From: Octopus vulgaris | Taxonomy: Eukaryota | NCBI GenBank assembly: GCA_951406725.2 | Contig: OX597818.1 | Location: 4,216,001 to 4,280,000, forward strand | Reading direction: 5' to 3' | DNA: 64,000 nt | In this document: in pieces, positions 1 through 64,000 of the stretch | Layout of the letters: the number at the start of each line of letters is the position of its first letter | Numbering within the stretch: the first letter of the stretch is position 1 | Made by a program: the position numbers and the translations under genes | The notes under the pieces: model-generated | What the model was told of the DNA's origin: nothing | The model's input: only the letters and a program-made list of their open reading frames with translations | Database searches by the model: none

Positions 1-729
1 TTTTTACAGTCAGGCAGAGCTATTTAAGATCAGTGTACTTTAAAGAAACAGAGCAGTGCCATGGACAGGATATGAACAACTTATCCCTTAGCTGGTTGTT
101 TCATAACCGAGTGACTTAACCATCCATGATTTCACTCTAATCTAATGTAATATGTAGGAATGTGACATTCTTGAGAACTTGGAATTATCATGCTGAAATA
201 AGAAAAACACCTCACAGATCAAGAATGATTTCCAGTTTATTTTATCTTCCCTTATTTCAGTACATTTTTCTAATTCCTCTTCTATAGAGATAAATACTGG
301 TTCTAGTTCAGGTACACAACAGCCATTGATAGATAAATATTTCTATAGTTTCACTTAAAGTTTATTCTATTCCACTTCACCTTGTTTCTAAAACAAAATC
401 ACAAGCCTTTCTCAGTAGTAATCTGATTAGAAAGCTGTTAGAACAGCATTTCATTAAGATAATATCTTTTTCACTATACTATCCTTATAAAATTTTAGTT
501 TGTCATTCCTTATAGTAAGTGTATAACAATCAGTTCATTATACTACCACTATAATATCTATATAGTAGCTCAGTAAAATTAAAATGTTAATCTAGGATTT
601 GAAATTGATTTGAAAGATGATACTGAATTTATAAATAAACACAAATAGACAAACATACAAACACACACACATTGACTGACATAGGCGATTTTCATTCAAG
701 GAATGCAATAAAAAATATACACATTAATC

Positions 730-1650
730 AAGCAATTTTTATATCCAACTTAGTGTGGATGTCTTGTTAGAATGCTGAATACTGCAGTGTTAACCTTGAG
801 ATGTCCTCTCATATAGACAAATGGTATATAAAACTACAGACATATATCATAGATGAGAATCATCTGTTAAGGTCACTGGTACTGCCACATCATGTGATTT
901 CAGTGTACTGCCCTTCTTCAGTGATAGGCATCCAGTGATCGCATACCAGCCAAATTTCACTATCACAATATATAGGATAGTGTCTTTTCAGCTGTTGATG
1001 TTGCAAATAGTCAGCAGGCTTATTAAAAAAAATATATATATAAGTGATGGAAACAAGGCAATCTTTATATCTAACTTAATGTGAATGCTCTGTTACAATG
1101 CCAAATACTGTCATATTCACTTTGAGAAGTCCTCTCATATAGATGCATAATGCATAAAAGCACAGTCATATATCATATCAGACAAGAATTATCTGGTATA
1201 GGTGCTAGAACTGTCACATCACATAATTTCAGTGTATTTCACTTCTTCAGTGGCATCCAGTAACTACACACCAGCTAAATCACGCTACCATAATATATAG
1301 GATATCAGTGTTGTTTCAGTCACTGATGTTGCACTGAAGAAGTACAGTAACACTGAAATCATGTGATCTGGCTGTTTTGGCACCCATTCCAGAAGAATCT
1401 CGTTTGCTACAATATATGCCTAAACTTTTATGTACTATATGTCTGAGGGGACTTCTCAAGGCAAATACCACAGTAATTAGTATTCTGACAAGACATCCAT
1501 GTTAAGTGGAAAATAAAGATTGCCATTGGTTTTCATACTACTTCTGCCACAAAAGATTATTTTTAATAAGCCTGTTGGCTAACTGCGACATCAGTGGCTG
1601 AAAAGACACTAATATCTCATATGTTGTGACAGTGAAGTTTCGCTGATAAT
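730..1650. repeat. Diverged ~320-bp unit: two direct copies followed by an inverted copy
   Basis: gtcctctcatataga and atttcagtgta...cttcttcagtg recur at ~800-920 and ~1130-1250. The reverse complement (cactgaagaag...cactgaaat, gaggggacttctcaa) lies at 1333-1650. Confidence 0.7.
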
Positions 1651-1828
1651 ACTGCTTTCATCACTGATAATAATTTTTTTATAAATACACCATATTGTAT
1701 ATGTATGATATATAGGTACATAGTGTTGTAATACACAAGATGTTTAAAATAATTTATAATGAATATGATGTAATAAAAAGTGTTTATATTTTGTGTGTGT
1801 GTGTATGTATATATACATATATATATAG

Positions 1829-4195
1829 ATCAGTTGAATAAAGTTAAAACATAGTCTGGTTTTCACGTTTTTTATCATGGTATTTTAACAAAATTAGCGC
1901 TTTCATACATGGTACTCATCAGTCTTCATATTTGTTTATTTTTGAGTCGAGTTCTTGACAACTTTAGTACCTCTTAAAATGCTTCAACCAGCTGAATTTT
2001 CAGAATACCATTTTGATCAATCCACATGCTCTTAAATATCATGGTTTGCCAGGCATACCGATATTCTGTAACATGTTTATATTTATTAATCCGCATCATT
2101 AAATGGTTGTTATATTATTGCTGTTATTTCCATTCAGGACAGATTTGAACATTTTAATAAACCATTTTTCTTTTATCTTTCTTCCAACCTCACTTATGTC
2201 TTGTAGTTTGTGGAAAGGTAAAATTAGAAACATTTCCTGACCACATGTCTCTATATGTTCACTCAATGGAATTTAGTGAACATTGGTGTTCCAATAATTC
2301 ATTCCCTGTCTCATCTATATATAATTTCTTGCAATTTGGGCATTTAATACAGTAGATCAAATTTCTGCTTTTGCAGTTCATAGGTGCATTTGCTAAAATC
2401 TGTCCATTTTTTTTCTAATGTATCTACCCATATGCATGTATTGACACATTCCAGATCTGTTATCATTACATTTGGATACTGTGAATGTGTTATTCCATTT
2501 GTTCATGTTGAATTTTACCTTTGTAATAGTTTCTTTAGGTTGTGAGGTTGGCTTTGGCTTAAGATAAGTGTTTAATTAGTTATTATGTTTTTTCATTTTT
2601 TTCTTTGTTTTATGATTGGCAAATTTGTTTTGATTAATGTGAAAAATGTTTCGGTGATGTGGATTGTGTGTTACTAGAAATGGTATTGTGTTCCTTTGAA
2701 GAGAACTATGATATGACCTTTAAAAGATGTATAGAGGACACATGGAAAGATACCTCAATGATTGTTTCTTAATTTGGACCAAATCCCTAGAAAATCTGGA
2801 AGAATTCAGCACCCTCCTCAATAATCTACTCTCTAGTCTTAAATTCACAAGAGAAATGAGCAACACACAATTACCATTTCTTGACATAATGGTAATTAAA
2901 ACAACACCACAATCACAACTGATAGTTATTACAAAAGCACAGATACACACCAGTACCTAAATTTAAAATCATGCCACCCAACATAAACAAAACACAACAT
3001 CCTGTACTGTCTTCCCAGGAAAATTTGTACTATAGTTGATGATCCAAATACCAGATATAACATGACTTATAGAACTTAAAGGATTTCTGCTCAAGCAAAA
3101 TTACCTTCTCCTACTTATAGAAAATAGCATACAGCAAGCAAAAGAGATACCTATAGAACAACTTAGGGCAACACAGAAAAGACGAACCCATCAAAGGAAC
3201 AAAATACTATTTTTAGTAACACACAATCCACATCACCAAAACATTTTTAACATCATCAAAACAAATTTTAGCAATCATAAAGATTGAACCTGGTGCAGCT
3301 TTCTGACTCACCAGTCCTCAGTCAAACCATCCAACCCATGCCTGCATGGAAAGCAGACATTAAATGGCAATGATGATAAAACAAAGTGAAAAATTAAAAA
3401 AAACATAATAACTAATTAAACACTTATCTTAAACAAAAGGCAACCACATAAACTACAGAAACTATTAACAAAGGCAAAATTCAACATGAACAAATGGGAT
3501 AACACATTCACAGTATCCAAGTGTAATGATAACAGATGTGGAATGTGTCAATACATGCATACAGGTAGATACATTAGAACAAAAAGTGGACAGATTTTAG
3601 CAAAGGCACTTATGAACTGCAAAGTAGAAATTTGATCTACTGTATTAAATGCCTGAATTGCGAAGAATTATATATAGATGAGACAGGGAATGCATTATTG
3701 GAACACTCGTGAGTCCCAGACAACAAATCTGGAACATCATTGTTCGTCAAATTCCATTGAGCGAACATATAGAGACATGTGGTCAGAAAATGTTTCTAAT
3801 TTTACCTTTCCACAAACTACATGATACAAGTGAGGTTGGAAGAAAGATAAAAGAGAAACAGTTTATTAAAATTTCAAACCTGTTCTGAATGGAAATAACA
3901 GCAATAATATAACAACCATTTAATGATGTGGATTAATAAACATAAACAAGTTGCAGAATATCGGTACGCCTGGCAAACTGTGAGTTTAAGAGCATGTGGA
4001 TTGATCAAAATGGTATTCTAAAAATTCAGCTGGTTGGAGCATTCTAAGAGGTACTAAAGTTGTCAAGAACTCAACTCTCAGTTAAATACATTTGAAATCT
4101 GATGAGTACACTATGTATGAAAGCATTAATTTTGTTAAAATACTATAACAAAAATCATGAAAACCAGACTATGTTTTAACTTTATTCAACTGATT
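1829..4195 (+). mobile_element. 5'-truncated Penelope-like element with an inverted pLTR copy
   Basis: 2727-2960 encodes the PLE RT C-terminus (RYLNDCFLIW...LKFTRE...LPFLDI). A broken GIY-YIG follows (NCK.RNLIYCIKC.NC.ELYI.ETG). 1829-~2700 is the reverse complement of ~3190-4195. Confidence 0.85.
1885..1935 (-). ncRNA. Minimal type I hammerhead ribozyme motif in the PLE pLTR (decayed copy on + at 4099-4128)
   Basis: CUGAUGA-GUAC-cau-GUAU-GAAA-GCGC-UA. The palindromic stem III is typical of PLE hammerheads. Stem I is weak. Confidence 0.65.
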
Positions 4196-4237
4196 TATTA
4201 TTCTAAACACATTCACACAAATTTGAAACACAATAGA

Positions 4238-4435
4238 CATAGTTCTATATTTAAGAGATTAGGAATTATGTACATTATTTACATTTGAAGGATATTTGTC
4301 CTCATCTTGTTTGTTGTTAACACAACGTTTCGGCTGATGTACCCTCCAGCCTTCATCAGGTGTCTTGGGGAAATTTCAAACCTAGGTTCTCATTCTTAAG
4401 GTATTTTTCGATGTTATTAATATTATTCAGGTCAA
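4238..4435 (-). mobile_element. Short PLE-type pLTR fragment carrying a hammerhead (4320-4363)
   Basis: Minus strand reads ACAC-CUGAUGA-a-GGCUG-(10-nt loop)-CAGCC-GAAA-CG-UU-GUGU, so stems I and II pair and stem III is palindromic (AACGUU). Confidence 0.7.
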
Positions 4436-4520
4436 ATGTAAATAATGTACAATATGTGTGTGCATGCATGTGTGTGCGTGTGTGTATGTCTGAATGTATA
4501 TATAACGTATTATACACTAC

Positions 4521-4662
4521 CTGTCACCAACCATAAGGGCTCTAGATGGATTAAGGCCATCACGTTTCTTGAGCAACTCAATGATAACAGGATGTGGTTT
4601 GCCAATGACAACAGGATTAGTTTGTGAAGGGACTTTTACAGCAGAAACCATGGTACCTGTAC
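4521..4662 (-). CDS. PGP: Internal coding exon of a HAD-IIA phosphatase (phosphoglycolate/glycerol-3-phosphate phosphatase or pyridoxal phosphatase-like)
   Basis: Encodes (G)TGTMVSAVKVPSQTNPVVIGKPHPVIIELLKKRDGLNPSRALMVGDR, with HAD motif III (GKP) and the start of motif IV (MVGDR). Acceptor AG at 4664-4663 and donor GT at 4520-4519. The phase matches the exon at 11861-12008 (G|GT). PGP versus PDXP is not resolved. Confidence 0.85.
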
Positions 4663-5199
4663 CTTTCACAAAAATAAATAAATCATGGAAAATGAAACAT
4701 TTAAATTGACAGTAAAGTATGTGATGTATAAATACAACTAATGGAGTGACATTTAGTAATGCAAATAACTTCATCTAAATACAAAGCTGATAAACCAACA
4801 ATTTGTTGAACAACAATGATAATGAGCTCAAGTTATATTGAGGTAGAGTGTTTTAGATAGTTGGATAATCAGAAACAGGGCAAAAATGTCAGATCATGTT
4901 TGTTACCCCAAAATACCAATCAAGAATACTGGTTGACAAGTAGATTATGTGACAGGACAACTATCTCACCCATATAACATGAAAGCAGAACCAAATCATG
5001 AATGTTGCAAAGCAATAAAAGCTCGAAGTTCATTGTCTTCTTAAGATCACATTGATCATTACCTAATAGCAAAAGATGGTGTAATCGTTTTAACAAGAAA
5101 AGGGCTTTTGCAACCAATACCTGCTGCAACATAACTTATTTCTATTTACTGTTTACTAAACTTGGAAGATAGACACTAAATAAACAGGAAACATCAACT

Positions 5200-5540
5200 C
5201 CTCAGCTGGAATATCAAGTGACTGTTTCCTACTGGTTTTTTATTGGTGTAAATAGTAAAATTTTTTGATGTGCCATTCCATTAGACTGTGTTTCAGGTAC
5301 TGCATTTTTATTGCTAGACCTGGACTATGTGCTGGGTGTGGTATCAGTTTGATTCCATCTACTTCTTGGGAGTTTATTCTGGGTCGTTTGTGTGGTGTGA
5401 GGTCTTGTGTTGTCACTTCCTGTGAACCAATACTGGGTATTTTTGCCACAGCTGTTTAGAGTACAGGTTGATATTGATGGTTTGTCCAGAACAAACTCAT
5501 AGTGAATTATCCCCTCATTATTCCATCAGACAGAGAGCAT
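5200..5540 (-). pseudogene. Decayed mariner transposase fragment
   Basis: GIKLIPHPAHSPGLA resembles the mariner motif LPHPPYSPDLA. EGIIHYEFV lies upstream in another frame. No TIRs recognised. Confidence 0.6.
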
Positions 5541-6869
5541 CATCTTGTATTTGAAACACCTATATTTGGTGACAATTTCTGAAAGCTGGCCCTTCTCTAA
5601 CCATAGCTTAAGTATGTTAGGATTGTGGAAAAATAATGTCCTTGGATTATTACTTGTTCTGATCCATGGCTCACAATATCCAAACAGTTTTCAATTTAAA
5701 TATACCACTTCAAAAAAGCTAACTTTCTAAAGGGCAAGAATTATAATTTTCAGTCTTCGAAGTCCACTACTAATGTATTCTCCATCATCATTCATAGGAT
5801 AAATAGTGGACTGGATAACAGTACTGATGCTCAGACTATTTCTGTAAGCATTTTTCAAGCATGTGTCAAATAATAGCAAAGAGGATAACTTCATAAACAG
5901 ACCAGCTTTGGCATATCTGGTAAGAATCATTTCAACCATCACTTCTTAAGTTCAAATGAGAAAAATATCTAAAAGCTTCTGTCAATAGTCAGTCTTCTGA
6001 CAATTATGAAATTAATGCCCTTAGGCATTTGTTCCAGGAATTAAGCTCTTCCTGCTGTTTATAATGATATACTTGAGAAAGAGACATGCTGACATATTTC
6101 CTGAAGATATGATACTTTACAGTTTCAACTTAGAGGACAAACCTAGAAGCTAATATTTTCAGTGACATCATGAATTCCTGACTTTTCCCCAATTTTGGTG
6201 GATAGGACTGTTTTGATGGAAGTTTTTTATCTGGTTAAACTCTTAAATCTTTAATTCACAATTGATTTGAAATGGAACCCCTAAATTAAGTCCATTGCCA
6301 GAGTGGCAGCTAGAATGGTTCTACTATTCAACGTTTTTAACACCTTTGGCTTTATTGTATCTCTCTAAGAGATCAGAGATGCTCCAAAATAGAATACTGC
6401 TCACACATTTAGGTAGGTTCCTCCAAATGTATTGGTTACTTTTATATGAGTACAGAATTGAATGTGTGTCTAGTTGGTGATGAGCTCTTTTCATCACTAA
6501 TAATGTCTATGTAATGTTACCAGCTTACCAGTAGAGAACCACTGTTACTTCTGCAGTAGGTGTTTAGATGCATGTCATTACTTGGTCTTGCAAGTTTCAA
6601 AATTTACCATAAGAACTCAACCTAGCAAATTTAACAAATCACAACAGTGTTTCTTGGATGTCTTATGGACATGAAGCAATTTCCATGCACAAAGTTTTCC
6701 CCTAAGAACAGATGATTGTGGAATAAACTCTCCTCTTATTGTTTTCCTGTAGAATATGTCCTTGATCTCTTTAAACTTAAGGATAACAAGTGCCTTGCTT
6801 AATACTGTTTTCTTCATTTTAGTACTTCTATAGGTTATTTTATTACCATCTTATTTGATTCATTTTATT

Positions 6870-7124
6870 TGGAGTAAAGATTGTTTGCCAACATAACACA
6901 GTAGTCCTGGTTTAGGACGAATGTTGCTGTAATCTAGCCCCAGGAGTATGAACCTAATGGCAAAGCTCTCATCGTCTCCAGCTGGCTATACGACACAATC
7001 TGTGTCTTTGCATTTTCGAACAAGGGAATCTAGCACCCCCACTCAGCTCAAAAGAATATCTGTGTATCATGATTTCTGGGTTATTTCCCTTCATCAGCAA
7101 GGAATAATTGTTTGGTTAGAGGTG
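6870..7124 (-). repeat. Inverted copy of the hammerhead-containing short repeat seen at 9510-10040
   Basis: Reverse complement of ~9785-9995. Includes a decayed hammerhead CUGAUGA-AGGG-aaauaa-CCCA-GAAA-UCAUGA-UA-CACAGA at 7103-7059. Confidence 0.8.
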
Positions 7125-7125
7125 A

Positions 7126-9462
7126 ATTTTTTATTAAGATAATTATTATCGTACACAGAGGGAACAAAACAGGACAATACAAACAATTATTGTTATAATG
7201 AGTTCGAATGATACTTGAATTTTTAAAATTTAGGATGATATATAATTTGACTTTTTTGGGTAAAACTTGATGAGCTGAAAAGCCCAGCAACTACACCTTT
7301 TTCTTTTTCCATGAAGATTAAGCAGGTCACTTGCACCCACCTTTCTTACCACAGCCTTCCCTCTTTTGTCAAACACACCTCGTGACAGTTGTCTCCTCTC
7401 CAGCCTTATCTTGCTCTTCAGATGATATCTGAAAAAGGTGAGCAATCCGGTGCCAGAAATGAAGGTTCCTGTTACGAGTCCTTGCAGTCTAGTCTTCCAA
7501 ACACTCTTTCAACACTGCCACTGTAAGGAAAAAACATGCCTCAACTTCCTTCGAGAGTCTGGTGGGCGGCACAATCTTTATTTTAAGATTCAGCTGATAG
7601 CTGTACTCTGCCTAGGTGTGACAACATGTGTTCAATGTAAACTATCAAACCTAAAAGTTTCCGACAGTGTATAAAAGCATAGTTTCATCATCCAGCCCAC
7701 ATCTTGGACATGTCAGTGACACTGACATTCTGTGCCTGGATAACTTATCACGAACAGGTAAAGCGTTCCTGTAGCACTGCGAGGTCAGGGATTTTTGGTA
7801 ATTATCCAAATACCCCATCCCGAAAGTCTTTTGGAACAGGTTGGTAAGTTGGTTCTCATCGAACCCCAGAGCCCCTCCAGGGACATCATCATTTTTAAAC
7901 TCTACGAGCCCTCTATACAAAACCGAGGTGGTATTACCACTGCTGGCCTTGCCCATCTGGTGGATCGCACGAGTGCCTGTTGATACTCCTTTTGCCATTC
8001 TGACAGATTGCATCTTTTAATAAAACCGGGTTTGAATCTCTCCAAAGAGGCTGGTCGCAGGAAGAATTCCTCTGCCAGCGGATTCCACACCTTGTCACCC
8101 TCCAGATAGCACCAGACATGTCTCAGCCTCAACGCATGTTTGCGCATCATAAGCCAGAGCATCCCTAACTTACCTTGTAGTGGTTCCCGGCAGCAGACGG
8201 AGCACCTTACAAGTGGCTTTCCTCCCTTCCACAAAAAGCGGAAAAGGAGGCACTCCAACTTGTTTAGCCACAAGTCAGGGCAAGGGACAACAGTTAGGTG
8301 GTAGGTGATTACAGATGCAATAAACACCTGTACCACCTCCGCCCTTCCTTTCAGGGATAGAGCCTGTCCGAACTAGAGCTTCCACCCTGTCTGCCACCTT
8401 GCTCCAATTCTTCTCCGTTTGGGAGTTCAGTCCAAACCAAACTCCAAGCAATTTAACAGGACCATCTGTCCAGTGACCCACGACACTGGATGATACCAGC
8501 TTGCTCCACCAGCTGCCAAGGCGCAAACCAATGGACCTGTCTTTGTTAACTTTTGCTCCTGCCACCACCTCGTATCCTTTGATAGCATCCTCTACACAAG
8601 GTTGCTGAGCCTCATTGGACACGATGATGGTGATGTTATCCACATAAGCAGAAACTGACTTACCACATTCTATTTCATTGGGGGTGCATCCCAAATTCTC
8701 CAACTTCCTCAGTAAAAGCTCAAGAGCCAAAATGTACAGGAGCGGGGACAGGGGACACCTTTAACAAACTGAGCGCTTGATCAAAAATGGCTCCGACAGG
8801 TAGCCGCTTATCTGGACGGTGGATTGGATGCTGCTATACATTGCGGAGATCCACCTATGGAAGTCCGGGGCCCAGCCCAGCCACTTTGAGAACTGCTGCC
8901 AAGTACTGGTGGTCTACCCTATCAAACGCTTTACTTTGGTCTAAATGGACCAGTGCCCCACCTTTGCCGGTTAATTTACACACCCTGTCTAAGGTGTAGC
9001 GTATAAGGTGAAGATTGCCCTAGATCGACCTGCCCGGAATGGCGCATGTCTGCACCTTCCCTACAAGCTTCTCCACAACATGCGTCAACCTTTTTGCTAA
9101 TATCTTGGCCAAAATCTTTAACTCTACATTCAGTCGAGTTATGGACCTGTAATTACTTATACTGTCCCCCTTGCTTGGGTCCTTCTGTATCAGCATCACC
9201 AGAGCATCACAGAGCTGGGAATCCTCCCATTCTGTTGCCAGTTTGTGTTGACGCCTGCCAGTAGGTCTCCGTACAAGTCCGGCATACTACGATAAAACTC
9301 ATAGGGTAGACCATCCAGCCCTGGCGACTTGTCCCTAACGCACTCAGCCAACACCTCTTTTACCTCCACAGGTGTAATTGGTCCTTCACAGCATTCTACC
9401 TCATGTGCCGAGAGTCGCAGCCCACCAGTGAGGAAGCTCTTCAGGGCCTCCTTACACTCCAC
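7126..9462 (-). mobile_element. 5'-truncated, frameshifted Tx1/L1-clade LINE
   Basis: ORF pieces SPGLDGLPYEFY, VSAYVDNITI, FRFLWKGGKPLV and CPRCGLDDET are homologous to ORF2 at 17834-21229. The A-rich 3' end lies near 7126. Confidence 0.9.
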
Positions 9463-10040
9463 TCAAAACAATATCTGTGTATCATGAATTCCAGGTTATT
9501 TCCCGTCATAGCTGAACAATTATTCTGTGCTGATGAAGGGAAATAACCTGAAAATCGCGATAACAGATCATGTCGTATAGCCAGTTGGGGATGATGTCTT
9601 CTGGGGCCAAATTACAGCAACATTTGTCTAAAACCAGGACTGCCATGTTATGTTGGCAAATCCAAAGTACTGTTGCTGAATATCACTCATTGTGAGATTT
9701 AAAAACAGTAATTTTCTAATTTATAGATCAGTGACAAGTTGTCACTTTGAAAACTATATATTTCGAGTGGGATTTTGGCAGCACCACCTCTAGCCAAACA
9801 ATTATTCTGTGCTGATGAAGGGAAATGACCCTGAAATCGCGATACACAGATATTGTTCTGAGCTGAGTGGGGGTGCTAGATTCCCTTGTTCGATAATACA
9901 AGGACACACGATGTCTCCTAGGGCTAAATTACAGCAGCAGTTGTCCTAAACCAGGACTGCCATGTTATGTTGGCAAACAATCTTTACTCCAAAGTACTGT
10001 TGCTGAATATCTCTCGTTGTGAGATCTAAAAATAGTAATT
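9463..10040 (+). mobile_element. Tandem non-coding hammerhead repeat (retrozyme-like or PLE-pLTR-derived)
   Basis: Two direct units with hammerhead cores at 9530 and 9812 (282 bp apart), preceded by a short inverted hammerhead piece at 9463-9510. Confidence 0.75.
9806..9850 (+). ncRNA. Intact minimal type I hammerhead ribozyme
   Basis: UCUGUG-CUGAUGA-AGGG-aaauga-CCCU-GAAA-UCGCGA-UA-CACAGA. 6-bp stem I, 4-bp stem II, palindromic stem III, and predicted cleavage after 9844. Confidence 0.85.
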
Positions 10041-11860
10041 CACATTTTATTTGCTCCTGTATTGCCTTTATCATCTCATTGTATTTCATTTAAAGTTTTT
10101 ACTGTTTTATTGCCATATTCTATTTACTTCTTAAAAATGTATATAAAGTTTTTGTTGCATTGATCCTATATCCTCTTCTCCAAAACTGGTGCCTAGAAGA
10201 GGCCTATAGGCCTTGCTTGGAATAATTTTGAGCAGAAAAATCTTTAGATAAAAGGGTTGTCAAAAGATTAGATGAAGTAACAAAGAAGGAATGAACCAGT
10301 AGGAGTCAGTAATACTTCTTTTCATTGATTAGACAAAAGAAAAAATTATTTCCCTTAGTAATGAAAAACTAAATTTGGAATACTGAGAAGTCCATTGTTC
10401 CTAAAATGATCAGCTAATCTGTTTGCATTAGTTGATACACTCACTTAATGACATCCAGGACAAAGACGCTCAAACTGAAACTATAGACATTTTTCACACC
10501 GCCAAACCCAAATATTACCCAGCCATCATCATTTCTGTCACAAACAAATTGTCTGACTAAGGGAAACTCATTCAGATCTTAATGCAGAAAATTCTTACTG
10601 CCCTATATCCTCTGCCGTTTCAAATGACAGCAACTCACCTGAGATGATAAAATGTATGACTAATATCATTCTGCAAAGTATGTTTCACCACATTCTCCAC
10701 ATAACCAGAGCTCATACTCCAAACTTCACAAAAGAAATACTTACAGCTGTACATGGAAAGAACACTGCCTTCAATACCAGGTGGAACATACTCACCATCA
10801 CCAACTAGAAGACATTTAATCATTAAAATATCTATAAGAAAACCATTTGAGAAGCAACTGAAACTTTGTGCACTACATAATCTAAGAGCTATTTTGCTTC
10901 CTTAATTGAAATTGGGCCTTCTGATCCTTTGTCAAAGAGGTCACTATTAACCTTCCCAGTTCTTTCAACCTACTACACCTGAACAAAAACAGTTTGTTAA
11001 TTAAGCCATTGCATTTGCTGCTAATTTCACTTTCAACTCCATGCACACAATTCTCCTCTACTTTACATCTCACTATCATGTACACATAGTCCCCAAGTGC
11101 TAAAATTTCTCCACCCTCTCAAATACAATAAAGCAATAAGTCCTGACAGTGTCTCTTCCATTATCAGTATAGCCAGCAACTATACAATGTGCCCTACAGC
11201 TATAAAAAGCCTACCTGCTCAGCAAGGCTTGTAGAAGTGCTACTATTCTTTTCTGTCTCATCTTCCACTACAATATCTGCTTCTCTCAACAATCAACCAG
11301 CATAGAACACAACACATCCATCTCTTCCCCTTCTTGTTTACCCTACTGTGTCTCACACTACCACAAACTCTACACTAAACAATTTAAGTTTTTCAATCAT
11401 TCTTCCTCAGAAATACAGTATTTCTTAAATTTCCTTTCTACCAAATATTTTTTTCTATAGAGAGTGACCTATAGCAGTTCAGACTGAATATCAACTGCAT
11501 AAGTCACATTTGTCTGGGCAAACTTGTAAAGGTTATAGTTATCAGAGCATCAGCAACAATTACCTAACATCAATTTATGACTTTTAAATATTTCTATCAT
11601 GTTTTCAATATGGGCACAAATTTTGAGGAAAATTACTTCAGTACTTGACGTAGTCCTGAAGGGACTTGAATTTAGAATGTAAAGAGGTATATTTAAATAC
11701 CACAAAGCATTTTGTCTATCTTTAGTATAATAATAAAAGTCAAATATATGAAAAATTTTAAAAGTCAATTTGATATTTAACTTCTCTGAAATATTATTAT
11801 AGAGATTTTTCTTTGTGCTCCATAAATAAAATTCATACAAATAAAAAAAAGTCAACTTAC

Positions 11861-12008
11861 CAGGTATAATAACATCTCCAGGAATTGGTAAGTTAGAATC
11901 TTCATTAGTAGCTATGAATAAGCATTTTTTCTTTTTGATGTAACTGGCTGCCTTCAATATTTTAATATAGCTGATGTGCTGGTCAAAACCAACAAGAACA
12001 CATTTAAT
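11861..12008 (-). CDS. PGP: Internal coding exon of the same HAD-IIA phosphatase (cap domain)
   Basis: ttttcag|IKCVLVGFDQHISYIKILKAASYIKKKKCLFIATNEDSNLPIPGDVIIPG|gtaag. 148 nt. VGFD, FIATN.D and IPG(TG) are typical of PGP/PDXP. Confidence 0.88.
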
Positions 12009-12299
12009 CTGAAAATTAAAAATAGAATTACTATAAACTCAATCTTTATTTTGTAATCTGCAAGACCAGATCAGTTGATGACAAAAAAGTTTTAGTTGTC
12101 AGTATGTGGTTTTACTACCACATAACAATTTACCAGTCCTCCCTTCCTAGAACTGTAACCAATTGGAATTCCATATTTTCCACCCACATTTTTCTTAAAA
12201 ACATTAACAAACTGGGCTTCAATTCACTGGTACCTGTGAAACTTATGGGCACCATCTCCACCTATGATAAACTTATAAAAAATATAATTTGTTAGTAGC

Positions 12300-12625
12300 A
12301 GAAATAACTGAGACTGTCAGTCACAACAAATGTTCCAGTTGATCCAATCAACACAACAGCCTGCTTGTGAAATTAACATGCAAGTGGCTGAGCACTTCAC
12401 AGACACATGTATCCTTAATGTATTTCTCAAGGAAATTCAGCATGATACAGAAAGTGACAAGGCTTGCCCTTTGAAATACAGATAAAATTTATTTTTGCTA
12501 GCTGAATGAACTGGAGCAACATGAAATAAAGTGTCTGGCTCAAGGACACAATGTGCCACTGGGCATTGAACTCATGACCTTATGAATGAGAGGCAGTAAT
12601 AACATGCACACCATAAATCTTTTGC
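12300..12625 (-). mobile_element. tRNA-derived SINE (decayed)
   Basis: Minus strand has a B-box-like gagttcaatgccc followed by gtgtccttgagc...acactttatttc, a typical SINE head and core. Confidence 0.65.
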
Positions 12626-12644
12626 CACTATGACTGATAATTCT

Positions 12645-13110
12645 TCATCCTCCCCCGCATCATTATTTAATGTCTGTTGTCCATGGTGGAATGGGTTGGA
12701 TGGCTTAACTAGGGCTGGTAAGCTGAGGGGCTGCACCAGACTCCAGTTGGATTTAGTATGGTATCTATGGCTGGATGACTTTCCTAATGCCAAACATCCA
12801 AGAGTGAAATGGGTATTTTTGCATACCACTGGCACAGGTGCCATTTGTGTGACATCAGTTTCTGCCATGACTACGATTTCACTTGACTTGATGGGTCTTC
12901 TTCTCAAGCACAGAATATTGCCAAAGGTCTCGGACATATGTCATTGCCCCCGTGAGGCCCAACACTCAAAGGATGCTTCTTACGTGCAACCAGCATGGGT
13001 GCTAGCTAAGTGACACCAGCATTGGCCATATTGCCTCAATGTGGCCCAACACACAAAAGGTGCTTTTTATATGTCACCAGAACAAGTACCAATTATGTGA
13101 CACCAACAAC
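12645..13110 (-). mobile_element. RTE-LINE 3'-end-derived element
   Basis: Reverse complement of the 3' UTR at 14860-15292 (ggcattaggaa..catccagcc, ctggtgcagcc, ccatccaaccc, (GAT)n-like tail). Confidence 0.7.
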
Positions 13111-14352
13111 AGCCAGAGGATTATTGCAGATACAAGTTTGACAGTTTCTCTGTCAGATTCCAAAAAGTAAACACCAGGAATAAAGAAGTATTATAATTTT
13201 AGGAAGGGCATGAATGTTACAACTTCTAATTTCTTCCTGTCTATGCATTTTAAACTCCATACCTAAAAAACCCTATTATTACACCATATTATGGCAGTAG
13301 AAATGCCTGAGTGAGTACAGAAACAATCTTGGTACATTAACTGCTCTAATCCAATGTCTCGGTGTCCAAATTTAAAATTCTTCCACCTTAGCTTTACTTT
13401 TCATCCTTTTGAAGTTGATAAAGTAATTACCAAAATGATACTGATATCAATTGTATCAACTGTACTTCCTTGCCTCCATCTTATAAATTAGCCATGCATC
13501 TAAGAAATACACTCTCTAAGAACACCATTAATTGTAGATGTAATAGGATAGTTCACTGTAAAATGTGAACTATCACTGTAAAATGTGAACTAAGAGCACA
13601 TAAGGGCCTTGTGTGCTCTTAGTAGTACCAAGACTAAACTCCTTCTCATCACACTTTTACCAGGGAATGAAACTTTGAAGATATACCAACAGAAACTATT
13701 TTACTGCTGACGCTGATATTAATAAAACAGAATTAAAAATAGCCACAAGGAGTAAAAGAACAATTACTTTAGGTTACAAAGTAAGAAAGTAAATGCATTT
13801 ACTTTCTAAAACCTGACAGGGAAATTTTCATTTATAATAGCAACAAATTTATGGTATATTGTGATGACAAAATGCTTTACTCAGCTGTCAGCCATCAACC
13901 AAACCTTAAAAATAAGTTTCCTATCAATATTTTTGTTTAACATAAGCCTTTACTGAATCTTGAGGATCTATAATGCCAGCACTTATCTCTGGTTTTTATA
14001 GCATTAAAGAGAACCTCAGATGATCTTCACTTATAAGATAGCAAATCATTGAAGACTTTTATTGTACAGCCATTGCTTACAATCCAGAGTAATCATGTAG
14101 AGTTAGGTGTGCTTGGTAAATGTCTTGCACATGAGCACAACACAGTGTTAAGCAACAAAAAATACTGATCTTTTGTCCAGCGCTATACTTATTTAGTTAT
14201 ACACAATAAACTGAGAAATTGAAAATAGAAACATTAAAATTCTTACAGCTGAAAGTAACAACAATCCTGGTGGCAATCAACACAAGTGGTCTAGCCAACC
14301 AATGCAAGAAAAATAAAAATAAACCTTTTCTTATCAGTACTGTTAATATCCT

Positions 14353-15292
14353 TCATACATCATAGTCTACATGGTAACTGATACACGAGAGCATAGCTGT
14401 GAAAATAGGAATAGGTTGGGCAAAGTTCAGAGAGCTCCTACCTCTGTTGGCAGCAAAAACAGCTATGCTACATAGCAGTGAAACATGGACTGTGACAGCC
14501 AAGGACATGCGTAGGCTTGAAAGAAATGAAGCCAGCATGCTTCACTGAATGTGCAATGTCAATGTGCATGTTTGACAGAGTGTAAGCATCTTGAGAGAAA
14601 AGTTGGGCATAAGAGGCATCAGATGTGATGTGCAAAAGAGACAACTGCACTGGTATGGTCAAGTGATGCGTATGGATGAGGACAGTTGTATAAAGAAGTG
14701 ACAATCACTAACTGTTGAGGGAACCTGTGGTAGAGGTAGACCCAGGAAGACATGGGAGGAGTTGGTGAAGCATGATCTTCGAACTTTGGGCCTCACAGAG
14801 GCAATGACTAGTGACTGAGACCTTTGGCAATATGCTGTGCATGAGAAAACCTATCAAGCCAAGTGAAATCGTAGTCATGGCCAATGATGGTGTCACATAA
14901 CTGGCATGTAAAAAGCACCTTCAGAGCATTGGGCCTCATGGAGGCAAAGTGGCTGATGCTGGTGGCATATGAAAAGTTCCTTTCGAGGGTTGGGCCTCAT
15001 GGAGGCAATGACGAATGACTGAGACCTTTGGCATTATGCTGTGCTGGAGGAGAAGAACCATCAAGCCAAGTAAAATTGCAGTCATGACAAATGGCACATG
15101 TGCCAGTGGAATGTAAGAGCACCCATTATATTCTCTGAGTGGTTGGCATTAGGAAGGTCATCCAGCCATAAAAGCCATGCCAAATCAGACTGGAGTCTGG
15201 TGCAGCCTTCCAGCTTACTAGTCCTGGTCAAACCGTCCAACCCATGCCAGCAGAGACAACAGATGTTAAATGATGATGATGATGATGATGAT
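14353..15292 (+). mobile_element. 5'-truncated RTE-clade LINE with (GAT)n tail
   Basis: Broken RT C-terminus (AMLHSSETW..., LHWYGQVMRM, RGRPRKTW) followed by a 3' UTR ending gttaaatgatgatgatgat. Confidence 0.85.
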
Positions 15293-15479
15293 AATAAGGC
15301 TTATTTGTTTATGATATACATAATGAAATATTCTAATACTAATGTCACTCAGTCTATGCTTCCATATGACACAAAAATAACATAAGTAGAAAAGTCAGAA
15401 ATTGGTGGTGATAAACAGTAGCAATGTGATGAATGGCATAGGTATACTACTGGAGGAAAATGAGGAGATAAAGTGACTG

Positions 15480-15770
15480 AGATAGTATGTGTAACAGAAT
15501 AATTAAACTGACTAGAGCTGGAAAATACAGCAGTGACATTTATCTCTGCATACGTTCCACAATTTGGACTGATTCCATGAAACCTTTATATGAACTACCT
15601 TGCTGAGAGATGACAGTGACATCATCATCATCATCATCATAGCTGGAGACTTCAACAGACAAGTTGGACAACATTATAAGAGATTTTGTGGTGTGCAAGG
15701 GGGTTATGTCTTTTGTTCAAGAAATGAAGATAGGAAAAGGCTCTTGGAGTTCTGTGACACTAAGGACTCA
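15480..15770 (+). pseudogene. RTE-type APE endonuclease remnant
   Basis: ISAYVPQ and IIAGDFN.QVG...RNEDRKRLLEFC motifs. Confidence 0.7.
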
Positions 15771-16037
15771 ACATTTTTCACTACTTCATCTCAAGCCTTC
15801 CTCTGTCTCACACTTCCACAGGTACATTTGAACATTTGGCACTTACTTATGCATCTGTTGTCCTCCATAGTCTTCTCATATGTTACATTTGATTTCTCTT
15901 ATATCCAGTTTGTCTTTCAGAAAAAATATAGATATTAGTATGCATTATGTGGGTTTATATGCCCTAATAGTGTCTATCTTCTGTTATCAATATACGGTGA
16001 AACCTTATCATTCTATTTACAATATTTTCACATGCTA

Positions 16038-16290
16038 AGGCGTCGAGCTGACAGAAATGTTAGCATGCCAGGCGAAATGCTTCGTCTGTCTTTACATTTG
16101 TCTTTATGTTCTGCATTCAAACGTATTTTGTCTGTCTTTACGTTCTAAGTTCAAATTCCGCCAAGATCGACTTTACCATTCATCCTTTCAGGGTTGATAA
16201 ATTAAGTACAAGTTGCGTACTAGGGCTGATCTAAATGATTGCCCCCCCCCTAAAAATTTGGGGCCTTGTGCCTAGAGAAGAAAAGAATAT
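16038..16290 (+). mobile_element. tRNA-derived SINE with Meta/MESC-like core
   Basis: B-box-like agttcaaattcc followed by ttcatcctttcagggttgataaattaagtac. Confidence 0.65.
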
Positions 16291-17833
16291 TTTCATTTGC
16301 TACTCTTTCCTAATTCATGCAGAATTCACACATGTTTACACATTTACTGCAATGAAATCATAGTTCCTAAATTTAAGGGTAAAAATAAAAAGTGTAGGTA
16401 TGATGGTATAATTAGTCAGTATACTTATTGCAAAAATAAGAGGTGTGAGTTTGATTCTCATGCATACTATGCTTATTTTATTCATTATGTGGGTTTATAT
16501 GCCCTAATAGCAGACTATTTTCTATAGTCAATATACAAAGCTTATAATTCAATTTCCAAGATATATATATATACTAGCATTATGACCCGTCGTTGCCGGG
16601 TCATAGTGCTAGTACATGTATATATGTGTATATATATGTGTACATATTACATGTACATCTATATATATACATCTACACATAAAATACAAAGTTATATCTT
16701 GATATCGCTAGTGATAACAATACTCCAAATATATAACAGACTGGAATTGTAAGCCCGTCTCTTGCAATTTTGATCAATTGTATCTTGTCCTCCCTCTTGT
16801 ATAGAAGTGTGGCTACAATCTAGCCTACCTCTACTTCTGGTGGGGGGATCATTTTAAATTTTTATCTGGCATGTCCTACATCCCAGATATAAAGGTAAAA
16901 ATAAAATATTTCCACTTTGCAAGTTCGAGTCGAATACTCCCTTGCACGCTCCATTGACTCGAACCTTGCTTCTGTTGTGGCGAATTTATCGCTTCTGGTT
17001 AGATATCTTTCATAGTCGCACCAAGACACTTTTCGATGGTGCTTTCCTCCAGGTGTTCAAATCTTTTTTCTCTACATTGTATACTTTATAGACAACTAGC
17101 ATTAAAGACCCGTCGTTGCCGGGTCATAGTGCTAGTGCATGTATATATGTGTATATATATGTGTACATATTACATGTACATCTATATATACACATCTACA
17201 CATAAAATACAAAATACAAAGTTATATCTTGATATCGCTAGTGATAACAATACTCAAAATATATAACAGACTGGAATTGTTAGCCCGTCTCTTGTAATTT
17301 CGATCAATTGTATCTTGTCCTCCCTCTTGTATAGAAGTGTGGCTACAATCCAGCCTACCTCTACTTCTGGGGTGGGGGAGCATTTTTAATTTTTTTCCAG
17401 GACGTCCTACGTCCCAGATATAAAAGGTAAAAATAAAATATTTCCACTTTGCAAGTTCGAGTCGAGTACTCCCTTGCACGCTCCGTTGACTCGAACCTTG
17501 CTTCTATTGTGGTGAATTTACCGCCTCTGATTAGATACCTTTCATAGTCACACCAAGACACTTTTCGAAGGTGCTTTCCTCCATGTTGTTTTATTATTAC
17601 CCACAAGGGGCGAACATAGATGGGACAATACAATCTGATGATGGGGTCAGATAAATGAATGGGTTTTACAACAAAGCGAATTTTAAAAATTTACAGAAAA
17701 ATTACAAAAATAGACAGAAATCGAATGTTGGAACAGACCGGAAGACATTACGGGTGGAGTGGGAGTGGGTTTAGCTCGGACCCCACGAGCCCCGCCTCCC
17801 CACTGATACTTTTGGTTTCGTTTGGTTTTACAT

Positions 17834-20800
17834 TTATGTTGTATCATTCACTCGCAACTTTCGTGCTATATCTTTCCATCTTTCTTCATACACTCTCTTA
17901 GTCAGGCATATTCTCTCCAGCCCTATCTTCCTTTTCAGGTGAAAGATGAAGTAATTCATCAAACCAGGGCCGGAGATGAACTTGCCTGACTGTAAACCTT
18001 TCATTCTCGTCTTCCATATCACCTCTTTCGCAATTGCTACTACAACGAGAAAACGAAACTTACCTTCATTCGCGAGGAAATCCGGTGGGTCAATTTTTGT
18101 AATCGACTCAGTCGACAGCTGTACTTTTCGTGTACTTGACAACAGCTGTTCGGCATAAACCCACACCTCAGACACGTCCGGACAATGAACAATAGCGTGC
18201 GGGACGGTTTCCCTATCCCGCCCGCATCTTGGACATATCGGACTGTCTTGGCCACCGTGCCTTGCGAGTTTATCCCGAACAGGTAGAGCTCCTCTGTAGC
18301 ATTGCCATGCCAGAGACTTCTGGAAATTGTCCAGTGTCTTCGGCTTGAACGTACGTCGGAACAGACTGGCCAGCTGATTATCGTCGAGACCTAGATATTC
18401 CCCCAAGGTATCTTCACATTCCGCCTCTACCAACCCTCTATAGAAGAATGTGGTGGAACCCCCACCGCAGGCGTTGCCCGAGCGACGGAATAGCAGGAGA
18501 GCCTTGCGACACTCCGTGTACCAAGTACCAAGTTTCGATCTACGATTCAGCCAGGTTTCCCATCCACCGAAACTAGTGAACTTGGGAAACATCAGTTTTG
18601 CTAGCGGAGACCACACCCGTTCACCATCCAGGTAGAGCCACAGATGTCTTAACCTCAGCGCATGTCTGCGCATCATCAGCCAAGGCATCCCTAGCCCACC
18701 CTTTAACGGTTGTTGACAGCAAGTAGAGCGTTTCACTAGTGGTTTCCCGCCCTTCCACAAGAAGTAGAAGAGCTGTCTTTCCAACTTGATTAACCACGAA
18801 TCAAGGCAAGGAACGACGGAAAGGCGGTAGGTGATAACCGATGCGATAAACACATTGGCCACCTCTGCCCTCCCTTTCAGGGATAGCCACCGTCAAGACC
18901 AGGTCTTGGTTTCTGTAGCCACCCTGCTCGATACCTCGCCCCAATTCTTCTCTATTTGGAGGTCTGGACCGAACCAGACCCCTAGCAATTTAATCGGACC
19001 CTCCGTCCAATGTCCCACGACGCTGTCAGGAGGCATCGACTTGCCTCTCCAGGTGCCGAGTTGCAAGCCGACTGACTTTTCGCGATTAACTTTTGCTCCT
19101 GTCACCGTCTCGTAAACCTCTATGGCCTTGCCTACTTTACGTAGGTGGTCCATTTCGGTTACGATGATGGTGATGTCATCCGCGTACGCTGACACCGATT
19201 TTCGACTACCTGGCTGTCTCGGGATGCCGCTCAGTTTTCGCAGTAATGGCTCAAGAGCCATCGCATACAAAAGCGGGGAGAGCGGACACCCTTGACGAAC
19301 CGAGCGCTCGATTTTGAACGGCTTCGACAAGAAGCCGTTCACCCGAACTACCGAGTCGATGTTATCATAAATTTGGATAATCCACCTGAGGAAGCCAAGG
19401 CTCAGCCCGAACTGTGCCAGAGCAGATACCAGGTAACGATGGTCGACCCTATCAAATGCTTTAGATTGGTCTAAATGGACCAGAGCCCCACCCTTGCCAG
19501 AATCGTTATTAAACCCCTCTATAGTGTACCGCATAAGATGGAGATTATCCTGAATGGTTCTGCCAGGAACGGCACATGTCTGTGCCTCCCCGATCAGACC
19601 ATCCGCGACACGCGCCAATCTTTTCGATAACACTTTGGCCAAAATCTTCAACTCCGTGTTTAGCAGAGTGATGGGCCTGAAATTATCAATGCACTCCCCC
19701 TTGCTCGGGTCCTTTCTGACGAGTGTCACTACTCCCCGGCGCACAGATCTGGGTATAAGCCCGTTCTGCTGCCAGTTCGCATAGACCTCCGCCAGTAGGT
19801 GCCCGAACAAGTCTGGCATACTCTTATATAACTCATAGGGTAGACCATCCAAACCCGGCGCCTTGCCTGCGCCGCAGTCCGCCATTGCCTCAACCACTTC
19901 CTCAGGCGTGATTGGCCCTTCACAGCCCTCCGCATCTCGCCCCGATAAGCGTGGCAGCCCGTCGAGTAGGTCCGTAAAGACCCTCCTCCTATCCAGTCCG
20001 CCGCACTCACCGAAAAGCTGAGCGAAGTGCTCCTGAAAGGCCTCACACGTCTCCTCGGGCTCGTTTATCAACTCACCTTGTTGGTTCGTCAAAGATCGAA
20101 TCGTGGCATCGTTACCATGCTGAGCTTCCACCACTCGGGCCCATCTCATGGCGTTGATTCCTTCACAACCCATATGGCGGATCCTAGCCCTGACAATGCA
20201 GCCCATGTGTTTGGCCTCGAGGTGCTGGTTTAACACCAGTCTCTTGGACGCCACCTGAGCCGCAGAGCCAGTTTTCAAGGCTTCCTCTAATTCCTTAACT
20301 AGAGTAGTTTCCCTTCTAGCCTCTCTAGCCACTACTCCTATGCTATATCTAATTGACTCGAACTTGATGGCTCGTTTGAGGGCGTACCACCATTTGTTAT
20401 TAATGATGGTACCAGATAGTGCCCTCTGAATTATATTCCTAATCCAGTCTTTGTACTCCTTAATCGCCAAAAGGGACGTATTAAGTTTCCAGTAACCGGA
20501 TCCTCTATTTTTAACCTTATCTATGTCAAGCTTACAGGTGACCATTTTATGATCACTGTAGCTGATCGGGTAAAACTGTGGACACTTAGCTATTTTTCTG
20601 TCTACTTTTCTAATTAGTATTCTATCTAAATATGACCTGGAAGATCCGTCGCTGTTTGACCATGTCCACAATGGAGCGTTCGGAAATTCCAGCCTATAAG
20701 GATCTGCTAGCTCAAAGCGGCTTAGCAGTTCCATGAAGCCACTGTTACCTTTTCTATCTGAACGCGAGCCAACACAATCTACATCCGCTTTGCAAATTGT

Positions 20801-21229
20801 GTTAAAGTCTCCTAGCACAACTAATGAATGCGAAGTACCAAGAAAGTTTTCTAGTTCACGAAAATAATCACTTTGCCCTGTACTGTTGGGTGCGTAAATT
20901 GCAACCAGTCTGATAACTTTACCGTTACTGAACGTCAAATCCATGACGACCAGCCTACCTTCTGGATCTGCAAAAATTAACTTTTTCTCAGAAACCCGGT
21001 TTCTTTTTATTAGGACCAACACCCCACTTCCACCAGTAGGACTGCCAGGAGAGAAAAAACTCTCGTAGCCGTCAAACAGCGGGAGTAGACCTCTTGGCCC
21101 CTCTAACCGGGTTTCTGTAGCAACAATAACATCTAAATTACGCGACCTGTTATCATGCAGGAAGCGACCTTGCTTCCAGCCTGCTCCCAGGCTGCGCACA
21201 TTCAAACAACCAACATAAATGCAATCCAT
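17834..21229 (-). CDS. LINE ORF2: APE endonuclease, reverse transcriptase and C-terminal zinc finger (one frameshift near 18890)
   Basis: LNVRSL, ATETRL, LGDFN and YSDH (APE). PGLDG, FRPITLLN, LDQSKAFDRV, VRQGCPLSP and AYADD (RT). CPRC...ETVPHAIVHC. Confidence 0.92.
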
Positions 21230-21238
21230 TACTTACCT

Positions 21239-23338
21239 TTATATCAGTGGTTCGGTTTTCTCTTTTTCTTTTTTGTTTAACTCTTTTTCAGGGCCTCGTG
21301 GGGGAGTCTGACGTAGGCCCTCGAATATATGTGGAGATGTCACATCCATTCTAAGTGGGCCTACGTCATGGAAGAATTCGGACTTTATCCGCCCGTAATC
21401 CTTCCGGCCTATTCTGTAAACTACATAGTCGTTCTTTTTCCCTATTTTCTCTACTTTGGCCATAGCTGCCAATACGTTCCCGAGTCTGTTGTTTGATGCC
21501 TTAACGGCCATATATGAGTTCATCGACTCTCTTTTCTTTTTTAAGTTCACTCTGGGAGGGGTGGTTTCCGTTTTTCTTTTTTTTCTGGTGATTTTTGCCC
21601 ACCCCTCCTCATTTTTCTTTTCCTCGCTCTTATTTTCCTCCGCCGCTGGTTCTGCTGTCTCCGTCACCTCCACACCTTCAGTCATCCCTTCTGGGCCGCC
21701 CAGCGCTGCTTCTGGTGACACTTTATCTTCTTTTCCATCTGGTTGAGGTGCTTCCTGCGGTTTGGGTTGGGGTTGGCATTCTGCCCTTACATGACCCTTC
21801 TTGCCGCAGCCGAAGCACCTCGGCTTTCTGCCCTCCACGAAAACTGTTATTCTCTCTTCACTTATTTTTAAAGTTTCTGGAATCTCCTCCAGTGTTTGAA
21901 CTTCCGCCTGAATGGCTATTACTATTTTCTGCCCTTTCCAAAATTCCTCTTCCTCCACTGTGGCCTGGAGGAAAAAACAAACATCCTCCAGGCCACAGTG
22001 GAGGAAGAGGAATTTTGGAAAGGGCAGAAAATAGTAATAGCCATTCAGCGGAAGTTCAAACACTGGAGGAGATTCCAGAAACTTTAAAAATAAGTGAAGA
22101 AGAGAGAATAACAGTTTTCGTGGAGGGCAGAAGCCGGGTGCTTCGGCTGCGGCAAGAAGGGTCATGTAAGGGCAGAATGCCAACCCTAACCCAAACCGCA
22201 GGAAGCACCTCAGCCAGATGGAAAAGAAGATAAAGTGTCACCAGAAGCAGCGCCGGGCGGCCCAGAAGGGACGACTGAAGGTGTGGAGGTGACGGAGACA
22301 ACAGAACCAGCGGCGGAGGAAAATAAGAGCGAGGAAAAAAAATGAGGAGGGGTGGGCAAAAATCACCAGAAAAAAAAAAACGGAAACCACCCTCCCAGAG
22401 TGAACTTAAAAAAGAAAAGAGAGTCGATGAACTCATATATGGCCGTTAAGGCATCAAACAACAGACTCGGGAACGTATTGGCAGCTATGGCCAAAGTAGA
22501 GAAAATAGGGAAAAAGAACGACTATGTAGTTTACAGAATAGGCCGGAAGGATTACGGGCGGATAAAGTCCGAATTCTTCCATGACGTAGGCCCACTTAGA
22601 ATGGATGTGACATCTCCACATATATTCGAGGGCCTACGTCAGACTCCCCCACGAGGCCCTGAAAAAGAGTTAAACAAAAAAGAAAAAGAGAAAACCGAAC
22701 CACTGTGGCCTGGAGGATGTTTATTTTTTCCTCCAGGCCTACCATCACTGCTGCCACCAGACATTCGGCATCTGCCTCTGGGGGAATGTTGTTCATCGTG
22801 ATTCTCGATGTTCTTTTCCCTCTATACAAGGGAGGAGAACAATGTTCTCCGCTTTAATCGGCTCCATAGATAGTTTTTTTGCTATCTCCTCTGTAGTAAA
22901 ACGCACCTCCACTGTGCCGTATCTCTTTCCTCTGTTAATGTAAGTTATCTTGTCCATTAATGGTTTTAGACAATTCTCTATTTTTTTTTCTTCAGTTTTT
23001 TGTATCATTTTTGTCATCGTGTTAAATGTCTTATAGATTATTCTTTGTTTTTCTATTTAATCGTGTTTTTGGACGTTTGTGACCACTGTCACTTCCGTGC
23101 CCTCTTTTGTGACACAGTCCGCATATTTTTTCAAGTCTTCCACGTTTATTTTTTTGATCTTTTTACCGGCCACTTCAGAGAATTTTTTTGCTGGAGCTGG
23201 TGCTGGTGCTGGGTTTTCCTTTTTCTTTGGCGACATCGCTTCTTTTTTCTTTGGCGACACCGCCTCTTTTTTCCTTGGCGACATTGCCGGAGACTCCTCT
23301 TCACTCGTCACGGGAGAATAAGAGATGGGGGACTCCAT
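21239..23338 (-). pseudogene. LINE ORF1 (RRM-like plus CCHC knuckle), disrupted by frameshifts and an inverted duplication
   Basis: Starts MESPISYSP at 23338. Contains RYGTVEVRF, SRITMNNIPP and RCFGCGKKGHVRAEC. Stop at 21239. Confidence 0.85.
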
Positions 23339-23562
23339 CTCGAACAGTTGGCTTAACAAGCCCTTGGTAACTTCAAGATGAATGATATTTTTCCCCCACG
23401 GAGGGGGGAACACCAACGCGAAGTCCTCGCGTGAAGGCTGACTTCGACAGTTAGACAGCAATAGACAAAAACAGGTAGACAAACAGTAGAGAATAACAGA
23501 GATAATAATACGACGGCAAAAATATATTAACTTACAATAAACGCAAATAGCTTTTCTCCATG

Positions 23563-25210
23563 TTATTTCTTTATTACCCACCAGGGGCTACGAAGATTGG
23601 CTTACATAACAAAACATGGGGGACATAGAACAAAATGATTAAATTTATGAGCAAATGAATATTAAAATGAAAAAATGATAATATGAAAGCGATGCTAACG
23701 GCCCCTCCGCCAGCATCACTTACCTGTCCTTTTGTTTTCACTGTCACCTGAATGTTCATTCCCAATACGTAGACCATCCATATCCATTCTTACTCCGAAA
23801 TACTCCTCCATATTTTCCACGAATTCATCGCTCATCCTTGTATCTTTCACCTCCCAATTCTCCCTTTCACACCTCAACACAAACTCATCTATATTCTTAT
23901 TTTCCAGCACTGCATATCTGGTCTCACCTATTTCATACCATTTATACTCTTCCATTACCCTTTTAACTTCTTTCTGTTCAGTCATAATATAAATGTTCGA
24001 CCTGGGTTCGTTTTCAAACTCTTGTCTGTCTGTATTATTTTTTTTCTTTTGTTTTCTTGTTGGAGGGGAGCGGGTGGGTTCACTGTCTGCAGGGATAGGG
24101 TGGGTCTCAGAGGGTGTGGGTGGTGTTGGGGTGGATTGGTGTTCTATGTTATTTTCTTTTCCTCGTATTCTCCTCTTCCTCTTATTCCCAGCTTCTTTCC
24201 ATTTCTGTGAATTCTCTTCTTCTACTGTCTCCTTCTCCTCTGGTTTCTGCTTCTCTCTCTGTGGTTCGGAATCCATTTCTTTCACTGGGGGAGGGCAGAA
24301 GGCTCTTATGTGACCCCTCAGGCCACACTTGTAACAACGTGGGGCTCTGCCCTCCACCCACACTCTCATGATCACGTCTCCCAATCTGATGCTTTCCGCC
24401 AGGTCCACCAGTACTTCGTTCTCTGCCTGCACGTTCAGTTCCACTGTTACGCCTCTCCAGCCCTCGGTCTTAACCGGGCATGGAGAATATCCACTTCCTC
24501 CTCGTGGCCGCTAATCACAGCCGCCACAATCCACTCGGCCTCAACGTTTGGTGGCACTCCCTCCACCATTACTCGTGTAATCCTTCTATTTAGATATGTA
24601 GGCAAAAGAGTTACCTTCTCGGATTTCACCGCCTTCGCCGCCATCTTCCTTGCTGCATTCTCACTTTTAAACTGTACCACTACAGTACCATACTTTGATC
24701 CTCGAGTCAGAAAATTAATTTCCTCCTCCGTTCTTCTCAGCGCCTCCTCTATCCACTCCATGTTTACAACTTCTATCTTCTTCCTTTCGTTTGCGAACAC
24801 CCTGTATATAATGGTCCTTTTATCATACCATTCTTTTCTCTTGGGTGTCGGTGCTAGTTCGACCTCACCGCTATCCTTTTTCATATATTTCTGGTAACTT
24901 GGCAGCTTGGCCAAGTCCACCCCTTTCTCTTCCGCCTTCTTGGTTACACCGGCATAGGTATAACCCAGCTTTCGATCCATCATTCTCACTGCCTGTTCCA
25001 GTTCCTCCTCAGACGTAGACAAGTCTGATAGGGAATCAAAGTCCATTTCCTTCTGTCTGACAGACCGAAAACGCCGCCCGAACAGAAAAAGTGTAACTCG
25101 TAGAACCAGTGTAACGCGAAACCGCATCAACGACGTTCAAAATTTCCACAACAACAACAATACTTTTTGTTCTTTTTTCTTTTTTAACCGAATTTTACAG
25201 AGCGCAAAAA
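23563..25210 (-). mobile_element. ORF1-only (HAL1-like) non-autonomous LINE relative, ~1.65 kb
   Basis: ORF1 at 25046-23716 (one frameshift near 24470) is homologous to the neighbouring ORF1 (KYGTVVVQF, TRVMVEGVPP, RCYKCGLRGHIRAFC). There is no ORF2. The 3' motif CCCCT.GTGGGTAATAA and the 5' motif TTTGCG..TGTAA are shared with the full LINE. CCATG flanks both ends. Confidence 0.8.
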
Positions 25211-27414
25211 ACCATGACCGACGGTGTGAAAATCTTCTTTTTTCTCTACATTGTATACTTTATAGACAATAGTCTTTTCTTTAATTTAATTTTTTATTAT
25301 CCATCTGGACTATTCTATTTCTGCACTCCCGGACCCTAAGTAAGGCATGTGTAAAATTTGAATGAAATTGGTTGTGTAGTTCTCAAGTTTTAGGGAAACA
25401 CACAGACACACATTCTCAGTTTCATATATATATCTAAAGATAGTCTTTTCTTTAATTTAATTTTTTATTATTCATCTGGATTATTCTATTTCTGCACGCT
25501 AATTTTATTTTTAATTTATTCCCATTCATGTGAAACCACTTATTCAAGTTCAAGTCATTGATGCAATTTTATACCAATTGCTATTTTTTACTTTTGTTAT
25601 GTTACGATTATATTATATTTTGGTTTGATTTTAATTATTACTTACTACATATAATTCAATTGTTATTATTATTTTTATTGTTAAAGTGAAAGTATCTGAC
25701 ATAAAATAGAGAAATGTTTTTGTTTCACTTTTAACACGTAATACTGAAATAGTGGAGAAGATATAATATTGCTATGGGCTCGCTCTAGGCAAGAAGTTGG
25801 ACATTTTTTTTGCCCATGACACTCCCTGGACCCTAAGTAAGGCATGTATAAAATTTGAATGACATTGGTTGAGTAGTTCTCAAGTTTTAGGGAAACACAC
25901 AGACAGACAGACAGACAGACACACATTCTCAGTTTTATATATATATAAGTACACTATACACACGTACAGATATGGATACATCCCTACACACATGGATACA
26001 TCCCTCAGAGCACAAAGATTCACCCAACCAGACACATACAGAGATCACATCAACACTACCATCATGGAGCACATGCACACGCATACAGGTGCACCCACAG
26101 ACACTCTCACACAGGCACACTTACACCCTCACACAATGCTCACAGACCCACCCCCATACACACGTGCCCCTTCACACTCACACATATACATTAACATGTG
26201 CTGAGTGGAAGTCTCTGGTGTGTACCGATATGTACATGTGTATATCTGTGTATGAATGTGTGTGTGTATAATTGTGTTAGTGTATAAGTGTATTTGTCTG
26301 CAGACTGTGAGACTGTGGGTGTCAATGTACATTTGGATTTGTATGTCCTGTGGTGTGGGTGTGATGGGGCGCGTGAATGAGGTTTTGATACTGTGTTTAA
26401 CACATATTTTCTTAACCTTATATCTGACTTTATGTGTGTGTGTGTGTGTGTGTGTGCGCATGCGCATATGTTCCTTATGGATTTGAAAACTGAGTTGCTG
26501 ATTTTGGCGCATGAGGTATCAAAAGATTCAGTAATCTTTTGGCTACCAAATAAAGTTTTATGCACAACAACTCTTTTTTACTACAAAAATAACCTCAAAA
26601 ATGAGGTTGGGTTGCACAATTTTGAGGTCTTTAGTTAAGGGAGGCAACTCTACCTGAACAATCTATGTCTTAGATAGAGCATATGAGAAAATACTTAAAA
26701 TACAGGAGTTTTACCAGAGAATAAAACTTTGAAGATATACCATCAACTTTATTAGTATTATTTCGTAGATAATCTTTTAATGTGAAGTATGTTTGTCTGT
26801 CTTTTGTTTAGCCCAGAGTTGCCTCTGATGTAGCAGACCCGTCACATAGTTTTTTTTCTTTCTGAAATACTCTAAATCTGTGTCTTTCTTTCAATGAAAG
26901 GGTGTGTTTTAAGAGAGATTTGGCAGCTATTTGAAGTAGCTCAAGTTACCACAGACACACCTGTGTGTATGTTTTGTTGTGGTGAAAAAAATACTTTTTT
27001 TTAGAATATTTTGCACAAAGATTTTTTAAAGAAATCTTTCTTACTGCTAACCATTCAACTTCAAATTACAATTGTTAATTGTTGGAAGTCAAGGATATTG
27101 AGATGTACATATAGTGCGATTGTATAGAGTGAAAGTTTAATATAAAGTTTTGAACTCATTATCTTGTGGTTAGTATTACATCACCTTAAATTTGAAGCCA
27201 TTAAGTCCTTAAACATTATTTTACTGGGTTTAGTCTTTCGACTGTCGCCATGATGGGACGTCACCTTCAAAAATTTAATTGATCATATTGACCACAGTAC
27301 GTATTTCAATCTGGTATTTATTTTATAGATCTCTACTTGATGAACTGCTAACTTTGAGACATATGGGACACAATACTCAATTTAACAACAAATGTAAAAC
27401 ACACATATATTAGA

Positions 27415-27560
27415 TGCAAGAAGGACTGCAGTTAAGGAGATTGCTTCCCAACCACATGGCTCCATATTCAGTCCCTCTGCATGGTACCTTGGGCAAGTGT
27501 TTTCTACTATAGCCCTAGACCAATCACAGACTTGTGACTAAATCTTATAGATGGAAACTG
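27415..27560 (+). mobile_element. Partial SINE of the same family as 29283-29680
   Basis: caaccacatgg...cagtccc.ctgcatgg.accttgggcaagtgt...gatggaaactg. Confidence 0.65.
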
Positions 27561-27689
27561 CAGCATTGTTCATCAGAAAATGTCCAAAAAACATGTTTAT
27601 AAAGAAGAGTTGTTTGTTTCATACTCCTTGTGTGCCAATTCTGTCCATAAGAAAGGAACAAATAATACAATGTGGCTGTAGATCATAAC

Positions 27690-27717
27690 ACCCGGGCAAT
27701 GCTAGGGTGCACTGCTA

Positions 27718-27718
<1 letters not shown>
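27690..27718 (+). mobile_element. Helitron-type 3' terminus (5' end not located)
   Basis: cccgggcaatgctaggg...tgCTAG followed by T. Similar to the ends at 29847, 36500 and 53387. Confidence 0.6.
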
Positions 27719-27762
<44 letters not shown>

Positions 27763-27765
<3 letters not shown>

Positions 27766-29012
27766 GGGTTGGACAAAATAATGGAAACACCTAGCATTAT
27801 AACGTTGAAATATCTATAAAACCATCAAAAGCTTGTTTATTTTCATGGTTTTTATTTATTTATTTATTATTAGTGTTGCTTAATATGTTTTGCTAAAATT
27901 GCTGTTTCTTTTCAGATATCATCAGAAAAAGTAATTAAAATTCATTAAAATGACAGATCTATTGGACTTTCAAAGAGGTCAAATTGATGGTGTTCATATG
28001 GCAGGCACTAGCATAACAAAAACAGCCAAAATGTTTGGTGTATCAAGAAGTACTGTCTCAAAAGTAATGTCAGCCTTTGAGAAAGTGGGAAAAACTGCCT
28101 TGTCGAAACAAAATTCCAGAAGAAAACCAAAACTTTCAGACAGGGACTGTCGGACTCTTATGCAAATTGTTAGATAGGATCGCTAAAGTACAGCTCAAAT
28201 AATACTGTAGAGCTTAATGACCACCTCGAGAACCCAGTTTCCATGAAAACTGTTTGCAGAGAGCTGCACTAAACCGGATTTCACGGGAGAGCTGTAATCA
28301 GAAAACTACTACTTTCAAAAACAAACATTGCTAGGCATTTAGAGTGGAATAAAAGCCCACAGAATTGGTCCCTAGAGCAGTGGAAGAATGATATTTTCTC
28401 AGACAACCCGTCCTTTACCTTATTTCCAACCACCAGCCAAGTATACATGTGGAGACAGCCAAAAGAAGCATTTGACACAAACTGCCTTCTTCTAACTGTT
28501 AAACATGGAGGAGGATCTGTGATGATCGGGGGGGGGGGGGGGGCTATATCTTGGAAATCCAACAGAATTAATAGTCAAGACTATTTAAGCATTTTATCAA
28601 ATCCATCCTATGGTTGTGGAACTGTTTCCAAAGGGACATGCAATCTTTCAGGATGATAATGCGCCAATTCACACAGCTAAAGTTGTTACTGAATGGTACG
28701 AGGAACATTCTAGTGAAGTTGAACATCTTGTCTGGCCACCACAGTCCCCAGATCTCAATATTATTGAACATTTATGGTGCATTTTAGAAAAACAAGTAAG
28801 GGGTCGATATCCTTCACTATCATCATTACAAGAATTGGAAACTATTTTAGCTGAAGAATGGACAAAAATTCCTTTGAAAACAATTCAAACTTTGTACGAG
28901 TCCATACCTCATAGAATTCAAGCTGTAATTACTGCCAAAGGTAGTCCTACTCCATATTAAAATAAATTTGTTTGAAATTGTAAGGTGTTTCCTTTATTTT
29001 GTCCAACCCCTG
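27763..29012 (+). mobile_element. Tc1-like DNA transposon with DD36E spacing (Incomer-like), defective
   Basis: ~30-bp TIRs CAGGGGTTGGACAAAATAATGGAAACACCT with TA TSD, 1250 bp. Transposase pieces at 27950-28960: HTH N-terminus, TVKHGGGSVM, FQDDNAPIH and WPPQSPDLNIIE (36 residues between D and E). Confidence 0.92.
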
Positions 29013-29165
29013 TATATATGATTGTGTGTGTGTGTCTGTATTTTATATATACATACATATATATATATATATATATCATCATCATCATCATCATCATTTA
29101 ACATCCGCTTTCCATGCTGGCATGGGTTGGACAGTTTGACTGAGGAGTGGCATATCAGGAGGCTG

Positions 29166-29200
<35 letters not shown>

Positions 29201-29282
29201 CCAGTAATTATTAAAATATATAATGTAGAGCGACTCTACGTTATATATTTTAATAATTACTAGTATTTTTATATTTTTATGT

Positions 29283-29680
29283 AAGGAGTGGCTGTGTGCT
29301 AAGTAGCTTGTTTATCAACTACATGGTTCCGGGTTCAGTCCCACTGCATGGCACCTTGGGTAAGTGTCTTCTGCTATAGCCTCAGGCCAACCAAAGCCTT
29401 GTGAGTGGATTTGGTAGATGGAAACTGAAAGAAGCCCGTCGTATGTATGTATGTATATATATATATGCGTGTGTGTGTTTGTGTGTCTGTGTTTGTCCCC
29501 CTAGCATTGCTTGACAACCCATGCTGGTGTGTTTATGTCCCCGTTACTTAGCGGTTCAGCAAAAGAGACCGATAGAATAAGTACTGGGCTTACAAAAGAA
29601 TAAGTCCCGGGGTAGAGTTGCTCGATTAAAGGCGGTGCTCCAGCATGGCCACAGTCAAATGACTGAAACAAGTAAAAGAG
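29283..29680 (+). mobile_element. tRNA-derived SINE with a CR1-like LINE-derived 3' tail
   Basis: A box tggctgtgtgct and B box ggttcagtccc, an internal microsatellite, and a tail ggcggtgctccagcatggccacagtcaaatgactgaaac matching the LINE 3' ends. Confidence 0.85.
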
Positions 29681-29846
29681 AGAAAGAGAGAGATATATGT
29701 AAAGCATAAGTTATACATGTATGTATATTGTTATAATGGTTTGTTTTTTTTAAATAAATAAATAGACATAATATAATGTCTAAAAGTTGATGAATACAAC
29801 CTCTTGATCCCCTCCATTTTCTTATTGCTAAATAATTATATATATA

Positions 29847-32800
29847 CTAGCAGAGATACCCGGCATTGCCCGGTTACATTCAATTGAAGAATTAGACTTT
29901 TCTGTTATATATATATGGATACACACACACACACATATATATATATATATGTATATTAATATAAATACATGAAAGTACATGAAGTTTGTTAAAAAAAAGG
30001 GGATCATGTATATACCTTCTGGCTGTTGAGATTATAACACCTCGTAAACAATGTTCCTTGTTTTTCCTTGTGGGGCATATACAAAAAGGTTTCTTTTGGT
30101 TCCTACTCTTGAGCAGCCAACATAAAGTTGCCCATGCGAGAAGCAGGGCTCTTCCAAGAGAAGACCAGCTACAGAGAGAGTTTGACTCTGAGATTTGTTA
30201 ATGGACATGGCAAAGCTGACACGAAAGGGGAATTGCAGTCTTCTGAATGTAAATGGAATTTCTGCTCCTGATGGAGTAAGAGGAATTCTTGGAATAAAGA
30301 CGTCATCACCTTTTCCACATCCAGAAAGAATGATCGCCTCGATAACGTGTGACATCATTTTCTTTATCACCAGTCATGTTCCATTGCAAAGTCTTGGTGG
30401 TTCCAGATTGCGGAGTAGCATTACAGGAGTTCCGACTTTAAGTGCTAATATGTGTGGAGGTAGTCCAGGAGGCTCCAGTTAATTGAGAAATTCAGGAGGA
30501 TAGTTCACAACTTCATTTATATCTGGAATTGTATCAACAGACTTGTAAGTGTGTATAGTGCCAGAAGAGAATGCATTAGCTGTTGATTAATTTTGCTAAC
30601 AGTGACGTTTTTTGGAGCTAATATTGCTCTTTCACACAGCCAATTGTGATTTTGGTAGTTTTGTGTGAAGTTGGGAAAGACTTTGTTTTTGATGTCATCT
30701 ACAGAATTAACAACAGAGGAAAATGACCACACTTCCATTTGTCCTGCAGCATCGAGAGGCATCTTGCCTTCACCAAGTGTCAAAATGTCCTGTGCAAACT
30801 TTGTGGACATTTTGTCGCCATGTAGCTGAGCTCTCATGTTAGTGGTGAGACTGAGAATTGTAACATGATGCCACAGGGTAGAGGACTTTAGGCATGATTG
30901 GACTTCATCTGCTCTAGTGCCTTTCAGAATGACAGGAAGAGTTTACTTGAAATCACCTGACAACAGAAGCGTTATACCTCCCATTGGAGCCTGACAGTCT
31001 CGGATGTCTTTCAGGGCTCTATCTAATGCTTCTAAAGCTCCCTTGTGAGTCATAGTGCACTCATCCCAGACAATTAGATGACACATTTTAAGTACTTGTC
31101 CCTGATCTGAACTTTTGTTGATGTTGCATGAAGGCATTTCGGATGCTGCTAAATTGAGAGGGAGTTTAAAAGTTGAGTGTGCTGTCCTGCCACCGGGTAA
31201 CAAAGTAGCTGCAATGCCAGAGAAGGCTACAGCTACTGCAATGTCCTGATGCTGCCTAACTTCTGCAAGGAGAAGCTTTGTAATAAATGTTTTTCCTGTC
31301 CGTCCAGGAGCACCGAGGAAGCAGATTCGTCCCTCGCGTTGGCGTACACTGTTAAGAATAGTTCTGTAGGCCTGCAGCTGGTCCGGAAGTAATTTAGGCT
31401 CATTTTCAACAATGTACTTTGAAAGCGCTTGAGTGTCGTAGGTTATTTCATGAATGACAGCAGTGGGAAGGCTATTTGATCCTGACCTGAATGCTTGTGG
31501 CAGGCCATACGTCGACAATTCATTTCCACCCAGTTTAGCAATTCTGTCTTCAATGTCAATGAGTGTTTTGTTATAGATTTCATTGCTGATACCCTCCATG
31601 TCAGGATAGAGCAGTTGAGCTTGGCGCTGAAAGTCTTCAGCCAGGTTGTCTCTATATTTGAGCCATAGAGTGGCTGGATCACACAGTTCACATGCCTGTA
31701 GTAATACTGCAAATAGTGCCCTGAGACTTTTAGGTGATTGTGATAAAGCAGCCTCTCCTAAAGTTGCATACCATTGTGCACCATCTTCTAACAGACCTTG
31801 TCGATAGCAGGTTTCTCTGTATGTTGTGCAGACATGTCCATGAACGGTTTTTAGGGCCGGGAAAGACGTTGGCCCTCTGACCTCATACAGTAGTAGACGC
31901 AGGTAGAAGCACTCTTGTTTAGTGGGATGTACTGTGTATACTCGCCCAAGGCAAGTGTGAAACTTAATGCCAAGGTATCCATGAACATTTTGACCTGCTT
32001 TCCGTGGGGCCCATTTTTTTCCATTCCAAGTGTAGTACGATGGAATCTGTGGATACAGCAAGGTTTGAGCAAATGGATCCACTTGACAAAGCTTGAAGAA
32101 TGCAGTGAGTGTGCTATCCCTTGGTTCCTCTGCCAACAGAGAAGCATTAGCATCAGTGAAGTACACTCTTTGACCATTTTCCAGGTGCACTGCAAACTGT
32201 TGAATGGCGGGGTGTCGTTGGTGAATTGGAAAGCCAAAGATGCGCTAGAAAGCCTCCTTGCTACATATGTACCGTCCCACCTGATAATGCATCACCTCAT
32301 CCTGGCAGTATTCTTGTTGAAGTCCAAACATTGCAGCGTCAGAACCCTTGTTTACATATTTGAAAACGTACTTGATGGATTTAACGGAGTTGCAAAACTC
32401 AACGTTGATGTGAGCATTGAAAGTCTTTGACAGGAGTGGGCAGTATGGAACAATCCATCTATTATCAATATCGTGCTGTCCGATAGTTGCTGTGAAACCT
32501 CCGTCTTCTGGTTTTCTGCGTCTGTATGATGATTACCCATCAGCACCTGTCTGAGTTTCTTGTAGGAACCTCCTTGGAAATCTTTTTGAACATATGCTGT
32601 CTTTCAAGCATAGTGAGTTTATGTTGAATCCACGCCCACATGGACCATGTACCATGTTTGCTTTAACTATTTCGTATAGTTCTTTGTCTAAAGCTGGATC
32701 AGGAAGCTCTGCAGAGATTATCTTGTTGATGTCATTGGAATTGATCTTCACTGAGAGCCAAAGCAGGATATGAGCATGTGGAAGGCCCCTTTTTTGCCAC

Positions 32801-35336
32801 TCGATTGTGTACATGTCACATTGTATGGGCCCAAAGACTTGCCCTTTTTGTATGAGCTCCATGAGAGAAATTAACTTCAGATGGAAAACTCGGACGAGGA
32901 GGTCATACCTGTCTTTAGGCTTTTGACTGAAGAAGAGTTCGGCCTGAATCTCCTTCCACTTGGGATTGCATGTGGAAGTTATGAATAGGTCAGGCCTGTT
33001 TTAATGGCGGACAAAGGTCATTGCATCCTGTGTTCTTTCATGCATGTATCGGGGACTTCCAGTGAATGTAGAAGGCAAGATGCAAAGTCTTCCTATGTTT
33101 GTTGGAGCAGCATCATTGTTGATGGCATCTCGGAGATGGATGTAGCTGTCAGATCGCAATTTTTTTTATGTAACCTGATGAAACACAATCTCTCTGAGAC
33201 TGGTGGAGGTGATTACAGCAGTTGTTTCAGGTCATAAATTTGTATGAGTAGAAGTCCATGCAGGATATTGGCTTGTTGAGATGTTCATTAAGATTTTGAG
33301 GATGTTGCTGTAGTAGACCGATGTGGTAGTATCCTCACCGTTAATAAACAGAAGTGAGTATTGGAGTGAATCGTATGATCTGTGTGTTTCACTAATTTGT
33401 TGGAGGGTGGTGTCACATCGCCTGAGAACAATGTCTCTAGGATTGTGCTGTTCACCGTGAAGGAGTACAGCTATTTCATTGCATGTGGGTGCATTGTAAC
33501 GGCCTGCATGTTCCCTAGATGGTCTTTTCGGGGCATCAATGATAACATTAAAATTTGATGAATCTTCTGTTTCCAAGGTATACTTGAAGCTGCGTATGTA
33601 CCTGTTTTTCTGGTGCAAAAGGTCTTGCAGTTGCATTATCAAGTGAAAGTTAGTACCTGTGGAAATGGAATTTCGTCGGGTGGCTTGTTCATGTAAATTA
33701 CCTACAAAGTACAGTTGAAGGAATTGAGGATCTTGATTTTCAGCAGGTTCAAGTGATCGTATCCTATGGTAAACCTGTCCCTGCACTTTGAAAGTTAGCA
33801 TAAACCCGCCTTCTTGAACAAGATTAGCGCCGAAAGATGTCATTTGGAATGCACAATTGTACTTCTGGATGTTATTCAGGAAATGTTTTGACTCTGTAGT
33901 TGATAAGGTAGCATGTGGTAAATATCTGTTACCATCATCCATTGTCCCATAGTGAGAAGTAAGTTTTATTTCCCTGTGTTGGGAATGAAATGAGAATGAG
34001 ATGTAAGAGGACAATGTTTTTGAGATTCCGGTTCGAATGTAAGGCAGGTTTGAAAGTGTTCCCAACAGTTATTAGCTGTAGTGGTAGAGTGTTTATGCCG
34101 AATATGTACGTATGCATGTATATATATATGTATGTATGCCTGTATATATGTACAAAATCCACTGAGAAGGCTTTTGTTGGTCTGAGGCTACAGCAGAAGA
34201 CACATACCAAGTCACCACACAGTGCAACTGAACCCAGGACCATGTGCATGGAATGTAGTTTGTTACCACACAGTCACACCTGCCCCTATGTATGTATGTG
34301 TGTGTGTGTGCATATGTGTGTATGGGTAGATATATTATGCATGTATATATGTGTGTATATATATGTGTACATATTACATGTACATCTATATATATACATC
34401 TACACATAAAATACTAAATACAAAGTTATATCTTGATATCGCTAGTGATAACAATACTCAAAATATATAACAGACTGGAATTGTAGGTTCATCTCTTGCA
34501 ATTTCAATCAATTGGATCTTGTCCTCCCTCTTGTATAGAAGTGTACGGCTGCAGTGAAATTCATTTTTGGACTTTCTTCTATCGAAGGCATTTTAACAAA
34601 AATACTTCCGTAAAGACGGTGAAAATATTGTCAATTTCCCCAAACAGGGACACAATTCAATTTTTAAACAATAACCAAAGCCCCTTCTCCGAAAGGGGGA
34701 GGGTTACGGATTACAATTATTTAACAAATGCAACACAACAACGTTTCCCTGATGAGGAACCAACAAACATGATTACAATAGTCAAACAGTAATAATAATA
34801 ACAACAAACCTTTTTAATTTATCCCCATTTATGTGAAACCACTTATTCAAGTTCAAGTCATTGATGCAATTTTATACGAATTGCTAATACACACACACAC
34901 ACACATAATAATGGTGAAAAATTGAAAATTAATTAGATTAATATGAATTGAAAACCAGTGGTGTAGCATATAAGACCATAGCGGATCTTCTTCTAGCAAA
35001 ATGGATGACCACTGTTAATGGTTCATTCCTGTTATGTAATACTTTCACTTTAATAGTTTCAGTATTAAAGTGAAAGTGTCTGCATTACAATACAGAGATG
35101 TTTTTGTTTCACTTTTACCACATAATACTAAAATAGTGGAGAAGATATGATATTGCTGTGGGGTCACCCCAGGGAAAAAGTTAAAAAGTTAAAAGTAAAA
35201 ATTTTTGCCGATGACACGCCCCAGACCTTAAGTAAGGCATGTGTAAAATCTGAATGAAATTGGTTGTGTAGTTCTCAAGTTTTAGGGAAACACACAGACA
35301 GACAGACACACATTCTCAGTTTTATATATATAGAGA
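29847..35336 (-). mobile_element. Formerly autonomous Helitron
   Basis: 5' TC at 35336 and 3' hairpin (ccgggcaatgccggg) plus CTAG at 29847, inserted between A and T. Contains the RepHel sequence. Confidence 0.9.
30032..34065 (-). pseudogene. Helitron Rep/PIF1 helicase, multiply frameshifted
   Basis: KYNCAFQMTSFG, FKVQGQVYH, EWQKRGLPHAHILLW (HUH), [50 protein letters not shown] and FSHGQLYVGCSRV. Confidence 0.95.
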
Positions 35337-35337
35337 T

Positions 35338-35830
35338 ATCTCTTATGATAAAAGGCAGATTTTCTCTGCCTCTGACATAGTTTGTTTTTAATACAATTGT
35401 ACGATATAGAATTTCTTCAATTGGAATTTACCTATGATTTTTCGAAGTACATTCGATTGGGTCATGGCATATCAATTTTTTTCAATTTGACCCCCAATTA
35501 AGCAAAAATTTGAGAAAACTAAATATTTTACGATTTGCCTCTCATATCAACTGCTTCACTCCTTCTATTACCACACTTTCTCCTACTTTCTCTTTGCAAG
35601 TGTACCTTAAACCACTACTCAAAAAAAATACACAGGAAACAGAAACAAATAAATACATAATGATTTACTCCTCACAGAATTTCTTCAATTGAAATTTACC
35701 TATGATTTTTCGAAGTACATTCCATTGGGTCATGGCATTGAAATTTCTTTCAATTTGACCCCCAATTAAGCAAAAATTTGAGAAAACTCAATATTTTACG
35801 ATTGGTTTTTAATTTACTTTCTGTCGCTAA
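35338..35830 (+). repeat. Probable non-autonomous Helitron 5' part with an internal ~130-bp direct duplication
   Basis: Begins TCTCTTATGATAAAAGGCAG. 35408-35540 is repeated at 35677-35805. Confidence 0.5.
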
Positions 35831-36101
35831 GTTTTTGTAGTATTAATTTGCGAGCATACTTCAGTTGTCAATTGTTGAAAGAAACAAATTGTAAGCTAAG
35901 AAGGTGTGTGTGTGTGTGCGTGTGAGTGTTTGTGTGTGTGTGTGCGTGTGTGTGCGTGAGTGTGTGTGTGTGTGTGTGTAGGAAGTGAAGGATAAAAATA
36001 TGGCAAGAAGTGGACAGATGTACGTATATACATACATACATCCATACATACATGTGTGTGTGTGTGTGTGTGTATGTATGTGTATTAATGTGTGTGTGTT
36101 A

Positions 36102-36500
36102 TCTCTCTCTATATAAAGCTGAAGTTGTCTGTGTGCGCTAGGTTTGGTAGCCTTCAACTAACACTATCTCCTCCGAGACCCTGTGGTGCAAGTTGACCAA
36201 AATTGAGAGTATGATAGAAGAAGGGTTGCTCTTCCTTCCGTACAAGATAAAATTCAAATCCGACCATGTTAACACCAAAAATTATTTACAACAAAAAGAG
36301 GCTTTTTTCTATGAAAATCCATATTTTTTTACGATTTTTTCACTGCTGTGTCGCCACTTTTCGGTGTATTTCAACCAGAAAAATGTTCACGTGAAGAGAA
36401 TAACAAGCTACATAATGCAAAATTTTTACTTTTCAAAAATTCCAATTCCAGTGGATTTTGTACAAACCCCAGCAACGTCAGGGCAGCGTGATACTGCTAG
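36102..36500 (+). mobile_element. Non-autonomous Helitron (~400 bp)
   Basis: A|TCTCTCTCTATATAAA 5' end. 3' end ccccagcaacgtcaggg...tactgCTAG|T. Confidence 0.8.
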
Positions 36501-36919
36501 TATATATATAATTGCTATATGAATGTATAGTGAACTCAAAAATCATTCTTTGGAAAACATCTAGAATTTCAATTAAATAAAGGTGACTACATCCATACAA
36601 GTACTTTTTAATGAATACAAAAGAACAAGACCTGAAACTGCAATTATAAATTTTACTGAAGAAGCTCAAAAACAACATCTGGTTTTTCAATTAAAACCTT
36701 GACCAATTCAAATATAAAAATTCTTTTCCCTTCCCCACTTTACAAGGCAACTAAGTACTAGACAAACAAGTCTGACCATACCAATACAAAAGTCACACCT
36801 CTTTGCCTCCCACTTCTTCTTAATAAAGGTTTTTCTTTTTTCTTCTCCCTTGCTTTGCAAACCCCACAAAATTTTTTACATCTAAAAAGGCCAAGAAAGG
36901 AACAGAAACTTTCTTGGAA

Positions 36920-39214
36920 CTAATGTGAACAACCCCCTTACTAATTATGAGTGCACCGTACCTGCTAGGGATAATATTAATGTAATAGATGATACTACTA
37001 CTACCAATACTAGTACTAGTGATAGGAATATAGCCAATAATGTGAAATTAACTCATTCGTTGATTTTGGGTTTGGATGATGATAACAATTGTAACACTTA
37101 TAATGTGAATGGTGGTACAGGGGTGGGGACCAATCTTAGATTACCTCATTCTGTTAATCTTTGTAATTTCAGAAACAGAAATAAATGTGTGTTTGGTAAT
37201 CAATGCCTCAGGAAGGAGGTAGTTTACCAATGCACTGTAGATACACAATTGAGTAGTAGGGTGTACATCGGGGCAACTATGAATAGCATAAAACAGAGAT
37301 TGAATTATCACAGATATACTTTTAGAAATAAAAATAGAATGTACTCTACAGGGCTAAGTGCATACATCTGGGAACTTAAAAGTAAGAACTTAGATTTTAG
37401 ATTAAACTGGAAAATACTAACTTCAGCACCTGTGTATAATGGAAAAAATAAAAAATGCTCTCTATGTATTAATGAAATTTTTTTCATTATTAAAGCGGGT
37501 AGGCAAATTATTAACAACATAAATGAAAAAAACTTTTTTGCATTCATAGACTACCGTTCACATTTTCTAGATTCAAATAGAACTTAGCACTTCTACTATT
37601 AATAATTTTTTAACTCCCTTCTATAACTAACTATACCAGTGGTCTTCTATAATTCTAAAGTATGTAACTTATAAATTTATAATTTTATAATTTTATAGCT
37701 ACATTTGTATAATAATAATAGATGTGTCTAGTATTAATTGTTACTTGTTTTTTATATGTGGGTTTTTGTCTTGTTTTTAAAGGAAATGCAATATGACATG
37801 AAATAACATATTCATTTTGGTATTTGCCTTGTAATATGTGATTTTTGAAGTTTTCTAATATTGCATAGTGTATATGTATATCTTGGTTAGATACCTAGCT
37901 CTAGATAATGTAATGCTATTGTGTAATATGTAATATATGAGAGCCTTTTGTGAGTTTGGTTTGTTTAGGTTGAGAATCTAGGTTTTTTGTATGTGTTTAT
38001 TTGGCAGGTTTATATTGTATATTTGGTCTTTCTTTGTACTCACCTTAATTTGTATCTTATGCTTTTTACTAATAAACCTTTTCATTTACAAACATTTGGC
38101 TTTATAAATATTACCAGCCTTATATATTTAGTTTATATTTAGTTTATATCTATAGTCTTCTGGATCTGTACTTTAAATTATCCTTCCATACATGTTTACT
38201 TTCATCAATATAATATATATATTCACTTTATTTTTTATTTTATTGTAATGGTATCTATCTCTGCATTTAGTCTTCTAATTATTTATTTATTTGCTTATTT
38301 AAGTGTAGATTTAAACATACATATCAAGTCATCTAATTTGTTATCTATTTATTTTTTACTTATTTACTTATACAAGTGTAGTTTTATACATACATATCTA
38401 TCATTTATTTTTATTTTAATAATATATGAATACATATATACTGGTTTGTACTTATAATATGTGTGTAACCGTAATTATTTCTTCTTATTTATTTTATCAC
38501 ATTTTAACTTAAGTATTTACAATATATTAATTTTTTTAATTTCTGTGATGTTCTTATATACGATTGCATTAGTACTTCCCCATGTTGATATTATTTAATG
38601 CCTAATCTGGTATATTATGGCATTGAATTTATTAAGTAAAAAAGAGATATATTTATAATATATAAATTGATATATATTTTATAACTTAGCGTACTTGGAA
38701 TCATAACAAACTTACGGTAAATCTAATAACCGGTATGTTTACTATGCAACAAACCGGTGTTATAAATTTTAAGTTACCCAGTGAAATAGTATCTGACATC
38801 GTAACATACTGATATTTAAAAATATATATATCTTTAAAATAAATATTTTATGGAAATGCATGAGTGGATCTTTTTTGTTATTTGAGGCATAGTTATAATT
38901 TTGAAAGACTAAATGGCAGCATAGTTGCTCCCCTATTTGTTTATCTATGTGCTAGTTGTTGCTTGTGGTTATGTATGTGTATAAGTGTATGTGTATACAT
39001 ATAATTATGTATGTATGTGCGATTGATCTGTGGATGCGCGTGTGAATATTTGCGTTCCTTGACTAACTAACCATAAAATTTCTTTTGTGATTTAAATTTC
39101 AAACTACTAACCAATAGAATTAATCTAAAGAATCATTACCTAGTGGTCAGAATTTATAAACTCATAGTTATTTCGATCTTGAAAGGATGGACTTGGTGCA
39201 AACATAACTGTATC

Positions 39215-39257
<43 letters not shown>

Positions 39258-39883
39258 AGTAATTTTTATTGACTTTTATAGCTTTATAATTTTATGAACT
39301 GAACCATGGTTTTAATTATTATTTTTCATCTCCCTATGTGTTAGTTTTTTTAAAACTATTAGCCAAATATGTATAATAACTGTGCTTATTAATATTAATA
39401 TATACACTGATATATATTTTGTTTTATTTTCTTTTGTTTACCTTGCATTATTGTACCAATGAGTATTATATTATATAAGTGTAGCATTATGAAGTTTATG
39501 CATAAGTTTTTATATTTTACATTTTTATATTTTTATATTTATATGTATATGGAAAAATAATTTTTTCACAATTATAACAAATTTAGTTCTCTGAAGAGGC
39601 CGTGGGGCATCCTTGTTAATGCCTCATTTATACCTGCCTTTATGGCTTATAGGTTAAATGAGGTATGACTGCCCTTGCTGCCGAAACAGCTGTCAGATAT
39701 GATTTAATTACATAATATATTTGAAATTTTATACTTATATCTCTTTGTCTATTTACATTTACTGTATATTTTGTATAATGCCTTTACTGATATGTAATGG
39801 TGTAATAAAGTATTGATTGGGTATCATCTGATAGTTGATGTTTTATTGATTTAAGTATGTTTCTCCATTTTCTAATTTTGTAG
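36920..39883 (+). mobile_element. 5'-truncated Penelope-like element (Naiad-like GIY-YIG) with a long AT-rich 3' region and a hammerhead
   Basis: ORF 36925-37587: CN.R...C...NQC...VVYQC...YIGAT...KQR..H...T.LS.YIWELK...WKI...CSLCINE. No RT present. Hammerhead at 39588-39697. Confidence 0.8.
39588..39697 (+). ncRNA. Type I hammerhead with an 85-nt extended stem II
   Basis: UCU-CUGAAGA-GGC...GCC-GAAA-CAGCUG-UC-AGA, with the GUC cleavage triplet ending at 39694. Confidence 0.8.
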
Positions 39884-40410
<527 letters not shown>

Positions 40411-40495
40411 ATAACAGTAGAAATTGATATTAATCAATTAAAACCAGTGGCCTACCATATTTTTAAAAAATCCGAAGATTAAAAATTTTTTTACA

Positions 40496-40718
40496 TACAA
40501 AATTTAGAGCACTGATCACTAAAAGTGGACAGCCTGTATACTAGATATAGAAGTCAAATTTGCCATTTTCCACGAAGAGTGTGTTCTCAAGAAACAATTC
40601 AGCAATGGTTTTTGCTGAATATTTTCTTGAGAACACATTCTTCATCGGAAAATGGCGATTTTGACATCTATATCTAGCATGCAGGCTGTCCACTTTTAGT
40701 GCTCAGTTCTCTAAATTT

Positions 40719-40722
<4 letters not shown>
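40496..40722. repeat. ~227-bp near-perfect palindrome (fold-back or MITE-like)
   Basis: tacaaaatttagag.actga.cactaaaagtggacagcctg... pairs with ...caggctgtccacttttagtg.tcagt.ctctaaattttgta. The loop is near 40610. Confidence 0.85.
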
Positions 40723-40751
<29 letters not shown>

Positions 40752-40770
40752 ATATATATATCCATATATC

Positions 40771-40822
<52 letters not shown>

Positions 40823-40827
<5 letters not shown>

Positions 40828-41003
40828 GGTCCCTGTGCTGATGGCACATAAAAAGTACCCACTACACTCACTCGGTAGCTGGCGTTAGGAAGAGCATGCA
40901 GATCAGAGTGGAGCCTGGTGCAGCCTCCTGGCTTCCCAGACCCCGGTTGAACCCTTCAACCCATGCTAGCATGGAAAACAGGTGTTAAACGATGATGATG
41001 ATG
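40823..41003 (+). mobile_element. RTE-3'-tail element with (GAT)n end, within (TA)n
   Basis: ggcgttaggaagagcat...gcctggtgcagcc...catgctagcatggaaaac...gttaaacgatgatgatg. Confidence 0.8.
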
Positions 41004-41039
41004 GATATATGGATATATATATACATATATATATATATA

Positions 41040-43930
41040 TCCTTAATCCTTAAATCCTTAAAAATGTTTTAGCCCGAAGGCCGCGGCCATGCTGGGGCAC
41101 CACCGCTGAATGAGCTACACTAATTTGTGAATCCACCTCTGATACGTGGCACTTGATCAACAAGGGAGTTCGATGCTGCTGCCCGCATCCGCGTCTCCTG
41201 TCGTGAGGTAGGCTCATCTGGGACTCCCAACAAGAAGAGATCCAGTTTAGGTTTAAAGAAACCCACATCCACACCATGTAAGTCTCTCAGGCATTTAGGG
41301 AGGATGTTAAAGAGCTGTGGTCCTCTGAAACCCAAGCTGTTGCAGTATCTGGACCTGTATTTTGATGGTGATGTTGGAATCCTTGGCACCATGCAGTGGC
41401 GCCCCGTTCTGCGGTTGGAGTAACTTTGAATGCCAAAGTTTGGGACAAGACCCTCCAGGATTTTCCAGATGTATATCACCGCATATCTCTCCCGCCTCCA
41501 CTCTAGGGAGAAGAGGTTTAATACCTTCAGTCTTTCCCAGTAGCTGATATTTTGCATTGAGACGATTTTCTTTGTGTAGCTTCTCTGAATTGCTTCGAGT
41601 TCTGCTGTTAGTTTTATATTGTGTGGTGACCAAAGTTGGGAGCAGTAGTCCAAGCGGCTGAGGACGAATGTTTTCCATAGGACCATCAGTGTCTCCTTCT
41701 CTCTTGTTCTGAAAGTTCGGAGAATCCATCCAGCTAGCCGTCTGCATTTTATCACCAGATTAGCAATATGCATTTGGAAAGATGCATCATTGCTCATGTC
41801 AATGCCCAGGTCACGCACTGATTTTGACTCAGGGATTGCAATTCTTCCTGGGCCAGTGTATCCAGTCTTCATGTCATTTACCTTTGTGTGCCAGTAGCGC
41901 AGGGCCTGGAACTTACCTGCATTAAACTGCATGTTGTTGTCCTCAGCCCACCTGTATATTGTGTCCAGCTCATGTTGCAGATGCGCAATATTTTCAGGGT
42001 TTTGTATTGCGTGGGAGACTTTTGTGTCATCTGCATAGCTAGCAAGGGTGGTCATCGTAGCAACTGAAGGTATGTCTGAAAGGGCCACTATGAACATCAG
42101 TGGCCCCAAGACAGTGCCCTGTGGGACACCGCTTGTTATTTGCGTTTCCTTGGAGGTGGCTCCATTGCTCACAACTGCCTGTTTTCTGTCTTTTAGGAAG
42201 TTGTGCAACCACTCTCCAAGTTTCCCGCCTATGCCGAGACCACGCAGTTTGTGACAGATCATACCATGGTTGACTTTATCAAAGGCTTTTGCAAAGTCGA
42301 GATATATTACATCCACATTTGAGCCATTTAGTAGCTGTTTCAACACTCAGTCATAGTGTTGCAGGAGCTGTGTTAGGCAGCCTCTACCTGGTCGAAATCC
42401 ATGCTGGGTGTCAGACAGCAAGTCATTTTCTTCAAGGAACATGATTAGTTTCTTACGGACTATTCGTTCCATGACTTTGCTGATGTGTGAGGTCAGAGAG
42501 ATAGGCCTATAATTTTTAGCATCTGCTCTGCTACCTCCCTTATGGATAGGGCATATTACCCCCTCTTTCAATTTGACTGGGAGCTTACCACTTGCAAGAA
42601 AGCTCTGAAAAAGAAGCTGTAGCGGTTTTGCAAGGGCTCGTTTGCACGATTTGAGAAGGATCGTTGGGAATCCATCAGGTCCAGCAGCTGAGTTTGTGAC
42701 AATCTCATCAATGGCTAGTGTGATATCATCATCTTCGATGTTGATGTACTCAATTTTTGTCTCTTTGGCCGCAGGTAAAGTGGCAAAGAATTCTTCTGGG
42801 TTGTTTACTTGCCTGTGTCCTAGAGGTGTAGTGAACACACTTTGGAACTGTTCGTTCAGTATTTCACTTATCCTCGTGGGATTTCCTGTGAGAGAGCCAT
42901 CTTTTTGGAAGAGAGGTCCTATTCTCTGGTGCACTGTGGCTGTCTCTTTGGCAAACTTAAAGAAAGCTTTAGGGTTTGATTTTATATTTTCTATTACCCA
43001 AGCTTCTTTATCTGCTCTCTCCTTTTCATGGGACTGATGTAGACTTTTCTCAGTTTCCATTAGCTTTCGTTCGAGCCGAGACTTCTCACCACTTTTGGTG
43101 TGCTTGCTCAGGCGGTTTGCAATCCTTGTCTGTCGTCTCATAAGAATCCTCCTTTCTCTAGGGATCCTGTTTTTGTTCTTGTGTGTGCTGGCCCTGCACA
43201 CTGGGACATATTTGTCACATGTGGCTTGTATTATGGACATGAAGTGTTTGTGTTTCATGTTTATGTCCGGTGTGGAGAGACATTCAGGCCAATCCTGTTT
43301 GAGGATCTCTTTCTCAATCAACTTCCAGTTGGCTTTATGAAAGTTTAAGTTGGAGAGATGGTGGGTGCTTCGTATAGGCTGTGTGTCTGCGGGGGCTTTT
43401 GTTCCATACATAGACAGCTCTATTATGTTGTGATCCGAGATCATTGTCGGCATCACATTAACATTATAGATAATATCCATATTGTTTGTGAAGCAGAGAT
43501 CCAGTATATTATCTGCCCTTGTTGGTTGCAGAACTGCCCTTGTTGGTTGCTCCATGAAAGAGGCATTTGTGAGATGGAGCAGGGACTCCACCTGTGCCTG
43601 CTGATGGTGTGTCATCCCTGGGAGCATCTGCCCCCCAGGCCATTCCACATTGGGGAGGTTAAAGTCACCCATGAAGAATACACTGTTGTGCTGTTCAAGG
43701 TTGGTGAGGACTTCTCCTATTTTTGTTAGGCAGTCTTCAAACATGCCTGAGTGTTTTGGGGTATCTGGTGGGCGATATGTAGTGCATATGACGATATTCA
43801 GTTGTCTTATGTGTACAATTTGAGTTTCACATACTGAGTTTGAATATGTCAGCAGGACCTGGGGCGTGAGGTCATCTCGGATGTACATTGCAACTCCACC
43901 ATGGCTCCTCCCTTTTCTATCTGTGCGTAT
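41040..43930 (-). mobile_element. CR1/L2-group LINE copy A (partial APE plus RT, 5'-truncated)
   Basis: [52 protein letters not shown] and YADD, with one stop at 42347. Tail is a (TTAAGGA)-like repeat. Flanked by (TA)n on both sides. Confidence 0.93.
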
Positions 43931-44310
<380 letters not shown>

Positions 44311-44808
44311 TATTCATAGGTACCGCACGCTAGGAGGGACTCTTGCAGTCAAAACTACTAAAATAAACAAATTGTACCGAATGCAAAACTTCAAAGCAAG
44401 TCATTTAAAAACAGAATTTAGTTAATATCACCTGTGATTTCGCAATCAATGCAGAATATGCATTCTATGCTCTTCAGTGCAACAAACTCAAGACATGTAT
44501 GGAATAAACACAATATAGGATACCCGACAGCCAACCATAGAATTCGTCGTAGTATGTACGAATGTTTATCTTTACATATCTATGAAAATGGCAGGCTTAT
44601 TCGCAATGCATTTCGGTAACAATTTGCCTATTCGGAACAAAAATTCAGTATTGAACTATTCCGGTGAAAAACTGTCAGGTACGAGCAAGGTACGGTGTTG
44701 AGGGCCGCCGCGCGCGAGAAGGAAAGGAAGTACCGGCCGCTGATCCCGGTCCTCCAAAGGGAGCTAGGTGTTCGGCTGTCCAATTGGGGCCTGCGGCGCT
44801 TGGTGTGC

Positions 44809-46717
<1,909 letters not shown>

Positions 46718-49668
46718 GCAATCAAGCCTTATGCATAGCACTCACAGAAACGCATCTGAAACCGGACACAGCAGATGTGGAATTACACATACCACAGTAT
46801 GTTGTACTACGGAAAGAAAGAGTCATGGAGGAGTTGCTATGTACATCCGTGGGGACCTCACACCCCAGGTCCTTTTGTCATACTCAAACTCGGTGTGTGA
46901 CACACTAATTGTACACATAAGGCAACTTGATGTAGTTGTGTGTGCTACATATCGCCCTCCAGATGCCCCAATTCATATGGGCAAGTTTGAGGACTGCCTT
47001 TTAAAAATAGAAGAAGTTCTAATCACATTAGAACAACACATAAGTGTACTTCTCATGGGAGACTTCAATCTACCCAATGTCAGATGGCCCGAGGGCCTTT
47101 CTCTCCCAGGAATGACAAGATGTGAACGAGGACAGGCGAGGTCCCTCCTGAACCTCATCAACACCCTGTACATGGAGCAAGTAATACTCCAACCAACCAG
47201 GGCAGGTAACACACTGGATCTCTGCTTCACAAATAATATGGATCTCATCCATAATGTGAAAGTGACACCGACACTACTCTCGGATCACAACATGGTAGAG
47301 CTGACCATGTACCGGCCAAAAGAGAGCACGGACATGCAGCCTACAAGAAACCCTCAGAATCTTTCCAGCTTGAACTTCAATAAGGCAAACTGGACACAAA
47401 TTGAGAAAGAGATCCTCAAACAAAACTGGCCTGAATGTCTCTCCTCGCCGGACATCGACATGATACTTCAACAATTCATGTCTGTAATGCAAGCCATATG
47501 CTACAAATGTGTCCCAGAGAGAAAGGCCACTGTACACAAGAACAAATCCCCAGAGAGAGGAAAATTTTAATGAGACGGCGTACAAAAATTTCAAATCGCC
47601 TAAACAAACAAATTGAAAGCAGTGAAAAGTCCCGCCTGAAAATAAAACTGTTGGAAATTGAAAATTGTCAGCAACTCTCCCATGAGAAGGAAAGAGCAGA
47701 CAAAGAAGCCTGGGCTATAGACAACATAAAAACTAACCCCAGAGCTTTCTACAGGTATGCCAAAGAAACAGCTACGGTGCACTGTAGAATAGGGCCACTC
47801 CTTGAAAAGGATGGCACACTCACAGGAAAACCAATGAGGGTAAGTGAAATACTGAATGAACAATTCAAGACTGTTTTCACTCCACCCCTTGGGCATTTCC
47901 AAATCAGCAATCCAACTGACTTCTTTACCACTGCAGATATAAAATCAGAGGCGGCGACGATAAATTACATCGATATAAAGGAAGACGATGTAATAAAGGC
48001 TATAGATGAAATGAAAACAGACTCAGCTATTGGCCCCGATGGATTCCCGGCAATCCTCCTAAAAGTATGTAAGAGAGTCCTAGCAAGACCACTGCAGTTC
48101 CTCTTTCAGAGCTTCCTTGCAGCTGGCAAACTTCCAAGAAAACTGAAGGAAGGTAAAATATGCCCTATTCATAAAGGAGGTAGCAGAGCGGAGGCCAAGA
48201 ACTACAGACCTATCTCTCTGACCTCACACATCAGCAAGGTCATGGAACGAATAGTCAGAAGGAAACTAATCACCTTCCTTGAAGAAAATGACTTGCTGCC
48301 TGACACCCAACATGGTTTCCGACCAGGAAGAAGCTGCTTAACTCAGCTCCTGCAGCACTATGACTGGGTGCTGAAACAACTGCTCAACCACTCAAATGTG
48401 GAAGTCATATATCTCGACTTCGCAAAGGCCTTCGATAAAGTCGATCATGGAATGATATGTCACAAACTGCATGATCTTGGCATAGTTGGAAAACTAGGAG
48501 AATGGCTTCATGACTTTCTGAAGAATAGAAGTCAGGTGGTAGCACCCAATTAACACGCAAATAGTGAGCGGTGTTCCACAGGGCACTGTTCTGGGACCAC
48601 TACTGTTCATAATGGCCTTCTCAGACATGCCCTCAGCCACGCGGAGAGCCACGATCACAAGTTATGCAGATGATACAAAAGTTTCACAGGCAATACAGAA
48701 CCCTGAAGACACTAAGCACCTGCAATGTGAGCTGGACGAAATATACAAGTGGGCTGAAAAGAATAGCATGCAGTTCAATGCTGAAAAGTTTCAAGCTTTA
48801 TACTATCAGCATGCAAAACTGAATGCAATACCCAATGAATACACTGGACCCGGAGGGATTGCAATCCCAGAGGCACAATCAGTGCGTGACCTGGGTATTC
48901 ACATGAGTGATGACGCGACCTTTCATGTACATGTTGCTAAACTGACAATGAAATGCAGACGGCTGGCTGGATGGATTCTTAGAACCTTTAGAACAAGAGA
49001 ACAAGAAACCATGATGGTCCTCTGGAAGACACTTGTCCTAAGCCACTTTGACTATTGCTCTCAGCTATGGTCACCATCCAGTGTCAAGTTGATCACAGAA
49101 CTTGAGGCGATCCAACGAAGCTACACGAAGAAGATAGCCTCTATGCAGAATGTAAGCTACTGGGAAAGACTCAAGAGATTAAAATTATATTCCCTGGAGC
49201 GTAGGCGGGAAAAAGATATGCCATAATATACATCTGGAAGATCCTGGAGGGAAGTGTCCTGAACTTTGGCATCGAGAGTTACGCAAATGCCAGAACTGGG
49301 CGCCACTGCGTGGTGCCTAGGACTCCAAACCTGCCATCAAGATGTAGGACAAGATACTGTGATAGCCTGGGCTTCCGAGGCCCACAGCTCTTCAATATCC
49401 TCCCGAAGAACCTGAGAGACCTGCATGGGGTGGATACAGATGTCTTTAAAATGAAGCTGGATCTCTTCCGGTCAGGTGTCCCGGATGAACCAACTTCACG
49501 GCAGGAGGTGCAGATGAGGGCAGCTGCATCGAACTCTCTCATGCATCAGATGGCGTTTGCTAAAAAGCATCCGTGAGGTAAACCCGTGTAGTAAACCAAA
49601 TGGCGGTGCCCCCGCATGGCCACAGCTCATTAGCTGAAACTGGAAAAATCAAAATCAAAATCAAAATC
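46718..49668 (+). mobile_element. CR1/L2-group LINE copy C (APE plus RT, frameshifted)
   Basis: Runs from CIALTETHL through the RT to the 3' hairpin and (AAAATC)n tail. Flanked by (TA)n. Confidence 0.93.
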
Positions 49669-49681
49669 ATATATATATATA

Positions 49682-49770
<89 letters not shown>

Positions 49771-49771
<1 letters not shown>

Positions 49772-49922
49772 CATCATCATCATCATCATCGTCGTTTAAT
49801 GTCCGTTCTCCATGCTAGCATGGGTTGGACGGTTCGACCGAGGTTCTGGGAAGCCAGAAGGCTGCACCAGGCTCCAGTCTAATCTGGCAATGTTTCTACA
49901 GCTGGATGCCCTTCCTAACGCC
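49771..49922 (-). mobile_element. RTE-3'-tail element within (TA)n
   Basis: Plus strand reads (CAT)n...tttaatgtccgttctccatgctagcatggg...ggatgcccttcctaacgcc. Confidence 0.8.
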
Positions 49923-50152
<230 letters not shown>

Positions 50153-50158
50153 TGTATG

Positions 50159-50189
<31 letters not shown>

Positions 50190-50244
50190 ATATATATATA
50201 TGTATATATACATATATATGTATATATAAATATATATATTTCAG

Positions 50245-53002
<2,758 letters not shown>

Positions 53003-53387
53003 TATCTCTCTATATAAACGGCAGTTTGTCTGTGCGTGTTTCTGTGTGTCTGTTTGCTTGTACCCTCACCCTGACCACGGCTTTCAACCGATTCTGATGA
53101 AACTTGACACACACATAGCCCAATGTCATAATTCAAAACTAACGCAGCGACAATTTTGAAAAGTTCCACCAGTTCTGAAAAAAATCGATAAATTCGACAT
53201 GGGGTCGAGAATCAGAAACACAAACCGCAAACTGTCTAGGGGACGCAACTCCACCTTTTTTTACTCTCAAAAAAAATTTACCATCATTTTTTTCCATTTT
53301 TTTTGCTATTTTTTGGCTATAAATCTCTAAAAATGCTTTATAGTTATTTCCCTTACAAACCTGAGCAACGCCGGGCGATACTGCTAG
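53003..53387 (+). mobile_element. Non-autonomous Helitron (~385 bp) within (TA)n
   Basis: A|TCTCTCTCTATATAAA 5' end. 3' end cctgagcaacgccgggcgatactgCTAG|T. Confidence 0.82.
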
Positions 53388-54776
<1,389 letters not shown>

Positions 54777-54792
54777 CTATTTCAATGGAAAG

Positions 54793-54905
54793 CTGTGCTG
54801 AAGAAGGATGTGAAATATATATGCAATATATATGAAATATATATCTAAAGTATATATGAAATATATATTCAATATGTTTATAATCCAGAAACATGATGTT
54901 CACAG
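54793..54905 (+). ncRNA. Hammerhead motif with an AT-rich expanded loop II
   Basis: CUGUG-CUGAAGA-aGGAU-(~73 nt AT-rich)-AUCCa-GAAA-CAUGAUG-UU-CACAG. Confidence 0.6.
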
Positions 54906-55077
54906 ATAACCACCAGACTTCGTTTTCGAATATCTATTCCTTCTGTTTTGCATATGTGAATTACGGTGTTTGTCGTGCATGGAGCCCCATTTGTGGAAAT
55001 TAGAAATAAGCATTTTTGACTGCTATTTCTACTTTTTTTCGGTATGCGGTCAAGCAACCTGTTGCCTGTCCCTTCTT

Positions 55078-58046
<2,969 letters not shown>

Positions 58047-58127
58047 CGCGCCCGCCCTACCCACCCCCACCACCAATACCGGATATCTCTATATTTGCTC
58101 CAACTATACCGGATGTCGTTTTCTCCC

Positions 58128-58768
58128 ACCACCATTATAGGTGTCTACTCTTTGAACCCCCTCTTCAATACGCTATTTCACCATGCATTACCCCTCTCTC
58201 GATATCCTACGTTCTACTTGCCTAGAACCTGTCCTCTGAACCACCCCCCCACTGGTGCTCCCCTATATTTCTACACCCCCCACCACCATTATAGGTGTCT
58301 ACTCTTTGAACCCCCTCTTCAATACGCTATTCACCATGCATTACCCCTCTCTCGATATCCTACGTTCTACTTGCCTAGAACCTGTCCTCTGAACCACCCC
58401 TCCCACTGGTGCTCACCCCTCCCACTGGTGCTCCCCTATATTTCTGCACCCCCCCCCCCACCATTATAGGTGTCTACTCTTTGAACCCCCCTCTTCAATA
58501 CGCTATTTCACCATGCATTACCCCTCTCTCGATATCCTACGTTCTACTTGCCTAGAACCTGTCCCCTGAACCACCCCTCCCACTGGTGCTCCCCTATATT
58601 TCTGCACCCCCCACCACCATTATAGGTGTCTACTCTTTGAACCCCCCTCTTCAATACGCTATTTCACCATGCATTACCCCTCTCTCGATATCCTACGTTC
58701 TACTTGCCTAGTACCTGTCCTCTGAACCACCCCTCCCACTGGTGCTCCCCTATATTTCTGCACCCCCC
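58128..58768. repeat. Tandem array of four ~160-bp C-rich units
   Basis: ccaccattataggtgtctactctttgaacccc... repeated four times. Confidence 0.95.
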
Positions 58769-58769
58769 C

Positions 58770-59012
58770 ATAGAAAGCACCATCCGAACGTGGCCGATGC
58801 CAGACCCCTCTGGCACCTGTGCAGGTGGCACGTAAAAAACACCCACTACACTCGCGGAGTGGTTGGCGTTAGGAAGGGCATCCAGCTGTAGAAACACTGC
58901 CAGACTAGACTGGAGCCTGGGGCAGTCCCGAGCTCCCCAGACCCCGGTCGAAACCGTCCAACCCGTGCTAGCGCGGAAAACGGACGTTAAACGATGATGA
59001 TGATGATGATGA

Positions 59013-59015
<3 letters not shown>
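58770..59015 (+). mobile_element. RTE-3'-tail element with (GAT)n end
   Basis: ggttggcgttaggaagggcatccagc...cggacgttaaacgatgatgat. Confidence 0.82.
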
Positions 59016-59054
<39 letters not shown>

Positions 59055-59071
59055 TATAATATATATATTTT

Positions 59072-62790
<3,719 letters not shown>

Positions 62791-62949
62791 GCCCAGAGTC
62801 TATATATATGTATATATATATGTTTCCCAAAATCTCAAAATATTTTTCAATTCTATCTCAAGATTTCGGCATTTGCTGTTCCATTAATTTATCTCACCAA
62901 GAACCCCTATGAATTTCCTCCTTCTCCCTTGGAGTATTTACTGCTTGAC

Positions 62950-63204
62950 CCCTCTCTCTCTCTCTCTCTCTCGCTTCGATTTACCACCTGTAACACCAAC
63001 ACTTCTCTGTTACACCAACACTTCTCCCCTTAAAGTAGTGCAAGCCCTGTTTTTTCCCCTACTCGATTTTTCAATTCCTCTGCTGATAGAACACGGATCT
63101 CAGAAGATGCCGAGATAAGGAAAATTTTGACTTCTCAACCTCGTTCATGTTCTCCATGTTTAATGCGTAGATCGTAACCCTAATGCCCCCCCCCATTCGT
63201 TCTC

Positions 63205-63258
<54 letters not shown>

Positions 63259-63480
63259 CTATCTATTTCTTTATCACGTAAACATAGTACCGATAGCTTC
63301 GTCTTCCTGTTTGTCTTAAGATCATGCATATCTGTTAATTGCAATGTTTCATCTATTTATCCTTCCTAACCAAGGTTATCATTTCGTTCATTCATTCTCT
63401 CTAATTTCTCTAACCATAGTTTACAAGGGCAGAAGACGATGCTCTAGTCTAAACTTGCTGGTTCGTGGTACACCCGCCCT
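62950..63480 (+). mobile_element. Possible heavily decayed PLE 3' end
   Basis: TSLLHQHF...DFSIPLLIE resembles a GIY-YIG C-terminus. A degenerate hammerhead-like cagaagacgatgctctagtctaaac lies at ~63430. Confidence 0.3.
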
Positions 63481-63638
63481 CCAACCCCTTCCACATTAGC
63501 CGGAAGTCTCTAACCTATGTCTTCCTCGTTTACCTCCCGCGAACACTTCTAAGGGCCAAATGACACCCCACCCCTATGTAGGGTCTATTTGATCATATAG
63601 CGCGCGAAAATGGTGCATCGTCCGAAGGTTGTAGTCAA

Positions 63639-64000
63639 GTGTTTCTTATGAATTCTGTCAAATGTGAGCTTTCTTTTCAGGTACATGACACTGCTGTCCC
63701 TCATCCCAGGGTCTCACAGGCCCACACCTCCCACGCCCACAGAGTTGGTACACTTAACGTTGGCACACTGAAAGGTAGGTCTGGTGAGATTGTTGAGATG
63801 CTTGAGCTTGTAGATTTGTGCTGCATCCAAGAAGTAAGGTGGAGAGGAGGTTCCGCTAGGTTCCTCACAGGCAAAGAACACAGGTACAAGATTTTCTGGG
63901 CAGGGAACACTGATGGGGTCAGGGGCGTGGGTATACTGAGGAGAAATGCGTTGATAAGGTAATCGAGGTCGTCAGAGTATATGACAGAGTACTTAAGATT
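63639..64000 (+). mobile_element. Start of an RTE-clade LINE ORF (APE endonuclease), running off the window
   Basis: RVGTLNVGTLKGRSGEIVEML...VDLCCIQEVRWRG...GVGIL. Confidence 0.88.

Follow-up and report, generated by a model that had tools for sequence, protein, structure and literature searches.

How two different retroelements came to lie, in the same orientation, at a single base of a Helitron is the question raised by this locus of Octopus vulgaris. The window is the whole stretch of DNA that was analysed, 64,000 nucleotides of contig OX597818.1. Positions are those of the window, and ^ marks an insertion point or an element boundary.

Elements and host repeat in the window

The two elements, A and B (Table 1), both lie on the minus strand at one base of the Helitron, and both 3′ ends (CCCCTNGTGGGTAATAA and an A-rich tail) adjoin CATGGA, as the first-pass annotation had proposed. 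Pfam domains were found in ORF2 of A (Exo_endo_phos, 2.5e-13; RVT_1, 1.6e-31; zf-RVT, 1.3e-9), and its closest solved relative was L1 ORF2p (1e-55). Element A is called Tx1-like from its architecture; named Tx1 families were absent among its homologues. Frameshifts disrupt its ORF1, as does an inverted duplication of the 3′ half (21245-22705 self-complementary). This fold-back measures 1.47 kb, its arms are 97.7% alike with differences that are mostly indels, and it was seen in none of the other A copies fetched; it is either a real event or an assembly artefact. The CCHC knuckle of ORF1 is visible by eye and scored under the Pfam cut-off (zf-CCHC, E 0.04-0.05). Another Tx1-like LINE, 5′-truncated and with a different 3′ end, lies at 7140-9400 and is 67% identical to ORF2 of A.

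ORF1 of B (25046-23716) contains one frameshift near 24476 and a CCHC knuckle, and no RT family was matched by B in the domain search. The element is multi-copy, about 1.65 kb long, with fixed ends, ORF1 only and a shared 3′ tail, all of which are HAL1-like features, and its truncated copies carry target site duplications (TSDs), a hallmark of retrotransposition.

Table 1. Positions and strands of the features at the nested insertion locus
Feature	Position	Strand	Remarks
Outer Helitron copy, 3′ part (CCTGG subtype, empty)	16574..17095	-	ends hairpin-CTAG^T
Inner non-autonomous Helitron, 3′ part	17096..17585	-	hairpin 17107-17125; terminal CTAG 17096-17099
Captured, frameshifted ORF1 fragment of a related LINE	17230..17585, continuing ~25224-25285 (approximate limits)	-	ORF1 HMM
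Site 1, inside captured ORF1 fragment; unused site 2 (CAA^TTCCAGTC)	site 2 between 17277 and 17276	-	
Element A, full-length Tx1-like LINE	17586..23549	-	~5.2 kb minus its duplication; 3′ tail GTGGGTAATAATAAAACAA
ORF2 of A (APE endonuclease, RT, zf-RVT)	17834..21229	-	single in-frame stop 18890-18892
ORF1 of A	21233..23338	-	CCHC knuckle; RRM-like region by reading of sequence
13-nt slot CATGGAGAAAAGC	23550..23562	-	target-like leader/TSD mosaic at A 5′ end; probable landing site of B
Element B, ORF1-only, 1.65 kb	23563..25210	-	tail GTGGGTAATAAAGAAATAA; without RT or endonuclease
B 5′ leader (CCGTCGGTCATGG) and upstream variant TTTTCACA	25211..25231	-	
Inner Helitron, 5′ part	25224..25440	-	A^TC at 25440
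Upstream motif TATAAAG and purine tract	25258-25264 (TATAAAG)	-	41 nt ahead of cut
Outer Helitron copy, 5′ part	25441..25946 (approximate end)	-	

The host has a 5′ TC, a 3′ CTAG with a hairpin just upstream, and insertion at A^T without a TSD, as a Helitron should; the host copies sampled mostly start at A^TC and finish with hairpin-CTAG^T. In the window, the 3′ part of the inner Helitron starts with the downstream flank of the target, CATGGAGGAAAGCAC. The inner copy (17096-25440) is nested at A^T, without duplication, in an outer, empty copy of the CCTGG type that has no CCATG (16574-17095 and 25441-~25946). The host is therefore a non-autonomous Helitron, and the sequence at ~17040-17095, described earlier as an uninterrupted tandem copy, is the outer element around it.

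An 18-mer from the right flank of the host had 1,113 exact matches in the 2.8 Gb genome searched. Of these, the first 30 were inspected as a positional sample, and 25 were empty, reading GATTTGAACA^C[A/C]TGGAGGAAAGCACC; the true empty site is GAACA^C[A/C]TGGAGG (…GAAGATTTGAACACATGGAGGAAAGCAC…). A deleted host variant, missing ~295 bp, had at least 149 matches, with a plain empty join in 10 of 12 sampled. The origin of the target was examined with an ORF1 profile (HMM) built from eight family members. On 25 empty hosts it scored a median of 45.7 bits, against a maximum of 7.2 in 250 shuffles, and the target therefore lies inside the captured, decayed ORF1 of a distant relative. Single tblastn HSPs between the host and ORF1 barely beat shuffles (26.9 vs 24.6 bits), and the profile test was decisive. 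The best amino acid identity of the captured ORF1 to current ORF1s was 34-44% (13 loci compared), and its donor was not found among the ORF1s of these loci.

The host was also considered as an RNA gene and rejected: Rfam models run on 14000-30000 gave nothing at gathering score, and the top match reflects the ORF1 palindrome. A related Helitron copy at 34338-35332 has the same ends and a different internal segment where the target would be. The window further contains a broken Tc1-type transposase (28273-28960; DDE_3, E 1e-13) and a tandem array of a 381 bp unit (55193-58046; 7.5 copies, 99% identical).

Occupancy of the site and independence of the insertions

Searches with exact patterns detected at least 125 occupied junctions vs at least 341 empty CATGG sites, both lower bounds. 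The proposal of site-specific insertion into an abundant Helitron is borne out by these junctions and by the independence of the inserts (below), but its CCATG motif and its oligo were mis-specified. The host had been thought to resume at 25211; positions 25211-25223 are the 5′ leader of B, the host resumes at ~25224, and the nicking oligo proposed across this point is thus a chimera.

A census of flanks by the 3′ motif common to both elements had been suggested as the check. It returned 25,924 matches, and 30/30 of those sampled were a SINE with mixed flanks, so the census would have wrongly counted against targeting. This very abundant SINE (window ~16030-16295; L031-L060) carries the 3′ tail of the LINE clan and often stands in tandem at GGTA/TTTCGTC within itself. 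Family-specific probes were used instead and gave 278 A/D-type and 59 B-type ends, D being a 1.77 kb ORF1-only group. All 59 B ends were viewed: 30 lay on the host site and 21 on the next family member's leader, and 8 were dispersed (hand tally). For the A/D type, regions were taken for the first 100 of the 278, and 97 ends were recovered, with three unclassified rows reassigned by hand. Of the 48 LINE ends, 21 were at site 1 and 4 at site 2 of this Helitron; a further 3 lay on leaders, 7 fell within a second AT-rich repeat, and 13 were dispersed. Among the D ends, 46/49 were at a site or on a leader. Since 13/48 LINE ends are dispersed, the specificity is a strong preference and not absolute. 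Directly on the Helitron were 25/48 LINE ends and 30/59 B ends; both shares exceed the >20% of flanks in one sequence type above which Kojima calls a LINE target-specific (PMC4494074).

The insertions form head-to-tail arrays of up to ~11 units, and their make-ups include H-D9-A-A′-H, H-D6-H, B-B-D′-D′-A-H and H-B-A-H. The second AT-rich repeat, an unclassified one with a mariner fragment (L216, L222, L224, L229, L238, L244), holds sites 3 and 4 of sister LINEs; the insertion points are CCA^ACTGAATACTC and, a few tens of bases upstream of it, another site. Beside this repeat lies what we take to be a PIF1-type helicase fragment (L298:561-1040). Other lineages (L285/L300; L254, L271; L274) have fixed ends in the host Helitron, before AGAGCTAAC, CAATGTAGAG and ATGGATAA.

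The same occupancy could be produced if a few founder insertions had been carried along as entire Helitrons multiplied by rolling-circle copying. Two observations point that way: the top 40 matches of a junction query, itself biased, all crossed the junction, and of 22 left junctions of B, where a GGTCGTG/GGTCGCG-like core is seen again and again, 13 had a single form, AAAAAWGGTCG[C/T]G. For the INDEPENDENCE test, 95 host flanks were compared. Distances were calculated for 33/36 A rows, mostly from the junction-biased search, and 23/25 B2 rows, truncated or very divergent rows being left out. Near-identical inserts sat in hosts 4-6% apart: the nearest A inserts differed by 0.1-0.2% and their hosts by 4.0-5.2%, and the nearest B2 inserts by 0.1-0.3% and their hosts by 4.1-5.6%. 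The centred Mantel correlation between insert and host was close to zero (r -0.09 for A, -0.02 for B2); the raw test, prior to removal of the per-copy mutation load, gave a weak positive correlation in B2 (r 0.40, p 0.02). On the host tree, which is poorly resolved, the 36 A-occupied rows required 25 changes and the 25 B2 rows 22. Occupied hosts were not monophyletic, were scattered over the tree and belonged to both host subtypes, and array make-up, truncations and host deletions varied by locus. CATGG was present in 60/69 occupied hosts and CCTGG in 19/26 empties, an excess that fits preference or age. Given the near-identical inserts in divergent hosts, the centred correlations and the number of changes on the host tree, hitchhiking is not the main route, and multiplication from a few founders is very improbable. 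Nor does the Helitron appear as a vehicle, as had been suggested, since there is no co-phylogeny of insert and host by the centred Mantel test and the occupied hosts are not monophyletic.

The reading preferred here, held with a probability of roughly two in three, is that the Tx1-like LINE and several ORF1-only families repeatedly and independently hit one Helitron base, likely through local sequence together with an upstream cue at a fixed distance.

Junction structure and choice of target

The slot at the 5′ end of A had been described as a 13-bp TSD. It has one mismatch, and in full-length copies the slot holds lineage-specific leaders (e.g. CGTGTCGGAAATC and CATGGCTCCAAGC), so that it is better described as a mosaic of target and leader. 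The leader of full-length copies is 13 nt long and its bases 4-13 recur by lineage, whereas base 2 tracks the local host allele, in 5/5 CCTGG arrays vs 2/15 CATGG arrays (by slots, 10/10 in the 5 CCTGG arrays vs 2/30 in the 15 CATGG arrays). TSDs of 5′-truncated copies are ~14-17 bp (one 7 bp) and start at the base right after the tail, and the CAT or TT at dispersed sites is therefore target-derived. Across the genome, the upstream variant that the window carries, TTTTCACA, was occupied in 5/6 of its matches. Full-length LINEs made up 28/33 at repeat sites vs 1/10 dispersed (hand tally with 5/48 LINE ends not scored; Fisher p 3e-5). The sole full-length dispersed LINE landed on a site resembling its own leader, and the L234 junction fits growth of an array at its upstream end.

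According to the mechanism that we propose, ORF2p would nick at YA^CAT(G), ~40 nt behind the TATAAAG/purine tract of the host, and would prime reverse transcription on the shared GTGGGTAATAA tail. ORF1-only RNAs would borrow ORF2p in trans and so take over its site; such mobilisation is suggested by the shared tail and the shared sites. Element RNA may start in or just before the duplicated target, in which case the cDNA end would pair with the target at the 5′ junction. This pairing would leave the mosaic leader, favour full-length insertion at the repeat site and renew the landing site, allowing arrays to grow. The >1,000 occurrences of the target would go back to a piece of a relative's ORF1 that the Helitron captured and then amplified.

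Could the element RNA itself guide the nick, leader or tail pairing selecting the site for a largely non-specific endonuclease? The leader of every lineage resembles the target, and the leader-like site of the single full-length dispersed LINE agrees with such guidance, but 5′-truncated copies (L181, L198, L239, L269) are still at the site, and the B leader is little like the target even though B uses site 1. D-like elements at sites 1, 2, 3 and 4 have leaders to match, as would be expected if the mobilising ORF2p passed on its site. Guidance by the RNA is accordingly improbable.

When 30 copies are compared, their endonuclease sequences group according to target, with residues WSSG/NSQKQ/DGSIRS at site 2, RGG/NSTKQ/DGSIRS at site 3 and NSTGH/DGSSRS at site 1. 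The diagnostic S/I position aligns with T200 of L1 in the bB6-bB5 loop, a hairpin loop that in L1 inserts into the minor groove (PMC1950540). These links come from few copies that share ancestry (3 site-2, 5 site-3), and there are two exceptions: L239 is at site 1, yet has a mosaic endonuclease with part of the site-2 type, and L222 is at site 4, yet has a site-1-like endonuclease. Among dispersed copies of the site-1 type with a TSD, 5 started at ^CAT, one at ^CAA and one at ^TCAG; dispersed copies of the site-2 type started at ^TT. Although both host variants contain site 2, its use was seen only in the deleted one (8/8 left junctions; 6 vs 0 matches of a genome-wide pattern in deleted and long hosts, respectively). 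There it lies 39-41 nt behind TATAAAG, site 1 lying at 36-43 nt. This confinement of site 2 use to the deleted host might also reflect pairing of donor cDNA upstream, with loss of ~295 bp from a long host.

The constant distance raises the possibility of tethering to a transcription start, with the TATA-like motif of the Helitron serving as a promoter, ORF2p cutting near the start and the elements then being transcribed from it. The spacing of ~40 nt behind TATAAAG is fixed in both host variants, the leaders and the TTTTCACA variant suggest an RNA start near the cut, and two junctions in the second host lie 38 and 41 nt behind TATTTAAA (hand count). This spacing, however, exceeds the ~30 nt usual between TATA and start, TATAAAG belongs to the captured coding sequence (YKVY), and three site-3 junctions are ~70 nt behind the TATA-like motif. 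Moreover, TATA[AT]A occurred at -45 to -25 in 0/11 dispersed sites with a defined upstream flank. Contigs of four presumed-RNA runs span parts of B and the host, and neither start nor strand is readable from them. In a related case, Kojima 2015 suggests that SINEU may be transcribed from the flanking Mariner (PMC4494074). On balance, tethering to a promoter is a rather unlikely explanation.

Independent targeting of one base through local sequence and an upstream cue may be part of a wider pattern, which we put forward tentatively: the APE LINE clan would target by position behind a captured motif or promoter, loop changes would set the cut, and leader landing sites would build the arrays, with the clan re-aiming along with its host. 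In that event, LINEs and their ORF1-only partners would self-assemble into arrays at hundreds of loci.

Relation to known targeted retroelements

R2 is site-specific in 28S rDNA, and target-derived 5′ sequence likely helps to form its 5′ junction. The elements described here resemble R2 in site-specific insertion and in target-derived 5′ sequence, but have an APE instead of a restriction-like endonuclease and a transposon instead of an essential gene as the target. Co-transcription of R2 is mentioned in PMC4494074.

According to the text of the same paper, piggyBac, Mariner, Harbinger and LTR elements are all targets of Tx1 elements, and both SINE partners and insertions in tandem are described (PMC4494074). 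The cases include Tx1L in Tx1D (Xenopus), Tx1-Mar and SINEU in Mariner-N4_AMi, Tx1-9_AMi in Harbinger, and Tx1-8_Crp and Tx1-4_AMi in LTR elements. As in the Tx1L/Tx1-Mar group described there, the preferred site of an APE LINE lies within another transposon and is shared by non-autonomous partners, sequential insertions in tandem flank a TSD, and hitchhiking is excluded. Unlike that group, the host is a Helitron with the site inside the captured ORF1 of a relative, the partners are protein-coding ORF1-only families and not SINEs, arrays reach ~11 units, and near-identical sister LINEs are at different sites.

HAL1 (half-L1) is likewise an ORF1-only, non-autonomous LINE derivative that encodes ORF1p only and shares the 3′ end of the autonomous element (PMC5753468); HAL1 derives from mammalian L1, whereas here several families are concentrated at one site, in arrays. 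For HeT-A/TART/TAHRE of Drosophila, arrays are described in which RT-less and RT-encoding elements follow one another head to tail, all in one direction (PMC5537684). The arrays found here differ in being internal and dispersed, in needing an endonuclease nick, in making TSDs and in having no known host function, and they show that ORF1-only elements can form HeT-A-like arrays outside telomeres.

The word Helitron does not occur in the main text of PMC4494074, and a recent annotation of octopus repeats includes active L1-Tx1 and Helitron families, in passages that do not describe targeting (PMC13282606). A literature search found no Helitron-targeting Tx1, although Repbase Reports, subscription papers and the supplements of PMC4494074 and PMC13282606 may hold one. 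Tx1 targeting of DNA transposons and ORF1-only LINEs are known already; new here are the Helitron host, to which Tx1 transposon-targeting is extended, the origin of the target, the arrays and the target switches.

How APE-type retrotransposons change target is an open question with a use in gene insertion. Loop grafts in the L1 endonuclease moved nicking only partly (PMC1950540). Over ORF2 DNA, the sister LINEs at other exact sites are 92-98% identical to A of the window and a handful of endonuclease residues differ, so nature supplies matched variants, and the LINE and its sisters likely constitute a natural test set for target choice. Among the ORF2 starts checked, 4/34 were open for at least 1,129 aa, including copies at sites 1 and 3; if targeting is indeed positional, these would make APE retargeting directly testable.
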